NCBI GenBank assembly: GCA_002450165.1
Contig: DJYQ01000012.1
Span: forward strand, 519-64,518
Reading direction: 5' to 3'
Origin: Prevotellaceae bacterium UBA6974
GTDB taxonomy: Bacteria > Bacteroidota > Bacteroidia > Bacteroidales > Bacteroidaceae
DNA length: 64,000 bases
Shown: positions 1 through 64,000 of the stretch, in pieces
Layout of the letters: every line of letters begins with the position of its first letter
Position numbering within the stretch: position 1 is the stretch's first letter
The notes under the pieces: model-generated
What the model was told of the DNA's origin: nothing
The model's input: the letters and a program-made list of their open reading frames with translations, nothing else
The model's database searches: none
Position numbers and translations under genes: made by a program

Positions 1-1007
1 GGGACTTGAATGCTTATATTGATGAACGGCGAGACAAGACAAAGACCAACTATATCCTAATAGATGAAGTTCAGGATATAGAAGGTTTCGAGAACAGTAT
101 TCGCAGTTATTATGAGGAGCCGGATATTGAAATAATTGTAACAGGCTCCAACTCCAATATGCTCAGTAGTGACTTGGCTAACAAAATAGGCGGTCGCTAC
201 AAGGAAATCTTCGTTCAGGCACTAAGCTACGAGGAATTCATGGAGTTTCACGAGCTGCCCGACAGCGATGACACTTTGGCAAAATATATTCAGTTTGGCG
301 GACTGCCAGGTTTGAAGAAGATTGGACTCGACGAACAGGATGCAAGGGAATATCAGATGGATGTCTATAGCACCGTACTGCTGAAGGATGTTATCAAACG
401 GAATAATATCCGCAATGTGCCTTTTCTGGAAAACCTTGTTCATTTCCTTGCTGACAATGCAGGGAAAATCATTTCTGCCAACAGCATAGCAAAGTATATG
501 CGGTCGCAAGGTGAGAACATCACCTCCACTGCCATTATCAATTATGCTAAGTATCTGAGCGAATCATACATGATCCACAAGGTGAACAGGTATGACATTC
601 ACGGACGGAAGATATTTGAGAGCAACGACAAATTCTATTTCGAAGACAATGGTATTCGTAATGCTCTTGTAGGTGGTTCACGCGAGAGAGACATTGAGAA
701 GGTGATAGAGAATATCATCTACAATCACCTTGTACGCCTGGGATATGAAGTGATGGTCGGACAACTTCAGGCTGGTGAGATTGATTTTGTATGTACCAAG
801 CCCAAAGGCGAAAGAATCTATGTTCAGGCTTCCTACATTATAGCCGACGATAACACATATGAGCGTGAGTTTGGTAATCTCCGTGCCATCAAAGACAACT
901 ATCCCAAATATGTTATCTCTATGACACCATTGGTAACCAAGTCTGATGACAACGGCATAACTCATCTTCATCTCAGGAGGTTCTTAACAGAAGGATTGGA
1001 GAGATAA
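1..1007 (+). CDS. AAA+ ATPase of the DUF4143 type (5' partial, continues upstream of the window)
   Basis: The reading frame is open to base 1, and the listed start at 6 is only an in-frame TTG. A Walker-B-like LIDEVQDI block lies near the visible N-terminus, and the C-terminal half resembles the Bacteroidetes 'ATP-binding protein' DUF4143 family. Recognised from memory only. Confidence 0.7.
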   Translation, partial: DLNAYIDERRDKTKTNYILIDEVQDIEGFENSIRSYYEEPDIEIIVTGSNSNMLSSDLANKIGGRYKEIFVQALSYEEFMEFHELPDSDDTLAKYIQFGGLPGLKKIGLDEQDAREYQMDVYSTVLLKDVIKRNNIRNVPFLENLVHFLADNAGKIISANSIAKYMRSQGENITSTAIINYAKYLSESYMIHKVNRYDIHGRKIFESNDKFYFEDNGIRNALVGGSRERDIEKVIENIIYNHLVRLGYEVMVGQLQAGEIDFVCTKPKGERIYVQASYIIADDNTYEREFGNLRAIKDNYPKYVISMTPLVTKSDDNGITHLHLRRFLTEGLER

Positions 1008-1426
1008 CGAAGGGTATGCGAAAGGTATGCCAGTGTGCTTTTTGCGACTGAAATCGGTTGACACCGCAATATCGTAGGAAAGGAATATCGTAGGGCTATC
1101 GTGGAGATATCCCCGCGGGCCTTCACATGGGCTTTAGATAGCCTATAGACAGGCATCACCTATACTCAACAGTAAAGGTGATGTATATGTGATGTGAAGG
1201 TGATGTAAAGGTAAAGCGAGAATGAGGCGTGTTTCGGATTTTTCATGACAGCAAATATCCGAAGGGAAATATGTCCCCTATTTTTCTACCATGGCAAAAT
1301 AATTTTCCTGTGCGGAGAAAAATTATTTTGAGTGCAGTGAAAATAAATTCACCCAACATTTCAAGTGAAGAATTAGCATAATAATAAAATTATGCCAGAT
1401 ATGAAGACAACGGTGTTATAACTTAA

Positions 1427-3904
1427 CTAGTTAGACTTCCAAAGAAGAACATTCTCCGTTGTACAGGCAGAACCTTTTGTTGCATTGCAGTTAGTCGTAT
1501 AGATAGAACCTATATAGGGATCCATATGACTGGTATGGTCTTCCCATCTTACAGCATTACCAAAACACTCAAAATTCAAATTACAAGTTACTTCTGCCTT
1601 ACAGAAATCATAAGGACCGCCATCTGGAATATTAAAATCAGCATACGAATACAGCAACCATCCGTCATAGGTCGGGTTAACTGGAGTAGTAACACTCTCT
1701 GTCATTTCCGTCACGACAGAAGGACCGCTTGCCTGAGTTGTCCATTTAAGTGTTATTGTACCCTTGATCATACCGGTAAGAACACCGTTGCTCTTGCGGA
1801 CGCAATAAACACGAACCTTGTCACCTGGTCCAATCTCGCCACGCTCAGTATCCTCTCCAACACCGCCTTTCTTGACTTTGTAGTCAAAGCCCTTCCATGT
1901 AGGCGGTACAACATCATATCGAACTCTTTCTTGAGTATATATAAGGGATAATCTATTGTCCGTCCCATTATCGAAATAAATTGTTGCAGCACGTACCTCG
2001 CCTGTTGTGTTGGCATCGAACGTAATCTCTGGATATAATTCATATATTTTTCCGTTCTCTAAGACATTGTAACTCATTGTTCCTAAATGCGCCCAACTCT
2101 CGCTGCAACTAAGTTCCACATCTCTCGTAGTTGTCAGTACGACAGTCTTTGTGCCACCCTCGGCCGGGACTACATAGTTGTTGTCCTGGTCACGAACAGT
2201 TAAATTCCATTCCTCTGAATATCCGCCGTTGGCCATAATGGTCAGTATGGTTGTGACATCACCAATCTCTATCTCACCATTGCCATTGGCATCAGCAGCC
2301 TTTTTGTCGTATCCGATTGCTTCCGGCGTAGCCATCAGAGTTAGCACGGATGTAACGTCACCTATCTCAACCTCGCCGTTGCCATTGGCGTCTCCTACGA
2401 TATATGTAGGTTCTGCAACATGAAGGATAGTTCCGAAATTTTTCCAAGGAGTAGTAGATTCGTATGTATCTAAAGATGTTTCTGGTACATACAGCGTTGC
2501 AGACGCTATGGTGCCACTTTGGAAAACATTTGGTCCAGTAGACGGCACCTGTTCTGCCAAGCAGGTTACTGATGTCAGGCTACTACAACCACCGAATGCA
2601 GAGCTCTCAATGCTTGTCACACTATTGCCTATGGTCACTGATGTCAGGTCGCTGCAACCATAGAAAGCATAACCTCCAATACTTGTCACACTGTTGGGAA
2701 TGGTGACTGATGTCAAGTCTCTACAATCCTCGAAAGCAGATCTCCCAATGCTTGTCACACTGTTTGGGATGGTAACTGATGTCAGGCCACTGCAACCAGA
2801 GAAAGCATAGTTTCCAATGCTTGTCACACTGTTGCCAATGGTTACTGATGTCAGTCCGCTACAACCATAGAAAGCAGAACTTCCAATACTTGTCACACTG
2901 TTGGGAATGCTTGCTGATGTCAGGCCACTGCAATACGCGAAAGCACCTTCTCCAATGCTTGTCACACTCTTGCCAATGGTTACTGATATCAGGCCACTGC
3001 AATCATTGAAAGTCATCTCTCCAATGCTTGTCACGCTGTTGGGAATGGTTACAGATGTCAGGCCACTGCAACCACGGAAAGCTTCTTTTCCAATGCTTGT
3101 CACGCTATTGGGAATGGTTACTGATGTCAGTTCGCTGCAACCATAGAAAGCAGAACTTTCAATGCTTGTCACACTGTTGGGAATGGTTGTGGTTTTACAA
3201 CCAACAATCAGAGTATTTGTAGATGATTCTATAATAGCATTACAGTTATTCCTGCAATCATACTTAGGATTACCTTCTTCAACCTTTAACGATGTCAGGC
3301 CACTGCAATACGCGAAAGCACCTTCTCCAATGCTTGTCACACTGTTGGGAATGGTCACTGATGTCAGGCCGCTACAGCCACTGAAAGCAAATCTTCCAAT
3401 GCTTGTCACACTGTTAGGTAGGATTATGGAAGTAAGACTTCTGCAATTTTTAAAACATTCTTTTCCTATAAATTTCACACTATTGCCTATAGTAATGGAT
3501 TTAAGGGAATAGCAGTTCTCGAATGTTTCTTCTTCAATGCCGGTCACACCATTACCAATAGTCACGTATTCGAGAGCATTGCAGCTATCAAAGGTGCTTT
3601 GTCCGACACTTGTCACACTGTTGGGAATGGTTATTGATGTCAGTTCGCTGCAACCATAGAAAGCATATTCTCCAATGCTTGTCACTTCATAGGTCTTACT
3701 ACTATATGTTACTTTAGATGGAATTATAATTGAGCCGGAATATGAATTATAATATTTCGTTTTATAAGTTACCGTTACGCTCGTTTTGTCGGAATTTATA
3801 TTGTAATAAATACCATCTAATACAAAATCATACGCCCATGAGAGGGTGCTGACAGTAAGGAACAAGATAGAGACGAGAAGTCGCTGCAATAGATATTGTT
3901 TCAT
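1427..3904 (-). CDS. BspA-type leucine-rich-repeat surface protein with a dockerin-like EF-hand pair, a BACON-like segment and a Cys-rich C-terminal region
   Basis: The ATG at 3904 gives the signal peptide MKQYLLQRLLVSILFLTVSTLSWA. The longer listed ORF starts at a TTG (3949) inside the predicted -7 box. About 15 tandem ~23-aa units match IPNSVTSIGxxAFxGCSGLTSVT. Two GDANGNGE(V/I)EIGDVT segments are spaced like a type I dockerin. No T9SS-type tail is present. Confidence 0.85.
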   Translation of the reverse strand: MKQYLLQRLLVSILFLTVSTLSWAYDFVLDGIYYNINSDKTSVTVTYKTKYYNSYSGSIIIPSKVTYSSKTYEVTSIGEYAFYGCSELTSITIPNSVTSVGQSTFDSCNALEYVTIGNGVTGIEEETFENCYSLKSITIGNSVKFIGKECFKNCRSLTSIILPNSVTSIGRFAFSGCSGLTSVTIPNSVTSIGEGAFAYCSGLTSLKVEEGNPKYDCRNNCNAIIESSTNTLIVGCKTTTIPNSVTSIESSAFYGCSELTSVTIPNSVTSIGKEAFRGCSGLTSVTIPNSVTSIGEMTFNDCSGLISVTIGKSVTSIGEGAFAYCSGLTSASIPNSVTSIGSSAFYGCSGLTSVTIGNSVTSIGNYAFSGCSGLTSVTIPNSVTSIGRSAFEDCRDLTSVTIPNSVTSIGGYAFYGCSDLTSVTIGNSVTSIESSAFGGCSSLTSVTCLAEQVPSTGPNVFQSGTIASATLYVPETSLDTYESTTPWKNFGTILHVAEPTYIVGDANGNGEVEIGDVTSVLTLMATPEAIGYDKKAADANGNGEIEIGDVTTILTIMANGGYSEEWNLTVRDQDNNYVVPAEGGTKTVVLTTTRDVELSCSESWAHLGTMSYNVLENGKIYELYPEITFDANTTGEVRAATIYFDNGTDNRLSLIYTQERVRYDVVPPTWKGFDYKVKKGGVGEDTERGEIGPGDKVRVYCVRKSNGVLTGMIKGTITLKWTTQASGPSVVTEMTESVTTPVNPTYDGWLLYSYADFNIPDGGPYDFCKAEVTCNLNFECFGNAVRWEDHTSHMDPYIGSIYTTNCNATKGSACTTENVLLWKSN

Positions 3905-3946
3905 GGTAATCACTTTTTGCTTTGATTTGATGTCATAGCGATAACG

Positions 3947-3954
3947 CAAAGTTA
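3947..3954 (-). promoter_or_regulatory. Candidate Bacteroidetes -7 promoter box (TAACTTTG on the minus strand) for the LRR gene
   Basis: The plus strand reads CAAAGTTA, the reverse complement of the TAnnTTTG consensus. It lies 43 nt upstream of the ATG at 3904. Confidence 0.4.
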
Positions 3955-3995
3955 ATAGTTTTTACAATATTAACAATGCTATTCGTATAAAAAAC

Positions 3996-4149
3996 ACATG
4001 TTCAGCTCCAATTGAAGTCATGCTAAACTCATACTAAACTCATGCTGATCTCATGCTGATCTCATGCTGATCTCATGCTGATGTCATACTCAACTCATAC
4101 TCAACTCTAGCTGATGTCATGCTGAGCTCTAATTGAGGTCATGTTCATT
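3996..4149. repeat. 11-bp tandem array (consensus TCATGCTGATC), 12 clear units plus 2 degenerate ones
   Basis: I counted units directly: TCAT starts every 11 bp from 4018 to 4139. Four are perfect TCATGCTGATC/G copies (4040-4083). The array is bracketed by 19-bp direct repeats, AGCTCCAATTGAAGTCATG (4004-4022) and AGCTCTAATTGAGGTCATG (4125-4143). Confidence 0.9.
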
Positions 4150-4477
4150 AATCTGTGAGACTCATTGACAAAAGTATGAGCCAACGGCAAGAAGTGGATA
4201 TTGCGGAATAACTATGAAAAAAGTTTTTCCTAACGTAGGGGATAATTTTTTATAGTATGGCCATAAAAAACGGCTCAGGGAATTGGTTTTATGGATTAGG
4301 AAAAATCTTTATATCCTTAAAATTTATTATATGGTATCGGCGCCTAGCGGAAGGTCGTTGAAAGTTGAGACATTTTGCTAGTGACCTTATAAAAGGAACC
4401 ATGACATCATAACACGTTTCCGGCAACGACTAGACACCCCTTTTTCTGAAAATAGTAAGTAAGTTAGTAAGTAAGAT

Positions 4478-4512
4478 GAGTAAGTCGGGGATAGGCCCCG
4501 ACTTACTCTTTT
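4478..4512 (+). terminator. Orphan intrinsic-terminator-like hairpin
   Basis: A perfect 13-bp stem, GAGTAAGTCGGGG (4478-4490) / CCCCGACTTACTC (4496-4508), has a 5-nt loop and is followed by TTTTAT. No plus-strand gene lies upstream. Confidence 0.5.
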
Positions 4513-4641
4513 ATGAACGCCGAAGGGGTCGCGAGCCAACGGCGAGAACGAAGTGGCAATTATGAATGCTGCGATTAAGCGAGAGCAATAATAAGCTTAC
4601 TTAATTATTGCCGAGCGTTAGCAGTATCGAAGCGAAGCTTC

Positions 4642-4716
4642 AATTATGCATTATGAATTGAGAATTATGCATTATGAATTGAGAATTATGAATTATGAAT
4701 TATGAATTATGAATTA
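4642..4716. repeat. AATTNNN heptamer-periodic array (largest copy of a dispersed family)
   Basis: AATTATGCATTATGAATTGAG occurs twice, followed by AATTATG four times and AATTA. The last unit contains the stop codon of the LRR remnant. Confidence 0.9.
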
Positions 4717-4905
4717 CTCCCCTCCTGCCATAATCCACAATATCTTGGTCACGTCACCAATCTCAATCTCACCATTCTGGTTGGCATCGCCAGGGAGACC
4801 TACCACTCCTACATCAATGCCCTGGATGCTGGTGACGCTACCGGGGATGGTGACTGATGTAAGACTCGTACAGTTTCGGAAGGCACTGGAATGGATTCCT
4901 ATAAC
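4714..4905 (-). pseudogene. 3' remnant of a BspA-LRR/dockerin paralog (63 codons, no start codon)
   Basis: The minus-strand frame reads VIGIHSSAFRNCTSLTSVTIPGSVTSIQGIDVGVVGLPGDANQNGEIEIGDVTKILWIMAGGE*. That is one LRR unit plus one dockerin-like loop. An in-frame stop sits immediately upstream at 4906-4908. Confidence 0.7.
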
Positions 4906-5099
4906 TTATTAAACTAATATTCCATATAGTTACTATATATGCCCTACATACCGAAACTCTGCCTTTCGAACACTGAAACTTAACCGAAACTCGGTCTAAC
5001 GAAGTCCTTTGCTTCTCACTCGTTTCATTATTGCTTCTCCCTTCGATTTAGTCTTTTCTGTTGCTTGACTCATTAGCGACCTCGCCAGGCTACACGTGT

Positions 5100-5137
5100 T
5101 ACCCCCAGGAATCTACACGTGCAGACTCCTGGGGGTA
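5100..5137 (-). terminator. Hairpin downstream of the efflux operon (no U tract)
   Basis: An 11-bp perfect stem, TACCCCCAGGA / TCCTGGGGGTA, has a 16-nt loop. It lies 24 nt beyond the OMF stop codon. Confidence 0.35.
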
Positions 5138-5161
5138 GCAAAAATGGTTGATTCTTACTTT

Positions 5162-6574
5162 TTACTTTGTGCCGCCGCCAAGGGCTATGTAGAGGGCGAT
5201 GACTGCCTGTGCTCCGTCGTACAGGTTTTCTGCCTCGTTGAGCTGTGCCGAGAGGTATGATTCTTGGGCGGTGAGGACTTCCAGATAGTTGGCTTCGCCG
5301 TTGTCCATCAGGTAGTGGGTGCTGACGTAGGCTTCGTGGAGCACCTGAACCTGGCGGTTGTAGAAGCCGTGTCTCTCGCGTGCTGCCTGGCACTGTGCAA
5401 GTGCCTGGTTGACCTGGGTACCGGCGTCGATGACTGTCTGTACGTATTTTTTCTGCAGATTCTGCTCGGTCAGGCGTGAGGTCTTGAGGTTGCCCTTGAT
5501 GCGTCCGCGGTTGAAGATGGGCTGTGACAGGGAGCCGAATGCCCTGAGCAGCAGGTCACCGGGGTTGGTTACTACCCCACCACCGCTGTTGGTCCATCCC
5601 AGCAGGCCAGAGAGCGAGAGGCTTGGGAAGAAGGCTGCCCTGGCTGTCTGTGTGTTGTAGAAGGCTTCCTCCATATAGTAGTTGGCAAGGCGTATGTCGG
5701 GCCGCAGTTGCAGCATGGTGGCTGGTACTCCGACTTGTATGAAGCGGGGCTCGAATACGGGCTGTCCTTCGGTTGCCGTGTGGTATTCGGCTGCTGTGGT
5801 CCAGCGTGTGCGTGTGATGTGTTGCGGGGTGATGCAGAGCAGGCTGCAGATGTAGTTCTCGGTGGATTGTATCAAGAGTCGTGTGTCTATGATTTGTGTC
5901 TTGACGTCTATCCACGATGATTCGAGCTGGTTGACGGCGGTGGAGTATGCCTGGCCGTTGTCCCACAGGGCTTTCTCTGTCTCGAGCGATGCTGCCCACA
6001 GGCTGTCGGTGAGGGTCAGTATTTCGAGCTCGCGGTCCAGGAGCTGCAGGTAGAAGTATTGCTGTGCAATGCTGCTAATCAGGTTGGAACGTGTTGCTTC
6101 CTCGCTCATCTGGGATTGCATCAGTATGGCTTTGGCTGCGCGTTTCTTGTTGGTGATGCTTCCGAACAGATCTACGTCCCACGAGAGTTCCATCTGCAGG
6201 CTGTAGGCCTTGGTGGCACTGGCGCTGCCAAATTTGGATATTGTTCCCTGTGGTGTAAGGTACAGCGAGGGCAGGTAGGCGAGCTTGGCTGTCTTGAGGG
6301 CTATCTGGCTCTTCTCGATATTGATGCGGGCGGTGTTCAGGTCGGTGTTGTTGGCAAGGGCCTGGTCGATAAGTGCCTGCAGGTTGGTGTCGGAGAAGAA
6401 CTCGCGCCAGGACATCTGGGCAATGGATGCTCCCTGGGTGGCTACGGCCGGTGTTTCGGTGCCGAACAGGGTTTTGTCCCATTCGGGTGCCGGTTTGGGG
6501 GCTTCGTATTTCTTATATAGGCTGCAGCCGGTGAGCATAAGGCTGGCTGCAACGGTGAATAGGATTTTTTTCAT
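5162..6574 (-). CDS. RND efflux outer-membrane factor lipoprotein (TolC/NodT family)
   Basis: The lipoprotein signal is MKKILFTVAASLMLTGCS. The 470-aa protein is two-repeat and helix-rich, typical of OMF proteins. It is the last gene of the MFP-RND-OMF string. Confidence 0.9.
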   Translation of the reverse strand: MKKILFTVAASLMLTGCSLYKKYEAPKPAPEWDKTLFGTETPAVATQGASIAQMSWREFFSDTNLQALIDQALANNTDLNTARINIEKSQIALKTAKLAYLPSLYLTPQGTISKFGSASATKAYSLQMELSWDVDLFGSITNKKRAAKAILMQSQMSEEATRSNLISSIAQQYFYLQLLDRELEILTLTDSLWAASLETEKALWDNGQAYSTAVNQLESSWIDVKTQIIDTRLLIQSTENYICSLLCITPQHITRTRWTTAAEYHTATEGQPVFEPRFIQVGVPATMLQLRPDIRLANYYMEEAFYNTQTARAAFFPSLSLSGLLGWTNSGGGVVTNPGDLLLRAFGSLSQPIFNRGRIKGNLKTSRLTEQNLQKKYVQTVIDAGTQVNQALAQCQAARERHGFYNRQVQVLHEAYVSTHYLMDNGEANYLEVLTAQESYLSAQLNEAENLYDGAQAVIALYIALGGGTK

Positions 6575-6603
6575 TATTATTGTTGTTGTAAAGTTATTAA
6601 ACT

Positions 6604-9600
6604 TTAACTTTGTGTGTTGTCGCTTGTGACAAATTTTTCCTGTATTTTCTGAGTGATAATGAAGAAAACGGGAACGACGAACAGTATGGCCAGGGTGCCT
6701 ACGCTCATACCGCCAACCACTCCGACGGCGAGGGCGCGGTTGCCATTGGCTCCTGCTCCGCCTTCGATAATAAGTGGTATCATACCTGCTATCATGGTGA
6801 CAACGGTCATGAGGATTGGACGCAGGCGGTCCTTACATGCGGTGAAGGCGGCCTGGGCGATGTCCATACCGTGTTTGCGGTGCTCGGCTGCGACCTCGGT
6901 AATCAGGATGGCGGTCTTGGCCAGCAATCCTATGAGCATGATTACACCTGTCTGCAGGTATATATTGTTCTCCATGCCCTGGATACCGAAAAGTGCGGCT
7001 ATGAGGGTGACACCGAAGGCTCCCAGCAAACCGAATGGGATAGAGAGAAGCACGGCAAATGGTGTGAACCACGAGTTGTACAGTGAGCCGAGAATGAGGT
7101 AGATGAGAACCACGCAGATGCAGTAGATGACTGTGGTGGTGTTGGAACCTGCCTGTTCTGCGACCTCGCGGGACATGTTGCTGTATTCGAACGTTGCTGT
7201 TGTGGGCATTTCCTGACGGAAGACCTCGGCAATGGCCTGCTGGACCTGACCTTCGCTGTAACCGTTGGCGGGCACTACTTGGCACTCGATACTTGAGTAC
7301 AGGTTAAAGTGCTGGTTGTTGGACGGTCCGACAATTTCCTTGAGTGTAACAAACTGTGAGAGTGGTGCCATCTTGCCGTCGCTGACCTTTACAAAGATGT
7401 TCTGGAGCGAGGATGGTTCCAGGCGATACTCGGGTGCTGCGGCAGTCCATATCTGGTAAACCTTGCCAAACTGATTGTAGTTGGCAATGTATGCACCGCT
7501 GTAGTAGTTGCCCAAGGTTGTCAGCACTTCCCTGGGTGTCACGCCCGAACGGTTGCACTGGAAGGCATCGACATCTACACTGAACTTGGGGAATTTCTCG
7601 GAATAAGTGGACATGGCGATACTTACTTCCTTGCGCTCCATGAGCTTGTACAGGAAGTTGTCGGTCATCCGGGAGAATTCTGACAGGTCGCCGTCGGTTG
7701 GATCCTCGACGACGAGGTTTACGTTATTGCTTGTACCATAGCCTGGAATCTGAGGCAGCTGGAAGGGAATGACGGTTGCATTCTTGATGCTCATGCACGA
7801 TATGGCCAGACGGGTCAGTGCGGTTTCGACGTTGTGTTCGATACCCGGACGCTCCTCCCAGTTCTTCAGGCGGATAATGAAGGTGCCGTAGCTGGAGCCA
7901 TATCCCGAAATCATACCGTAGCCGCTCACCATCGAATAGCTTTCCAGTTCGGGTATCTCCTTGACCTTTTCCTCAACTTGCTTCAGCAGTTCGTTGGTCT
8001 GCTGCAGGGTGTAGCCCTCGGGTGCATCGACCTCGGCCATGAAAATACCCTGATCCTCTTGTGGTACGAGGCCCGAGGGAAGGTTCTGCATGCAGAAAAA
8101 GAGCAGCACTGCTGCAATGGCCAGCACGCTGACTGCCACGAGGGGGCGCTTGATGAACTTCTGCACGGCCTTGGAGTATTTGTCAAGAAGGGCATTGTAA
8201 CTGGTTTCGTAAGCCAGCTTGGTATAGTAGGAAAGTCCCTTGCCTTCTTTCTTGCCTTCGGTAACCCTGAGCATGATGGCGCACAGGGCAGGACAGGTGG
8301 TAAGCGCCTGCAGACAGGACAGACCAACGGCCGAGGCTATGGTTATACCGAACTGTGTGAAGAACGTTCCGGAGGTACCGCCCAGGAATGTAACGGGGAT
8401 GAACACTGCCATGAAGACGAGCGTACACGAGAACACGGCCATGGATACTTCGTTCATGGCTTGTCGTGTGGCTTCCCTGGCATCTGTCATGCCGCCCTCG
8501 ATCTTAGCCATCACGGCCTCTACGACCACGATGGCATCATCTACCACGGTACCTATGGCCAGCACCAGGGCGAAGAGTGTAAGCAGGTTAAGCGAGAAGC
8601 CTGCCATCGTGACAATCATGAAGGTTCCCATCAGCGATACGACAATAGATATACTGGGGATTATTGTTGCCTTGATGTTTTGCAGGAAGAAGAAAACGAC
8701 TAGAATCACCAGAATGATTGCAATGACGAGTGTTTCTACTACATTGCCAATGGCTGCAAAGAGGAAGTCGTCTGTGTTCTGCAAGGTGACGAACTCCAAA
8801 CCGGCTGGCATTGTTGCCTTCAACTCCTCGCACATTTTGTCGATGCGTGCGTTAATCTCGGTGGCATTGGACCCTGGTGACTGGAAAATCATCATGATGG
8901 CACCGGGCTGACCGTTAATGTTGGAGATGAAACTGTATGACTTGGCACCGATTTCCACTTCGGCAACATCCTTGAGGTACAGCACATGACCGCCTTCCGA
9001 GGTCTTGATTACGATGTCCTCGAATTCCTCAATCTCCTTCAGAGTACCCTTGTACTCCATGGTGTACTTGTATTTGTTGTCCGACTGGTCACCAAAGCTG
9101 CCTACAGCGGTAACAAAGCTTTGGCTGTTGATGGCTGCGCTGACATCGTCGGGAGTCAGGCCGTATTGTGCCATCACATCGGGCTTCATCCACACGCGCA
9201 AGGCGTATGTGTTGCCTAATGCCAGCACCGAGCCTACACCATAGATGCGCTGCATGCGAGGCTTGATGTTGATGTCAACATAGTTGGATACAAAGTCGTC
9301 GCTATACTTGCCGTTGGTACATTGTACGCCTATGATGCGCAGAATACTGTTCTGTCGTTTCTCGGTCTCTATACCTACATTGATAACGGCCGCTGGCAAC
9401 TGTGACTGCGCCTTGGATACACGGTTTTGTACATTCACCGTCGCCATGTCGGGGTCAACGCCTTGCTTGAAAAATACGTCAATGGAGACGTTACCTGTCG
9501 AGGTGGCCTTGGATACCATATAGTCCATGCCGTCAACACCATTGATACTCTCCTCCAGGGGTGCGATGACTGACTGTATAATGGTTTTTGGGTCGGCACC

Positions 9601-9753
9601 ACTATATGTGGTAGTTACCTCGACCTGCGGTGGCGCAATGTTGGGATATTGCTCGATGGGCAGCGAGTTCATGCAGATGAATCCCACCAGCGTTATCACG
9701 ATACTGATGGCACACGCCATCACGTACCTGTCTATGAATATATTGTTCTTCAT
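6604..9753 (-). CDS. RND multidrug efflux permease (AcrB/MexB/BmeB-like)
   Basis: The ~1049-aa protein runs from MKNNIFIDRYVMACAISIVITLVG, with 12-TM RND architecture and large periplasmic loops. The listed longer start (9834) is a TTG lying in the repeat spacer. Confidence 0.95.
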   Translation of the reverse strand: MKNNIFIDRYVMACAISIVITLVGFICMNSLPIEQYPNIAPPQVEVTTTYSGADPKTIIQSVIAPLEESINGVDGMDYMVSKATSTGNVSIDVFFKQGVDPDMATVNVQNRVSKAQSQLPAAVINVGIETEKRQNSILRIIGVQCTNGKYSDDFVSNYVDINIKPRMQRIYGVGSVLALGNTYALRVWMKPDVMAQYGLTPDDVSAAINSQSFVTAVGSFGDQSDNKYKYTMEYKGTLKEIEEFEDIVIKTSEGGHVLYLKDVAEVEIGAKSYSFISNINGQPGAIMMIFQSPGSNATEINARIDKMCEELKATMPAGLEFVTLQNTDDFLFAAIGNVVETLVIAIILVILVVFFFLQNIKATIIPSISIVVSLMGTFMIVTMAGFSLNLLTLFALVLAIGTVVDDAIVVVEAVMAKIEGGMTDAREATRQAMNEVSMAVFSCTLVFMAVFIPVTFLGGTSGTFFTQFGITIASAVGLSCLQALTTCPALCAIMLRVTEGKKEGKGLSYYTKLAYETSYNALLDKYSKAVQKFIKRPLVAVSVLAIAAVLLFFCMQNLPSGLVPQEDQGIFMAEVDAPEGYTLQQTNELLKQVEEKVKEIPELESYSMVSGYGMISGYGSSYGTFIIRLKNWEERPGIEHNVETALTRLAISCMSIKNATVIPFQLPQIPGYGTSNNVNLVVEDPTDGDLSEFSRMTDNFLYKLMERKEVSIAMSTYSEKFPKFSVDVDAFQCNRSGVTPREVLTTLGNYYSGAYIANYNQFGKVYQIWTAAAPEYRLEPSSLQNIFVKVSDGKMAPLSQFVTLKEIVGPSNNQHFNLYSSIECQVVPANGYSEGQVQQAIAEVFRQEMPTTATFEYSNMSREVAEQAGSNTTTVIYCICVVLIYLILGSLYNSWFTPFAVLLSIPFGLLGAFGVTLIAALFGIQGMENNIYLQTGVIMLIGLLAKTAILITEVAAEHRKHGMDIAQAAFTACKDRLRPILMTVVTMIAGMIPLIIEGGAGANGNRALAVGVVGGMSVGTLAILFVVPVFFIITQKIQEKFVTSDNTQS

Positions 9754-9760
9754 AATTTTC

Positions 9761-9868
9761 AATTCGTAATTCACAATTCGTAATTCACAATCTATTATTT
9801 CCTGACTACTTACCGTGGTAGCGGCTGGCGTCAATTATGAATTATGGCATTATGAATTATGCATTAAT
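9761..9868. repeat. Two opposed AATTNNN heptamer arrays flanking a 41-bp spacer, between the MFP stop and the RND start
   Basis: The left arm (9761-9791) is AATTCGTAATTCAC twice, then AAT. The right arm (9833-9868) is AATTATGAATTATGGCATTATGAATTATGCATTAAT. The arms are complementary when G-U pairs are allowed. Confidence 0.85.
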
Positions 9869-9870
9869 CA

Positions 9871-10974
9871 TTAAAACAGCACTTTCTGTCCCTCGTGTAC
9901 GTTGTTTGCACCTGTGGTCACAATCTTGTCACCGACTTTCAGTCCGCTGGTTACGACAAAATCCTGTCCGTTGCCAGGGTTGGCTGTCGTTACCGTTACG
10001 GCTGTTGCAGTGCTGTCGGCCTTTACTTTGTAAACCAACTGCTTGTCCTGCAAGCGTACAACGGCTGTCTGCGGAATTACAATTACGTCCTTCTCCTCAA
10101 TCGGAAGCACTATTGTACCCTGGATGCCTGATTTCAGGGCTCCGTCGGGGTTGGGGAATGTAGCCTTGACTCCCAATGAGCCTGTGGCGTTGTCCACAAC
10201 GCCTGTGATGGATGTGATACGACCTTTGTGCTTGTATTCGGTACCGCCTTTCATGACGAATGTAACTTCGGGCATCTTTGACATTTCTTTGTCAAATTCC
10301 TCGGACTTCATGCTGTCCTGTACGACCATTTCTACAATAGATTCGGTTACCGAAAACTCGGCATCCATTGTGGTGTTGCCGCTTAGGATGGTTAACTGGG
10401 TGCTTGTTGACACCTGGTCTCCGACACGTACGGGTATAGCGCCTATAACGCCTGATACCGATGCTGTAATGGTACAGAACCCAAGTTCCACTTTTGCAGT
10501 AAATACTGATGCGCGTGCTTGGGCTGTTGTTGCTTGTGCCTGTGTGTAGTCGTTGAATGCGTTGTCCAGCATGTAGCGGCTTATAATCTTCCTGTCGAAC
10601 AGGTTCTTCTTGGATTCGTAATTAAGCTTGGCGCTGTTCTCGGCAGCCATGGCTGACTGCAGGTTTGCCTCGGCAGTTGCCAACTGTGCCTTGGCTGTGC
10701 GCTGGTCAATGATGAAGAGGGTCTGACCCTTTTTGACCTGCTGTCCCTCGGTGACGCATATCTGCATCAACTGTCCGTTTATTTGCGGCATGACTGTTAC
10801 ATCGGTCTTTCCCTTCAGTCTGGAACTGAACTTAACGGGAATGGTCAGGTCCTGTTTCTTAACGACTATCGTCTCGAACGATGTCTCTTCAATCTTGGGC
10901 TGTTCGCCACCGCAGGCGGCCAAAACCAATGCTGTGCTGAGCATTATACCCCATTTAATTGTCTTTTTTTTCAT
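9871..10974 (-). CDS. RND efflux periplasmic adaptor (membrane fusion protein, AcrA/MexA-like)
   Basis: MKKKTIKWGIMLSTALVLAACGG is a lipoprotein-type signal. The body has the coiled-coil hairpin plus beta-barrel composition of HlyD-family proteins. I prefer the start at 10974 over 11013 because the -7 box sits at 11021. Confidence 0.9.
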   Translation of the reverse strand: MKKKTIKWGIMLSTALVLAACGGEQPKIEETSFETIVVKKQDLTIPVKFSSRLKGKTDVTVMPQINGQLMQICVTEGQQVKKGQTLFIIDQRTAKAQLATAEANLQSAMAAENSAKLNYESKKNLFDRKIISRYMLDNAFNDYTQAQATTAQARASVFTAKVELGFCTITASVSGVIGAIPVRVGDQVSTSTQLTILSGNTTMDAEFSVTESIVEMVVQDSMKSEEFDKEMSKMPEVTFVMKGGTEYKHKGRITSITGVVDNATGSLGVKATFPNPDGALKSGIQGTIVLPIEEKDVIVIPQTAVVRLQDKQLVYKVKADSTATAVTVTTANPGNGQDFVVTSGLKVGDKIVTTGANNVHEGQKVLF

Positions 10975-11020
10975 TTGAATATTGTCGTTATTGATTATTT
11001 CTTCTTTCACCATGTGAGTG

Positions 11021-11028
11021 CAAAGTTA
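11021..11028 (-). promoter_or_regulatory. Candidate -7 box (TAACTTTG) for the efflux operon
   Basis: The plus strand reads CAAAGTTA, 47 nt upstream of the ATG at 10974. Confidence 0.4.
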
Positions 11029-11080
11029 TCAAAATTGTTTGATAATGCCATAATTATATGCCTTTTATTATTGCATTCTG

Positions 11081-11560
11081 TCAGATTGCTACACCGAAAT
11101 TGTGTTTCACCTCCTCCATGACAAATGTGCTTTCCAGGGTACCGAGCATGGGGAGGGTACCGAGTGTGTTGAGGAGAAATTGTTGGTAGTATTTCATATC
11201 GGGGCAGTGTATGCGCATCATGTAGTCGAACTTGCCAGAAATGTTGTAACATTCGGTGACTTGATCGATTTGCATGATGGTTTCGCAGAATTTACGCGCT
11301 GTCTGGGTGTTGAGGGGTGTGAGCTTTACGCAACAATATACGACAAAGCCTTTGTGCAGTTTCTCGGCATCCAGTACGGTAATATATCTGCGTATATATC
11401 CGTCGCGTTCAAGCCGTTTTACGCGCTCGTACGTGGGGGTTGTGCTCAGGTGTACCTTGAGAGCCAATTGCTTTGTTGTGAGACGTGCGTCCTGTTGCAG
11501 GGCTTTCAGTATGGCGATGTCGGTGGAATCGAGATGTTCGCGGTTATTATTTTCTGCCAT
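11081..11560 (-). CDS. Lrp/AsnC-family transcriptional regulator
   Basis: The N-terminal HTH (LDSTDIAILKALQQDARLTTKQLALKVHLSTTPTYERVKRLERDGYI) is followed by a C-terminal RAM/AsnC_trans_reg-like domain. Length is 159 aa. Confidence 0.9.
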   Translation of the reverse strand: MAENNNREHLDSTDIAILKALQQDARLTTKQLALKVHLSTTPTYERVKRLERDGYIRRYITVLDAEKLHKGFVVYCCVKLTPLNTQTARKFCETIMQIDQVTECYNISGKFDYMMRIHCPDMKYYQQFLLNTLGTLPMLGTLESTFVMEEVKHNFGVAI

Positions 11561-11609
11561 AGTTTGTTTCTTTTGGGGTTTGTTAGAATGTTTGTGCTAA
11601 TATCTGGTG

Positions 11610-11617
11610 CAAATGTA
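11610..11617 (-). promoter_or_regulatory. Candidate -7 box (TACATTTG) for the Lrp/AsnC gene
   Basis: The plus strand reads CAAATGTA, 50 nt upstream of the ATG at 11560. Confidence 0.35.
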
Positions 11618-11669
11618 GGAAAATTTTCTAAATATCTACGTTTTGCATGGTTAAATATCATGACTGCCG

Positions 11670-11677
11670 TACCTTTG
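11670..11677 (+). promoter_or_regulatory. Candidate -7 box (TACCTTTG) for metY-cysK
   Basis: It matches TAnnTTTG and lies 50 nt upstream of the ATG at 11727. Confidence 0.4.
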
Positions 11678-11726
11678 CACCGTGATATTGAAACAAAAAC
11701 AATAACAAAAACAATATATAGATAGT

Positions 11727-13016
11727 ATGTCACAGAAGAAGTTTTACAGATTAGAGACAATTGCATTGCATGCAGGACAGGAAAAGCCTGATCCGGTGAC
11801 GGACAGCCGTGCGGTTCCGATATATCAGACTACATCGTATGTGTTTCATGACAGCCGGCATGCTGCTGACCGATTCGGGCTGAGGGATGCGGGTAATATT
11901 TATGGCAGGTTGACGAATACGACTCAGGGTGTCCTGGAAGAGCGCATAGCGGCTTTGGAGGGCGGGGTTGCTGCCCTGGCAGTTGCCAGTGGGGCTGCTG
12001 CTGTGACGTATGCGTTGCAGAATGTGTTACAGTGTGGGGATCATATAGTGGCTGCTGATAATCTGTATGGGGGCAGTTTCAATCTGATAACCCATACATT
12101 GGCCACTCAGGGTATTGAGAATACTGTTGTCAGGGTGAATGACCTGGAGACATTGGAGGCCGCCATACGCCCTAACACCAAAGTTATCTATGCTGAAACA
12201 TTTGGTAATCCCAATAGTGATGTGACCAATCTGGATGCAATAGCTGAAGTGGCTCACACGCATGGTATTCTGTTTGTTGTGGACAATACTTTTGCTCCTT
12301 TGCTGATACGTCCGTTGGAGCATGGTGCGGATATTGTGGTGCACAGTGCTACAAAATTTATAGGCGGTCACGGCTCATCGTTGGGTGGGGTGATTGTAGA
12401 TGGTGGCAGGTTTGATTTCAAGGCTAATGCCGAGCGCTACCCTACCCTGGCAAAACCTGATCCGTCGTATCACGGGGCAGTATTTGCGGATGTGGCTGGT
12501 GCGGCGGCTTTTGTGACGCGTATCCGTGCGGTGATACTGCGTGATACTGGGGCATGTATATCACCGTTGAATGCATGGATTCTGCTCCAGGGGGTCGAGA
12601 GTCTGCCGTTGCGTATGGAGCGTCATGTGCAGAATGCATTGAAGGTGGTTGAGTTTCTGTCGCACCATCCCAAGGTGAGGGGTGTAAGCCATCCGGCCAT
12701 CCCATCCCATCCTGACCACATATTGTACAGGAAGTATTTTCCTAAGGGTGCCGGCAGTATATTTACGTTTGAAATAATGGGTAATCAGGATGATGCCTGG
12801 AGATTTATTGACTCGTTGCAGATATTCTCGCTGTTGGCAAACGTCGCGGACGTGAAATCGTTGGTGATACACCCATATACTACAACGCACAGCCAGATGA
12901 GTCCCGAGGAGTTGGCTGCGCAGCATATTACACCCTCAACAATACGGTTGAGCATAGGTGTAGAGCATATTGACGACATTCTGGAAGACTTGCAGCAGGC
13001 ATTCGAGCAAATATGA
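11727..13016 (+). CDS. metY: O-acetylhomoserine aminocarboxypropyltransferase / sulfhydrylase (PLP-dependent)
   Basis: The protein has a Cys/Met-metabolism PLP fold. The motif VHSATKFIGGHG carries the PLP lysine, and the N-terminus contains LETIALHAGQ. Length is 429 aa. Confidence 0.9.
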   Translation: MSQKKFYRLETIALHAGQEKPDPVTDSRAVPIYQTTSYVFHDSRHAADRFGLRDAGNIYGRLTNTTQGVLEERIAALEGGVAALAVASGAAAVTYALQNVLQCGDHIVAADNLYGGSFNLITHTLATQGIENTVVRVNDLETLEAAIRPNTKVIYAETFGNPNSDVTNLDAIAEVAHTHGILFVVDNTFAPLLIRPLEHGADIVVHSATKFIGGHGSSLGGVIVDGGRFDFKANAERYPTLAKPDPSYHGAVFADVAGAAAFVTRIRAVILRDTGACISPLNAWILLQGVESLPLRMERHVQNALKVVEFLSHHPKVRGVSHPAIPSHPDHILYRKYFPKGAGSIFTFEIMGNQDDAWRFIDSLQIFSLLANVADVKSLVIHPYTTTHSQMSPEELAAQHITPSTIRLSIGVEHIDDILEDLQQAFEQI

Positions 13017-13090
13017 AAATTTTTGCTGGCTGATAAAAATAGAGATTGAAAATAATGTTGTAATTTTGCAATGTAAAATAATAACAGATT

Positions 13091-14026
13091 ATGGCAAACA
13101 TTCATAAAAACTTATTGGATCTGGTTGGCAATACTCCGTTGGTCGAGATTGCAAGGATAGCTAAAGCGCGTGGTGCCGAGTCACAGGTTGTGGCCAAGGT
13201 CGAGTATTTTAACCCTGGCGGTAGTGTCAAGGATCGTATTGCACTGAACATGATAGAGGATGCCGAGAAGAGAGGCCTCCTGCAACCTGGTGCAACCATC
13301 ATCGAGCCGACAAGCGGCAATACTGGTGTAGGAATTGCATGGATTAGTCGTGTGAAGGGCTACAAGGCTGTAATAGTGATGCCAGAAACGATGAGCAGGG
13401 AGCGTCAGCTGCTGATGAAGGCAGCCGGTGCCGAGCTTGTGTTGACCGAGGGTACGAAGGGTATGAAAGGTGCTATTGCCGAGGCGGAACGCCTGCAACG
13501 TGAGACACCAGGTTCTATTATTTTGGGTCAGTTTACAAATCCTGCCAACCCCGAGGTCCACGAAAGGACAACTGCCGAGGAAATATGGCGTGATACGGAC
13601 GGTAATGTGGATATTTTTGTTGCCGGTGCAGGTACTGGTGGTACAGTGACGGGGGTTGGACGTGCATTGAAGGCCAAGAACCCTGATATCAGAATTGTTG
13701 CCGTGGAGCCTGAGAGCAGCCCTGTGCTGAGTGGTGGTGAACCCGGTCCTCACAAGATTCAGGGCATTGGTGCAGGATTTGTTCCCGAGATACTGGATCG
13801 CTCGGTAATAGACGTTGTTTATAAGGTAAGGAACGAGGATGCGCTGAAGACAGGTCGCGAACTGTCCCTGTACGAGGGACTGATTGTCGGTATATCCAGC
13901 GGTGCTGCAGCCTATGCTGCTATAGAATTGGCTAAATTACCGGAAAACAAGGGCAAGAGAATCGTTGCTCTCCTGCCTGATACTGGTGAGCGTTATCTGA
14001 GCACCGAGCTGTACAATGCCGGTTGA
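13091..14026 (+). CDS. cysK: Cysteine synthase A (O-acetylserine sulfhydrylase)
   Basis: Diagnostic blocks are NPGGSVKDR, TSGNTG and GTGGT. Length is 311 aa. Confidence 0.95.
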   Translation: MANIHKNLLDLVGNTPLVEIARIAKARGAESQVVAKVEYFNPGGSVKDRIALNMIEDAEKRGLLQPGATIIEPTSGNTGVGIAWISRVKGYKAVIVMPETMSRERQLLMKAAGAELVLTEGTKGMKGAIAEAERLQRETPGSIILGQFTNPANPEVHERTTAEEIWRDTDGNVDIFVAGAGTGGTVTGVGRALKAKNPDIRIVAVEPESSPVLSGGEPGPHKIQGIGAGFVPEILDRSVIDVVYKVRNEDALKTGRELSLYEGLIVGISSGAAAYAAIELAKLPENKGKRIVALLPDTGERYLSTELYNAG

Positions 14027-14028
14027 GG

Positions 14029-14454
14029 CTATTTCTTTCTGAGTGCTGCAATCGAGTCTTCGTACAATTGCTTGCGGATGGCCTCGGTAAGTTCGTCCTC
14101 GTATGTCTTGGCGGCATCAAGGCGTTCCAGAACTTGCTTAGTATTCTTTAATTTCTTGGCACGTTGGCGTTGCTTGCGCGCAAAGGGATGCAGGATATAA
14201 TCCGAGGCTTTGCCCAGGACATCTGAAACGCTCTTCTGCTTGGGTTGCACCATATCGCTTCCCAAGCTTTGGCGTATTGCATCTACAACTGGTAACTCCT
14301 TTTTGCCCTTTACCTCTATTTCCTTGAGCGTATCGGTGCGTATTATGACGGTATCGTTGTCGTTTACCTGAGTTTGCACGGGCATGTTCGTTCCGCCAAT
14401 TGCTACGCTCAGTGCAAGCATTGCGGCAAAGGTCAAAATCAGTATTCGCTTCAT
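14029..14454 (-). CDS. Hypothetical secreted protein
   Basis: The signal peptide is MKRILILTFAAMLALSVA, and the C-terminus is Lys-rich. I recognise no domain. Confidence 0.55.
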   Translation of the reverse strand: MKRILILTFAAMLALSVAIGGTNMPVQTQVNDNDTVIIRTDTLKEIEVKGKKELPVVDAIRQSLGSDMVQPKQKSVSDVLGKASDYILHPFARKQRQRAKKLKNTKQVLERLDAAKTYEDELTEAIRKQLYEDSIAALRKK

Positions 14455-14565
14455 CGGTTTATCTGTTGTAGCGTTTGTTTTTTACGCCTTTTGTCTTGCA
14501 AATATATTGTTTTTCTCGGGAAAAACGTTATTTCGGTGTGTTAATTATGTTTTTTTACGTTTGAT

Positions 14566-17019
14566 TTAGTGTGCTTCCAGCCAGTTTCTGCCCCACCCTG
14601 CATCTGCAATCAGTGGCACGCTAAGTTTTGCTGCATTCTGCATCTCGTCAATCACGATTTGTTCAATTACTTCCTTTTCATCGGGAATTACAGTGAAGTT
14701 CAGTTCATCGTGAACCTGTAGAATCATGCGGCTCTTGAGTTTAAGTTCCTGCAGGCGTTTGTCTATACGTATCATGGCAATTTTCATTATGTCTGCAGCT
14801 GTTCCCTGTATGGGTGCATTGATGGCGTTACGCTCGGCATAGCCGCGTACGACGGCATTGTGGCTGTTGATATCCGGCAGTTGGCAGCGCCTGCCGAACA
14901 GCGTCTGCGTATAGCCTTTTTCCCGTGCCATAGCTATACTCTTGTCCATATAAGCCTTGACTCCTGGATATGTATTGAAATAACCTTCGATAAGGGCCTT
15001 GGCTTCGCTTCTGCTGCATCCGAGTCGTTCGGCAAGGCCGAAGGCACTGATGCCATAAATAATGCCAAAATTGGCCGTTTTTGCACTACGGCGTTCATCA
15101 ACAGTTACTTCCTGGATGGATTTGTGGTATATTTTGGCTGCTGTCGCTGCGTGGATGTCGTGTCCCTCGAGAAACGCCCCGACCAGGTTTTTGTCCTGGG
15201 ACAGATGTGCCATGATGCGCAGTTCGATCTGGCTATAGTCGGCGCTGAAGAACAGTTCTCCCGTATCCGGTATAAATGCCTTGCGCACCTCTTTTCCCAA
15301 GGCATCGCGTACGGGGATATTCTGCAGGTTTGGGTTGCTGCTTGAGAGACGTCCTGTAGCGGTGACGGTTTGGTTGAACGATGTGTGTATATGTCCGGTT
15401 TGGGGATTGACTAACTTGGGGAATGCGTCGATGTATGTTCCCAATAGTTTTTTTAGGCTGCGGAACTCCAGTATCTTGGCTATAATCGGATGCTTGCTCC
15501 TGAGACCCTCCATTATTTCCTCGTTGGTTATATACTGTCCATTCCTTGTCTTTTTGGCCTTAGAATCCAGTTTTAGTACGTCAAACAGGATTTCCCCTAC
15601 CTGGCGGGGCGATGATATGTTGAACGGCTGTCCTGCCAGTCTGATTATTTCCAGTTCCAGTTGATTGAGTTGTCCGGTAAAGGTGCGACTGGTGTCTGCA
15701 AGTGCATGAAGGTCGATGCTTACACCTGCTTTTTCCATACGGGCAAGGACTGGCATGAGCGGCATTTCCATTTCCCTGAACAATGGCATAAGTCCCTCGG
15801 TATCAAGTTCTTTCTCCAGCTTTCCCTTCAGGTCTGGAAGTGTGTCGCTATGGTATATTTGTTGAAGGTATTCAAGGTTGTGTTTCATCTCGGGATGCAG
15901 TACGTAGTGTGCAATTTCTACGTCGAACATATTACCCTCGTATTCACTGATGTCGTTCCAATGTGCCTTCAGGTTATGTCCTATGACCATCTTGTTTTCG
16001 ATGGTGTATGGTGGCAGTACGGGGTGTTGTACCGTAGGACTGGAGGTTGTGTCCGGTGTTGTATCGAGCATTGCAAAAAGATCGCCTTGTATGCTGCCGT
16101 CAGAATTGGTTTTGGGTCTGGATGTATTTTCTTCTTTTTTTTGTCTTGCTAATGATTCTCCCTTTGCTTTGTATAGCAACTGGTTGAATTCCAGTTTTTT
16201 GTATATTTCTTCCAGTTTTTGAAAATCGGGTGTCTCGTATTCAAGACTTGGCAAATCCAGTTTAATTGGAGCGTCTGTAACAATTGTGGCAAGCCAATAG
16301 CTCTGCCGTATTTTGTCTATGTTTTCACTTACTTTGCGTTGTACTGCGCCTTTCAGCTTATCAATGTTGGATATCAGATTATCTACCCCACCCCATGTCT
16401 TGACAAGCGTGCTGGCTGTCTTTTCTCCGATACCCGGGCAACCGGGGATATTGTCAGATGCATCGCCCATAAGTGCAAGTATATCTATTACCTGTGCAGT
16501 GTTTTCTATTCCCCATTTGTCGCATATCTCACTGGGTGTCAGTATTTGTGCAGGATTGGCTCCCACGCCAGGGCGGTACATCTTAACGTTATCTGTTACC
16601 AGTTGTCCATAGTCTTTGTCGGGGGTCATCATGTATGTGTCAATACCTTGTATATCAGCTTGATGTGCAAGTGTACCGATAACGTCGTCTGCCTCATAGC
16701 CCTTTACCTCGAGGATGGGAATATGGTATGCATCGAGTATGTCCTTGATAATTGGAACGGCAAATCGTATTGCCTCGGGGGTCTCTTCTCGCTGTGCTTT
16801 GTAATCGGGATATGCTTCGTGACGGAAGGTCCCTCCGCTGGGGTCGAAAGCGACTCCGATATGTGTAGGTTTCATATTCTTGAGCACGTCCTCGAGGGTG
16901 TTGACAAAACCGAGAATAGCACTTGTATTTTCGCCTTTGGAATTGATTCGCGGATTCTTGATAAATGCGTAAAAGGCGCGGTATATGAGCGCATATGCGT
17001 CTAAAAGGAATAGTTTCAT
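14566..17019 (-). CDS. polA: DNA polymerase I with a vestigial 3'-5' exonuclease region
   Basis: The 5'-nuclease N-terminus is MKLFLLDAYALIYRAFYAF. Family A polymerase motifs are present: DYSQIELRI, RRSAKTANFGIIYG and QVHDEL. I prefer the ATG at 17019 to the TTG at 17043. Confidence 0.95.
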   Translation of the reverse strand: MKLFLLDAYALIYRAFYAFIKNPRINSKGENTSAILGFVNTLEDVLKNMKPTHIGVAFDPSGGTFRHEAYPDYKAQREETPEAIRFAVPIIKDILDAYHIPILEVKGYEADDVIGTLAHQADIQGIDTYMMTPDKDYGQLVTDNVKMYRPGVGANPAQILTPSEICDKWGIENTAQVIDILALMGDASDNIPGCPGIGEKTASTLVKTWGGVDNLISNIDKLKGAVQRKVSENIDKIRQSYWLATIVTDAPIKLDLPSLEYETPDFQKLEEIYKKLEFNQLLYKAKGESLARQKKEENTSRPKTNSDGSIQGDLFAMLDTTPDTTSSPTVQHPVLPPYTIENKMVIGHNLKAHWNDISEYEGNMFDVEIAHYVLHPEMKHNLEYLQQIYHSDTLPDLKGKLEKELDTEGLMPLFREMEMPLMPVLARMEKAGVSIDLHALADTSRTFTGQLNQLELEIIRLAGQPFNISSPRQVGEILFDVLKLDSKAKKTRNGQYITNEEIMEGLRSKHPIIAKILEFRSLKKLLGTYIDAFPKLVNPQTGHIHTSFNQTVTATGRLSSSNPNLQNIPVRDALGKEVRKAFIPDTGELFFSADYSQIELRIMAHLSQDKNLVGAFLEGHDIHAATAAKIYHKSIQEVTVDERRSAKTANFGIIYGISAFGLAERLGCSRSEAKALIEGYFNTYPGVKAYMDKSIAMAREKGYTQTLFGRRCQLPDINSHNAVVRGYAERNAINAPIQGTAADIMKIAMIRIDKRLQELKLKSRMILQVHDELNFTVIPDEKEVIEQIVIDEMQNAAKLSVPLIADAGWGRNWLEAH

Positions 17020-17065
17020 GTCCTTCAAGTGTGAAATTTGCAATGAAAATTATGTCTTTTGTTTG

Positions 17066-17073
17066 CAAAAATA
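17066..17073 (-). promoter_or_regulatory. Candidate -7 box (TATTTTTG) for polA
   Basis: The plus strand reads CAAAAATA, 47 nt upstream of the ATG at 17019. Confidence 0.35.
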
Positions 17074-17105
17074 CTAAAATTTGTGCTAATGTCGCTGTTT
17101 TTATA

Positions 17106-17113
17106 TAAATTTG
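17106..17113 (+). promoter_or_regulatory. Candidate -7 box (TAAATTTG) for the polyprenyl synthase gene
   Basis: It matches TAnnTTTG, 25 nt upstream of the ATG at 17138. It overlaps the listed TTG start at 17111, which argues against that start. Confidence 0.4.
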
Positions 17114-17137
17114 CATGTTAGAAGGAGACTTTCGCTG

Positions 17138-18118
17138 ATGGATGCATTGAAAAAGATACAGGAACCTGTCAGGCGTGATTTGGAACGTTTCAATGAGATG
17201 TTCAAGGCTGCGCTTACAACATCCAATCCTTTGCTGAACATTGCCCTTGAACATATTGTAAAACGTCAGGGCAAGCAGATGAGGCCATTGCTTACGCTGT
17301 TGTCAGCAAGGCTATTTGCCAATGCTCATCAAGCTCTGCCTGACAGTGTTTTGCATACGGCAATATCGTTGGAACTGTTGCATACCGCCTCTCTTGTGCA
17401 TGATGATGTCGTGGATGAGAGTGATATGCGTCGTGGGCAGAAGAGCGTCAATAGCCTGTTGTCTAGCAAGAGCGCAGTTCTTGTTGGCGATTTTCTGTTG
17501 TCAAAGTCTATTGAGCATGCATCGGTGATTGGTGACATTGTAATACCCAGGCGAGTTGCCGAACTTGGCAAAATGTTGGTTGATGGTGAATTGTTGCAGT
17601 TGGCTAATGTGGACAGCGAATCGATGGAGGAAAGTGCGTACTATGATGTGATACGCAAAAAGACGGCTTCGTTGTTTGCTACCTGTGCGCAGTTAGGTGC
17701 AATGCTTGCCGGTGCAGACGATGGGTCAGTCGAGCTGATGAAGCGCTTTGGTATGCTTCTGGGTATTTGTTTCCAGCTGCGTGATGATTTGTTCGATTAT
17801 GATAAAGCGAACAATACCGGTAAACCTGTAGGTAATGATATGAAGGAGGGTAAGCTGACATTGCCTGTGTTGTTTGCCGCACGCCGTAACCGCGAAGTTC
17901 GTGAACTTGCATTGAAGGTTCGTCGTGGAACTGTGACCGAGGAGGAGATTGCTGTCTTGGTTCACCTGACTTACGACGAGGGCGGGGTAGTCTATGCAGA
18001 AAAAGCTATGCAGGAGTTCTCGGGAATGGCAAGGGGACTTCTTGACGACTTTGATCAGTCGGCCGTAATCGATTCGCTGATAACTTATTTGGATTTTGTG
18101 TCTCAGCGTACAATTTGA
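17138..18118 (+). CDS. Polyprenyl diphosphate synthase (IspB/octaprenyl-type)
   Basis: The first Asp-rich motif is LVHDDVVDESDMRRG and the second is QLRDDLFDYD. Confidence 0.9.
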   Translation: MDALKKIQEPVRRDLERFNEMFKAALTTSNPLLNIALEHIVKRQGKQMRPLLTLLSARLFANAHQALPDSVLHTAISLELLHTASLVHDDVVDESDMRRGQKSVNSLLSSKSAVLVGDFLLSKSIEHASVIGDIVIPRRVAELGKMLVDGELLQLANVDSESMEESAYYDVIRKKTASLFATCAQLGAMLAGADDGSVELMKRFGMLLGICFQLRDDLFDYDKANNTGKPVGNDMKEGKLTLPVLFAARRNREVRELALKVRRGTVTEEEIAVLVHLTYDEGGVVYAEKAMQEFSGMARGLLDDFDQSAVIDSLITYLDFVSQRTI

Positions 18119-18184
18119 GGCAAAATTTGTCTTGTTTGCAGTTATCCTGTTTTATTTGCAGTTTTTCCGATGAGCAGAAAAATA

Positions 18185-18225
18185 GCCCTAAATTGCTGTA
18201 ATTTAGCAATTAGGGCCTGTTTTAT
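18185..18225 (+). terminator. Intrinsic terminator candidate after the polyprenyl synthase gene
   Basis: The stem GCCCTAAATTGCT / AGCAATTAGGGC has one bulged A and a 7-nt loop. It is followed by CTGTTTTAT. Confidence 0.55.
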
Positions 18226-18319
18226 GCTTCGTGAGAATCGTCTAAAATAAAATTTATGGCCAACGGGTCGTAAATTTTGGACTCTCACGCGGTGAAAATT
18301 GGGGTAGGGTAGGGGAGTC

Positions 18320-19201
18320 TCAGAAGAATTTTACTTCCTGCCCTAAAACTTCGCTCAGAAGCAGGTTTGCCAACCGGCTGGTGCCAAGACGCAGATATTG
18401 GTTTGTCAACCACTTCTCGCCAAGTACTTCCTTGACGATGGTATAGTATGTTACTGCATCTTTGACCGTGTTGATTCCACCAGCTGGTTTAAAACCGATT
18501 TGGATACCAGTCTGATTGTAGTACTCCTTGATGGCTTCGCACATGATATATGCGGCTTCGGGTGTTGCCGCGATTTTTTCCTTGCCGGTCGATGTCTTGA
18601 TGTAGTCTGCTCCGGCAAACATGGACAGCAGGGATGCCTTCTTTATTTCTGTGCCGTTTGCAAGACATCCGGTTTCTAGTATTACCTTCATCTTCTTGTT
18701 GCCGCATACGGCTTTCAGTTCACTGATTTCATCACATACTGTCTCGTAGTCTCCGCTTTGGAATTTGCCTACGCTCATAACAATGTCAATTTCGGTAGCT
18801 CCGTCTTTTATGGCGAGTGCTGTTTCTGCTACCTTAACCTCGAGAAGGGCTTGCGAACTGGGAAAGCTGCCGCTTACGCACGCAACCTCTACGCCTTCTA
18901 CCTCCAGGCTTTGGCTGACAATCTTGGCAAAGCAAGGATATACGCAGATGGTTGCAACGTGAGGAAGGTCGGGATATGTATCCTCAAAGTCATTCACTCT
19001 TTCTGTGAATTTCAGTACACTTTCCTCGCTGTCCGTTGTCTTAAGAGTCGTTAGTTCTACACTGCCCATAAGGAATTTCTTCACGGCTGGAGTCATGTTT
19101 TCGGGAACCTTCTTCTCGATGATTTCTGCTACTTTTTTAGCAATTGCATCGTCGTTGACATTTGTGTTGTACTTGGACAACATTTCTTCGTACTTATCCA
19201 T
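18320..19201 (-). CDS. deoC: Deoxyribose-phosphate aldolase (long form)
   Basis: DYIKTSTGKE holds the Schiff-base lysine context, within a DeoC-type TIM barrel. Length is 293 aa. Confidence 0.85.
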   Translation of the reverse strand: MDKYEEMLSKYNTNVNDDAIAKKVAEIIEKKVPENMTPAVKKFLMGSVELTTLKTTDSEESVLKFTERVNDFEDTYPDLPHVATICVYPCFAKIVSQSLEVEGVEVACVSGSFPSSQALLEVKVAETALAIKDGATEIDIVMSVGKFQSGDYETVCDEISELKAVCGNKKMKVILETGCLANGTEIKKASLLSMFAGADYIKTSTGKEKIAATPEAAYIMCEAIKEYYNQTGIQIGFKPAGGINTVKDAVTYYTIVKEVLGEKWLTNQYLRLGTSRLANLLLSEVLGQEVKFF

Positions 19202-19215
19202 ATTTTAATTATCGT

Positions 19216-19542
19216 TTATTGTTTTAACTTAGGATTGTTTATATGTCTCTCTTTGTCTCTTCCTGTTTTTTTCTCGAAGCTTTTCTGCAAGGCCTCAGTA
19301 AGATCTACGTCTGTTTGGTTGGCCAGGCAGATCAGTACCCACAGGATATCCGCCATTTCCTCGCTGGGATCCTGTTTCTCGCCTTCCTTAAAGGACTGCT
19401 CACCATATTTGCGAGCCATAATACGGGCCAGTTCTCCCACTTCCTCTGTCAGTATGGCCATATTTGTCAGTTCGTTGAAGTAACGAACGCCATACGTCTT
19501 AATCCACTGATCTACCTTATCCTGTGCTTCATGTATTGTCAT
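19216..19542 (-). CDS. MazG-like nucleotide pyrophosphohydrolase
   Basis: The motifs EEVGELARI and EEMADILWVLICLAN match the EExxE/ExxD MazG helices. Length is 108 aa. Confidence 0.85.
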   Translation of the reverse strand: MTIHEAQDKVDQWIKTYGVRYFNELTNMAILTEEVGELARIMARKYGEQSFKEGEKQDPSEEMADILWVLICLANQTDVDLTEALQKSFEKKTGRDKERHINNPKLKQ

Positions 19543-19591
19543 AGCTATCCTAACCCTATCTGGTAAATAATGTCAGTTGCTTTTTCATCTT

Positions 19592-20044
19592 TTATTCCTT
19601 GTTTTTAGTGTCCATACAAATAGTTACAGGGCCGTCGTTAAGTATCTGTACTTTCATGTCTGCACCAAATTCGCCAGTGCCTACAGAATGGCCCAGCAAG
19701 GTGCTTAGGTTGGCACAGAATCCATTGTATAGAGGTATTGCTGTCTCTGGCTTGGCTGCGTGGATATAACTGGGTCTGTTGCCTTTTTTGTAACTTGCCA
19801 TCAAAGTGAATTGGCTGACTACTATAATGTCTCCGTTTGCATCCAGGATATTTTTGTTCATTACACCGTTTTCGTCGTCAAAGATGCGCAGGTTTATTAT
19901 TTTCTTGCATAGCCAATCAATGTCTTCGGTACTGTCATCGTTGGTTATTCCGAGCAAAATGAGCATTCCGTTTCCGATGTTGCTTTTTACCGTATTGTTG
20001 ATGGTAACTGAGGCTTGGGTCACGCGTTGGATAACGACTCTCAT
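19592..20044 (-). CDS. dtd: D-aminoacyl-tRNA deacylase
   Basis: The protein starts MRVVIQRV, contains SQFTL and is 150 aa long. Confidence 0.95.
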   Translation of the reverse strand: MRVVIQRVTQASVTINNTVKSNIGNGMLILLGITNDDSTEDIDWLCKKIINLRIFDDENGVMNKNILDANGDIIVVSQFTLMASYKKGNRPSYIHAAKPETAIPLYNGFCANLSTLLGHSVGTGEFGADMKVQILNDGPVTICMDTKNKE

Positions 20045-20099
20045 AGTATTGTTTACCGATAGTTTTTATCTTATGTTTGTACAAAGATATAAAAAAGAA

Positions 20100-21917
20100 T
20101 CAATTGTTGTGTAGTGCTTGATATATTTTGGTTGATTTGTTTTCTCCCAGTATTGTTTTCAGGGCTTCGGGCGAAGCTTCTTTTATGCGTTTGACACTCT
20201 TGAAATGTTTTAGCAGGAGGTCTTTTGTCTTCGGGCCTATGCCTGGAACTGTATCGAGCTCGCTTTTGGTTTGACGCTTGCTGCGCTTGTCACGATGGAA
20301 TGTTATAGCAAATCTGTGAACCTCGTCCTGTATCTGTGTAAGGAAATGGAATAATGCCGAATCTGTTCGCAGCTGTATGGTTTTGGGAGGGAAGCCAAAA
20401 AGCAGTTCGTTAGTCCTGTGGTGATTGTTTTTGGCAAGTCCGGCAATTGGTACATTCAGTTTCAGTTCGTCTTCAACAACTTTTCGTACGACCTCCATCT
20501 GTCCCCGTCCGCCATCAGTAATAATCAGGTCGGGTAGGGGGGTGTTTTCGTCTATCATGCGGGAATATCTACGCCTTACGACCTCCTGCATTGATGCGTA
20601 GTCGTCGGGGCCATTTACCGTTTTTATATTATATTTATGGTATTCGTTTTTGCATGGTTTGGCTTTTCGGAACACTACACATCCAGCCACGGCATCGGTT
20701 CCGCTTATGTTGCTGTTGTCAAAACATTCTATGTGCATTGGTAAATTGTCCATGCCCAGTGCTTCCTGCAGTTCTTTCATAAGGCGTGCCTGTTTCTGCT
20801 CGGGATTAAGCTTGTCGCTTTGTGCCAGTCTGTCTTTCTTGTACTGCAGGACATTCATTCTGGACAGTTCCAGCAATTTCTTTTTATCACCGCGTTGTGG
20901 TATGGAAAGTTGTATACCTTCGAGTGGTAGTTCCACGTGGAACGGAATAATTATTTCCTTGCTGGTACTGCCGTATCTGTTGCGCATTTCCACAATACCA
21001 GACACGAGCAGTTCTTCGGTATTTTCGTCCATGCGTTTGGCGTATTCGAATGTGAAGGCCTTGTTGATACATCCATTTGCGACATGTAGGTAGTTTATGT
21101 AGGCGACATTCCTGTTGTCTTCGATGTTAAATACGTCAACGTCATTTATTGTATTGCTGACAACCTCGCTCTTGGATCGGTAGTTCTTTATCAGCATGTA
21201 CTGTCGCTTAACGATTTCCGCTTCCTCGAAACGCATTTCTTCGGCCAGCAGCTGCATGTCAGCCTGCAGGCGTTTTTCCAGTGATGAGGTGTTGCCCTTC
21301 AGTATTTCGGTGGCATCCGAGATGTACCTCATGTACTTCTCGTGTGTTTCGCGACCCGTACATGGTGCTGTACAGTTTTTAATGTGGTATTCCAGACATT
21401 CCCGGTGTTTGCCGTTAGCAATACTTTCGGGCGTTATAGCATGTGTGCAGCGGCGCAGTGGGTACAGTTTTCTGATTACGTCCAGCAGCATGTGCATGGT
21501 GGATATATGGCTGTACGGGCCGTAATATGTTCCCTTGCGTGTATCAATTCTGCGTGTTTCGATTATTCTTGGTAGGTATTCGTTTGTGACACATATACTG
21601 GGGTATGTCTTGCCGTCTTTTAGCAGGATGTTGTATTTAGGTGTCCACTGCTTGATAAGGTTGTTTTCAAGTAGCAATGCATCGCTCTCCGAGTTTACTA
21701 CGAAATATTTAATGTCGCGTATCTTGGATACCAGATTCCGTGTTTTGACGTTTGTATGTTCGTGATTGAAATAACTGGACACGCGTCGTTTCAGATTCTT
21801 GGCTTTGCCTATGTATATGATGACCCCGTTGTCATCCATGTATTGATAACAGCCGGGTTTCTCGGGCAGGTTTGAAACGATTTCCTTCAGGTGTTTCTGC
21901 ACTTCTTCCTTGTCCAT
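20100..21917 (-). CDS. uvrC: Excinuclease ABC subunit C
   Basis: The GIY-YIG block is PGCYQYMDDNGVIIYIGKAKNLKRRV. A UVR domain, an endonuclease V-like domain and a C-terminal (HhH)2 follow. I prefer the ATG at 21917 to the GTG at 21929. Confidence 0.95.
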   Translation of the reverse strand: MDKEEVQKHLKEIVSNLPEKPGCYQYMDDNGVIIYIGKAKNLKRRVSSYFNHEHTNVKTRNLVSKIRDIKYFVVNSESDALLLENNLIKQWTPKYNILLKDGKTYPSICVTNEYLPRIIETRRIDTRKGTYYGPYSHISTMHMLLDVIRKLYPLRRCTHAITPESIANGKHRECLEYHIKNCTAPCTGRETHEKYMRYISDATEILKGNTSSLEKRLQADMQLLAEEMRFEEAEIVKRQYMLIKNYRSKSEVVSNTINDVDVFNIEDNRNVAYINYLHVANGCINKAFTFEYAKRMDENTEELLVSGIVEMRNRYGSTSKEIIIPFHVELPLEGIQLSIPQRGDKKKLLELSRMNVLQYKKDRLAQSDKLNPEQKQARLMKELQEALGMDNLPMHIECFDNSNISGTDAVAGCVVFRKAKPCKNEYHKYNIKTVNGPDDYASMQEVVRRRYSRMIDENTPLPDLIITDGGRGQMEVVRKVVEDELKLNVPIAGLAKNNHHRTNELLFGFPPKTIQLRTDSALFHFLTQIQDEVHRFAITFHRDKRSKRQTKSELDTVPGIGPKTKDLLLKHFKSVKRIKEASPEALKTILGENKSTKIYQALHNN

Positions 21918-21936
21918 TTTACACGGCACGTTAGGA

Positions 21937-22467
21937 CTAAGATATTTTTAGCAATGTGGTAATCTCTACGTCATCCAAAATGTCGCGGCCATGCAGTCCC
22001 TCGATAGTTAGCTCGATGATGAAGTTTACGTAAATCTTCCTTGGGTTAAACTGCTTGACCAGGTCGATGGTGGCGCGCATGCTACCGCCGGTTGCCAGCA
22101 GGTCGTCATGAATGAGCACGACGTCATCTGGGCGAATGGCATCGCTAACCATGCAGATGCGGTCCTTGCCGTACTCCTTATCGTATTCAATAGACACAAC
22201 CTCTCCGGGAAGCTTGTTGGGCTTTCGTGCCATCACGAAACCGGCATTCAGGTCAGCTGCTGCTATTGCGCCAAGCATAAAGCCTCGGCTTTCCAGCCCA
22301 ACCACCTTGGTAATCCCCATGTTTTTATATAGTTTTACTGTTTCTTCCCTCATGATGCTCAGGCATTCGGGATTGCCAAACAGCGAGGTGATGTCCTGGA
22401 ACTGTATTCCGGGTATTGGAAAATCGGGGACTACGCGCAGGTGTTTTAGTAAGATAGGATTATTCAT
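21937..22467 (-). CDS. apt: Adenine phosphoribosyltransferase
   Basis: The N-terminal block is VPDFPIPGIQFQDIT and the PRPP-binding loop is VVLIHDDLLATGGS. I prefer the ATG at 22467 to the GTG at 22497. Confidence 0.9.
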   Translation of the reverse strand: MNNPILLKHLRVVPDFPIPGIQFQDITSLFGNPECLSIMREETVKLYKNMGITKVVGLESRGFMLGAIAAADLNAGFVMARKPNKLPGEVVSIEYDKEYGKDRICMVSDAIRPDDVVLIHDDLLATGGSMRATIDLVKQFNPRKIYVNFIIELTIEGLHGRDILDDVEITTLLKIS

Positions 22468-22503
22468 TTCTGTTATGTTTTGTTGTATATGTTTCACGTG
22501 AAA

Positions 22504-24390
22504 CTATCTGCCCAATAATATCAGCAGAACGTTGATGTCGGACGGCGATACCCCGGGGATTCTTGATGCTTGTGCCAGGGTCTCAGGATTGATGGAAGCA
22601 AGTTTCTGTCTTGCCTCGGTTGAAAGGGAGTTGATGGATGGGTAGTCAAACCGTCCTCGTATCCGGATGTTTTCCAACCTTTGCATCTTTGATGCAACTT
22701 CGCGTTCGCGCATGATGTAGCCGCTGTATTTCATGCGTATTTCCGCAGCCTCGACAATCTCGTCCCTGCGGCTGCCGAACTTGTCTGTAAACTGCTGTAA
22801 AACAGGCATGTAAGGTGACAGTTTTTGGATGCTGACCTGGGGGCGCGCAACAAGCTCTGTCAGCTTGCATCCTTTCTGTAACGGTGTGGTGCCAAGTGTG
22901 ACAAGAGCGTCATTTATCGGGGCTGCTTTTATTGAGTATTCGTTGCAGAACTGGATAAGTTCTTCAATCTTCTGCTTTTTCTCCAGCCAATGGTTCAGTC
23001 GTGACTGTGTTGCCAAACCTATGCTGTAGCTTTTTTCGGTAAGACGTGCGTCTGCATCGTCCTGACGGAGCAGGATACGATATTCGGCACGTGATGTAAA
23101 CATACGGTATGGTTCATCTACTCCCTTTGTCACGATGTCATCTATCAGCACACCGATGTATGCCTCGTCCCGGTGTAGGACGAACGGTTCTTTGCCTTGC
23201 AGCTTAAGTGCTGCGTTAATGCCGGCAATCAAACCCTGACCTGCAGCTTCCTCGTATCCCGTCGTGCCGTTGACCTGTCCTGCCAGATAGAGTCCTTCTA
23301 CGACTTTGGATTCCATAGTGTGGTACAACTGAGTGGGGTCAAAATAGTCATATTCGATGGCATACCCTGGGCGATATATTTTCAGGTCACGGAAGGCCGG
23401 AATCAGTTTCAGTGCCTCTATCTGGGTCTCTATGGGCAGTGAGGAAGAAAAGCCGTTCAGATAGTACTCCTGTGTATTGACTCCCTCCGGCTCCAGAAAC
23501 AGGAGATGGCTGTCCTTGTCGGCAAATGTTACCAGTTTGGTTTCGATGCTGGGACAGTATCGGGGACCTATGCTCTGAATCTGTCCGTTGAAGAGCGGAG
23601 AATCTTCAAGCCCTTCTCGTAACCTGTCATGAACGGCCTTGTTTGTGTATGTAATCCAACATGGTAACTGTGGCAATTTGTGGTTGCTGCCCATGTACGA
23701 GAAACGTCCGCAAACCTCATCGCCAGGTTGTTCGGCCATATCTTCGAAGTGAACGCTGCGTCCATCAATGCGTACAGGCGTCCCAGTCTTCATGCGCCCG
23801 ACTCGTATGCCGTTTCGTGCAATGCTTTCCGTCAGTAGCTTGGATGCCGGTTCCGAACAGCGTCCGCCTTCCAGCTTGTTGCGGCCGATGTGCATCAGAC
23901 CGTTCAGGAATGTGCCTGTGGTGATGATTACGCTCTTTGCCATTATCTCCACTCCCCAGATGGTCCGGACGCCCGCGACAGTGTTCTTGCCCGTTCCGTC
24001 GTTGGATGTTATCAACTCTGTGACCTGGTCCTGCCAGATGCTCAGATTCGGGGTGTTGTCCAGCATTTCGCGCCATGCCCAGATGAATTTGCTCCGGTCG
24101 CATTGCGCACGTGGACTCCACATGGCAGGGCCTTTGCTACGGTTTAGCATCCTGAATTGGATGGCAGTTAGGTCTGCGATTTCGCCCATGTGGCCACCCA
24201 GTGCATCAATCTCACGTACTATCTGACCTTTGGCAATACCGCCTATTGCCGGGTTGCAGGACATTTGTGCTATCTTGTTCATATCCATTGTGATAAGACA
24301 TGTTTTTGCGCCTATTCCTGCACTGGCGCAAGCGGCCTCGCAACCGGCGTGGCCTGCCCCCACAACTATAACATCGTATAATAGTTTCAT
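22504..24390 (-). CDS. mnmG: tRNA uridine-5-carboxymethylaminomethyl modification enzyme MnmG (GidA)
   Basis: The FAD fingerprint is YDVIVVGAGHAGCEAA, and the protein has full-length GidA architecture. I prefer the ATG at 24390 to the TTG at 24405. Confidence 0.95.
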   Translation of the reverse strand: MKLLYDVIVVGAGHAGCEAACASAGIGAKTCLITMDMNKIAQMSCNPAIGGIAKGQIVREIDALGGHMGEIADLTAIQFRMLNRSKGPAMWSPRAQCDRSKFIWAWREMLDNTPNLSIWQDQVTELITSNDGTGKNTVAGVRTIWGVEIMAKSVIITTGTFLNGLMHIGRNKLEGGRCSEPASKLLTESIARNGIRVGRMKTGTPVRIDGRSVHFEDMAEQPGDEVCGRFSYMGSNHKLPQLPCWITYTNKAVHDRLREGLEDSPLFNGQIQSIGPRYCPSIETKLVTFADKDSHLLFLEPEGVNTQEYYLNGFSSSLPIETQIEALKLIPAFRDLKIYRPGYAIEYDYFDPTQLYHTMESKVVEGLYLAGQVNGTTGYEEAAGQGLIAGINAALKLQGKEPFVLHRDEAYIGVLIDDIVTKGVDEPYRMFTSRAEYRILLRQDDADARLTEKSYSIGLATQSRLNHWLEKKQKIEELIQFCNEYSIKAAPINDALVTLGTTPLQKGCKLTELVARPQVSIQKLSPYMPVLQQFTDKFGSRRDEIVEAAEIRMKYSGYIMREREVASKMQRLENIRIRGRFDYPSINSLSTEARQKLASINPETLAQASRIPGVSPSDINVLLILLGR

Positions 24391-24478
24391 CAAATATTCA
24401 ATCAATACTCTTCTCGCAAAAGTACTTATTTTCTTTTAGTTATTTGTTAAAAATGTTGTACAAATCAACAAAAAACAT

Positions 24479-24486
24479 TAAATTTG
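24479..24486 (+). promoter_or_regulatory. Candidate -7 box (TAAATTTG) for frdCAB
   Basis: It matches TAnnTTTG, 87 nt upstream of the ATG at 24573. The leader contains an 8-bp hairpin, CATACCTA-AAAG-TAGGTATG. Confidence 0.4.
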
Positions 24487-24572
24487 TGGCGAATGTCATA
24501 CCTAAAAGTAGGTATGCGCGCGCAAAAACTGAAACGAATAAATATTAACTAAAAACTTTCAATTAAAATCCT

Positions 24573-25325
24573 ATGTGGTTAATCAAATCATCAATTGGTA
24601 GAAAGGTGGTGATGTCAGTAACGGGTATTGCCCTGATCCTGTTCCTTACCTTTCACGCGTCAATGAATGTTGTCGCCCTGATTAGTGCGAAGGGTTACAA
24701 CATGATTTGTGAGTTCTTGGGAGCAAACTGGTACGCAGTTGTTGCAACCGTCGGTCTTGCATGTCTTGTGGCCCTGCATTTCATCTTTGCAATTTGGCTC
24801 ACATTGCAGAACAACAAAGCTCGTGGCAACAGCAAGTACGCTGTTACTGACAAGCCTGCCAAGGTCGAGTGGGCAAGCCAGAACATGTTAGTCCTGGGCT
24901 TCATCGTTATCTGCGGCATGTGTCTGCACCTGTACAACTTCTGGTGGAATATGATGGCGGCTGAGCTGATTCAGGGCGAGGAAGCCCAGAATGCTGCCAA
25001 CGGTGTGTATTGGATTGTGCGTACATTCCATGGCGCATGTCCTTCACAGCCTACATCATGCTGCGGTTATGGCTACACCGCTGTCTATCTGGTATGGCTG
25101 GCAGCATTGTGGTTCCACCTGAACCATGGTTTCTGGAGCGCTTTGCAGACTTTGGGATGGAACGGCAAGATATGGATGTGCCGCTGGCAGATAATCGGTT
25201 GCATATATACAACCGTTGTCATCTTGATGTTTGTTGTTGTTGCTGTTGCATTCTGCCTGGGCTATGTTCCTTGTGATTTCAAGGAGGCTATGCATGGTGC
25301 CATGAAGTGCTGCGGTGCTTGCTAA
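24573..25325 (+). CDS. frdC: Fumarate reductase / succinate dehydrogenase cytochrome b subunit (Bacteroidetes type)
   Basis: This multi-TM 250-aa protein lies directly upstream of the flavoprotein and Fe-S subunits. Confidence 0.85.
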   Translation: MWLIKSSIGRKVVMSVTGIALILFLTFHASMNVVALISAKGYNMICEFLGANWYAVVATVGLACLVALHFIFAIWLTLQNNKARGNSKYAVTDKPAKVEWASQNMLVLGFIVICGMCLHLYNFWWNMMAAELIQGEEAQNAANGVYWIVRTFHGACPSQPTSCCGYGYTAVYLVWLAALWFHLNHGFWSALQTLGWNGKIWMCRWQIIGCIYTTVVILMFVVVAVAFCLGYVPCDFKEAMHGAMKCCGAC

Positions 25326-25350
25326 TTGTGAATTAATAATTAAGAATTGA
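25323..25350. repeat. Short AATTNNN heptamer run (4 units) in the frdC-frdA spacer
   Basis: AATT starts at 25323, 25330, 25337 and 25344, giving AATTGTG AATTAAT AATTAAG AATTGAC. Confidence 0.6.
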
Positions 25351-25358
25351 CATAAGTT

Positions 25359-27341
25359 ATGGCAAAGAAAATAGATTCAAGAATCCCCGAGGGACCTATT
25401 GCTGAAAAATGGACCAATTACAAGGCGCATCAACGTTTGGTTAACCCAAAGAATAAGCTCAAACTTGACGTAATAGTCGTTGGTACGGGTTTGGCAGGTG
25501 CTTCTGCAGCATCATCGCTGGCCGAGATGGGTTTCAATGTGTATAATTTCTGCATCCAGGATTCACCGCGTCGTGCACATTCAATTGCTGCCCAGGGTGG
25601 TATCAATGCTGCTAAGAATTATCAGAACGACGGTGACAGCGTCTACCGTCTCTTCTACGATACCGTAAAGGGTGGTGACTATCGTGCCCGTGAGGCTAAT
25701 GTTTATCGTCTGGCCGAGGTTAGCAACAATATCATTGACCAGTGCGTAGCACAGGGCGTTCCTTTTGCTCGTGAGTATGGTGGTATGCTTGCAAACCGTT
25801 CGTTCGGTGGCGCTCAGGTATCACGTACATTCTATGCCAAGGGACAGACGGGTCAGCAGTTGTTGCTGGGTGCATACTCATCACTGAGCCGTATGGTGCA
25901 GGCAGGCAAGGTTAAACTATATACACGTTATGAGATGGAGGATGTCGTCATCGTTGACGGCCGCGCACGTGGTATAATTGCCAAGGATTTGTGCACAGGT
26001 GAGCTGAAGCGCTTCAGCGCCAACGCAGTTGTAATAGCTACCGGTGGTTATGGCAATGCTTACTTCCTCAGTACAAATGCCATGGGATGTAACTGCACGG
26101 CAGCTATTCAGTGCTACCGCAAGGGTGCGTATATGGCCAATCCGTCATACGTGCAAATTCACCCGACCTGTATTCCCGTACATGGTGACAAGCAGTCAAA
26201 ACTGACTTTGATGTCCGAATCGCTGCGTAACGACGGCCGTATCTGGGTACCAAAGAAACTGGAGGATGCCAAGGCTTTGCAGGCAGGTACCAAGCAGGGT
26301 TACGAGATTCCCGAGGAGGATCGTGACTACTATCTGGAGCGCCGTTATCCCGCATTCGGCAACCTTGTTCCACGTGACGTAGCCAGTCGTGCTGCAAAGG
26401 AGCGTTGCGACAAGGGCTTCGGCGTAAACAACACAGGCCTGGCAGTATTCCTGGATTTCTCAGAATCCATTCAGCGTCTGGGTATTGACGAGATACGTCA
26501 GCGCTACGGTAACCTGTTTGACATGTACGAGGAGATTACAGACGTTAATCCAGGCGAACTGGCCAAGAGCGTCAATGGTGTTGATTACTACTACCCAATG
26601 ATGATTTTCCCCGCCATTCACTACACAATGGGTGGTATATGGGTTGACTACGAGTTGCAGACAAGCATTCCGGGTCTGTTCGCTATCGGTGAGTGCAATT
26701 TCTCTGACCATGGCGCAAACCGTTTGGGTGCATCGGCTCTGATGCAGGGCCTGGCTGACGGCTATTTCGTTCTTCCATATACGATACAGAACTACCTTGC
26801 AGACCAGTCAATATGGCCACGTCTTTCTACAGACCTGCCAGAGTTCGCAGCAACCGAGAAAGCTGTTTCTGACGAGATTGACCGCCTGATGAATATCAAG
26901 GGTAAGCGTTCGGTGGACTCAATCCACAAGGAACTTGGACATATCATGTGGGAACACGTTGGTATGGGCCGTACCAAGGAGGGTCTTGATGAGGGTCTGA
27001 AACTTCTGAAAGGCATCCGTAAGGAGTTCAACGAGAACCTCTTCATCCCAGGTACCAAGGAAGGCGTCAACATTGAGCTGGACAAGGCTATCCACCTGCG
27101 TGACTTTATCCTGATGGGCGAACTCGTTGCATACGACGCCCTGCACCGCGAGGAGAGTTGCGGCGGTCATTTCCGCGAAGAGCACCAGACCGAGGAAGGT
27201 GAAGCTAAGCGTGATGACGAGAATTTCTTCTACGTAGGCTGTTGGGAGTACCAGAAGGACGACGAGACGGCACCAGAGTTGATCAAGGAGCCTCTCAACT
27301 ACGAGATTATCAAGGTACAGCAGCGTAATTACAAGAACTAA
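25359..27341 (+). CDS. frdA: Fumarate reductase / succinate dehydrogenase flavoprotein subunit
   Basis: The FAD fold starts at [28 protein letters not shown] holds the covalent-FAD histidine context. Length is 660 aa. Confidence 0.95.
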
Positions 27342-27366
27342 TAACCCTTAATCCTAAAGATTTATT

Positions 27367-28125
27367 ATGGCTAAGAATTTAAATGTTACTATCAAATTCT
27401 GGAAGCAGAACGGTCCTAAGGACAAGGGCCACTTTGATACACACGAATTGAAGAATATTCCAGACGACACATCTTTCCTGGAGGCTCTGGACATCATGAA
27501 CGAGGAGCTTATCAACGAGGGTAAGGAGCCATTTGTGTTCGATCACGATTGCCGCGAAGGCATTTGTGGTATGTGTTCGCTATACATCAATGGCACACCG
27601 CATGGAAAGACCGAGCGTGGAGCGACAACATGCCAGTTGTATATGCGTAAGTTCAAGGACGGTGAGACAATTACCGTAGAACCATGGCGTTCAGCAGGTT
27701 TTCCCGTCATCAAGGACTGTATGGTGGACCGTTATGCATTTGACAAGATTATTCAGGCAGGCGGATACACATCAATCCGTGCCGGCCAGGCTCAGGATGC
27801 AAATGCAATCCTTATCAGCAAGGAGGCCGCAGACGAGGCAATGGACTGCGCAACATGTATCGGTTGCGGTGCCTGCGTAGCAGCATGTAAGAATGGTTCT
27901 GCCATGCTCTTCGTAAGCTCCAAGGTTAGCCAGCTGGCACTCCTGCCACAGGGTAAGGTCGAGGCTGCCAGGCGTGCCAAGGCTATGGTTGCCAAGATGG
28001 ACGAACTGGGCTTCGGCAACTGCACCAACACACGTGCCTGCGAGGCTGTATGCCCCAAGTGCGAGTCAATCTCCAATATAGCCCGTCTTAACCGCGAGTT
28101 TATAAAGGCAAAACTGGCCGATTAG
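27367..28125 (+). CDS. frdB: Fumarate reductase / succinate dehydrogenase iron-sulfur subunit
   Basis: Cys clusters are [23 protein letters not shown] and CEAVCP. Confidence 0.95.
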
Positions 28126-28174
28126 CAGAGTGTAGGGCGATGCTTGCCCGTGTTTTTACCAACTAAGTATATAT

Positions 28175-28208
28175 GCCGTGTCGGACACTTTCCGACACGG
28201 CTATTTTT
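28175..28208 (+). terminator. Rho-independent terminator of frdCAB
   Basis: A perfect 11-bp stem, GCCGTGTCGGA / TCCGACACGGC, has a 5-nt loop and is followed by TATTTTTAT. Confidence 0.85.
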
Positions 28209-28229
28209 ATGTACTTTCTTCTATACCCT

Positions 28230-28419
28230 TAGCCATACTATTCCCATACATTAGAAAGGGAGATGACTCGATTGTTGTCCAGTAGTTGCTCGGTATATGT
28301 CCGGTACATGTTCGGTGTAACACCGGACAACTACCGGACATATAGCGGACATGTACCGGACATGTACCGGACATATGCCCAAGGAAAGATATAGGTATAG
28401 TATGGGAAAGGTATGGCTA
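28230..28419. repeat. Nested palindromic element: 20-bp outer inverted repeats enclosing an 11-bp CGGACATGTAC array
   Basis: The outer arms are TAGCCATACTATTCCCATAC (28230-28249) and GTATGGGAAAGGTATGGCTA (28400-28419), complementary at 18 of 20 positions. Inside, two inverted 11-mers (28293-28314) and five direct 11-mers (28324-28378) are symmetric about GGTGTAACACC. Confidence 0.85.
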
Positions 28420-28459
28420 TTCATTTCTTCCAGGAAGATGAAGGCTGACCAGTTTACTG

Positions 28460-29410
28460 TCAGTACCGGAAGCCGATGGGGATGTTGTTGCTCGTGCTTT
28501 GGCAGACAGCGGATGCGAAATGTATTGCTGTCTGTACGAGATTAGACCATTGTGATTGGGTCAGATGGCTGAGATTATCGTTGCTGTCCCCCGAACGTGT
28601 TAATTCGCACAGGAAACCTGCGTTGAAGTTGTCGCCTGCACCTACGGTACTGATGATGCGGTTGGCAGGAATTGCCTGTGCTGTGAAGTCCATTCGTCTG
28701 CCGTTGGTAAAGACGGTGATTTGTCCGGCACCTGCTGTAAATATGAAATTGGTACAGTAGGGCAGGATATGTTTGTAATATATTTGTTCGGCATTGCGTG
28801 TACCGAACATTATGTCAAAGTCATCAGCACTGCCGCGCACGATGCTGCTGTGTTGCATGTTCCACTGTATGACGGGCAGCAGTGTTTCCAACTCGTTTAT
28901 ATGCGTGCGACGGAAATTGATGTCGTAATATATGGTAGCGCCTGCCTGGAAGGCATTCTGGACAACGGTTTCGACCTGTTGCCGCATTCCATTGCATATT
29001 GCGTAGTATGAACCGAACAGCAATGTGTCGGAAGGTGTGAAATCGGGTAGGGGCCAGTTGTCCTGCAGATGCGGGATGTCTTTGTAGAAATTGTATTCGG
29101 CATCGCCGTTACTGTCAAGAAAGGCTAATGCCAGTGAACTTCTCATACCATCGTACAGGCGGAACCAGTCTGTCTGGACGTGATTCTGCCTGAGATAGTC
29201 AAGTGTCTGTCGTCCTATGCGATCGTTACCAGCATAGCCGATAAATGCGCATGGTATGCCGGCACGGCCAACGGATATGATCGAATTGAACGAACTGCCG
29301 CCCGGTGTGGCTGAAAACGGCTGACAGGTACCTTGGACCGTGTCGTGGCGAAACAGTATGTCCATCACGGTCTCGCCCATGGCGATTATGCGCTGAGTGG
29401 CTGGGTTCAC
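28460..29410 (-). CDS. PfkB-family carbohydrate kinase (fructokinase/ribokinase-like)
   Basis: The C-terminal PfkB signature is TVGAGDNFNAGF and the N-terminus contains MGETVMDILF. The start is a GTG at 29410. Confidence 0.85.
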   Translation of the reverse strand: MNPATQRIIAMGETVMDILFRHDTVQGTCQPFSATPGGSSFNSIISVGRAGIPCAFIGYAGNDRIGRQTLDYLRQNHVQTDWFRLYDGMRSSLALAFLDSNGDAEYNFYKDIPHLQDNWPLPDFTPSDTLLFGSYYAICNGMRQQVETVVQNAFQAGATIYYDINFRRTHINELETLLPVIQWNMQHSSIVRGSADDFDIMFGTRNAEQIYYKHILPYCTNFIFTAGAGQITVFTNGRRMDFTAQAIPANRIISTVGAGDNFNAGFLCELTRSGDSNDNLSHLTQSQWSNLVQTAIHFASAVCQSTSNNIPIGFRY

Positions 29411-29413
29411 GGT

Positions 29414-30037
29414 TCAGTAGTATGTAATCTGGCGCAAATCTACACGGTATTCGGTGGTCTTCTCTCCGCTGATGTCATAGTCGGTACGTGCCATGGCACG
29501 TGTCCAATTGCCGTGTTCGTCTTCCTCCATTATGCGGTAACGTGTGATGGATTCGTAGGGGTCGCCCTTGGTGACGATTTCCTTTTCCTCCACGAGATTG
29601 CCCTTTTCATCGTAGGTACAGGTGAAATGGCTTTCGCCGTCGATGCTTTCCTGATCGTATTCCGAAACCAGACCGTCCTGGTTGTAGCTGATATGGGTGT
29701 CGAACCAGCGATGGCAAAGTGGGTCAAACTTCTGTATCAGCACAATCTGTCCCTTGTTGTCACGGTATATGCGTATGGCTGTGGTGTCGTTTTCGTCCAG
29801 GTAGTATGTTCCGCGTACCAGCTCGCCGTCCTCGTCAAATTCCATGCGTCGATTGTTCCAGCTCATGGTGTCCTCGAGCTGGCGTCCGTTCCTGTCGCTT
29901 ACATAGGATTGGGTGACAACCTGCTTGACGGGTCCGCTGACTTCAATCAATTTCATATCTGGCGTGCGTTTGTTGCAACTGACCATCGCCAGGACGATAG
30001 CCGTCAGGCACAGTACCGAAAGGGGTTTGTTCTTCAT
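29414..30037 (-). CDS. Small lipoprotein with YD/RHS-like repeats
   Basis: The ATG at 30037 gives MKNKPLSVLCLTAIVLAMVSCNK, a lipobox. Five repeats resemble YD units: FDEDGELV, YRDNKGQIV, YNQDGLVSEY, YDEKGNLVEE and EDEHGNWT. The ATG overlaps the upstream TAA as TAATG. Confidence 0.6.
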   Translation of the reverse strand: MKNKPLSVLCLTAIVLAMVSCNKRTPDMKLIEVSGPVKQVVTQSYVSDRNGRQLEDTMSWNNRRMEFDEDGELVRGTYYLDENDTTAIRIYRDNKGQIVLIQKFDPLCHRWFDTHISYNQDGLVSEYDQESIDGESHFTCTYDEKGNLVEEKEIVTKGDPYESITRYRIMEEDEHGNWTRAMARTDYDISGEKTTEYRVDLRQITYY

Positions 30038-33000
30038 TATTCGGCTATAATCGTAAATTCTGCTCCGCTGGCGAAGTCCTGACCGTTCTGGCTGGATAGT
30101 GCCTTGAAACGGAAATAACGTGCTTTTACAGGTGTGGGGAGCATGACTTTTTTCTCCTTCATGTCGTTGGCAAATGTACCGGACAAAACGACATTTCCCC
30201 AATTCTTGCCGTCCTGGCTGACCAGGATCTCGTAGTTCTTGATATTGCCGTTGGGGCCGTCCTGACGCGGCAGGTATGTGAAGCCCTTGATGGTCTTTGT
30301 CTCGGCACAGTCAAAGTCAACCCAGTGTGGGTAGCTGGCTACGGTAACGCTGTACATTGTGTGCCAGATGGTTGAAGGGTTGCCGTCTGTCATTCGGCTT
30401 GCCTCCTCGCCGGTTTCCTGGCTGCTGGCAAATATCACTTCGACAGGAATGTTCTCGATCTTATCGAATGTCATGGTTGTCTTGAGGGCGGTATTCTGCT
30501 TGTTCCATGCGATGACGGTTCCACCGTTCTTCAGATTGAACTTGCCTGTGAACGGTTTTGCCTTTTGTCCTGTAACCTGATACATCAGTTTAGCATCCTT
30601 GGCAAATGTGCTGATGCTTACGTTGCCGGCACGATCACGGGAAATGCTTATGGGCATCTCGCCGCTGGCACTTACTTTTGCATTGGTGCTCAGGTCCGTA
30701 GTCCTTGTTACAGGTCGGATTATAAAGCCGAAGTTATGTTCAGCTCCCTTAACGCGGTCAATTTCCAAAGGACCACCCTGTCCACAGCTGTTTCCTCCCA
30801 GTCCATTAACCTTCAAATCCAAATGCAGGAATGTTCCGTCGCTCGCTGGCAGGTCGCAGGGGTGCTTTGCGTCACGTAGTTGCTGGGCACTATATGGGAG
30901 TGCAGAGGTACACATACTGTCGGTCATGCAGACAAACTGCATACCATTGCCTTGTGCATCTTGCAGCGAACACCAGCGAACAGCCTCGCGATTGCCCATG
31001 CTTTGTGGCTTGGGGAACTGGACAAACTGGTCAGCGACACGGCTCTTGTAAAGCCCTATGAACGAGCCAGTGCGTCTGTCGTTGTAGTTATTCAGGGGAC
31101 CGCGTCCGTAATAGGTATATTGGTCAAATGACTTATCCAGTTTCATGACATAACCGAGGCGTGGAAGTGCGATTGCCGGGTCACTGGTGATTATGCTGCT
31201 TTCCAGTTCGATTGTACCATCGGTATAGACTGTATAGATCTGGCTGGTCGTGAATTGGAAATTGTTCTTGCCCTTGCTCAGTATTGTCAATGCGACAACA
31301 AAGGCGCCATCTTTGCGATTCTGCACAGTATATGTTTCTACCGAGTGTTTCAAATCGGAAAGACCGGCATTGTTCCATGCACCCCATGCCCAGTTGTCAT
31401 TATCTACTGGAGCACGGTATGCATCCAGCTGAGGCCCATACGATCCTGTCTGGCCAATAACCAGACAGTTGCCATACGTCAGGGATGTTATGGCACCTGT
31501 CTCCAGGCTGAATTTGACGCTGAAGTTCTTGCCTTTCAAGCTTAGCTCCTTATCACTTTTACTTGATGCTATGTTATCTTTCACTATAGCAGCCTGTGCG
31601 GCAGCTGAAGTCGGAACGTCTGACTTCTTTACGGGTAGTTGCTCGTTCATCTGCTCATAGCCTTTCTTGGCCCATGGCATATCCTTGTCAAGCAGGAATG
31701 CAATGTTAACGTAATATTCACATTCCGGTCTCAGATTCCACTTATCAACAGGAAGCGTATATGTTCTCCTCTCGCGTGAGCCTTGGGTATCCAGTATTGC
31801 TGCAAACTGTCCGCTTTGTACTTTCTTGCCGTCTTCGACCAGTGTCCAGACCATCGTATAGTCCCCAAGGGTTGTAAAGTAGTTCTTGTTGAATACCTCA
31901 ATCAGTCCCTTGTTGATATCGATGGCTTTTACGCCAACATTCTGATAGACCTTCTTCACTTCGTAATACTGTGGTTTTGGACTCAGGTCAGGCAGCATGA
32001 TGCCATTCATGCAGAACATGCCATCGTTTGGCCACTCTTTGTGGTCGCCGCCGTAACCCAAGAACTTTGTCCCATCTGCCTTGTATGTGTCAATGGCTTG
32101 GTCGCACCAGTCCCATATAGCTGCGCCGCAGAAGAAATTGGTACTTTCAATGGCTGCCCAGTAATCTACCAGGTTACCCATGCTGTTACCCATGGAATGG
32201 GCATATTCCGAAATATGGAACGGATACTTGATACCTTTGTCCGTGCCTTTCACGGCATAACGGACCCATTCAACGGATGGGTACTGGTTTGAACCCATAT
32301 CTACAATGTTGTTATTACGCTCGTATTGGATTGGACGTGTTTTGTCGAAAGCCTTTATTGCCTCGTATGCCTTTACAAAGTTCTTGCCCGGACCTGCCTC
32401 ATTACCCAATGACCATATTACGATGGATGGGGCATTGATATGGGCACGGACCATTTCCATGTTTCGGGCAACGTGGGCGTTCTCAAACTCAGGAACATGG
32501 CTTAGCGAGGCTGCTCCATAATAGTACTCGTGTGATTCAATATTGCTCTCATCCTCAAGGTAAATGCCATACTTGTCGCACAGATAGTACATATATGGGT
32601 CGTTGCTGTAATGGGACATGCGTATATGGTTAATATTGGCTTGCTTCATCAGGAAAACTTCCTTCAGCATCTGCTCGCGTGTAATGGCGTGACCTGTTGA
32701 CGGGTTGTTCTCATGACGGTTGACTCCCTTTAGTTTCACAGGCTTGCCATTGACATAGAAATAGCGTCCTGCCAGACCAAATTCGTCATCCTTTGCCGTG
32801 GTTTCCTTGATCTCGACCTTGCAGACGCCAAAAAATACGCTTGTCATATCTATGGTTTTGCCAGACTTGTTCTTCAGACTTGCTACAAGCAGATAGCGCC
32901 AGGGTTCTTCGGCATTCCAACCATGTGCATTGTTTATTTCCAGTTTGTCGTTCAGTTTTGCACCGGTTTTTGTAACCACAACCTTATCGGTTTCATCATT

Positions 33001-33957
33001 ATATAATTTTACGGGGAATATCTTGTATTCCATTTTGTAGTTTTCTGGCTTTTTTGCACCTGTCAGTTCGGCGTCAACAGTCATTACGGCTTTGCCGTTT
33101 TGGAAACTTTCTGTGCGCACAGCCAAATCACGGATACTTACAGTCGGAACACTGGTCAGGTATGTGCTACGGAAGATGCCTGGCAGACGAAACATATCCT
33201 GGGCCTCAAGGAAACTGCCGTCACTGTTGCGATAAACCTCAACAGCAACGATGTTATCACCCTTTTTGTTTAGATATGGTGTTATGTCAAATTGTGCGGT
33301 ATTACGACTGTTCTTGCTATAGCCGACATATATGCCATTAATCCATAGATAGAAGAAACTGTCCACACCATCGAAATTGATAAATACCCTGCGGCCTTTC
33401 CACTGGGCAGGAACCGTGAAATTGCGACGGTACGAACCAACTTCATTGCGATATTTGTATGTGTAGCGGTTATGGTTTTTAGGCTCACGCATAACGCCGC
33501 CCTTCCAATCGTCAACTGCAACGTAGTGTTCGAAAATAACCGGTTGGTTTACGTATATGGGAGAACCCCATTTCATTGTGCCGTCCTTTTGCAAACCTTG
33601 TACATTCCAACACCCCGGAACGGTAATGTCGTCCCAGTTGGATACGTTATAGCTTGTTTTATAAAAATCAGCAGGACGTTCCTCGGGGCTCTTAACCCAA
33701 TGGAACTTCCATTTGCCATCCAAACTCTGCCAGAAAGGACTGTTTTCCGGTAATACTTGTTTTGCGTTGGACTCGCTGTCGAAATGGAACATCCATGCAC
33801 TTGGCTGCTCCTTGTTCAGTGATAGGTTTTCGGGGCTTTCCCATTCCTTGCCAGTGGGAGTTTTTTCTTTTCCGTAATGGAAACCTTTCAGGTTATCTGC
33901 AGACAGTATTCCACAGATAAAAGTTGCTGCAAAAAAAACGGTCAGGATTTTTTTCAT
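30037..33957 (-). CDS. GH2 beta-galactosidase with a C-terminal F5/8 type C (discoidin/CBM32-like) domain
   Basis: A signal peptide is present. WSLGNEAG holds the acid/base residue and ISEYAHSMGNS the nucleophile context. A Bgal_small_N-like domain is followed by a discoidin-like tail (ASRMTDGNPSTIWHT...ARYFRFKA). Length is 1306 aa. Confidence 0.9.
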   Translation of the reverse strand: MKKILTVFFAATFICGILSADNLKGFHYGKEKTPTGKEWESPENLSLNKEQPSAWMFHFDSESNAKQVLPENSPFWQSLDGKWKFHWVKSPEERPADFYKTSYNVSNWDDITVPGCWNVQGLQKDGTMKWGSPIYVNQPVIFEHYVAVDDWKGGVMREPKNHNRYTYKYRNEVGSYRRNFTVPAQWKGRRVFINFDGVDSFFYLWINGIYVGYSKNSRNTAQFDITPYLNKKGDNIVAVEVYRNSDGSFLEAQDMFRLPGIFRSTYLTSVPTVSIRDLAVRTESFQNGKAVMTVDAELTGAKKPENYKMEYKIFPVKLYNDETDKVVVTKTGAKLNDKLEINNAHGWNAEEPWRYLLVASLKNKSGKTIDMTSVFFGVCKVEIKETTAKDDEFGLAGRYFYVNGKPVKLKGVNRHENNPSTGHAITREQMLKEVFLMKQANINHIRMSHYSNDPYMYYLCDKYGIYLEDESNIESHEYYYGAASLSHVPEFENAHVARNMEMVRAHINAPSIVIWSLGNEAGPGKNFVKAYEAIKAFDKTRPIQYERNNNIVDMGSNQYPSVEWVRYAVKGTDKGIKYPFHISEYAHSMGNSMGNLVDYWAAIESTNFFCGAAIWDWCDQAIDTYKADGTKFLGYGGDHKEWPNDGMFCMNGIMLPDLSPKPQYYEVKKVYQNVGVKAIDINKGLIEVFNKNYFTTLGDYTMVWTLVEDGKKVQSGQFAAILDTQGSRERRTYTLPVDKWNLRPECEYYVNIAFLLDKDMPWAKKGYEQMNEQLPVKKSDVPTSAAAQAAIVKDNIASSKSDKELSLKGKNFSVKFSLETGAITSLTYGNCLVIGQTGSYGPQLDAYRAPVDNDNWAWGAWNNAGLSDLKHSVETYTVQNRKDGAFVVALTILSKGKNNFQFTTSQIYTVYTDGTIELESSIITSDPAIALPRLGYVMKLDKSFDQYTYYGRGPLNNYNDRRTGSFIGLYKSRVADQFVQFPKPQSMGNREAVRWCSLQDAQGNGMQFVCMTDSMCTSALPYSAQQLRDAKHPCDLPASDGTFLHLDLKVNGLGGNSCGQGGPLEIDRVKGAEHNFGFIIRPVTRTTDLSTNAKVSASGEMPISISRDRAGNVSISTFAKDAKLMYQVTGQKAKPFTGKFNLKNGGTVIAWNKQNTALKTTMTFDKIENIPVEVIFASSQETGEEASRMTDGNPSTIWHTMYSVTVASYPHWVDFDCAETKTIKGFTYLPRQDGPNGNIKNYEILVSQDGKNWGNVVLSGTFANDMKEKKVMLPTPVKARYFRFKALSSQNGQDFASGAEFTIIAE

Positions 33958-33994
33958 TTTTATTTCTGGTTAAGTTTTTCGTAATTGTGCATGA

Positions 33995-34002
33995 CAAATA
34001 TA
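33995..34002 (-). promoter_or_regulatory. Candidate -7 box (TATATTTG) for the GH2 operon
   Basis: The plus strand reads CAAATATA, 38 nt upstream of the ATG at 33957. Confidence 0.35.
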
Positions 34003-34079
34003 TAAATAATCCGTCAATGCTACAAATTATGCCCCAAATATGGCATTGCTTTACTTAAATTTTTTTCTATAAACAGCAA

Positions 34080-34107
34080 GAAAGGGTAACCTCACGGCTA
34101 CCCTTTC
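34080..34107 (-). terminator. Terminator candidate ending the topA...anti-sigma string
   Basis: The stem GAAAGGGTAACC / GGCTACCCTTTC pairs at 11 of 12 positions with a 4-nt loop. It lies 44 nt past the stop at 34151, and the minus-strand trailer is T-rich. Confidence 0.55.
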
Positions 34108-34150
34108 CTCGACTCAGATTGTTTTAGGTATTAAAAAAGCATAAATGTGT

Positions 34151-34639
34151 TCATTTTACAGGATGGTGGCTTAGTGAGTCTTGTCCGATTTCCGAAGCCT
34201 TTGCCGAGGTGTTCTCCATACTGTTTGGCAATTGTGTAAATTCGGAGTCAGGATCCTCGACATTCTGTTCTGCCCAAAGAGTGGGAGAGCTTGTGGAATC
34301 ATTCACAAAACTGTGCTGGGATGCCATTCCTATTGTCAATACTATGGCTACCATGGCAGCAGCACGGTACAACGGGCGCATTCTGTGGTACAGGGTAATT
34401 CGCTTTGCCTCCACTTTCTTTTCTGTTTCGACAGTCAGAGACAATATCCTCTTGTCGAATTCCTCGTCCAAATGTTCACCTGCCAATTTACCGTTAGCGA
34501 CAAATACATCGCGGTATTGTGCCAATGATTCAGGAATGTTTTCCTGCGAGAAGAATGCATACAGAATCTGCTCTTCCTGGATTGTAGTCTTACATTCCCA
34601 ATAGTGCTCCAGCAGTTGTTCAATGTACTTGTAGTCCAT
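34151..34639 (-). CDS. Putative anti-sigma factor / membrane protein partnered with the ECF sigma
   Basis: It lies directly downstream of the ECF sigma. The N-terminal cytoplasmic segment is MDYKYIEQLLEHYWECKTT, with one central TM (LYRAAAMVAIVLTIGMA). This layout is typical of Bacteroidetes sigma partners. Confidence 0.5.
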   Translation of the reverse strand: MDYKYIEQLLEHYWECKTTIQEEQILYAFFSQENIPESLAQYRDVFVANGKLAGEHLDEEFDKRILSLTVETEKKVEAKRITLYHRMRPLYRAAAMVAIVLTIGMASQHSFVNDSTSSPTLWAEQNVEDPDSEFTQLPNSMENTSAKASEIGQDSLSHHPVK

Positions 34640-34689
34640 AATTGTTTCTTCTCCGTTCTAAAAGGTTAGACGAACAAGTTTGTAAAATG

Positions 34690-35181
34690 TTACAGTGTTG
34701 ATAATTTTTTTTTGATTTTTTGTCTTGCGCGATGCAGATATACCCTTACCTGCGATTCATTCATCCCCAATTCGTCTGCTATTTTTGCAAAACTTTGTCC
34801 CTCAACTTCGCGCAGCACCATAATCGAACGTTGTACCTCGGGAAGTCCGTCAATTACCGTACGGACCATGCTTAACCCTTCCTTTTGTTCCAGTTGTACA
34901 GACGGATCATTTGCAGATACGTGGCAGTCTCTATCCTCGTCAATAGACATATTGCTGCGTCCGGCTTTTTTCGTATAGTCCAAAGCCTGATTACGACAGA
35001 TTGTAATGGCCATGGCCTCCAGTGAATTTATATTACCCCATTCTTCACGTCTGGCCCACATTTTCAAAAGCGTATCCTGTACAACATCCTCGGCTTCCTG
35101 ACGGTTCAGTGTTATTCTCAACGCCAGTCTGAACAGCATGTCCTTCAGAGGCAGAATGTTATTTTTGAAGATATTATCCAT
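34690..35181 (-). CDS. ECF-subfamily RNA polymerase sigma-70 factor
   Basis: Region 2 is EAEDVVQDTLLKMW and region 4 is SIMVLREVEGQSFAKIADELGMNESQVRVYLHRARQKI. The ATG overlaps the argB TAA as TAATG. Confidence 0.9.
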   Translation of the reverse strand: MDNIFKNNILPLKDMLFRLALRITLNRQEAEDVVQDTLLKMWARREEWGNINSLEAMAITICRNQALDYTKKAGRSNMSIDEDRDCHVSANDPSVQLEQKEGLSMVRTVIDGLPEVQRSIMVLREVEGQSFAKIADELGMNESQVRVYLHRARQKIKKKLSTL

Positions 35182-35978
35182 TAAACAATCGTTGTTCCGT
35201 TTTTGGCAGCGATATCGTTATAATGAGTTACTACTACTCGTGAAATACCCTTGGACAAGGCATCAAATGCATTATCCAGCTTTGGAATCATTCCGCCGGA
35301 TATGACCCCTTCTGCTTTCAGTTTTGAATATGTTTTTGCATTGATAAGCTTAATAACTGAATTTTCGTCTTCGGGATTGTGCATAACGCCTGGCATTTCG
35401 AAACAGAAGGTTAATGTCACGTCATAAAAAGGTGCAAGTGACTTGGCTACTGTAGATGCCATCGTGTCGGCATTGGTGTTCAGAATCGTACCTTGACCAT
35501 CATGAGTCAGAGGTGCAATGACAGGGATGATATTGTTTGCCAACAACGCTTTTAGTGCTTTGCCGTCTGCCTTGTCAACATCGCCCACATAACCAAAATC
35601 TACCATTTCTTCGTGTCCGTCATTCAGCTTAACTTTTTGGACGGGACGCTTATGGCTGCGGATAATATCCATGTCAGCACCGGTAAGACCAATTGCATTA
35701 ACTCCCAGAGATTGTAATTTGGCAACAACCGTTTTGTTGACTAAGCCTCCATATACCATTGTTACCACGCTTAGCATATCCGAATCAGTGATGCGGCGAC
35801 CTCCGACCATCTTGCTCTCTAATCCCAATGACGCAGCAATCTTGGTCGCGCGCCTGCCGCCACCATGAACCAACACTTTGTTTCCGTCAAGAAAAGCAAA
35901 TTGATTAAGGAGCAGTTCAAGCGAAGCTGTGTCCTCGACTACGGCTCCACCCACCTTTATGACATTCAGTTTATCCAC
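35181..35978 (-). CDS. argB: Acetylglutamate kinase
   Basis: The amino-acid kinase fold shows VIKVGGAV, VHGGG and NTNADT. The start is a GTG at 35978. Confidence 0.85.
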   Translation of the reverse strand: MDKLNVIKVGGAVVEDTASLELLLNQFAFLDGNKVLVHGGGRRATKIAASLGLESKMVGGRRITDSDMLSVVTMVYGGLVNKTVVAKLQSLGVNAIGLTGADMDIIRSHKRPVQKVKLNDGHEEMVDFGYVGDVDKADGKALKALLANNIIPVIAPLTHDGQGTILNTNADTMASTVAKSLAPFYDVTLTFCFEMPGVMHNPEDENSVIKLINAKTYSKLKAEGVISGGMIPKLDNAFDALSKGISRVVVTHYNDIAAKNGTTIV

Positions 35979-35983
35979 TTTTG

Positions 35984-37885
35984 TTATTCCAGATATGTAT
36001 ATCCGTATAATCCTGCCCTGTAATTACTGATGAACTCCTTGCCCTCGGCCTCGGTTATCTTGCCATCCTTGATGGCACGGCTTACCCAAATTTCCAAACG
36101 ACGGACAAGTTTCTTGGGCTCATATTGTACGTATTCCAGGACATCGGCTACGGTCTCTCCGTCAATAACCTTGTCGATGCTATAACCGTTTTCCTCGTCG
36201 CTGTCCAGCGAGATGTGAACGGCATTTGTATCACCGAACAGGTTGTGCATATTACCCAGGATTTCCTGATATGCGCCAACCAGGAATACGCCTATATAGT
36301 AGTGTTCTCCCTGTTTGAACTTATGCAATGGCAGATAACTTGTTTGCTGCCCGCCATTGACATAGGCACTGATTTTACCGTCACTGTCGCATGTGATGTC
36401 CTGTAATGTTGCACTGCGCGTGGGCTGTTCTTCCAGGCGCGCGATTGGCATAATCGGAAATAGCTGGTCAATACCCCACGAGTCTGGCATACTTTGAAAA
36501 AGGCTGAAGTTACAAAAATATTTGTCAGCCATCTGTTTGTCCAGTTTGCGCAGTTCGTCTGGCACATGTTTCTGGTGATGAACCAATTCTGCTACCTCAT
36601 GGCTAATTGCCCAGTAAAGTGATTCAATCTGGGCACGGGTCTTCAAATCGATAATGCCGTGACGGAATAAGTCCAGAGCTTCTTCGCGTATATCCTCGGC
36701 ATCATGCCAGTCCTCCAGCATCGAGCGACTTGACAGCTTGTCCCATATTTCTGTCAGGTCATGTACCAGTTTGTGATCATCTTCTCCTGGCTGGAAATCC
36801 TCAGGCATCTGTGGAGCGGTAACGCTTTCCATGACATCAAGTATCAATACGGAATGATGTGCAGTCAGACTTCGTCCTCCTTCCGTTATTATGTTAGGAT
36901 GGGGGATATTGTTGTTGTTGGAGGCTTCGACAAAAGTGTACACGCAGTCATTCACATACTCCTGAATGCTATAGTTTACACTACTCTCGCTATTGCTGCT
37001 TCGAGTGCCGTCATAGTCAACACCCAGTCCACCGCCACAATCAACAAACTCGATGTTACATCCCATTTGATGCAACTGAACGTAGAACTGTGCTGCCTCT
37101 TTCAAAGCGGTGCTAATATGGCGTATTTTTGTGATTTGGCTTCCGATGTGAAAATGAATAAACCTAAGACAATCCTTTAGCTCCATTTCTTCCAGAATCT
37201 GCAGTGCAGTCAGAAGTTCGGTGCTGTTCAGACCGAACTTACTTGCATCGCCGCCGCTTTCACTCCATTTTCCACTTCCACTTGAAGCCAGTTTTATGCG
37301 TACGCCCATATTTGGTTTGACACCGAGCTTTGCGGCCGTTTCAGCAATGATTTTTAATTCGGGGAGTTTCTCAACGACCAAATAGATACGCTTTCCCATT
37401 TTCTGGGCCAGCAGTGCCATCTCGATAAAATTCTGATCCTTGTGGCCATTACAGATTATCAGACTGTCGCTGTCCATGTTTGTTGCCAGAACGGCATGTA
37501 ACTCAGGCTTGGAACCTGCCTCCAACCCCAAATTGTAACGCTTGCCGTGCGAGATGATTTCCTCTACGACAGGACGCATCTGATTAACCTTGACAGGATA
37601 GATGATAAAATGTTCCCCCTGATAGTCGTACTCTTTGCCAGCTTTGCGGAAACAGGCATCTGTCTTTTGAATGCGACTGTCCAATATATCCGGAAAACGC
37701 AAAAGCATGGGGGCTGAAACATGTCGGGTTTCCAAGTGATCCACAACTTCCTTCAAGTCAATCTGGACTCCATTTTTCTTGGGTTCCACATAAACATGAC
37801 CTTTGTCGTTGATTCCAAAAAAGTTAACGCCCCACCCTTTGATGTTGTAAAGTTCTTCCGAGTCTTCAATTCGCCATTTTTTCAT
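35984..37885 (-). CDS. speA: Biosynthetic arginine decarboxylase
   Basis: This 633-aa protein has the SpeA-type group IV decarboxylase layout, with IYPVKVNQ holding the PLP lysine context and CGGGLGVDYDG also present. Confidence 0.95.
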   Translation of the reverse strand: MKKWRIEDSEELYNIKGWGVNFFGINDKGHVYVEPKKNGVQIDLKEVVDHLETRHVSAPMLLRFPDILDSRIQKTDACFRKAGKEYDYQGEHFIIYPVKVNQMRPVVEEIISHGKRYNLGLEAGSKPELHAVLATNMDSDSLIICNGHKDQNFIEMALLAQKMGKRIYLVVEKLPELKIIAETAAKLGVKPNMGVRIKLASSGSGKWSESGGDASKFGLNSTELLTALQILEEMELKDCLRFIHFHIGSQITKIRHISTALKEAAQFYVQLHQMGCNIEFVDCGGGLGVDYDGTRSSNSESSVNYSIQEYVNDCVYTFVEASNNNNIPHPNIITEGGRSLTAHHSVLILDVMESVTAPQMPEDFQPGEDDHKLVHDLTEIWDKLSSRSMLEDWHDAEDIREEALDLFRHGIIDLKTRAQIESLYWAISHEVAELVHHQKHVPDELRKLDKQMADKYFCNFSLFQSMPDSWGIDQLFPIMPIARLEEQPTRSATLQDITCDSDGKISAYVNGGQQTSYLPLHKFKQGEHYYIGVFLVGAYQEILGNMHNLFGDTNAVHISLDSDEENGYSIDKVIDGETVADVLEYVQYEPKKLVRRLEIWVSRAIKDGKITEAEGKEFISNYRAGLYGYTYLE

Positions 37886-37917
37886 CTAATATTGACAGTT
37901 GAGATTGATGATTAAAA

Positions 37918-38445
37918 TTATATTCCTGTTGCCTGTCTCAGCAATCTGACACTTTCTCCTACTTTCTCACGTGTTTCCAATAGATTTACATTGAAAATAT
38001 ACTGAGCCTTTTCATAAAAAGGTTCACGTATCGTCAGCATTTCCCGTATATAGTCGGTCAGTTCCTCTGGGGACTTGTCCAGGATTAGCGGCCGCACGGT
38101 CTTGCCCATCTTCAGGTGTTCTGCCAGAACCTCGGGACTGGCTTTCAGATATATTGTTGTACACAGGGAGTTCATATAATCCATGTTGTCAAAAAAACAT
38201 GGTGTTCCACCGCCACAACTGATTATAACATTCTCGAACTCTGCTACCTCATGCAGCATATTGTGTTCGATTTTGCGAAAACCTTCTTCACCGCGTTCCT
38301 GAAATATCTCAGACACTTTTTTTCGGAAACGCATTTCGATATACCAATCCAAATCGTAGAACTGACGTCCCAACTCCTTGGCCAAGGCATGGCCTATTGT
38401 GGTCTTGCCCGCACCCATGTAACCGAGTAGGATAATACTTTTCAA
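37918..38445 (-). CDS. aroK: Shikimate kinase
   Basis: The P-loop is GYMGAGKTT and ISCGGGTP is also present. The TTG start at 38445 overlaps the topA TGA as TTGA. Confidence 0.9.
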   Translation of the reverse strand: MKSIILLGYMGAGKTTIGHALAKELGRQFYDLDWYIEMRFRKKVSEIFQERGEEGFRKIEHNMLHEVAEFENVIISCGGGTPCFFDNMDYMNSLCTTIYLKASPEVLAEHLKMGKTVRPLILDKSPEELTDYIREMLTIREPFYEKAQYIFNVNLLETREKVGESVRLLRQATGI

Positions 38446-40778
38446 CTGTATTTGTTTTTTTTCTTTTTTTGTGTCGGAGCAGGTGCGTTATTCACTATTT
38501 CCATACATTCTTCGTATGACAGATTTTCTGCACGCTCATGCATGGCTTTTGGCAACTTATAGTTTGTTTTCTTATATACAATGTATGGGCCGTATCGTCC
38601 GTCCAAGACTTCAAGGTCCTTGTCCTCAGGGAATGATTTCAGGTGTTTCTTTGCGTTCTCCAGACGCTGCTGCAGAATCATTTGAACGGCCTTTTCCAGC
38701 GAGATTTTCATGGGATCCATTTCCTTGGGGATGCTGATATACATCTTGTCAATATTGATATATGGACCATACTTGCCGGCACCAATCTTTACGATACTGC
38801 CGTCAAATTCTCCAAGCTCACGCGGAAGGCGGAACAATTCCAAGGCTTCTTCCAGCGTAATGGTTTCCATGCTTTGTTCTGCTTTGAGCTGTGCAAAACG
38901 CGGTTTTTTCTCATTCTCGGTACTGCCTATTTGGACAACCGGACCGAAACGCCCTATTTTGACGGTTACCGGCTCCCCGGTCTTAGGATCATTGCCCAGC
39001 ACGCGTTCGCCTACACGATGTTCGTTATATGTATTCAAACTTTGTTCCACTTTTGGCTCAAAATCCTGATAGAAGCTGCGGATTACCTTTGTCCACTCGG
39101 TCTTGCCTTCTGCGATATTATCAAACTCTTTCTCAATATCAGCCGTGAAGTTGTAGTCCATTATTTCCGGGAAATTTTCCTCAAGGAAATCATTGACTAC
39201 GATACCGGTATCGGTAGGTAGGAGCTTGTTGCGTTCAGCTCCCAAAGTGATTGTTTTCTCTTCGTGAAGTATATCGCTTCCATTCAGGGTCAATATGCAA
39301 TACGGAACGCTTTCACCGGGCTTATCCCCCTTTACAACATATTCACGATCCTGAATTGTCGTTATGGTTGTTGCGTAGGTAGATGGACGTCCAATTCCTA
39401 ATTCTTCCAGCTTTTTGACCAGAGATGCTTCGCTGTAGCGCATTGGATGTTGTGCAAAGCGCTGTGTAGCGACAATTTCCTTTACTTGCAACTCCTGACC
39501 TTTCTGGACTGGCGGCAGAATGTTATTACCATTGCCTTCGTCATTGTTTTCATTGTCGTTGGTAGTTTGATATACTTTCAAAAAACCATCAAACTTGACA
39601 ACTTCGCCTGCTGCTGTAAATGAATATTTGTCGTTTTTGTTATTTTGATTAACTATTGTAATCACGGTGCGCTCCATATTTGCGTCAGCCATTTGGCTGG
39701 CAATGGTGCGTTTCCAAATCAGTTCGTAAAGGCGGCGTTCCTGACTGCTTCCCTGAATCTTGATACGGTCCATATACGTTGGACGGATAGCTTCATGAGC
39801 TTCCTGTGCACCTTTGCTGGAGGTGTGGTAGTTACGCGTTTTTACATACTCCTTTCCCATGCTTTCCGCGATTTGCTGTTTGCATGCTCCAAGGCATAGG
39901 GTGGACAGATTGACGCTGTCTGTACGCATGTACGTAATCATACCGTTTTCGTATAGGCGTTGTGCAATCATCATTGTTTGGGCAACACTCAGCCCCAGCT
40001 TGTGCGCAGCCTCCTGTTGCAGTGTACTCGTTGTGAACGGTGGTGCAGGCACACGCTTGGTAGGCTTACTTATTATTTCGCTTACCCGCAAATCAGCACC
40101 TTTGCATGTTTCCAGAAAATCCTCAGCTTCCTTCTTTGTGGCAAAGCGGTGTGTCAGTTCCGCTTTTACCTCCTTGTTATCGGTAGTAAATAAACTGGCA
40201 GTAACGCGGTACGAATCCTCTCCCTTGAAATTGAGTATTTCCCTCTCCCGTTCTACAACCAATCTCACTGCAACGCTCTGTACGCGACCAGCACTCAGTG
40301 CCGGTTTTACCTTGCGCCACAATACGGGGCTCAGCTTAAAGCCGACAATACGGTCCAGGACACGGCGAGCCTGTTGAGCATTGACCAGATTACGGTCAAT
40401 GTGTCGTGGATTCCGGATGGCCTCCATAATGGCATTTGGGGTAATTTCGTGGAATACTATACGTTTTGTATGACTCTCGTCAAGCCCCAGAACTTGTGCC
40501 AAATGCCAACTGATAGCTTCTCCCTCACGGTCTTCATCGGAAGCAAGCCATACAGTTTCGGCTTCGGAAGCCATTTTCCTCAGGGTTTGTACTACTTTTT
40601 GCTTGTCCGAGGGTATTTCATATTCAGGCTCGAACGATTCTGTATCTATACTGAAATTCTTTTTTTTCAGATCTCGAATGTGTCCGTAACTGGATTGGAC
40701 TACATAGTCATTACCAAGGAATTTCTCAATGGTCTTTGCCTTGGCAGGACTCTCCACAATAACCAGATTTTTCTTCAT
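38442..40778 (-). CDS. topA: DNA topoisomerase I
   Basis: The Toprim N-terminus is MKKNLVIVESPAKAKTIEKFLG. GMITYMRTDS holds the active-site tyrosine context, and the tail is Lys-rich. The listed longer start (40910) is a TTG upstream of the predicted promoter. Confidence 0.95.
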   Translation of the reverse strand: MKKNLVIVESPAKAKTIEKFLGNDYVVQSSYGHIRDLKKKNFSIDTESFEPEYEIPSDKQKVVQTLRKMASEAETVWLASDEDREGEAISWHLAQVLGLDESHTKRIVFHEITPNAIMEAIRNPRHIDRNLVNAQQARRVLDRIVGFKLSPVLWRKVKPALSAGRVQSVAVRLVVEREREILNFKGEDSYRVTASLFTTDNKEVKAELTHRFATKKEAEDFLETCKGADLRVSEIISKPTKRVPAPPFTTSTLQQEAAHKLGLSVAQTMMIAQRLYENGMITYMRTDSVNLSTLCLGACKQQIAESMGKEYVKTRNYHTSSKGAQEAHEAIRPTYMDRIKIQGSSQERRLYELIWKRTIASQMADANMERTVITIVNQNNKNDKYSFTAAGEVVKFDGFLKVYQTTNDNENNDEGNGNNILPPVQKGQELQVKEIVATQRFAQHPMRYSEASLVKKLEELGIGRPSTYATTITTIQDREYVVKGDKPGESVPYCILTLNGSDILHEEKTITLGAERNKLLPTDTGIVVNDFLEENFPEIMDYNFTADIEKEFDNIAEGKTEWTKVIRSFYQDFEPKVEQSLNTYNEHRVGERVLGNDPKTGEPVTVKIGRFGPVVQIGSTENEKKPRFAQLKAEQSMETITLEEALELFRLPRELGEFDGSIVKIGAGKYGPYINIDKMYISIPKEMDPMKISLEKAVQMILQQRLENAKKHLKSFPEDKDLEVLDGRYGPYIVYKKTNYKLPKAMHERAENLSYEECMEIVNNAPAPTQKKKKNKYS

Positions 40779-40809
40779 ATTCCAACGGATAATTGCGATT
40801 GTGCGGTCA

Positions 40810-40817
40810 CAAAGATA
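40810..40817 (-). promoter_or_regulatory. Candidate -7 box (TATCTTTG) for topA
   Basis: The plus strand reads CAAAGATA, 32 nt upstream of the ATG at 40778. Confidence 0.4.
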
Positions 40818-40892
40818 TAGGATTTTTCTCACTATCGATATGTTCTTTTTCTTTTTTTTCGTTAAAAAATTTCGCCTATACATAATTTTATA

Positions 40893-40900
40893 TATCTTTG
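40893..40900 (+). promoter_or_regulatory. Candidate -7 box (TATCTTTG) for the yqiJ-like/flotillin operon
   Basis: It matches TAnnTTTG, 24 nt upstream of the ATG at 40924. Confidence 0.4.
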
Positions 40901-40923
40901 TCTTCGACAAAATTGAATGCTAT

Positions 40924-41520
40924 ATGATACACGATTTCAACGTTTATTTTCAAGCTCAGACGCCACTTATGCAGATGTACTGGGTTATTGCCATTTTCTC
41001 CAGTGTGGTATTCATTATACAGATGATTCTCAGCTTTCTCGGTGTCGGAGATTCGGGGGATGCCAGCGATGTTGATGTCAGTTTTGACGGGGACGGTGGG
41101 GGTGATGCCCTTGACCACAGTGGTGCCATGCACCTTCTCAGTATTCGCAATGTAATATACTTCATGCTTGGCTTCGGGTGGAGCGGTATCAGTTTCCATC
41201 GTGCGATAGAAAACCAGATAGTGTTGGGCATTGTCAGCGTACTTACAGGTTGTCTTTTTGTTGCTATATTCCTGACATTGTTCCGTCAGATGCTTAAGTT
41301 GCAGAGTAACGGTGCGTTTGACATAAACGATGCTGTTGGCAAGATTTGTCAGGTATATATGCGTATTCCTGCAGACGGCATGGGCAAGGTTCAGGTTAGT
41401 TTTAACGGTAGCATACAGGAACTGGATGCACGCAGTGCTGGTCCCAATTCTATCCAGTCCGGGGCTAAAGTCCGTGTTACCAGTGTGGTAGGCAGGGTGT
41501 TGATAGTAGAAGAAGCATGA
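40924..41520 (+). CDS. NfeD/YqiJ-like membrane protein
   Basis: From MIHDFNVYF the protein has TM helices, an acidic Gly/Asp loop and a C-terminal OB-like segment (GKVQVSFNGSIQELDARS...VRVTSVVGRVLIVEE). It lies immediately upstream of a flotillin, as in the E. coli yqiJK pair. Confidence 0.65.
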   Translation: MIHDFNVYFQAQTPLMQMYWVIAIFSSVVFIIQMILSFLGVGDSGDASDVDVSFDGDGGGDALDHSGAMHLLSIRNVIYFMLGFGWSGISFHRAIENQIVLGIVSVLTGCLFVAIFLTLFRQMLKLQSNGAFDINDAVGKICQVYMRIPADGMGKVQVSFNGSIQELDARSAGPNSIQSGAKVRVTSVVGRVLIVEEA

Positions 41521-41540
41521 CTTATTAAATTATAATACGT

Positions 41541-42929
41541 ATGGAAATATTTGAAAATTTCGGAACAATGGCAGTTGTCGTTGCTCTGTTGGTAGTGGCA
41601 ATAATTGCCTTCCTTGCCAATCGTTATCGCAAGTGTCCTGCAGACAAGATTTTGGTTATCTATGGTAGTGGCAGCGGAAAACGCAGCAGTAATTGCGTGC
41701 ATGGTGGCGGTGCATTCGTTTGGCCTGTAATTCAGGATTATGCATACATGAGCCTGACTCCTATTGGCATTGATGCAAATCTGACCAATGCCCTCAGTCG
41801 TCAGAACATCCGTGTTGACGTACCATGTCGTTTTACTGTCGGTATAAGTACGGATCCTGAGTATATGACTGCCGCAGCAGAACGTCTCTTGGGCCAAAAT
41901 GCCCAGCAAATCCAGGAAATGGCTCGTGATATTCTGTTCGGTCAATTGCGTCTTGTAATTGCTACAATGTCTATCGAGGAGCTTAATAGCGATCGTGACA
42001 AATTCCTGGAAGCCATAACGGCAAATGTTGAAGTTGAACTGAAGAAGATAGGTCTGAAGCTGATTAACGTAAACGTTACCGATATCAAGGACGAGAGTGG
42101 TTATATCGAAGCTCTTGGTCAGGAAGCCGCAGCCAAGGCTATCAATGAAGCCAAGGTACGTGTGGCTGAGCAGGAGAAAGTCGGTGAGATAGGTAAGGCA
42201 GAGGCGGTTCGTGAAACGCGTATCCGTACAGCCGAGGCAAATGCTCAGGCTGTCAAAGGTGAGAACGAGGCAAAGATTGAAATTGCCAACTCCGAGGCTA
42301 ATCGTCGAGAGCGTGAAGCTGAGGCACAGCGTAAGGCTGTAGCTGCTGAAAAGGTAGCACAGGCTCAGGCTCTTGAGGAAGCATATGCTGCTGAGCAGAA
42401 GGCCGAGACAGCACGCGCAGACCGCGAGCGTGCAGCGCAGGCGGCTAACGTCCTTGTCAGTCAGGAAACGGAGAAGAAGAAGACTATCATAGCTGCAGAG
42501 GCAGAGGCAGAGAAGAAGCGTGTAAATGCCAAGGGTGAAGCTGATGCAATCTATGCAAAGATGGAAGCCGAGGCTAAGGGTCTGTACGAAATTCTTACCA
42601 AGCAGGCCAGTGGTTATGACAAGATGATTCAGGCTGCTGGTGGAGATGCGACAAAGGCATACACACTGCTCTTACTAGAGAAGCTTCCGGAACTTGTTAA
42701 GACACAGGTAGAGGCCATAAAGGGCATAAATATAGACAAGGTAACCGTATGGGACGGTGGCAGTAGCGCAGACGGCAAGGGAGGCACCGCCAGTTTTCTG
42801 GCAGGTCTAATGAAAAGTGTTCCGCCACTCAGTGATCTTTTTGACCAGGCAGGAATGTCTCTTCCCGAATATCTTGGTCGGGCAAAGTCCGAGCCACAGG
42901 CATCACCTGTCCAGGCTGACCAGGAATAA
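41541..42929 (+). CDS. Flotillin-family SPFH/Band 7 protein (YqiK-like)
   Basis: An N-terminal TM is followed by an SPFH domain and a long Ala/Glu-rich coiled coil (EAEAQRKAVAAEKVAQAQALEEAYAAEQKAE). Confidence 0.9.
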   Translation: MEIFENFGTMAVVVALLVVAIIAFLANRYRKCPADKILVIYGSGSGKRSSNCVHGGGAFVWPVIQDYAYMSLTPIGIDANLTNALSRQNIRVDVPCRFTVGISTDPEYMTAAAERLLGQNAQQIQEMARDILFGQLRLVIATMSIEELNSDRDKFLEAITANVEVELKKIGLKLINVNVTDIKDESGYIEALGQEAAAKAINEAKVRVAEQEKVGEIGKAEAVRETRIRTAEANAQAVKGENEAKIEIANSEANRREREAEAQRKAVAAEKVAQAQALEEAYAAEQKAETARADRERAAQAANVLVSQETEKKKTIIAAEAEAEKKRVNAKGEADAIYAKMEAEAKGLYEILTKQASGYDKMIQAAGGDATKAYTLLLLEKLPELVKTQVEAIKGINIDKVTVWDGGSSADGKGGTASFLAGLMKSVPPLSDLFDQAGMSLPEYLGRAKSEPQASPVQADQE

Positions 42930-42930
42930 A

Positions 42931-42970
42931 AATAATCCCAGTGACTTTTTTATATGTCACTGGGATTATT
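42931..42970. terminator. Bidirectional terminator between convergent genes
   Basis: A perfect 15-bp stem, AATAATCCCAGTGAC / GTCACTGGGATTATT, has a 10-nt T-rich loop. Confidence 0.8.
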
Positions 42971-42973
42971 TTC

Positions 42974-44248
42974 TTATCCCCAAAAGAAATAGCTAAAGCC
43001 AACAGCTGCGCAGATACCGGCAAGGTCGGCAAGAAGTCCGCAAGCAACGCTATGGCGGAACTTAGTTATGCCTACGCTGCCGAAGTAGATTGCCAGGATG
43101 TAGAATGTTGTATCGGTGCTTCCCTGGATAACACTGGACAGGTGACCGACGAATGAACATGTGCCGTGACTTGTCCACGTCTCAATCATCATACCACGGG
43201 CTCCTGCACCATTCAGAGGCTTGAGCAGGGCAACGGGCATGGCATCTACCCAGTCGCTGTTTACGCCGCATAAGTCAACAATATTGCGCAACCCCGTCTG
43301 TACGAGTTCCAAAGAACCGCTGGCACGGAAGACCCCAATTGCAACAAGCATTGCCACGCAATAAGGGATAATTGTAACAGCAGTCTGGAAACCGCCCTTG
43401 GCACCTTCGATAAATGACGAGAATACGTTCAATTTCTTTCGCATGCCGGAAAGCATGAAAATAGCAATCGTACCTAAAAGAATCATGCTTGTCAGCAAGT
43501 TGCAAAAGTTCTGTACCTCCTCGCTTGTCTTCATCCCATGTATAGTCCAGAACAATGATACCACAAGTGCGGCAATTACCGCAAACATAACCAGGAAGGC
43601 ACGACGAAACAGGTTTATCTTTTGATATAGGGATACAACAATAAGTCCAGTCAGTGTGCTGCACATTGTGGTAAGAAGAAGCGGAATAAAGACATCCGTA
43701 GGTGTAGCTCCTGCTGCAGCCATGGCACTGGCACTGCCAAATTCGGTAAGCATTGCCTGTGAGCGGTATGCCATGATACTTACAGGTATGATGGTCAGTC
43801 CGCTTGTGTTGAGCACAAGGAACATTATCATGGCATTGCTGGCGGTATCCTTTTTGTCATTGATGCTCTGCAGCTCCTGCATGGCCTTCAGTCCGCATGG
43901 CGTTGCCGCATTGTCCAGCCCCAACATGTTAGCGGATATATTCATAAAAATAGCACCCAATGCAGGATGATTCTTTGGAATATCGGGGAACAGTTTTGTC
44001 AGTACAGGACTCAGGATTTTTGCCAGTTTATATACGAGGCCACTGTCTTCGCCAATTTTCAGCAGTCCCATCCATAGTGTCAGAGTGCCAGTCAGACCGA
44101 GAGTGAGGTCAAAGGCATATTTGGACATTTCAAACGTAGAGTTCATCATTCCAGGCAGGGCCTCGGTATCCCCCATGAATAACAGGCGCGCAACGCCAAC
44201 CGTAATGCCGATTAGAAACAATGCGAGCCAAACGTAGTTCAGAGCCAT
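42974..44248 (-). CDS. Nucleoside-recognition-domain membrane protein (fused SpmA/SpmB-like)
   Basis: This 424-aa polytopic protein has the N-terminus MALNYVWLALFLIGI, typical of the family as I recall it. Confidence 0.75.
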   Translation of the reverse strand: MALNYVWLALFLIGITVGVARLLFMGDTEALPGMMNSTFEMSKYAFDLTLGLTGTLTLWMGLLKIGEDSGLVYKLAKILSPVLTKLFPDIPKNHPALGAIFMNISANMLGLDNAATPCGLKAMQELQSINDKKDTASNAMIMFLVLNTSGLTIIPVSIMAYRSQAMLTEFGSASAMAAAGATPTDVFIPLLLTTMCSTLTGLIVVSLYQKINLFRRAFLVMFAVIAALVVSLFWTIHGMKTSEEVQNFCNLLTSMILLGTIAIFMLSGMRKKLNVFSSFIEGAKGGFQTAVTIIPYCVAMLVAIGVFRASGSLELVQTGLRNIVDLCGVNSDWVDAMPVALLKPLNGAGARGMMIETWTSHGTCSFVGHLSSVIQGSTDTTFYILAIYFGSVGITKFRHSVACGLLADLAGICAAVGFSYFFWG

Positions 44249-44392
44249 ATTTGTCTATATTTGGGTGTTTTATATACTTAATTCCGCACAAAATTACGGA
44301 CTTTTATATTAGTAATCTTTGTTTTTCTACCGAGTTTATGTTGATTAACATGTTTTAACGGCAAAACAATGTGCATTGCTCTTGCAATAGCA

Positions 44393-44400
44393 TAAATTTG
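44393..44400 (+). promoter_or_regulatory. Candidate -7 box (TAAATTTG) for the TonB-dependent receptor operon
   Basis: It matches TAnnTTTG, 21 nt upstream of the GTG start at 44421. Confidence 0.4.
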
Positions 44401-44420
44401 CACGGTCATATATATAATTT

Positions 44421-46331
44421 GTGAAAATTTTTAATTTTCTTGCCATTCTCCTGTTGTTATGCATAGGAACTACCTATGTTGCCAATGCAGAAAATACGGA
44501 TACCTTGACAATGAACGAGGTTGTCGTAACAGGGGTTCGTGAAGGTACCACACAATCGCAGCTACCCGTTACGGTCAGTGTTTTGGATAGGACAGAATTG
44601 TGCCGTACGTATCGTGCAGAAATTCTGCCATCACTCTTGGAACAGGTTCCAGGAGTCATGGTTACTTCACGCGGAATGATGGGTTACGGTGTAAGTACAG
44701 GAGCAGCCGGAGGCATATTGGTTCGTGGTCTGTCATCAAGTAATGCGCAAGTACTGGTACTGATAGACGGACACCCTCAGTATAATGGCATTTTTGGCCA
44801 TTCTATCGCAGACAGCTACCAGACATTGATTGCAGACCGTGTCGAGGTCATACGCGGTCCGGCTTCTCTCCTGTATGGTTCGAATGCTATGGGAGGCGTA
44901 GTAAATATAATAACGCGACAGGTACCTGCGGCAGACAGTCTGGGCAGATGCGTCAACAGTAATACAAGCATTCAGGTTGGCGGTGGCAGTTACGGCACCT
45001 TTCAAGCCGAAGCTGCAAACCAACTGCGATATAGGAAATTCTACAGCACAATATTAGCACAATACGGACGTAGCGATAACCACAGACCCAACATGGGTTT
45101 CCAGCAGTACGGGGGGCTTGTCAAGTTGGGTTGGGATATTTCAAGCCATTGGACATTGACAGGCGACATGGACGTAACCCATTTTGACGCTTCCAACCCA
45201 GGTAGCGTCAGCAAACCAATGCTGGAAAATGACCAAATCATTACAAGGTGTCAGGCAAATGTCGTGTTGCATAATAGATATGGACGTCACTGTGGAGCCT
45301 TTAGCGTGTACGACAATTTCGGGTACCATAAGATTAACGATGGCTATGTAGCAGGCGGCACTCCGCAGACAGATCTGTTTAACTCGTATGATGCAGTAGC
45401 GGGTTTCTCGGCATACGAGAATCTTAATTTTTTTCTTAAGAATCCAATGTCGTTGACCGTTGGATTGGACTACAAGCACATTCATGGCCATGCGTGGTAT
45501 TCTGACAGGATAACGGGCAAGACGGTAACAACTCCCAGACGTTTGAAGCAAAGTACCCTGAGTAACGAAGACGAGATAGCTACCTATGTTGATATACGCC
45601 AGCAGGCAGGAAAACGCCTCATTATAGATGCCGGTATCAGGCTTGATTACCACACACGCGCCGGACTTGAGGCCATACCGCAGGCAGGTATCATATACAA
45701 GATTATTCCTACAGGTCAGCTGAGAGCAACTTTCAGCAAGGGATTTCGTAATCCAACGATGCGAGAGATGTTTATGTATGGTACAGCCAACAGCGAAACA
45801 CTGCATGCCGAGAGTATGCTGAACTACGAAATTGCATGGCGCCATACACCGTGTAACGGCAAGGTAGAATATGGAGTCAACATGTTCATATCAGATGGAA
45901 AGAATATGATACAGACCGTAAATGGGAAAAATATAAACAGCGGCACGTTTCTGAACAAAGGCATCGAAGCAGATTTTGTCTGGCACATATCCAGGCATTG
46001 GAGCATGAATACAAACCACAGCTATTTGCATCAGCGCAATGTAACTGTGGGAGCGCCGATTTACAAAGGTCATGTGGGCGCGGATATGAAATACGGTCGT
46101 TGGCAGGCATCAGCCTCGCTCACCATGTTGACAGGATTATGTACACAAGTCGCAGAAGATGTGGTCAGGGAGGATTTCGCCCTTCTGAATATTGCTGTCA
46201 GTTACCAGGCAGCACGATGTATGACATTGTGGGCGCGTGGCGAAAACCTGCTTGCCCAACGATACGAGATAAATTATGGCTATCCGATGCCGCGTGCAAC
46301 ATTCATGGCTGGAATAAAGGTAAAATTCTAA
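44421..46331 (+). CDS. TonB-dependent receptor (small, BtuB/FepA-size, no SusD partner)
   Basis: A signal peptide is followed by the plug-domain start LTMNEVVVTG and the C-terminal beta-barrel ending ...MAGIKVKF. Length is 636 aa. Confidence 0.9.
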   Translation: MKIFNFLAILLLLCIGTTYVANAENTDTLTMNEVVVTGVREGTTQSQLPVTVSVLDRTELCRTYRAEILPSLLEQVPGVMVTSRGMMGYGVSTGAAGGILVRGLSSSNAQVLVLIDGHPQYNGIFGHSIADSYQTLIADRVEVIRGPASLLYGSNAMGGVVNIITRQVPAADSLGRCVNSNTSIQVGGGSYGTFQAEAANQLRYRKFYSTILAQYGRSDNHRPNMGFQQYGGLVKLGWDISSHWTLTGDMDVTHFDASNPGSVSKPMLENDQIITRCQANVVLHNRYGRHCGAFSVYDNFGYHKINDGYVAGGTPQTDLFNSYDAVAGFSAYENLNFFLKNPMSLTVGLDYKHIHGHAWYSDRITGKTVTTPRRLKQSTLSNEDEIATYVDIRQQAGKRLIIDAGIRLDYHTRAGLEAIPQAGIIYKIIPTGQLRATFSKGFRNPTMREMFMYGTANSETLHAESMLNYEIAWRHTPCNGKVEYGVNMFISDGKNMIQTVNGKNINSGTFLNKGIEADFVWHISRHWSMNTNHSYLHQRNVTVGAPIYKGHVGADMKYGRWQASASLTMLTGLCTQVAEDVVREDFALLNIAVSYQAARCMTLWARGENLLAQRYEINYGYPMPRATFMAGIKVKF

Positions 46332-46353
46332 CAAAAACGAAATAGATTATATT

Positions 46354-47319
46354 ATGAAAAAGACATTGTCATTTTTAGTATTGGGGCTGTTGACGGCATC
46401 AAGCGCGCTTGCACAAAGCAATGTTTATGTAACACGTGAGATAACCCCCGAGTCTCTTGTCAGGATTTACAAGGCTCTTGGTCGCAAGGCAATCGGACGC
46501 GTGGCAGTCAAGATCAGTACAGGAGAATCTGAGAAGACTGGCTACCTGCGACCGGAATTCATCAAGCCATTGTTAGATGAGGTTAACGGTACGATAGTAG
46601 AATGCAATACAGCGTATGGCGGCAGCCGATGTACTACAGAGAAGCACTGGAAGGCCATCGAGGAACGCGGTTTCCTGCGGGTAGGCAAAGTAGATATCAT
46701 GGATGGCGAAGATACGATTCACATTCCGCTGAAGGATACTTCGCGCTTGAAATACGACATTGTTGGAAGCCACATGCGCAATTACGATTTCATGATTAAC
46801 CTGGCACATTTCAAAGGTCACCAGATGGGAGGTTTTGGGGGCGTGCTGAAGAATGCTTCCATAGGCGTAGCTTCCTCTGCAGGCAAAGCCTATATCCATT
46901 CGGCAGGTGTTACGGAAGATGTGGTAGAGTGCTGGAAGCATACTGGTGATCAGGATGGGTTCCTCGAAGCAATGGCTGCAACGGCACAAGGTGTACACGA
47001 GTATTTCAATGGAGGAAAGAACATCCTGTATATAAGCGTAATGAACAAAATGAGCATCGACTGCGACTGCAACGGCAATCCAAAGGCGCCCCTTATTGCT
47101 GATTACGGAATTGTCGCCAGCCTCGACCCCGTAGCCCTGGATCAGGCAACATATGACATCGTTGCCAATCTGCATAACGATGCACACAATAATACCAAAC
47201 CATTGCTGGACCGTATAAGGAAGCAGAATGGAACACACACGATAGAATGGGCCGAAAAGATAGGCTTAGGCTCCCGCCAGTATAAACTTGTCAACTTGGA
47301 CAGAAAACCAAGGAAGTAA
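46354..47319 (+). CDS. Exported DUF362-family protein
   Basis: The signal peptide is MKKTLSFLVLGLLTASSALA. LAHFKGHQMGGFGGVLKN and SIDCDCNG resemble DUF362 as I recall it. An HMM search should confirm this. Confidence 0.7.
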   Translation: MKKTLSFLVLGLLTASSALAQSNVYVTREITPESLVRIYKALGRKAIGRVAVKISTGESEKTGYLRPEFIKPLLDEVNGTIVECNTAYGGSRCTTEKHWKAIEERGFLRVGKVDIMDGEDTIHIPLKDTSRLKYDIVGSHMRNYDFMINLAHFKGHQMGGFGGVLKNASIGVASSAGKAYIHSAGVTEDVVECWKHTGDQDGFLEAMAATAQGVHEYFNGGKNILYISVMNKMSIDCDCNGNPKAPLIADYGIVASLDPVALDQATYDIVANLHNDAHNNTKPLLDRIRKQNGTHTIEWAEKIGLGSRQYKLVNLDRKPRK

Positions 47320-47327
47320 CAACAATG

Positions 47328-48476
47328 CTAAAAGTCGCGGTACTCTGGGTGCTGCGACTTTTTTACTGCAACGCATTCCATTTCAATAAGCCATGTGGGA
47401 CGACACACAGGAGCCAGCGTTAATATGCACGGAATATTGGGGAAACGTTCTGCAAACATGTGTTTTACTGTCCTATAGTCTGCGATATCGCGCAGGTAAA
47501 CGATTATCTGCATTACATCGTCAAATCCCATACCGCCTTCTTTCAACAACTCCCCGACATTCTCCCACATGCGCCGGGTCTGCAGGACTATATTCCCTAC
47601 ATGCATGACCTGACCCATGTTGTCAATCGAGGCAGTTCCAGAAATATAGGCATGATCACGGTCGCCGAAACGGAACAATGTGCCTCGTTCAAATGTCACG
47701 CCATACTCGATTGTCCTGTTCAGGTGGCTTAGAGCGTACAGATACTGTTGCTGTCCATGGCTGAATCCTGTCATCGCATACGAGCCGAACTGAATTAGTG
47801 CCCTGGGATCAGAAGGATTCCCACCTATACCGGTAGAGGAAATGTAATGTGTGTCCTGTGTAAGCCCGTTCGCTTCAAAGTTTTCGCGGCGCGCCACAAC
47901 CAGACCCTTATACTGTGTATCGACATCACGAACAAAGAACCATGTGCGAATGCAGTTGTCCGCAATATTTGCCCCATGCGTCTCCAATGTCCTTTCGTAC
48001 ACGTCCAGCAGGTCCTGTGTCTGCTGGTAGCTTGACCCCGCATGGCTTATCATGCCCATCGTCCATATCTGGCGGTAGCCGTTGTGGCTCACTACTGTCG
48101 AGCCAAGGTTATCCGCATTAGCCAGCACATCCGTTCCGCATTGCATATAGACCCATAATGCAACCTTGCTACCGTCCAGCGGCGGTTGTTGGATATACGA
48201 AACGGTACATTTGCCATTGTCAATAATACAAGGCTTCTGGTTTGTGGCATCACTCAGGAAATAACGCTTGAATACAGGATTGGCACCTGCCAACTCATCG
48301 CTCTTCATCAGCAATGCCTCTGCATGCTGCAGACGTTCAATCTGTCCCGCAAACAACTCGTCACGAGGTTCCACACTGTACATTGCATGCCACTCACCAA
48401 CCTTGCCGGCAGGTACAAAGCACGAGAGTTCAATACGTACCCCTAAATCCTCAAGATACAATACCTTGTATTCCAT
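47328..48476 (-). CDS. Two-domain RidA/YjgF-fold protein (possibly FkbO/Hyg5-like chorismatase family)
   Basis: The C-terminal ~120 aa (YISGTASID...VYLRDIADY...EMECVA) looks like the endoribonuclease L-PSP/Rid fold. An extra N-terminal domain resembles the one in FkbO-type enzymes. This assignment is low-certainty. Confidence 0.55.
   Translation of the reverse strand: MEYKVLYLEDLGVRIELSCFVPAGKVGEWHAMYSVEPRDELFAGQIERLQHAEALLMKSDELAGANPVFKRYFLSDATNQKPCIIDNGKCTVSYIQQPPLDGSKVALWVYMQCGTDVLANADNLGSTVVSHNGYRQIWTMGMISHAGSSYQQTQDLLDVYERTLETHGANIADNCIRTWFFVRDVDTQYKGLVVARRENFEANGLTQDTHYISSTGIGGNPSDPRALIQFGSYAMTGFSHGQQQYLYALSHLNRTIEYGVTFERGTLFRFGDRDHAYISGTASIDNMGQVMHVGNIVLQTRRMWENVGELLKEGGMGFDDVMQIIVYLRDIADYRTVKHMFAERFPNIPCILTLAPVCRPTWLIEMECVAVKKSQHPEYRDF
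47330..47364 (+). terminator. Terminator candidate for the TBDR-DUF362 pair, embedded in the 3' end of the convergent gene
   Basis: The stem AAAAGTCGC / GCGACTTTT is followed by TTTAC. Confidence 0.4.
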
Positions 48477-48580
48477 TTCCGCGCACAAAGGTAATAAAAA
48501 ATAGAAATTTTACAGCATCTGCCGTTAGTATTTTGTACCTTTACATCACCTAAGGACACAAAAAAACAGCAAAACACCCG

Positions 48581-49303
48581 ATGGAAAGCTATTCAGTACC
48601 GGCAATTCATACACGATCATGTACCATTTTGGGAAACGAGGCGATGCAGAAGCTGAACCGGAAGCGTGTGATAATTTTCGGTGTAGGCGGAGTAGGAAGC
48701 TGGTGTGCCGAAAGTCTGGTCCGTACCGGTTTGACTCACCTGACAATAGTAGACAGTGATACTGTGTGTGTTACGAATTGTAACCGTCAGTTGATGGCAA
48801 CAACCAGTACTGTAGGACAGATCAAGGTTGATGCTATGAAACAGCGCCTGATGGAGATTAATCCCGATGCACAGATTACGGCATTGTCAACCCGTTACAC
48901 ACAGGATACTGCAGACCAGTTCCATCTGGAAGAATACGATGTGATAATTGACTGTATCGATTCCTTGCCGGACAAAGCAGATCTGATATTACGTGCCAGT
49001 AAGCTGTATCCCGATACGCTACTGTTGTCAAGTATGGGTGCTGCGCTGAAAAAAGATCCTACCAAGATACAGGTTGCGGAGTTTTGGAAAGTGGAAGGAG
49101 ATGCCCTTGCCAGAGCGTTGCGTAACCGTTTCAAGCGCAGCAGGCAGTTTCCTGCACACAAATTCCAATGTGTATATAGCAAGGAACCTCCGCTGCCTAA
49201 CCTGGTGGAGGGTGATGGCAACGGAAGTCTTGTTCACATTACATCTATCTTCGGTATGATGTTGTCGGGACTGGCGATAGAGTGGTTAGTGGATAAGGGT
49301 TAG
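48581..49303 (+). CDS. tcdA: tRNA threonylcarbamoyladenosine dehydratase (ThiF/E1-like)
   Basis: VIIFGVGGVGSWCAESLVRTGLTHLTIVDSDTVCVTNCNRQ aligns with the TcdA/CsdL nucleotide-binding block. Confidence 0.85.
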   Translation: MESYSVPAIHTRSCTILGNEAMQKLNRKRVIIFGVGGVGSWCAESLVRTGLTHLTIVDSDTVCVTNCNRQLMATTSTVGQIKVDAMKQRLMEINPDAQITALSTRYTQDTADQFHLEEYDVIIDCIDSLPDKADLILRASKLYPDTLLLSSMGAALKKDPTKIQVAEFWKVEGDALARALRNRFKRSRQFPAHKFQCVYSKEPPLPNLVEGDGNGSLVHITSIFGMMLSGLAIEWLVDKG

Positions 49304-50037
49304 TGGTTTAGCGGCAGGACCTTGCCTAGGAAGTAGGGTAGTTGCTTGCGCCACCACGGCCAGTCATGATCGACATCATATCCCCAGTAGTCAACCATTG
49401 CATGAATCCCCTTTTCGTGCAATATGGCATCCAACTGGCGTGTGCTATCGAGCAGTTCGTCTTCCCATCTTCCCTGTCCGACGCAGATAAAGATATGACA
49501 TTTGTTGTACAGGTCAATCCAGGGGTGGTCTTTTGGCATCTGCCGTAGGAAGTCCAGTGGAGAATTTGCATATGTCAGGTCATCACTATAGTCAGGGAAA
49601 CCATACGATGCACTGTACAATCCGCTCAGGGCAATGACTGTGTCAAAAATGTCTGGACGACGGAAAAAGAAGTTGGCAGCATGGAATGCTCCCATGCTGC
49701 ATCCTGTGGTAATGAAGGTCTCATCGGGACGAATGCGCACGGCAGGTAGCAGTTCGTCTATAATGTAGTTGTACCAGCGTTCGTGCTGTTCGATGCGGTA
49801 GCGTGGATCGTTGGTGGTGTCGCTCCAGGTTTCGCCGTCTATGCCGTCACAGCATATTACACGAGCCTTACCTGATTCAATCCATGGGTCAAGGATGTTT
49901 ATCATCCCGAAATTCTCATAGTCAAAGAATCGTCCGTTCTGACTGGGAAAAACCAGTATTGGATGTCCTTCCGTTCCGTAAGTTTTGTATTCCATGTCAC
50001 GTCCCAGCGACTGACTGTAGTGTTTATGGTAATTCAT
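49300..50037 (-). CDS. Esterase-D-like alpha/beta hydrolase ('putative esterase' family)
   Basis: The nucleophile elbow is GCSMGAF (GxSxG). The protein is 245 aa and cytoplasmic, with no signal peptide. Confidence 0.8.
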   Translation of the reverse strand: MNYHKHYSQSLGRDMEYKTYGTEGHPILVFPSQNGRFFDYENFGMINILDPWIESGKARVICCDGIDGETWSDTTNDPRYRIEQHERWYNYIIDELLPAVRIRPDETFITTGCSMGAFHAANFFFRRPDIFDTVIALSGLYSASYGFPDYSDDLTYANSPLDFLRQMPKDHPWIDLYNKCHIFICVGQGRWEDELLDSTRQLDAILHEKGIHAMVDYWGYDVDHDWPWWRKQLPYFLGKVLPLNH

Positions 50038-50065
50038 AATTCAGGATTCGTTATTAAATTATGCC
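50031..50065. repeat. Short AATTNNN-type heptamer run in the ATP-grasp/esterase junction
   Basis: The run AATTCAT AATTCAG GATTCGT TATTAAA TTATGCC spans the esterase ATG (50037) and the ATP-grasp stop (50059). Confidence 0.55.
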
Positions 50066-51255
50066 CTGTTACAAGTGTCGTACAGGAATTCGTCACGTTC
50101 TTCCTCGGTGCGGAAGCGGGCTATATATGCCTGATCACCCATAGCTGGTGCCAAGGCCTTGTCCACATGCGGAGCCATACACATTGCGTAGCTGTATTTA
50201 TCCATGATTTCATCGTGGCTCATCACATATTGGCAATTGGCCCGACGGCCCGAATATACACAGTAATAATCGTCAGGTTCGGCCTTGTCCATGCGCTTGT
50301 CAAAGGCAATCATGTCAGCCCATATCTTGTACACGTTAACACTGTGTCCGTAGTTAATCATGTCCGGAGTATATCCGCCGCCAGGACGCATGTTGACTTC
50401 CAAGGCTACAAAGTCTCCTTCGTTGCCCAGTCCCTTGTGTGCACGGTCCAGCTGGAAGAATTCCAGATGTACGAAACGGCTTTGTACACCGAAAGCTTTT
50501 ACGGTACGGCGCCCCCAGAAACGCAGGTTCTCGTTAATATCACGTTGTACATAGTACGTGCTGTCCAGATTGTAGTTAACAATGTCTGCAATGGAAGGCG
50601 GGCATACACACATACTTTCGAACAGGGGATTCCCCTTCGAGTCAATCACTGCATCGTATGTACAGATATTGCCCGTTACGAATTCCTCGATAACATAGCA
50701 TTCGATATGAGGTGTTTCGCGGAAGAATACGTGCAGGGCCATCTCGTCTTCAATCTTGTGGGCACCACCAGCACCTACACCGATATCAGGCTTGGCGAAT
50801 ATCGGATAACCTGCCTCGTCGGCAAAATGGAGAACGGCTTCCAGTCCTTCGCTGGCCTTTATCTGGCGTGCTGTACGGATACCGCCTGCCGCATAGTATT
50901 TCTTCATCTCGGATTTCTCTTTGATGCTGTCGATGCGGTCAGTTTTTATGCCTGTAGTTATGTTGAAATCAGTGCGCAGGCGAGCATCCTGTTCCAGCCA
51001 ATATTCGTTATTACTTTCCAACCAGTTGATGCGTCCGTACTTAGATGCAAAAAATGCCACAGCCCGATACATCTGGTCGTAATCCTCCATGTCCGAAACC
51101 CGATAATACTCTGTCAGCGCATTGCGAAGTCTTTCGTCAACCTCATTATATGGTGCATCCCCTATGCCAAGCACATTTACACCATTCTCCTTAAGAGCCG
51201 CACAGAAATTCCAGTAGTTCTCGGGGAAATGCGGCGAAACGAAAATAAAATTCAT
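50059..51255 (-). CDS. ATP-grasp family carboxylate-amine ligase (substrate unknown)
   Basis: A pre-ATP-grasp N-terminus (MNFIFVSPHFPENYW...GVNVLGIGDAPY) is followed by a central and C-terminal ATP-grasp fold (...VALEVNMRPGGG...). I prefer the ATG at 51255 to the TTG at 51261. Confidence 0.8.
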   Translation of the reverse strand: MNFIFVSPHFPENYWNFCAALKENGVNVLGIGDAPYNEVDERLRNALTEYYRVSDMEDYDQMYRAVAFFASKYGRINWLESNNEYWLEQDARLRTDFNITTGIKTDRIDSIKEKSEMKKYYAAGGIRTARQIKASEGLEAVLHFADEAGYPIFAKPDIGVGAGGAHKIEDEMALHVFFRETPHIECYVIEEFVTGNICTYDAVIDSKGNPLFESMCVCPPSIADIVNYNLDSTYYVQRDINENLRFWGRRTVKAFGVQSRFVHLEFFQLDRAHKGLGNEGDFVALEVNMRPGGGYTPDMINYGHSVNVYKIWADMIAFDKRMDKAEPDDYYCVYSGRRANCQYVMSHDEIMDKYSYAMCMAPHVDKALAPAMGDQAYIARFRTEEERDEFLYDTCNRA

Positions 51256-51369
51256 AGTCAAAATGTTAAGTTTGCGCCTGACAAATATAGGATTAATATT
51301 TGAAAAATATGTAAAAATGTCAGCAATATATCATATTGACATATATTTTTCATACTTTTGCATCCAGTT
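51256..51369. promoter_or_regulatory. Divergent promoter region with candidate -7 boxes on both strands
   Basis: The minus strand has plus-strand CAAATATA at 51282-51289, which is TATATTTG. The plus strand has TAAGTTTG at 51267-51274 and TACTTTTG at 51353-51360. Confidence 0.35.
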
Positions 51370-52098
51370 ATGTTTACGCTGTTCTTGACAAGCAGTCCTT
51401 GCAACGATACCGATGGCGCAATTTTCGAAAAAAACGGATTGCGCGAAGAGTTGCTGCGACAGGTCCCTGTCGGAGCCTGTGCCTTGATGGTCGCATCAGA
51501 TCCCAGTGACACCTGCGGCAACGATATGGCCAGTGTGGGATTGCGAGGTACGATGGAGCGCGCAGGAATGTCGTTCGCTTCATGGAAAATATTGGACAGG
51601 CGCAATCAGCATCAGGTTTCAGTTCTGGTAAGAGAATCGGACTTTATTATCCTGTGCGGAGGCCACGTACCTACACAACACCAGTTCTTCAGTCAGATAT
51701 ATTTGCGCGAGGAACTGCGTGCCTTCCAGGGAACGCTGTTGACAATCAGTGCAGGCAGTATGAACTGTGCAGACATCGTCTATTCCTTACCCGAATACCA
51801 AGGAGAGGCAATCAGTCCTACATACCAACGATTCTTTCCCGGTCTGGGACTCACCAGTGTGCAGATTTTGCCACATTATTATATGTGGAAGGGAGGCAAG
51901 GTTGATGACCTTCTGGTATATGAGGAGATTGCCGCAGAAGACAGCCTGGGACGACGTTTCTATGTTTTTCCGGACGGGACCTATCTATTCAGCAAATTCG
52001 GGTACGAGGAAATACGAGGTGAATCCTATATCATAGAAAACGGCATATTCCGCCAAATATGCGAAGACGGACAAAAGGTTCTGTTGCCTATAATCTGA
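51370..52098 (+). CDS. Peptidase S51 (dipeptidase E / cyanophycinase-like) family protein
   Basis: The class-I glutamine-amidotransferase-like fold shows ILCGGH and TISAGSMN, the candidate Ser nucleophile context. I prefer the ATG at 51370 to the TTG at 51358. Confidence 0.65.
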   Translation: MFTLFLTSSPCNDTDGAIFEKNGLREELLRQVPVGACALMVASDPSDTCGNDMASVGLRGTMERAGMSFASWKILDRRNQHQVSVLVRESDFIILCGGHVPTQHQFFSQIYLREELRAFQGTLLTISAGSMNCADIVYSLPEYQGEAISPTYQRFFPGLGLTSVQILPHYYMWKGGKVDDLLVYEEIAAEDSLGRRFYVFPDGTYLFSKFGYEEIRGESYIIENGIFRQICEDGQKVLLPII

Positions 52099-52216
52099 AA
52101 ACTGCGTTCTAACTTTTCCACTTGGAAAATTGATTAGCCGGCCAGGGGATGGTGATGATTTTTTGTGATATTTTTAAAATTCGGAGTAAATTCTTCTTTC
52201 TTTTACCAAAAATCTG

Positions 52217-52224
52217 TAAATTTG
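52217..52224 (+). promoter_or_regulatory. Candidate -7 box (TAAATTTG) preceding the riboswitch
   Basis: It matches TAnnTTTG, about 8 nt before the first conserved riboswitch block. Confidence 0.45.
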
Positions 52225-52229
52225 CGCTG

Positions 52230-52400
52230 CATTTGGTTCACAAGACTGCGTAAATAGTCGAGTGCTAAGATGGGAATGCAGTGAGATTCTGCAACATTGC
52301 CCGATGCTGTAAGTCCTTTGTAAGGTAATACAGATGCCACTGTGTAACGGGAAGGCGTATTACTTTCGGAACGAGTCAGAAGACCTGCCAATGCCAGCGT
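52230..52400 (+). promoter_or_regulatory. Cobalamin (B12) riboswitch aptamer
   Basis: All conserved blocks appear in order: GGTTC, AAGATGGGAA, CAGTGAGATTCTG, TTGCCCGATGCTGTAA, the B12 box GCCACTG-N7-GGGAAGGC, and AGTCAGAAGACCTGCC. An expression platform of about 90 nt follows before the ATG at 52491. Confidence 0.9.
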
Positions 52401-52490
52401 AGTAGAACCCTGCGGGATTACGGGGGACGAAATCAATGCTGATATGATATAACCGCACGCTATATGCGTGCTATAATGCTATGTAGTCTA

Positions 52491-53534
52491 ATGAGAAAAC
52501 TAAATTACTATCTGCTGACTCTTGCGGTGCTGGCGTTCGTTGTGATAACGGAAGCCAGTGCGCAGAGTCTTAATTCACCCTACCTGAACAAGGTTTATGA
52601 ATATGTGCCTGCCCCAGGTCAGTTTATCAACACCATGCCCGAGTGGGAAGATGGTGACGATGCAGGGACTATGGCAGCAAAGTGTACCGAACTGCTTGCC
52701 GATGAGGGTATGATTTGCCTTGGTGGCTTTGGTGGCTATGTAACTTTTGGCTTTGATCACCCAGTAGTTAACGTTGCAGGCGAGTATGACCTGTATATTA
52801 TGGGTAATGCATTTGCAGGTACCGGCCTGACAGATGCAGGCAGTTCGGAGCCTGGAATTGTCATGGTCAGTCAGGATACCAACGGAAACGGTCTTCCCGA
52901 TGATGAATGGTACGAGCTTAGCGGCAGTGCCGACATAGACAGTGTCGGCAAGGTGGTGTACAACTACGGGATTACCTACAAATACGCAGGCGAGAAGAAA
53001 CCTATCGCATGGACTGACAATCAGGGAGGTAAGGGTGTTATGGTACGCAATGCATATCATGACCAGGAATATTTCCCCGCATGGCTGACAAGTGCAGGTT
53101 CCCTGACTTTTACTGGCACGTTGCTGCCTAAGAATATGTACAAGGACAGTGAAACCGGCCAGTTTGTCATGAGGTTTCTTCGCTATGGCTATGTTGACAA
53201 CAAGCCTAATCTTATTGACGGCAGAAAGAACGAGGCATGTTGCTTTAACCTGGATTGGGCAGTTGACCATGAACGCCAGCCAGTTAAGCTCAGTCAGATT
53301 GATTTTGTGCGCGTATATTGTGCCATGAACCAGATTAACGGTCTGCTGGGCGAAACCAGTACCGAATTTGCGGGTGCCGAGGACCTGCACCCGTCAGCAG
53401 TACCTACAGCTGTGGTTGATATTGCAACATCCGGAACCCCGGAAGCCGGCATATACTACGATCTGACTGGTCGTAAGACAAGCCCCAACGCCAAGGGTGT
53501 GCTCATCACTAACGGAAAACTTATCATAAAGTAA
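52491..53534 (+). CDS. Secreted protein of unknown function with a T9SS-like C-terminal tail
   Basis: The ATG at 52491 gives the signal peptide MRKLNYYLLTLAVLAFVVITEASA. The protein ends ...GIYYDLTGRKTSPNAKGVLITNGKLIIK. It is the first gene after the riboswitch. Confidence 0.7.
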   Translation: MRKLNYYLLTLAVLAFVVITEASAQSLNSPYLNKVYEYVPAPGQFINTMPEWEDGDDAGTMAAKCTELLADEGMICLGGFGGYVTFGFDHPVVNVAGEYDLYIMGNAFAGTGLTDAGSSEPGIVMVSQDTNGNGLPDDEWYELSGSADIDSVGKVVYNYGITYKYAGEKKPIAWTDNQGGKGVMVRNAYHDQEYFPAWLTSAGSLTFTGTLLPKNMYKDSETGQFVMRFLRYGYVDNKPNLIDGRKNEACCFNLDWAVDHERQPVKLSQIDFVRVYCAMNQINGLLGETSTEFAGAEDLHPSAVPTAVVDIATSGTPEAGIYYDLTGRKTSPNAKGVLITNGKLIIK

Positions 53535-53569
53535 ACTATAACATTATTAATTATTAAAATTTTCAGCTT

Positions 53570-55285
53570 ATGAAGAGAATCTTTACTCTTATGCTTGCCC
53601 TGGTGGCTGTAATAGGCATTCAGGCGCAGGGACACATCAATCTTCATCTGACAGGATGTACCGCCGCCGATGGTAATCCTACAGAGTTAACAGATGATGA
53701 CGGTTATGTCGAACTATACTTCAATGTAGAGAGCGGCTACACCTTTGCCGGAGCCGAGATTTCCGTAAAACACGGTGAGACAGAGTTCTCGGCAGAATAC
53801 GGTGCATCTGCTGGGTACTATTATTTTGAGGGCGGTAATCTGTTCTTAATGTATGACGACGACATAACCGAAGATTTTGATGTAACCATTACATGTAGGG
53901 AGGAGCAGGTCGGACCAGAACTGCCAGCAGTATTCTCGCCCGCAACCTTCGAGGATCTGGAAATCGCCGGAAACAGCGTATATCGCCCCGCATCATTTGT
54001 TCCCGGTGATAACAAGTGGCTCAGTGGTGCTGCACGTTTCAATACAAATGTAATGGACTGGAGCATGTATGGACTGGGCTATGGCTATTCGGCAATTCAG
54101 GCGGTAAGCTACAAGGCAGGTGCAAAAGTTTCGGACACCAGTGATGCTTATTTGCCATCTGCAGTTGGCGCTGCACAGGGCAACAATTATGCCACAATCA
54201 ACATCATGAGTGCATTCGAGAAGATAAATTTCACGAAGACGACTCTCAGTGGTGTTGCCATTACCAATACGGCAACCAATGTATCTGCATTCATCAATGG
54301 CGACGGAATGAGCGTGGAAACAATAGGAGGAGTAAAGAAATATGGCCTCCCATTCCATCAGGATGACTGGTTCCTGCTCACAATCAAGGGTCTTGACGGT
54401 GAGACGGTTACAGGCACAATCGATTTCTATCTGGCAGACTATCGTACAGAGGGGAATTGGAAATTTGCCAAGAACTGGCAATGGGTTGACCTTAGCTCAC
54501 TTGGTGAAATTGACGGTCTGCAATTCGAATTGTCTTCGACCAAGCACAATAATTACGGTATGTCAACTTCCGCATATTTCTGCATTGACAATCTGGGCGG
54601 CCAGCCAAGCGACTGCAATTTGGGCGACATGACTGCCGCCGTTCCTGCTTCAAACCTTGATGACGATGCGGCTTATGCAGTTACAACCGAGTATGTCGCA
54701 CAATCTGTAACCTATACCCGTTCGATGACAACAGATTGGGGAACTATCTGTCTGCCATACGAGGTTAAGAGCAATGACGATGTCCAGTATTATGAATTGA
54801 TGGGTGCTACGGCAGACGAACTCTCATTCCGACCCGTTACCAAGGTTGCTGCCGGTCAGCCGGCAGTATTCAGGAAACTGACTTCTGGCAGCGACGTAGA
54901 AATCAATGCCGAGAACGTTGTGCTGAAACCCGCAGGGCAGTATTTGACAACAGCCGAAACAGTACCTTCGAACTGGATTATGAATGGCACATTGACAGGT
55001 ACTACGATTCAGGGCATGGACAAGTACTTTGTCGCTCAGAACAAGTTCTGGATTGCCGAAGATGAAACCGAGGTCAAACCATATCGCGGCTGGTTCCAGA
55101 CAACAACCCCCAACAACACCCGCAGCATGGTCATCTCGGTTATTGACGGAGATGCAACCAGCGTCCTCACGATTGACGGCAACGGCAACCTGACCGAAGG
55201 CCAGATGTACGACCTCTCGGGCCGCAAGGTTAACGCCAATGCCAAGGGAATCGTTATCCAGAACAAGAAACTGATTATCAAGTAA
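53570..55285 (+). CDS. Secreted multi-domain protein, central region DUF4465-like, with a T9SS-like C-terminal tail
   Basis: The signal peptide is MKRIFTLMLALVAVIGIQA. The central block (ATFEDLEI...GVAITNT...DWFLLTIKGLDGE...IDFYLADYR...WQWVDLSSLGEIDGLQFELSS...AYFCIDNLG) matches my memory of DUF4465. The protein ends ...MYDLSGRKVNANAKGIVIQNKKLIIK. Confidence 0.7.
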   Translation: MKRIFTLMLALVAVIGIQAQGHINLHLTGCTAADGNPTELTDDDGYVELYFNVESGYTFAGAEISVKHGETEFSAEYGASAGYYYFEGGNLFLMYDDDITEDFDVTITCREEQVGPELPAVFSPATFEDLEIAGNSVYRPASFVPGDNKWLSGAARFNTNVMDWSMYGLGYGYSAIQAVSYKAGAKVSDTSDAYLPSAVGAAQGNNYATINIMSAFEKINFTKTTLSGVAITNTATNVSAFINGDGMSVETIGGVKKYGLPFHQDDWFLLTIKGLDGETVTGTIDFYLADYRTEGNWKFAKNWQWVDLSSLGEIDGLQFELSSTKHNNYGMSTSAYFCIDNLGGQPSDCNLGDMTAAVPASNLDDDAAYAVTTEYVAQSVTYTRSMTTDWGTICLPYEVKSNDDVQYYELMGATADELSFRPVTKVAAGQPAVFRKLTSGSDVEINAENVVLKPAGQYLTTAETVPSNWIMNGTLTGTTIQGMDKYFVAQNKFWIAEDETEVKPYRGWFQTTTPNNTRSMVISVIDGDATSVLTIDGNGNLTEGQMYDLSGRKVNANAKGIVIQNKKLIIK

Positions 55286-55305
55286 ACACTACGAAAACAA
55301 CCGAT

Positions 55306-55488
55306 ATGAAAAAGACATTCGTACAGCCAATGGCACAAACAATTGCCATGGAAGCAGAAGGTCACATCCTGACAGGTTCTCAGCCAATGTCGTCCGGCGG
55401 CAGCAATGCCGGCGGCGGACCGACACAGGCAGACGTCCGTTACAATCCAATGGGAGAGTCCGGCAGCGATGTATTCCTGATGAACTGA
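55306..55488 (+). CDS. Candidate 60-aa small protein (last ORF of the riboswitch operon)
   Basis: The ATG lies 20 nt after the preceding stop on the same strand. The sequence is MKKTFVQPMAQTIAMEAEGHILTGS followed by a Gly/Ser-rich tail. It has no signal peptide, and coding status is unproven. Confidence 0.4.
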   Translation: MKKTFVQPMAQTIAMEAEGHILTGSQPMSSGGSNAGGGPTQADVRYNPMGESGSDVFLMN

Positions 55489-55493
55489 TTTGT

Positions 55494-56465
55494 TTATTCT
55501 CTACGGCCGCTCAGGTCGTAGAGAATACCATCCTTGCGGATGACAAGGCGGCCATTCACTAACAACTTGCTAACCTCGGGCTTAGCGCCTACAAAGACAT
55601 CATCAATGCCCGTAGTGCGCGACAGGGAGGCAAGATCCAGTGTCTGGCCCTTTTTATTACCCCAGATGTACTCGACCAATTCAGGATAGTCGATATAAGG
55701 ATTGCGGTTATGCTGGAAGTCGCTTACGGCATCCATACGGTTCAGCTCTTTCTCGGAAACAGGATCCTGACGATGCCATTTCAACAGGATATCAATTTCC
55801 CAATCCATGAATTCCAGATACTCGTTGGCATCATTTGACGGACGCATGGCATAATACGAGCCAATACCCTTGTTTCCTTTTGCCCATGTCAGTTCATCAC
55901 CGTAGCATGTAGCCATGTAGAAATATGCACGTGCAAAATCCCCCTTGTATTCGTCCTTGGGTTCAAACACATAGAAAGTCTGCTCGTTATAAGTAGCCTT
56001 ACCGACCTTCAGCGAACCAGCATATTTTAGATCCTGCGTAGGCACCCCCAAGGGATAGTTGCTGCGTGCACTGTTGGCTGTTGAGTTTGAGGGATTCAGA
56101 TGGTAGCAGTCTTTGTACGCATCATTTTTGCTGCCGCCCCACCAGCTTTTGGCAAAACTGTGTTCAATATTGCAGCCGCTTGCCACCTGGCCAGGAGAGG
56201 AAATGACACTCCAGTCATCACAATACATATCCATGCATTCGCCTGTTACAGGGTCACGGTCGCTGTAGTAGAATACCTCCCATGTATTACCTTTACCGCT
56301 ACCGTATGGGATTGCAGTATGTGACCTGATAGCTGCGCGTATTGCAGATTTCAGTGTTTTGTCCTTCTTGCCGTCGATATTGTCGTAATACCCCTCGGGC
56401 ATATCTTCGGCATACATGTTCATACTTATGGCAACTGCCATAAATGCAAGTGATATTTTTTTCAT
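55494..56465 (-). CDS. Extracellular endonuclease I family DNase with a shortened T9SS-like tail
   Basis: A signal peptide is present. Endonuclease I blocks are NIEHSFAKSWWGG, HLNPSNSTANSARSNYPLG, GDFARAYFYMATCYG and QHNRNPYIDYPELV. The protein ends ...LVNGRLVIRKDGILYDLSGRRE. Confidence 0.85.
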   Translation of the reverse strand: MKKISLAFMAVAISMNMYAEDMPEGYYDNIDGKKDKTLKSAIRAAIRSHTAIPYGSGKGNTWEVFYYSDRDPVTGECMDMYCDDWSVISSPGQVASGCNIEHSFAKSWWGGSKNDAYKDCYHLNPSNSTANSARSNYPLGVPTQDLKYAGSLKVGKATYNEQTFYVFEPKDEYKGDFARAYFYMATCYGDELTWAKGNKGIGSYYAMRPSNDANEYLEFMDWEIDILLKWHRQDPVSEKELNRMDAVSDFQHNRNPYIDYPELVEYIWGNKKGQTLDLASLSRTTGIDDVFVGAKPEVSKLLVNGRLVIRKDGILYDLSGRRE

Positions 56466-56468
56466 AGG

Positions 56469-57917
56469 TTATCTTTTAAAATATTTGCCTATTACAGGCA
56501 GTTTGGACAAGGGCATGTCGTGATAAACGATATGTCCGATAAATGCAAATATCAGTATAGTGTTGATTCCCATCCGTGCAGTAGCAGGCCACGACAGGGG
56601 CAGGAATTCCATTATAGCATAGAACAGGACGGTGATAGCAACATATACCATGATGCTCTTCATTGGGTAGTTGATGGGATTCTTGCGCTGTCCGACCAGA
56701 TAACACAGAATCATTGCCGTAGCATAACCGGCAAAACCACCCCATGCACATGCCATATAGCTGTACTTGGGGATGAAAATCAGGTTTATTGTTATCAGCA
56801 CTGCGCATCCTGCCAGCGAGAATACGGCACCATATATTGTCTTGTCAATCAATTTGTACCAAAACGACAGGTTGAAATATACGCCCATCATAATCTCTGC
56901 CGCCATTACTATGGGAATAACCTTCAGCCCTTCCCAATAACTGCTTCCCACCATGTATTTCAGCAATGGCAGGTAAGCTACGACACACAGGAATGCCAGT
57001 AGCGTAAAAATCAGGAAATACTTCATGCCCAAGGCGTAGGTCGTATTTTTATCCTTGTCACGGCTCTCGGCAAACACAAACGGCTCGTAGGCGTAGCGGA
57101 AAGCCTGCGTAATCATCGCCATTATCATCGCTACCTTCACGCAGGCGCCATATATGCCCAGTTCCTGTACACCCTTGAGATAGTCGGGATAAACCAGAGG
57201 GAAAATCATCTTGTCCGCCGCCTGATTCAATATGCCGGCAATACCCAGTACCAGAATAGGCCACGAGTACGAGAACATGCGCCTAAGCAATGCCAGGTCG
57301 AATTTCCACCGTATATGTATCAACTCGGGTATAAAGAAGAATGTAATCACCCCGGTACATATCAGGTTCAGGGCAAACACATAAAATACATCCGTCTTGC
57401 CCAGGACTACAAAGTACAACAGGTTCAGACCGATATTCATCAGTATGAACAACAGTTTCAGCGAAGCAAACTTAACAGCCTTTTTCTGAAATCTCAGGTA
57501 ACAGAACGGAATCGCCTGTATTGCATCAAGGGCAACCACAATGGCCATCATCAGGATGTACTCCTTGTGCCCGGTATAGCCAAGAACATTGCTGATAGGA
57601 TTAATCAGCCCGAAAATACATCCAAGAAACAGCGCAGAAAGAAATCCTACCATCGCCATCGTTGTCGAGAATACCGTATGTGCATCCTCGTCTTCCCTGT
57701 TGGCAAAGCGGAAAAACGTAGTTTCCATGCCGAAGGTCAGCATTACGAGTAGCAGGGCAACATAGGCATACAGGTTTGTGACAATGCCATATCCACCGCT
57801 CTCAGCACTTATAACATGCGTGTACAGCGGCACCAGCAAGTAATTCAGAAACCTGCCAACAATCGAGGACAAGCCATAAATAGCTGTGTCCTTGGCCAAA
57901 GATTTCATGTTTGCCAT
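56469..57917 (-). CDS. MOP-superfamily oligosaccharide/polysaccharide flippase (Wzx-like)
   Basis: This 482-aa protein has about 12-14 TM helices. The N-terminus LAKDTAIYGLSSIVGRFLNYLLVPLYT is typical of Bacteroidetes flippases. Confidence 0.8.
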   Translation of the reverse strand: MANMKSLAKDTAIYGLSSIVGRFLNYLLVPLYTHVISAESGGYGIVTNLYAYVALLLVMLTFGMETTFFRFANREDEDAHTVFSTTMAMVGFLSALFLGCIFGLINPISNVLGYTGHKEYILMMAIVVALDAIQAIPFCYLRFQKKAVKFASLKLLFILMNIGLNLLYFVVLGKTDVFYVFALNLICTGVITFFFIPELIHIRWKFDLALLRRMFSYSWPILVLGIAGILNQAADKMIFPLVYPDYLKGVQELGIYGACVKVAMIMAMITQAFRYAYEPFVFAESRDKDKNTTYALGMKYFLIFTLLAFLCVVAYLPLLKYMVGSSYWEGLKVIPIVMAAEIMMGVYFNLSFWYKLIDKTIYGAVFSLAGCAVLITINLIFIPKYSYMACAWGGFAGYATAMILCYLVGQRKNPINYPMKSIMVYVAITVLFYAIMEFLPLSWPATARMGINTILIFAFIGHIVYHDMPLSKLPVIGKYFKR

Positions 57918-57926
57918 AAGTCTTAT

Positions 57927-58541
57927 TCAGAACAAACCATACAACCTTTGGTCAATCTCGTCACATACCTTACGGAAATCCTCGGGATTTTCGCCATATT
58001 TGCAATTATCGCCATCGATGACAAGCAGTGGGCCCTTGTACGAAGCAATCCACTCGTCATAACGGTCATTCAGACCCTGCAGGTAATCGATACGGATAGA
58101 CTGCTCATATTCACGGCCGCGCTTGGTAATCTGCGCGATTAGCGTGGGAATGCTGCTCTTGATGTAAATCATCAGGTCAGGCAGATCCACTAGGGACATC
58201 ATCAGGTCAAACAGGTCCGAATAGTTCTTGAAGTCCCTGTCTGTCATGAATCCCTGCTCATGCAGATTAGGAGCAAAGATACGCGCATCTTCGAAAATAG
58301 TGCGATCCTGTATGATAGTCTTGCTCTTTTCTTTTGATATTTCCACTACATCCTTGAAACGCTTGTTCAGGAAATAAATCTGCAGGTTAAAGCTCCAGCG
58401 ACTCATGTCGCCATAAAAATCCTCCAGATACGGATTAACGTCAACGGGTTCAAAACGAGGCTCCCAGCCATAACGCTTGGCCAGCATCTTAGTCAAAGTG
58501 GTCTTGCCACAACCAATGTTTCCTGCGATTGCTATATGCAT
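57927..58541 (-). CDS. Deoxynucleoside kinase
   Basis: The P-loop is IAGNIGCGKTTL. The DRT(I)FED and R-rich lid motifs are present. Length is 204 aa. Confidence 0.9.
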   Translation of the reverse strand: MHIAIAGNIGCGKTTLTKMLAKRYGWEPRFEPVDVNPYLEDFYGDMSRWSFNLQIYFLNKRFKDVVEISKEKSKTIIQDRTIFEDARIFAPNLHEQGFMTDRDFKNYSDLFDLMMSLVDLPDLMIYIKSSIPTLIAQITKRGREYEQSIRIDYLQGLNDRYDEWIASYKGPLLVIDGDNCKYGENPEDFRKVCDEIDQRLYGLF

Positions 58542-58583
58542 GTCAATAAGCGCCTTTTGCGCGATTAGGTAAATTTTCCGGTA

Positions 58584-59234
58584 TCAAAACAGCCCGTAGA
58601 ATATGCGGTCTATTTTCTCTGTTATGAATTTAAAGTCATCCCTGTTCTGGACAAAATCCATGTTGTCAACATCAATAGTGAGTACTCGCCCCTGGTATTT
58701 GTTCAGGATAAAATCCTCGTAACGCTCATTCAGCCCCTTCAGGTAGTCAAGCGGAATAGCTTGTTCGTAATCGCGACCACGTTTCTGTATATTGGCAACC
58801 AGGTGCGGAACACTTGCCCTCAGGTAAATCATCAGGTCAGGGGTACGTGCCACGCTTGTCATCTGCTCGAACAGCTCCAGGAACGTCTCGTAGTCACGAT
58901 CATCCATGTTGCCCATAGCTTTGTTGTTTGCTGCAAATACATGTACACCTTCAAAGATGCTACGATCCTGGATAATATCGTTTTTTGCATGCGATATGTC
59001 CAGCAAATCACGGAAACGTTCCTTTAGGAAAAAAGTCTCCAGACAAAAACTCCACCTATGGATGTCCTTGTAATAGTCATCCAGATACGGATTCTGGGCG
59101 ACAGCCTCGAATCTGGCCTCCCATCCATATTTCGAGGCTAACATCTGTGTCAGCGTTGTCTTACCAGCACCTATGTTACCTGCAACGGCAATAAAGAGCC
59201 CCGTATTCCTTTCAGATTGATTATCAGTTGTCAT
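58584..59234 (-). CDS. Deoxynucleoside kinase (tandem paralog)
   Basis: From [28 protein letters not shown], the protein is collinear with the downstream paralog. The start overlaps the ruvB 3' end by 11 nt. Confidence 0.85.
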
Positions 59235-60267
59235 TGTCAAACAAGTCTCCCTGCAAGGGGTTACCATAACGGTTTCCCATCGAACGTCCCAGATGTGAAT
59301 ATGCCAATTCCGTAACCTCACGTCCACGAGGTGTTCGCTTTATGAATCCCTCCTTTATCAGGAAAGGCTCATATACTTCTTCGATAGTTCCGCCATCCTC
59401 GCCAATCGCCGTTGCTATGGTGTTGATTCCCACGGGTCCGCCCTTGAATTTATCTATTATTGTCAACAGTATCTTATTGTCAATCTCGTCCAGGCCATAA
59501 CGGTCTATATTCAATGCTTCCAAGGCAAAACGGGCAATGGCAAGGTCTATTTTGCCGTTACCCTTCACCTGTGCAAAGTCACGCACACGACGCAACAGGG
59601 CATTCGCGATACGAGGAGTACCGCGGCTACGGCTTGCAATCTCTGCTGCAGCCTTGCTGTCTATTGACAGACCCAGTATGCCGGCACTGCGCTCGATTAT
59701 CCTTTGCAAGGTCCGGGCATCGTAATATTCCAGATGCAGATTAATACCGAAACGGGCACGCAACGGAGCCGTCAGCAGACCGCTGCGCGTCGTTGCCCCT
59801 ACCAAGGTAAACGGAGCCAGGTCAATCTGTATGCTGCGTGCGCTGGGCCCCTTGTCTATCATTATGTCAATGCGATAATCCTCCATCGCACTGTACAGAT
59901 ATTCCTCAACCACAGGGCTCAGACGATGTATCTCATCGATAAACAGTACATCATTGGGCTCCAGGCTGGTCAGTATTCCTGCCAAATCACCAGGCTTGTC
60001 CAAAACAGGCCCGCTTGTCAGTTTGAATCCGACCCCCAACTCATTCGCAATGATATTGGACAATGTCGTCTTGCCCAATCCCGGAGGACCATGCAACAAG
60101 GTATGGTCCAAGGGTTCGCCGCGATATTTTGCCGCCTCGACAAAGATTTGCAGGTTATCCACAACCTTCGCCTGACCGCTGAAATCCTCAAACTTCAGCG
60201 GGCGTAATGCCTGCTCAAAGTCCTTCTCCTTCAGCCTGCCCTGTTCTCTGATATCAAAATCTTCCAT
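59224..60267 (-). CDS. ruvB: Holliday junction branch-migration helicase RuvB
   Basis: Walker A is GPPGLGKTT and Walker B is [11 protein letters not shown]-terminal winged helix is present. I prefer the ATG at 60267 to the TTG at 60279. Confidence 0.95.
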
Positions 60268-60380
60268 TACTACGGGCAAAGATACAAATTAGGTCGTGAA
60301 TAACAAAACAAAAACAGGTGTTTTTCTCTTTCGTTCCGGAAAGTGATTTACAATTAATCTTTCAGCTACCATTTGGGTAT

Positions 60381-61583
60381 CTACTCTTTACCTGCTTTTA
60401 TCAGAATATGTTGTCCGTCTGCAACTGTAGTTGCAAACAGATATACATCGCCTCCGTCCTTCAGTTTTAGCCTTTTGCGCAAGTCATCCACAGTAGTGGG
60501 GAAATTGCGTATGGCAATATTGGCCTTCGAAACGCCGCTCAGCATTTTCTTAATATCTTTTTTGTCGAAAGTACTTGTATCATGCACACGGAAACTGCGT
60601 CCCGGAAAATTCGCTGCGACCCTGTCGCTTGTAAACAAATTGCTCATGGCATGCAGTTTCTTAACGCCATATTCCACGCAGAGAGCATCCTGTACTCCAG
60701 CCTTCAGTATGCTGGCGTTAGGCTCGTACAGATACTGCGAAATGCCATTCGTTATTTCGGGTGTATCTACGGGCCCGCTATGACGAAAAATATCAATTTT
60801 ATCGGCAATGTTTACGCAATATATGATGGGGTAGGGCACTTCTTTTCCAGTCATGACCAGCAGCAGTTCCTTGCATTCGCCGCGAACGCTTATAACATGA
60901 ACCTCGCTAACACCCCTCAGACTTCTCAATGCCTGCGTGATATCCAGCATCGGTGATAGTTTGGCGATAACCACCTTTGCCCGTTCCATTAACGTATCCT
61001 GTAACTCCACTATATCTGGCACACAATCTCTCAGTGCAACCATCTTGCGCCCTGCATTATCACGGCGTGCAGGATCTACATATATCAGTCTTTGGTGGTC
61101 TGCCTTCAGTCTCTTAGTCAGGAACTCCGCACAATCCGCATTCACTACATCCACGTTTTCAAGATTCAGAACGGGTATGTTATGTTTCATTATCCCACAT
61201 AAATCCGACTGCTTTTCAACGTAAACAGCATGGCTGAAATGGCGAGCCATGTAACAGAAATCCACACCATATCCTCCGGTCAAATCAACCATTTCGTCAC
61301 AATAAGCCTCACCGCCCATCACACGCACTGCAACCTGTGCCTTGTATTGTGCAGTCTCTTGACTGCTACATTGTTCCATGGAGATACGCTGAGGGAACCA
61401 CACGTCCGTTTTAGCCTTTCCGTTCTCATCCACAGCCCACAATGGCAACTTACGGCAAGCCGTCTGCCAACCCTCAATCTGCTGCAGACACCATCGCAGG
61501 TCCACGCCATCAGGACACGGCCTCAACGCCAACTCCCGGACATTATCCCTCCGATGCAGATTTATGAATTCCCGATTATGCAT
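60381..61583 (-). CDS. Class I SAM-dependent methyltransferase with a THUMP-like C-terminal region
   Basis: SAM motif I is VDLTGGYGVDF. The 400-aa Bacteroidetes family is recognised from memory, and the substrate is unknown. Confidence 0.65.
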   Translation of the reverse strand: MHNREFINLHRRDNVRELALRPCPDGVDLRWCLQQIEGWQTACRKLPLWAVDENGKAKTDVWFPQRISMEQCSSQETAQYKAQVAVRVMGGEAYCDEMVDLTGGYGVDFCYMARHFSHAVYVEKQSDLCGIMKHNIPVLNLENVDVVNADCAEFLTKRLKADHQRLIYVDPARRDNAGRKMVALRDCVPDIVELQDTLMERAKVVIAKLSPMLDITQALRSLRGVSEVHVISVRGECKELLLVMTGKEVPYPIIYCVNIADKIDIFRHSGPVDTPEITNGISQYLYEPNASILKAGVQDALCVEYGVKKLHAMSNLFTSDRVAANFPGRSFRVHDTSTFDKKDIKKMLSGVSKANIAIRNFPTTVDDLRKRLKLKDGGDVYLFATTVADGQHILIKAGKE

Positions 61584-61612
61584 TATGAATTATGAATTAT
61601 GCATTGTGCGTT
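61562..61612. repeat. AATTNNN/CATTATG heptamer run spanning the ribF stop and the methyltransferase start
   Basis: The run TTATGAATTCCCGATTATGCATTATGAATTATGAATTATGCATTGTGCGTTGTG encodes both the ...TMHNS* end of RibF and the MHNREFI start of the methyltransferase. Confidence 0.8.
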
Positions 61613-62459
61613 GTGCCTCCTCCAAGTCTTTCCTAATCTGGGCCTTCAATTCGTTCAGCGAATCAAATTTTCGCTCATCACGGATACGCCTTACAAACTG
61701 TATCGTCAGCCTCTCTCCATACAGATTCCCCGTATATCCAATCAGATGAACCTCAATCGTGCGGTCTTTGCCGTTATCCAATGTCGGACGCGTACCGATG
61801 TTCAGTATTCCCGTGTACGACTGATTTACCCTTACCTCATACACACCGTCCTTGGGAATCAGTTTCTCTTTGCAAACCTCGATATTGGCAGTGGGGAACC
61901 CCAATTCGCGTCCGATTCTATGACCAGCAACTACTATACCACTGATACAGAAGGGATGCCCTAGCAGGGCTTCTGCCTTGACAATATCCCCCGACATCAG
62001 AAATTTACGGCATTCCGTACTGCTTGCATGCACATCAGCCAGTTCTCGGGCACGTATTACCTCGATGCCACACTCGTTACCCCATTGTAGGTATTGGTCG
62101 AATGAACCACCTCCGTGCCCGAATTTGTGGTCATACCCCATGACCAGCACACCTACTCCCAACTGTTCCTTCAGCACCTTCTTCATGAAATCACGTGCCG
62201 TCAGCAACATCATTTCGCTGTTAAAATCCAGGAACTCTATCTTGTCAATGCCAGTAGCCGTAAGTAACTCCCTGCGTTCATCGTTGGTGGTAAGCAGGTT
62301 GGGTACAAACTGTGGGGCAATAATACATTTGGGATGCCTGTCCATAGTTACCACCATAGTTTGCAAACCACGAGCTTGAGCAATCTCCAGAACTTGGTTA
62401 ATCAAGCACCTGTGCCCAAGGTGAACACCATCAAAAAAACCTATCGTTGCTACAAACAT
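61590..62459 (-). CDS. ribF: Bifunctional riboflavin kinase / FAD synthetase
   Basis: The N-terminal FMN adenylyltransferase block is IGFFDGVHLGH. The C-terminal riboflavin kinase block is GRELGFPTAN...VHLI. Confidence 0.9.
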   Translation of the reverse strand: MFVATIGFFDGVHLGHRCLINQVLEIAQARGLQTMVVTMDRHPKCIIAPQFVPNLLTTNDERRELLTATGIDKIEFLDFNSEMMLLTARDFMKKVLKEQLGVGVLVMGYDHKFGHGGGSFDQYLQWGNECGIEVIRARELADVHASSTECRKFLMSGDIVKAEALLGHPFCISGIVVAGHRIGRELGFPTANIEVCKEKLIPKDGVYEVRVNQSYTGILNIGTRPTLDNGKDRTIEVHLIGYTGNLYGERLTIQFVRRIRDERKFDSLNELKAQIRKDLEEAQRTMHNS

Positions 62460-62514
62460 GGCGTCAAAATTATAAAAAAATCTCCATTTCTATTGCAGAC
62501 TAAATAAAAAGTTA

Positions 62515-62522
62515 TACCTTTG
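62515..62522 (+). promoter_or_regulatory. Candidate -7 box (TACCTTTG) for the tRNA gene
   Basis: It matches TAnnTTTG, 21 nt upstream of the tRNA 5' end. Confidence 0.45.
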
Positions 62523-62543
62523 CACTTGGAATTAACATTCTGC

Positions 62544-62617
62544 GGACTTGTAGCTCAGTTGGTTAGAGCAACAGACTCATAATCTGGAGGTCCCAGGTTC
62601 AAGCCCTGGCTGGTCCA
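62544..62617 (+). tRNA. tRNA with a CAT anticodon (elongator Met, or Ile2 if lysidine-modified)
   Basis: I folded a cloverleaf by hand. The acceptor is GGACTTG/CTGGTCC (one U-U), the D arm is GCTC-AGTTGGTTA-GAGC, the anticodon loop is CTCATAA and the T arm is CCAGG-TTCAAGC-CCTGG. No CCA is encoded. Confidence 0.9.
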
Positions 62618-62622
62618 CGATG

Positions 62623-62668
62623 AAAATCAGTAACTTAGAAGAAATTCAAGTTGCTGATTTTTCGTTTT
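62623..62668 (+). terminator. Terminator candidate after the tRNA
   Basis: A 12-bp stem, AAAATCAGTAAC / GTTGCTGATTTT (one G-U), has a 15-nt loop and is followed by TCGTTTT. Confidence 0.55.
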
Positions 62669-62725
62669 GCGAAAACAATGCGAAAACAAGTCGTTTGAGA
62701 CCGATAGGGTTCTGACAACAATGCA

Positions 62726-63037
62726 TCATTCTCCGGAAAAGTATTCCTTTGCCAAGTCAATGGCATCTAAACGTAGTTTTTCGTCCTCTTCCTTTAAGAT
62801 GGCATACACTCCATCAGCCAGCCATAGTTTCATCAGTTCCCTCTCATCAACCTTATACAGCTCTGCTAACTTTGGAACCTGATCGCGTTTTACACGTCTC
62901 GCTCCCAATTCCATCTTACTATACATAGGCATGTCCGTCTCCAGTAACTTAGCTAACTGCCGTTGCTTCAATCCTTGCTCCAGTCTCATGGCCTTTATCT
63001 TCGGGCCAAACATGCCATAAATTCTTTTATCCTTCAT
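62726..63037 (-). CDS. XRE-family helix-turn-helix transcriptional regulator
   Basis: The HTH_3-like block is IKAMRLEQGLKQRQLAKLLETDMPMYSKMELGARR. Length is 103 aa. Confidence 0.85.
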   Translation of the reverse strand: MKDKRIYGMFGPKIKAMRLEQGLKQRQLAKLLETDMPMYSKMELGARRVKRDQVPKLAELYKVDERELMKLWLADGVYAILKEEDEKLRLDAIDLAKEYFSGE

Positions 63038-63084
63038 ATCTTTGTATCGTTGTTAGTCATCAATTAGGCTCAATTACCAGAACT

Positions 63085-63113
63085 TGTCCTGAGCATGTCC
63101 TGGACTTGTCCTG
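63085..63113. promoter_or_regulatory. Three 11-bp phased direct repeats (core TGTCCTG) upstream of the XRE gene
   Basis: TGTCCTG occurs at 63085, 63096 and 63107, exactly 11 bp apart. These lie 48-76 bp upstream of the ATG at 63037. A TCAATTA doublet precedes them at 63060-63077. Confidence 0.6.
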
Positions 63114-63170
63114 TGGTTCTGTCATCTCCAAACGAGATTGTAATTCCGCTTGCCAGAAGCCTATGAGGCA

Positions 63171-63812
63171 TCATTTCACAATCTCAATTTTCCAGCCCAT
63201 GTTAAGAGCCTTGTTGATTTTATCCAACATCTTCTTTTTGTCTTTGGTGCTGCTATGGGTGAGGACATAAAGGCCTGGTGCTGCTTCACGTTGAGCATGA
63301 CCATACTTTTTGTCCTTGGTGGTAGAGACAACATTGATGCGGCAGAACCGAACATCCAACTCACGTACCCTCATCAAGCCCGCTTCTATGATAGCAGCAG
63401 TAAAGGTGGTGGCAGCATCGTGCTCTTGGAGTATTGAGCCGTCTTTCCTTCGGATGCAAAGCCCTGTCTTCGGAGCAATCTGTGTTCGCTTGTTCTTTCT
63501 TGGTCCGAACTCCTTGTGCTCCACTTCCGGATCCGCTTCCAAACGCTTAGCATCTATCAGTTGCGTGATATTTGTCTTACGGGACAATGATACGCTGATT
63601 GGCATGCCCGGATGATAGTCAACCACCAGAACCAATTCCCGTTGTACCTGCTTCAATGCAGGCTCAATGGTTTCTGTTACCACAGGAAGAATCTCTTTCT
63701 TGATGATGTCTTCCTCCAATTCACTCACTTGTCTCTCCAAATCCTCATTCAGTGAGAGGCCTTCTTTCCGCAATGTTTCCATTGCCTTGTATAAATCGCT
63801 GAGTCGTGACAT
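63171..63812 (-). CDS. Hypothetical protein (N-terminal coiled coil, basic C-terminal domain)
   Basis: This is a clean 213-aa ORF starting 39 nt after the upstream stop. I recognise no domain. Confidence 0.55.
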   Translation of the reverse strand: MSRLSDLYKAMETLRKEGLSLNEDLERQVSELEEDIIKKEILPVVTETIEPALKQVQRELVLVVDYHPGMPISVSLSRKTNITQLIDAKRLEADPEVEHKEFGPRKNKRTQIAPKTGLCIRRKDGSILQEHDAATTFTAAIIEAGLMRVRELDVRFCRINVVSTTKDKKYGHAQREAAPGLYVLTHSSTKDKKKMLDKINKALNMGWKIEIVK

Positions 63813-63851
63813 AATATATTCCTATAAAATGAGATACTATGGCTGTTTTTA

Positions 63852-64000
63852 TTAGTCTAAAACCTTATATTGCTGATTAGGATGATTAGGTGTCCCCGGG
63901 TAAAGCATCTGTATCTTTTTGGAAGCAAGCAGCAAAGGAATAACATGATTTCTAAGATATTTTGAATCGCGATTAATTCTTGCCGAAAGGTCTTCTAATG
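63852..64000 (-). CDS. 3' end of a gene continuing beyond the window; winged-helix-like tail
   Basis: The minus frame is open from the window edge and reads ...LEDLSARINRDSKYLRNHVIPLLLASKKIQMLYPGTPNHPNQQYKVLD*. The (P)xxPNxxxQxY ending resembles the C-terminal wHTH tail seen on Fic and AlbA_2/HATPase_c_4-type proteins. This comes from memory and is weak. Confidence 0.35.
   Translation of the reverse strand, partial: LEDLSARINRDSKYLRNHVIPLLLASKKIQMLYPGTPNHPNQQYKVLD

Follow-up and report, generated by a model that had tools for sequence, protein, structure and literature searches.

The nearest precedent for a riboswitch unit with no transporter gene is the first unit of btu operon 1 of B. thetaiotaomicron, arranged as riboswitch-btuK1-btuK2-btuH1 (PMC13616437). 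It has its own promoter, encodes only accessory surface B12 proteins, all of them lipoproteins, and sits just 5' of a second riboswitch, which is followed by btuB1. For BtuH2 of the same organism the ligand contacts are Q333, N399, F401, H476, Y510, W511, W577, and L578 (PMC8941943), and eight distantly related proteins of the DUF4465 family have been found to bind B12 (PMC13398666).

On the side of protein export, short C-terminal domains (CTDs) have been shown experimentally to be type IX secretion system (T9SS) signals in Prevotella intermedia, where they are cleaved and the cargo is glycosylated (PMC11969387). They sit at the extreme C terminus of proteins with an N-terminal Sec signal, measure 40 to 55 aa counted from the cleavage motif to their end, and comprise three strands, the homologs of strands 3, 6, and 7 in long CTDs. 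Their signatures are Y...G with a basic residue (motif B), GxY or GxN and then Ile (motif D), and a conserved K or R with an extra basic residue (motif E) (PMC11969387).

The locus described here lies in a 64-kb stretch of DNA (the window) from an uncultured rumen Prevotellaceae bacterium. It consists of a cobalamin riboswitch directly 5' of three genes on the same strand (Table 1), and we regard it as probably an accessory unit of the Btu system, by which Bacteroidota take up cobamides, repressed by B12 and with products that would be exported by T9SS. As in the B. thetaiotaomicron unit, no transporter gene is present; unlike that unit, there is no btuB anywhere in the window and the encoded proteins lack a lipobox.

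Table 1. Coordinates of the riboswitch-led unit in the window
Feature	Position	Strand	Remarks
Cobalamin riboswitch aptamer, RF00174	52217..52406	+	91.3 bits, E 2.5e-21, model positions 1-189
TAAATTTG, candidate Bacteroidetes -7 promoter box	52217..52224	+	fits consensus TAnnTTTG
Leader, aptamer to start codon; candidate expression platform	52407..52490	+	
Gene A, 347 aa	52491..53534	+	Sec signal peptide, BtuH-type B12-binding domain, linker, putative short T9SS CTD
Gene A, putative short T9SS C-terminal signal, PT/AVVDIATSGTPEAGIYYDLTGRKTSPNAKGVLITNGKLIIK	53409..53531	+	41 aa after PT
Gene B, 571 aa	53570..55285	+	Sec signal, Ig-like domain, DUF4465/BtuJ jellyroll, penultimate beta-rich domain, putative short T9SS CTD
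Gene B, penultimate domain; module without a name	54641..55189	+	shared by many large secreted proteins, where it sits directly ahead of the C-terminal tail
Gene B, putative short T9SS C-terminal signal, AT/SVLTIDGNGNLTEGQMYDLSGRKVNANAKGIVIQNKKLIIK	55160..55282	+	41 aa; same motifs as gene A
Small ORF, 60 aa; probable third operon gene	55306..55488	+	reading frame conserved in loci L001-L009

The presence of a cobalamin riboswitch, proposed in the earlier note from sequence motifs, was confirmed with the RF00174 covariance model, which was covered over its whole length at a score far above the gathering score of 31.5 and gave the sole riboswitch match in the window. The B12 box, GCCACTG-N6-GGGAAGGC (52336-52356), was also found, with a spacer of 6 nt rather than the 7 first reported, and a further riboswitch sequence block, AGTCAGAAGACCTGCC, occupies 52374-52389. 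The -7 box noted at the riboswitch does fit the consensus, but no -33 TTTG is found at the expected distance from it; the box reads TAAATTTG in locus L008 and TATTTTTG in locus L009, and by its sequence it may act as a promoter box. In the leader no terminator-like site was found, and the segment, which contains a 6-bp hairpin (GCACGC/GCGTGC), folds no better than shuffled sequences (z -0.49). Orthologous riboswitches occupy the same position in loci L001-L009, so that the linkage is retained among orthologs, as the earlier note had proposed to check. We infer that B12 represses the operon through this riboswitch.

All three ORFs of the originally described layout, two signal-peptide proteins followed by a 60-aa frame, are present, separated by gaps of 35 and 20 nt; gene A has an alternative ATG at 52464. 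The order riboswitch-A-B-small ORF is conserved in lineages at 88% and 76% identity. Compared with the latter, 18 codons of the small ORF are identical, 17 differ synonymously, and 25 differ non-synonymously, the differences being distributed 17/14/35 by codon position; the ORF has no match in Pfam or NCBIfam.

Gene A encodes a stand-alone BtuH-type B12-binding domain protein. It matches BtuH2 (BT1956, 7BIZ) at E 1.3e-51 (phmmer) and 8BLW_B, the BtuH-like C-terminal domain of BtuG1, at E 2.1e-68, with 40 to 47% identity over the same globular domain, and it belongs to a set of more than 5670 homologs. The comparison of predicted structures with BtuH that had been suggested gave the same answer: the AF2 model (pLDDT 91.1) retrieved 8BLW_B at 6e-30 and 7BIZ at 1e-27 in Foldseek, the latter with a TM-score of 0.70 normalised to the query. 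The BtuH-type domain spans residues 27-300, after a signal peptide (residues ~1-24) that ends ..EASA/QS; there is no lipobox, and the N-terminal 60 residues contain no Cys. DUF4465, which had been put forward as a candidate family for both proteins, was accordingly rejected for gene A and holds for gene B. Like BtuH2 and BtuG1, gene A stands in a riboswitch-controlled btu context; of the eight BtuH2 ligand contacts it keeps five. Unlike them, it lacks a lipoprotein export signal as well as any propeller or N-terminal PKD domains, ends in a putative short CTD of 41 aa, has three replacements at corrin contacts, and has no btuB in its operon.

Gene B is a DUF4465 protein, a family now named BtuJ. 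PF14717 matches residues 163-342 at 123.8 bits (gathering score 25), over profile positions 2-176 of 176. Sequence matches in the PDB are 9QPM/9FCT (BtuJ1) and 9HMU, and in Foldseek the AF2 model (pLDDT 83) retrieved 9HMU, 9QPM, 9FCT, 4JQR, and 9I2L at E values of 2e-12 to 3e-7, BtuJ1, BtuJ2, and D5EK51 being among the structural matches. The signal peptide (residues ~1-19) ends ..IQA/QG without a lipobox and is followed by an Ig-like domain (22-111), the jellyroll (~120-345), and the penultimate domain (~358-528). Cys30 is not a lipobox cysteine, because it falls in a confidently modelled beta-strand stretch of the Ig-like domain and belongs to a motif, INLHLTGCT, that is conserved after the signal peptide. 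With BtuJ1/BtuJ2 (BT1491/BT1957) and the other DUF4465 binders (9FCT, 9QPM, 9I2L, 9HMU) gene B shares the PF14717 jellyroll, the conserved tyrosine of the HI-loop, and a position beside a gene of BtuH type under a cobalamin riboswitch. In contrast to these proteins, it reaches 571 aa through its Ig-like N-domain and extra penultimate domain, and has a Sec signal instead of a lipobox together with the putative short CTD. The penultimate domain gave no Pfam match and no PDB fold match, and matched 1103 representative clusters at E<=1e-3 (392 at E<=1e-10). Among the matches listed, in proteins of 200 to 1900 aa, it stops some tens of residues short of the C terminus, and 80 of the 147 matches inspected terminate in short tails of the T1 or T2 types discussed below.

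By family, then, the two proteins would form the corrinoid-capture pair first suggested, and each would bind B12. In gene A, Q333, N399, F401, H476, and L578 of BtuH2 are kept (5/8 contacts), while Y510, W511, and W577 are changed to Q, F, and L, respectively; W577->L is common to only 12/121 homologs. The HI-loop of gene B reads STSAYF, to be compared with the DUF4465 motif (N/G)TPAYF that holds the B12-binding Tyr (PMC13398666), and Y336 and F337 are nearly invariant in the homolog alignment. The three replacements in gene A, a combination limited to the window lineage plus a few others, could mean that gene A, and perhaps gene B, in which a reading of the alignment shows no clear counterpart of the BtuJ1 tyrosine in the DE-loop helix, is no longer a cobalamin binder and acts instead as a relay or adaptor like BtuK2, or on another corrinoid or precursor; B12 would then continue to regulate the operon, which would not encode a simple capture pair. 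We consider this unlikely. The phosphate/ribose contacts and His476 show no variation, gene B retains the HI-loop tyrosine, the riboswitch linkage is conserved in the lineage, and DUF4465 proteins with only 16% identity are still B12 binders (PMC13398666).

The two C-terminal tails, originally described as near-identical, are indeed alike as proteins, IYYDLTGRKTSPNAKGVLITNGKLIIK and QMYDLSGRKVNANAKGIVIQNKKLIIK sharing 17/27 residues, but agree at only 49/81 nt. Their differences fall 9/6/17 by codon position, which indicates that the likeness has been kept by selection and does not reflect a recent copy. The assignment of these tails to a T9SS CTD fared unevenly. Neither tail matched the models of the T9SS type A CTD, TIGR04183 and PF18962, even at E<=10, whereas the short-CTD class does appear to accommodate them: gene A shows the cleavage motif PT/GI, motif B (Y..G[RK]), and motif E (K..K), with motif B reading YDLTGRK and YDLSGRK and motif E KLIIK in the two window tails. 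Motif D reads G-V-L-I and G-I-V-I, with Gly and Ile kept and L/V in place of Y/N. The gene A tail is modelled as short strands at ~322-346 (pLDDT ~85), and that of gene B at low confidence (pLDDT 47-62). In hhalign comparisons with canonical CTDs, tails of this GxL/GxV type (T1) from gene A homologs gave 82% probability (P 1e-5) and those of the GxN type (T2) gave 87% (P 4e-6, the alignment having one 14-aa gap); the two scores exceeded 100/100 column shuffles. In orthologs from Muribaculaceae, Paludibacter, and Alistipes the corresponding place is taken by TIGR04183-positive CTDs (25.0 to 30.8 bits, cutoff 23), intermediates between the long and short forms exist among orthologs, and PF18962 is present in many DUF4465 proteins.

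The departure of motif D from the published pattern also fits a different reading, in which the tails are another anchoring or sorting module that resembles the last T9SS CTD strands, for example a beta-hairpin tag binding an outer-membrane or polysaccharide receptor, and export follows another route. Dockerin-like tails are found at the same position in some orthologs, and a permuted tail type, T3 (K.L.NG.L.I.R.G..Y.L.G), is found there in homologs and also on the endonuclease I encoded nearby; T3 tails are without motifs D and E and have no significant similarity to CTDs. This reading seems quite unlikely to us, given the alignment of T1 and T2 tails to canonical CTDs above every shuffle control, the long-to-short intermediates, and the experimental cleavage and glycosylation of T2 and GxY-type tails in P. 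intermedia (PMC11969387).

One of the P. intermedia cargo proteins may be a direct relative of gene A. The glycan-modified peptide GAEDLHPTAD, from accession A0A1P8JFA6 (PMC11969387), cleaved before Lys, corresponds exactly to the last residues of the BtuH domain of P0318 and P0319 (P. intermedia/P. nigrescens homolog), P0318 being 50% identical to gene A. From this exact 10-residue match and the flanking lysines, A0A1P8JFA6 would be a BtuH homolog, a cargo for which the original study draws no connection to B12 (PMC11969387). The likeness to the window proteins extends to the short signal, its three strands, and the BtuH-type domain; the difference lies in motif D, GxN (T2) there and GxL/GxV (T1) here, and in related Prevotella loci (P. 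falsenii L028, P. disiens L052, and P. ihumii L060) the gene lies behind btuG with no riboswitch detected.

A survey of 82 BtuH-domain genes in 80 related GTDB genomes placed these observations in context. The 19 lipobox forms included no tailed protein, and 58 of the 63 non-lipobox forms were tailed, so that lipobox and tail are mutually exclusive, a pattern seen also in the DUF4465 proteins; roughly 70% of the BtuH homologs sampled lack a lipobox. Non-lipoprotein DUF4465 proteins have been read as having "periplasmic targeting signals" (PMC13398666), and the window proteins could likewise be periplasmic binders exported by Sec only, with tails that are structural or irrelevant to sorting. 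The plain signal peptides without lipobox, the lack of a canonical CTD HMM match on either tail, and the absence of T9SS component genes among the window genes scanned would agree with this. We nevertheless judge it very improbable, because tail and lipobox strictly exclude each other across the 82 homologs, canonical T9SS CTDs and dockerin-like modules take the same position in orthologs, and the peptide of the P. intermedia homolog bears the T9SS linking glycan. Moreover, the periplasmic binder is BtuF, and no partner is known for a BtuH or BtuJ in that compartment. On these sequence comparisons, T9SS export of the gene A and gene B products in this organism is the reading we infer.

As already observed, the genes behind the riboswitch are not transporter genes: btuB, btuG, and btuFCD are missing from the window, and a profile derived from 54 BtuB proteins of Bacteroidales, all encoded next to a riboswitch, had no match in it at E<1e-10. 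The TonB-dependent receptor at 44421 is of a generic type, 20% identical to a locus BtuB and with PDB matches to the plug domain only, and, as had been stated, has no riboswitch. The proposed uncoupling from any transporter gene holds for the window and its close relatives, as a minority layout. In the survey, 65/82 BtuH-domain genes had a gene-strand cobalamin riboswitch <=5.5 kb upstream, the usual layout being riboswitch-btuB-btuG-btuH-DUF4465, and only 8/82 were detached from btuB/btuG as here. A partner BtuB/BtuG is likely encoded elsewhere in the genome.

Under the preferred explanation, a B12-repressed, T9SS-exported accessory unit, low intracellular cobamide would cause the riboswitch to permit the three-gene transcript. 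The products of genes A and B would cross the inner membrane via Sec by their ordinary signal peptides, and T9SS would recognise the ~41-residue tails, which would be cleaved near PT/A and AT/S, the proteins being linked to a surface glycolipid or released. Outside the cell, both proteins would capture corrinoids and presumably hand them to a BtuG-BtuB complex in the outer membrane, the genes of which would lie in another part of the genome.

HBP35 of Porphyromonas gingivalis is a T9SS-secreted hemin-binding protein and offers a functional parallel. It too is a tetrapyrrole binder that reaches the surface by a T9SS CTD and works like a surface nutrient-capture protein, but its fold and ligand are unrelated and it has no riboswitch. 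Its CTD is cited as a 5-stranded sandwich like the intermediate-length CTDs (PMC11969387).

Those elements of the earlier note's inference that lent themselves to computational testing were borne out, with the corrections given above. In agreement with the note, which was not aware of any description of this arrangement, we found no paper in the literature collection searched that links BtuH or BtuJ to type IX secretion, and the BtuJ/DUF4465 papers checked make no mention of T9SS. The building blocks of the arrangement have each been published.

A bolder reading, which we hold as speculative and rather doubtful, is that the pair acts in trans, without a dedicated BtuB/BtuG, as an extracellular "cobalophore" released by T9SS or tethered to LPS, that gene A has an altered cobamide or precursor specificity, and that T9SS display is the main route of B12 capture in Prevotellaceae. 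If so, the pair would collect or sequester corrinoids at a distance from the cell surface, and the W->L, W->F, and Y->Q changes in gene A would confer specificity for a different cobamide or precursor. T9SS display, not lipidation, would then be the main way in which Prevotellaceae deploy B12-capture proteins, and non-lipoprotein BtuH and BtuJ homologs would be surface proteins, not periplasmic ones.

A single cobalamin riboswitch was detected in the whole window with Rfam, in agreement with an earlier note on the sequence, its match covering the entire model with a score of 91.3 bits (gathering score, 31.5; E = 2.5e-21). The spacer of its B12 box is 6 nt rather than the 7 nt given in that note, while the proposed -7 box does agree with the Bacteroidetes -7 consensus; no -33 TTTG was found at the expected distance from it. 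As also described there, three co-oriented ORFs follow the riboswitch (gene A, 347 aa; gene B, 571 aa; and a small ORF), with intergenic gaps of 35 and 20 nt and no terminator-like site inside the unit in a terminator scan. A search for an expression platform by terminator scan and leader folding yielded nothing significant. The convergent endonuclease I gene starts 5 nt past the last stop codon of the operon.

Gene A matched no Pfam or NCBIfam model, and its exact look-up in the contig collection gave no record. Residues 27 to 300 resemble the C-terminal domain with which BtuH2 binds B12 (7BIZ, E = 1.3e-51) and its counterpart in a fusion with BtuG1 (8BLW_B, E = 2.1e-68). These were also the only structures retrieved by Foldseek with the AlphaFold2 model of gene A (pLDDT 91.1; E = 1e-27 to 6e-30). 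When the BtuH2 ligand contacts of Putnam et al. (PMC8941943) were mapped onto gene A, Q333, N399, F401, H476, and L578 were conserved and Y510, W511, and W577 were replaced by Q, F, and L, respectively. Only 12 of the 121 homologs share the W577-to-L change, namely those of the window lineage and a handful besides. That ligand binding has been lost or changed in gene A is a less likely reading, contradicted by part of the evidence, and the protein is predicted to bind B12.

DUF4465, the other family brought up in the earlier note, was found in gene B (PF14717, 123.8 bits, residues 163 to 342) and not in gene A. By both sequence and structure gene B matches BtuJ1, BtuJ2, and D5EK51, whose structures were each determined in complex with B12, and it has the HI-loop tyrosine (STSAYF) emphasised for DUF4465 proteins by Clarke et al. 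(PMC13398666); B12 binding is hence predicted here too. The gene B model (pLDDT 83) comprises an Ig-like domain (residues 22 to 111), the jellyroll, a further beta-rich domain (361 to 535), and then the tail. A potential lipobox at Cys30 (LTGC) was rejected, since in the Ig-like domain this residue belongs to a conserved strand region that is modelled with confidence. The small ORF, which lacks both a signal peptide and any family match, is probably a genuine gene, because its frame is kept in relatives and its substitutions by codon position against the 76%-identity lineage (17/14/35) show a third-position excess.

The closest genome was that of the uncultured rumen Prevotellaceae bacterium RUG795 (91% identity). 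Contigs with 88% and 76% protein identity keep the order of gene A, gene B, the small ORF, and the opposite-strand endonuclease I gene, and both have the riboswitch at the same place, so that its linkage to the unit holds in the lineage. In a wider survey, 80 loci from GTDB species representatives, containing 82 BtuH-domain genes, were annotated with purpose-built profiles. The layout riboswitch-btuB-btuG-BtuH-domain gene-DUF4465 gene was common (57 of 82 BtuH-domain genes), and a riboswitch directly preceded the BtuH-domain gene in 8 of 82, so that the detached unit, though it recurs, is a minority arrangement. Two of these eight cases are the window lineage (loci L008 and L009) and three adjoin a btuB-btuG operon (L012, L064, and L073). 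The other three (L019, L021, and L069) gave no BtuB-profile match in the surrounding DNA fetched, the partner of the BtuH-domain gene being a giant DUF4465 protein of >2000 aa. Giant DUF4465 proteins (ORFs of 6.2 to 7.2 kb, roughly 2060 to 2400 aa) adjoin stand-alone BtuH-domain genes, several of these pairs being immediately preceded by a cobalamin riboswitch of their own. Two published precedents exist for the detached unit. Of the known btuH homologs, >80% are in one operon with btuB (PMC8941943), which leaves some outside btuB operons, and operon 1 of Bacteroides thetaiotaomicron has a riboswitch-btuK1-btuK2-btuH1 unit (PMC13616437).

The claim that no btuB-type transporter gene accompanies the unit stood, btuB being absent from the 64-kb window. 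We rejected the possibility that the TonB-dependent receptor at 44421 is an unrecognised BtuB: it fell under every curated cutoff, its PDB matches were plug-only, it had 20% identity to a locus BtuB, and it gave no match to the BtuB profile; it is not a Bacteroidales-type BtuB. With a DUF362 gene it forms a pair that the window shares with the 76%-identity relatives (L004 to L007) but that the 88%-identity relative L001 lacks at this place, so that the pair represents an indel; its absence from L001 also counted against a hidden BtuB. Elsewhere, the window encodes an 840-aa BspA-type leucine-rich-repeat protein (PF13306, 517 bits) with no CTD-like tail and housekeeping functions (AcrB-type efflux pump, DNA polymerase I, fumarate reductase, GH2 beta-galactosidase, arginine decarboxylase).

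Features of the riboswitch unit, its surroundings, and related loci (T3, third C-terminal tail type; L and P numbers, loci and proteins from related genomes)
Feature	Source	Position	Strand	Remarks
BspA-type leucine-rich-repeat protein	window	1427-3949	-	
TonB-dependent receptor + DUF362 pair	window	44421-47319	+	
Cobalamin riboswitch	window	52217-52406	+	
Candidate -7 box	window	52217-52224		TAAATTTG
B12 box	window	52336-52356	+	GCCACTG-N6-GGGAAGGC
Riboswitch sequence block	window	52374-52389		AGTCAGAAGACCTGCC
Gene A	window	52491-53534	+	
Gene B	window	53570-55285	+	
Gene B penultimate domain	window	54641-55189	+	unnamed module, in 1103 representative protein clusters
Small ORF	window	55306-55488	+	60 aa, MKKTFVQPMAQTIAMEAEGHILTGSQ..., frame conserved in lineage
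Endonuclease I gene	window	55494-56465	-	PF04231; convergent; tail ..SRTT/GIDDVFVGAKPEVSKLLVNGRLVIRKDGILYDLSGRRE, T3
Giant DUF4465 ORF	L012	13051-19617		
Giant DUF4465 ORF	L019	11035-17568		
Giant DUF4465 ORF	L021	7306-13863		
Giant DUF4465 ORF	L025	6555-13778		
Giant DUF4465 ORF	L046	11088-17618		
Giant DUF4465 ORF	L063	3761-9961		
Giant DUF4465 ORF	L069	10987-17592		
Dockerin-tailed BtuH-domain protein	L051	4245-5495		
Dockerin-tailed BtuH-domain protein	L065	9995-11104		
Dockerin-tailed BtuH-domain protein	P0013			PF00404

The tails of the two proteins are identical at 17 of 27 residues but at just 49 of 81 nucleotides, most differences being in third codon positions, which indicates that their similarity is kept by selection and is not due to recent duplication. 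The expected type IX secretion (T9SS) C-terminal domain (CTD) was not recovered with TIGR04183 in either tail, nor did PF18962 or any other NCBIfam or Pfam model return anything relevant for the isolated tails, even at E <= 10. We do not read this failure as a refutation, because published short CTDs needed their own HMM. Prevotella intermedia has 48 such "short CTDs" (Ye et al., PMC11969387), each 40 to 55 aa long; their three strands correspond to strands 3, 6, and 7 in long CTDs, which they also resemble in being cleaved and glycosylated. Their motifs are a PT/GI cleavage site, motif B (Y..G plus basic), motif D (GxY/GxN then Ile), and motif E (K/R). The window tails are similar in extending for 41 aa after PT or AT and in fitting motifs B and E, but differ in having L or V in place of Y or N in motif D. 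They belong to the T1 type of short tail (GxL/GxV), the T2 type having GxN.

Four lines of evidence, the experimentally characterised short CTDs of P. intermedia being one, point to the window tails as a putative T9SS signal. Neither protein has a lipobox, and in the survey a lipobox was present in 19 of 82 BtuH-domain proteins, none of these 19 having a C-terminal extension, whereas 58 of the 63 without a lipobox had one (40 short, 11 long, 5 of a third type, and 2 dockerin-like). As for the other five, most look like truncated ORFs or proteins whose lipobox escaped the search pattern. The same split is seen in DUF4465 proteins, dozens of which carry PF18962, and short tails were present in most of the 120 gene-A homologs listed of >5670 found. 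At the tail position, orthologs from Muribaculaceae, Paludibacter, Alistipes, and other families have TIGR04183-positive CTDs (25.0 to 30.8 bits; cutoff, 23), with intermediates between short and canonical tails scoring 14 to 16 bits. With hhalign, T1 tails of gene-A homologs aligned to canonical CTDs with 82% probability (P = 1e-5) and T2 tails with 87% (P = 4e-6; a single 14-residue gap was needed), both scoring above 100 of 100 column-shuffled controls. Non-lipoprotein DUF4465 proteins have been read as periplasmic (PMC13398666), and gene A and gene B could likewise encode periplasmic binders, a less likely view that part of the evidence contradicts.

The penultimate domain of gene B matched nothing in Pfam or the PDB. 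Among the matches listed, this module lies a few tens of residues from the C-terminus of proteins of 200 to 1900 aa, and a T1 or T2 tail ends 80 of the 147 proteins inspected out of its 1103 representative clusters. With its tail it has the appearance of a widespread cassette, spacer plus short CTD, in secreted proteins of the Prevotella type.

One of six modified C-terminal peptides reported for P. intermedia, with cleavage N-terminal to Lys, is GAEDLHPTAD from A0A1P8JFA6 (PMC11969387, where B12 is nowhere mentioned). This is the exact BtuH-domain end in a P. nigrescens/P. intermedia protein (...EVK/GAEDLHPTAD/KIDAPLNS...GLNIVKLANGKVRKVLVK) with 50% identity to gene A. Thus, going by the peptide match for the identity of A0A1P8JFA6, a T9SS cargo validated by mass spectrometry appears to be a BtuH homolog. 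In the cultured species P. falsenii, P. disiens, and P. ihumii (L028, L052, and L060), btuG and a BtuH-domain gene are present; nhmmer detected no cobalamin riboswitch in these loci, and a BtuB-like receptor ORF was found in P. disiens only. Loci of this kind would be consistent with the homolog having been detected in P. intermedia cultured in rich medium.

The neighbouring endonuclease I ends in a tail of a third, permuted type (T3), which has a PT/GI-like motif and then ~28 aa and stops directly after a motif-B-like YDLSGR, motifs D and E being missing. T3 tails also end Paludibacteraceae DUF4465 proteins (P0127 to P0166) and the BtuH-domain proteins of L050, L057, L061, L063, and L069; when compared with canonical CTDs as a possible shortened form, T3 gave no significant hhalign score. 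The existence of this type, together with the deviating motif D of the window tails, lends support to a sorting or anchoring tag unrelated to T9SS, a less likely reading that is contradicted by part of the evidence, tails of the window type being related at profile level to canonical CTDs. Separately, dockerin-like repeats (DxNGDGxV...) occupy the CTD position in some BtuH-domain proteins of rumen Prevotella and Sodaliphilus MAGs, and P0240, a gene-B relative with PF00404 and PF02368, has a dockerin domain as well.

Under the T9SS reading, the riboswitch would open at low cobamide, B12 repressing the unit; the gene A and gene B proteins would be exported by Sec and their short CTDs then recognised by T9SS. 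The tails would be cleaved, and the proteins, tethered to surface glycolipid or released, would supply captured corrinoids to a BtuG-BtuB complex whose genes lie elsewhere. We consider this mechanism as a whole fairly likely.

As to the novelty claimed for the arrangement, we found no paper linking BtuH to type IX secretion in the literature searched, and T9SS is unmentioned in the BtuJ/DUF4465 papers checked. Published work already covers BtuH, BtuJ, cobalamin riboswitches, and short CTDs, along with the two precedents for the detached unit, and the PF18962 plus PF14717 architecture is already in databases.

Knowledge of B12 capture in Bacteroidota comes nearly all from B. thetaiotaomicron, in which the accessory binders BtuG, BtuH, BtuJ, and BtuK are all lipoproteins; Bacteroides species are not known to have a T9SS. 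Prevotellaceae are dominant in the rumen and in many human guts. The data join two literatures without mutual citation on the point, on T9SS cargo and on BtuH homologs. Combining a single riboswitch with two cargo proteins and lacking a transporter, the detached unit is a simple test bed, and could show whether capture proteins serve a transporter encoded elsewhere. If Prevotellaceae display these domains via T9SS, vitamin scavenging would be a T9SS cargo function, the ~30% of DUF4465 proteins now called periplasmic would need re-reading, and T9SS mutants or inhibitors should weaken B12 competition.
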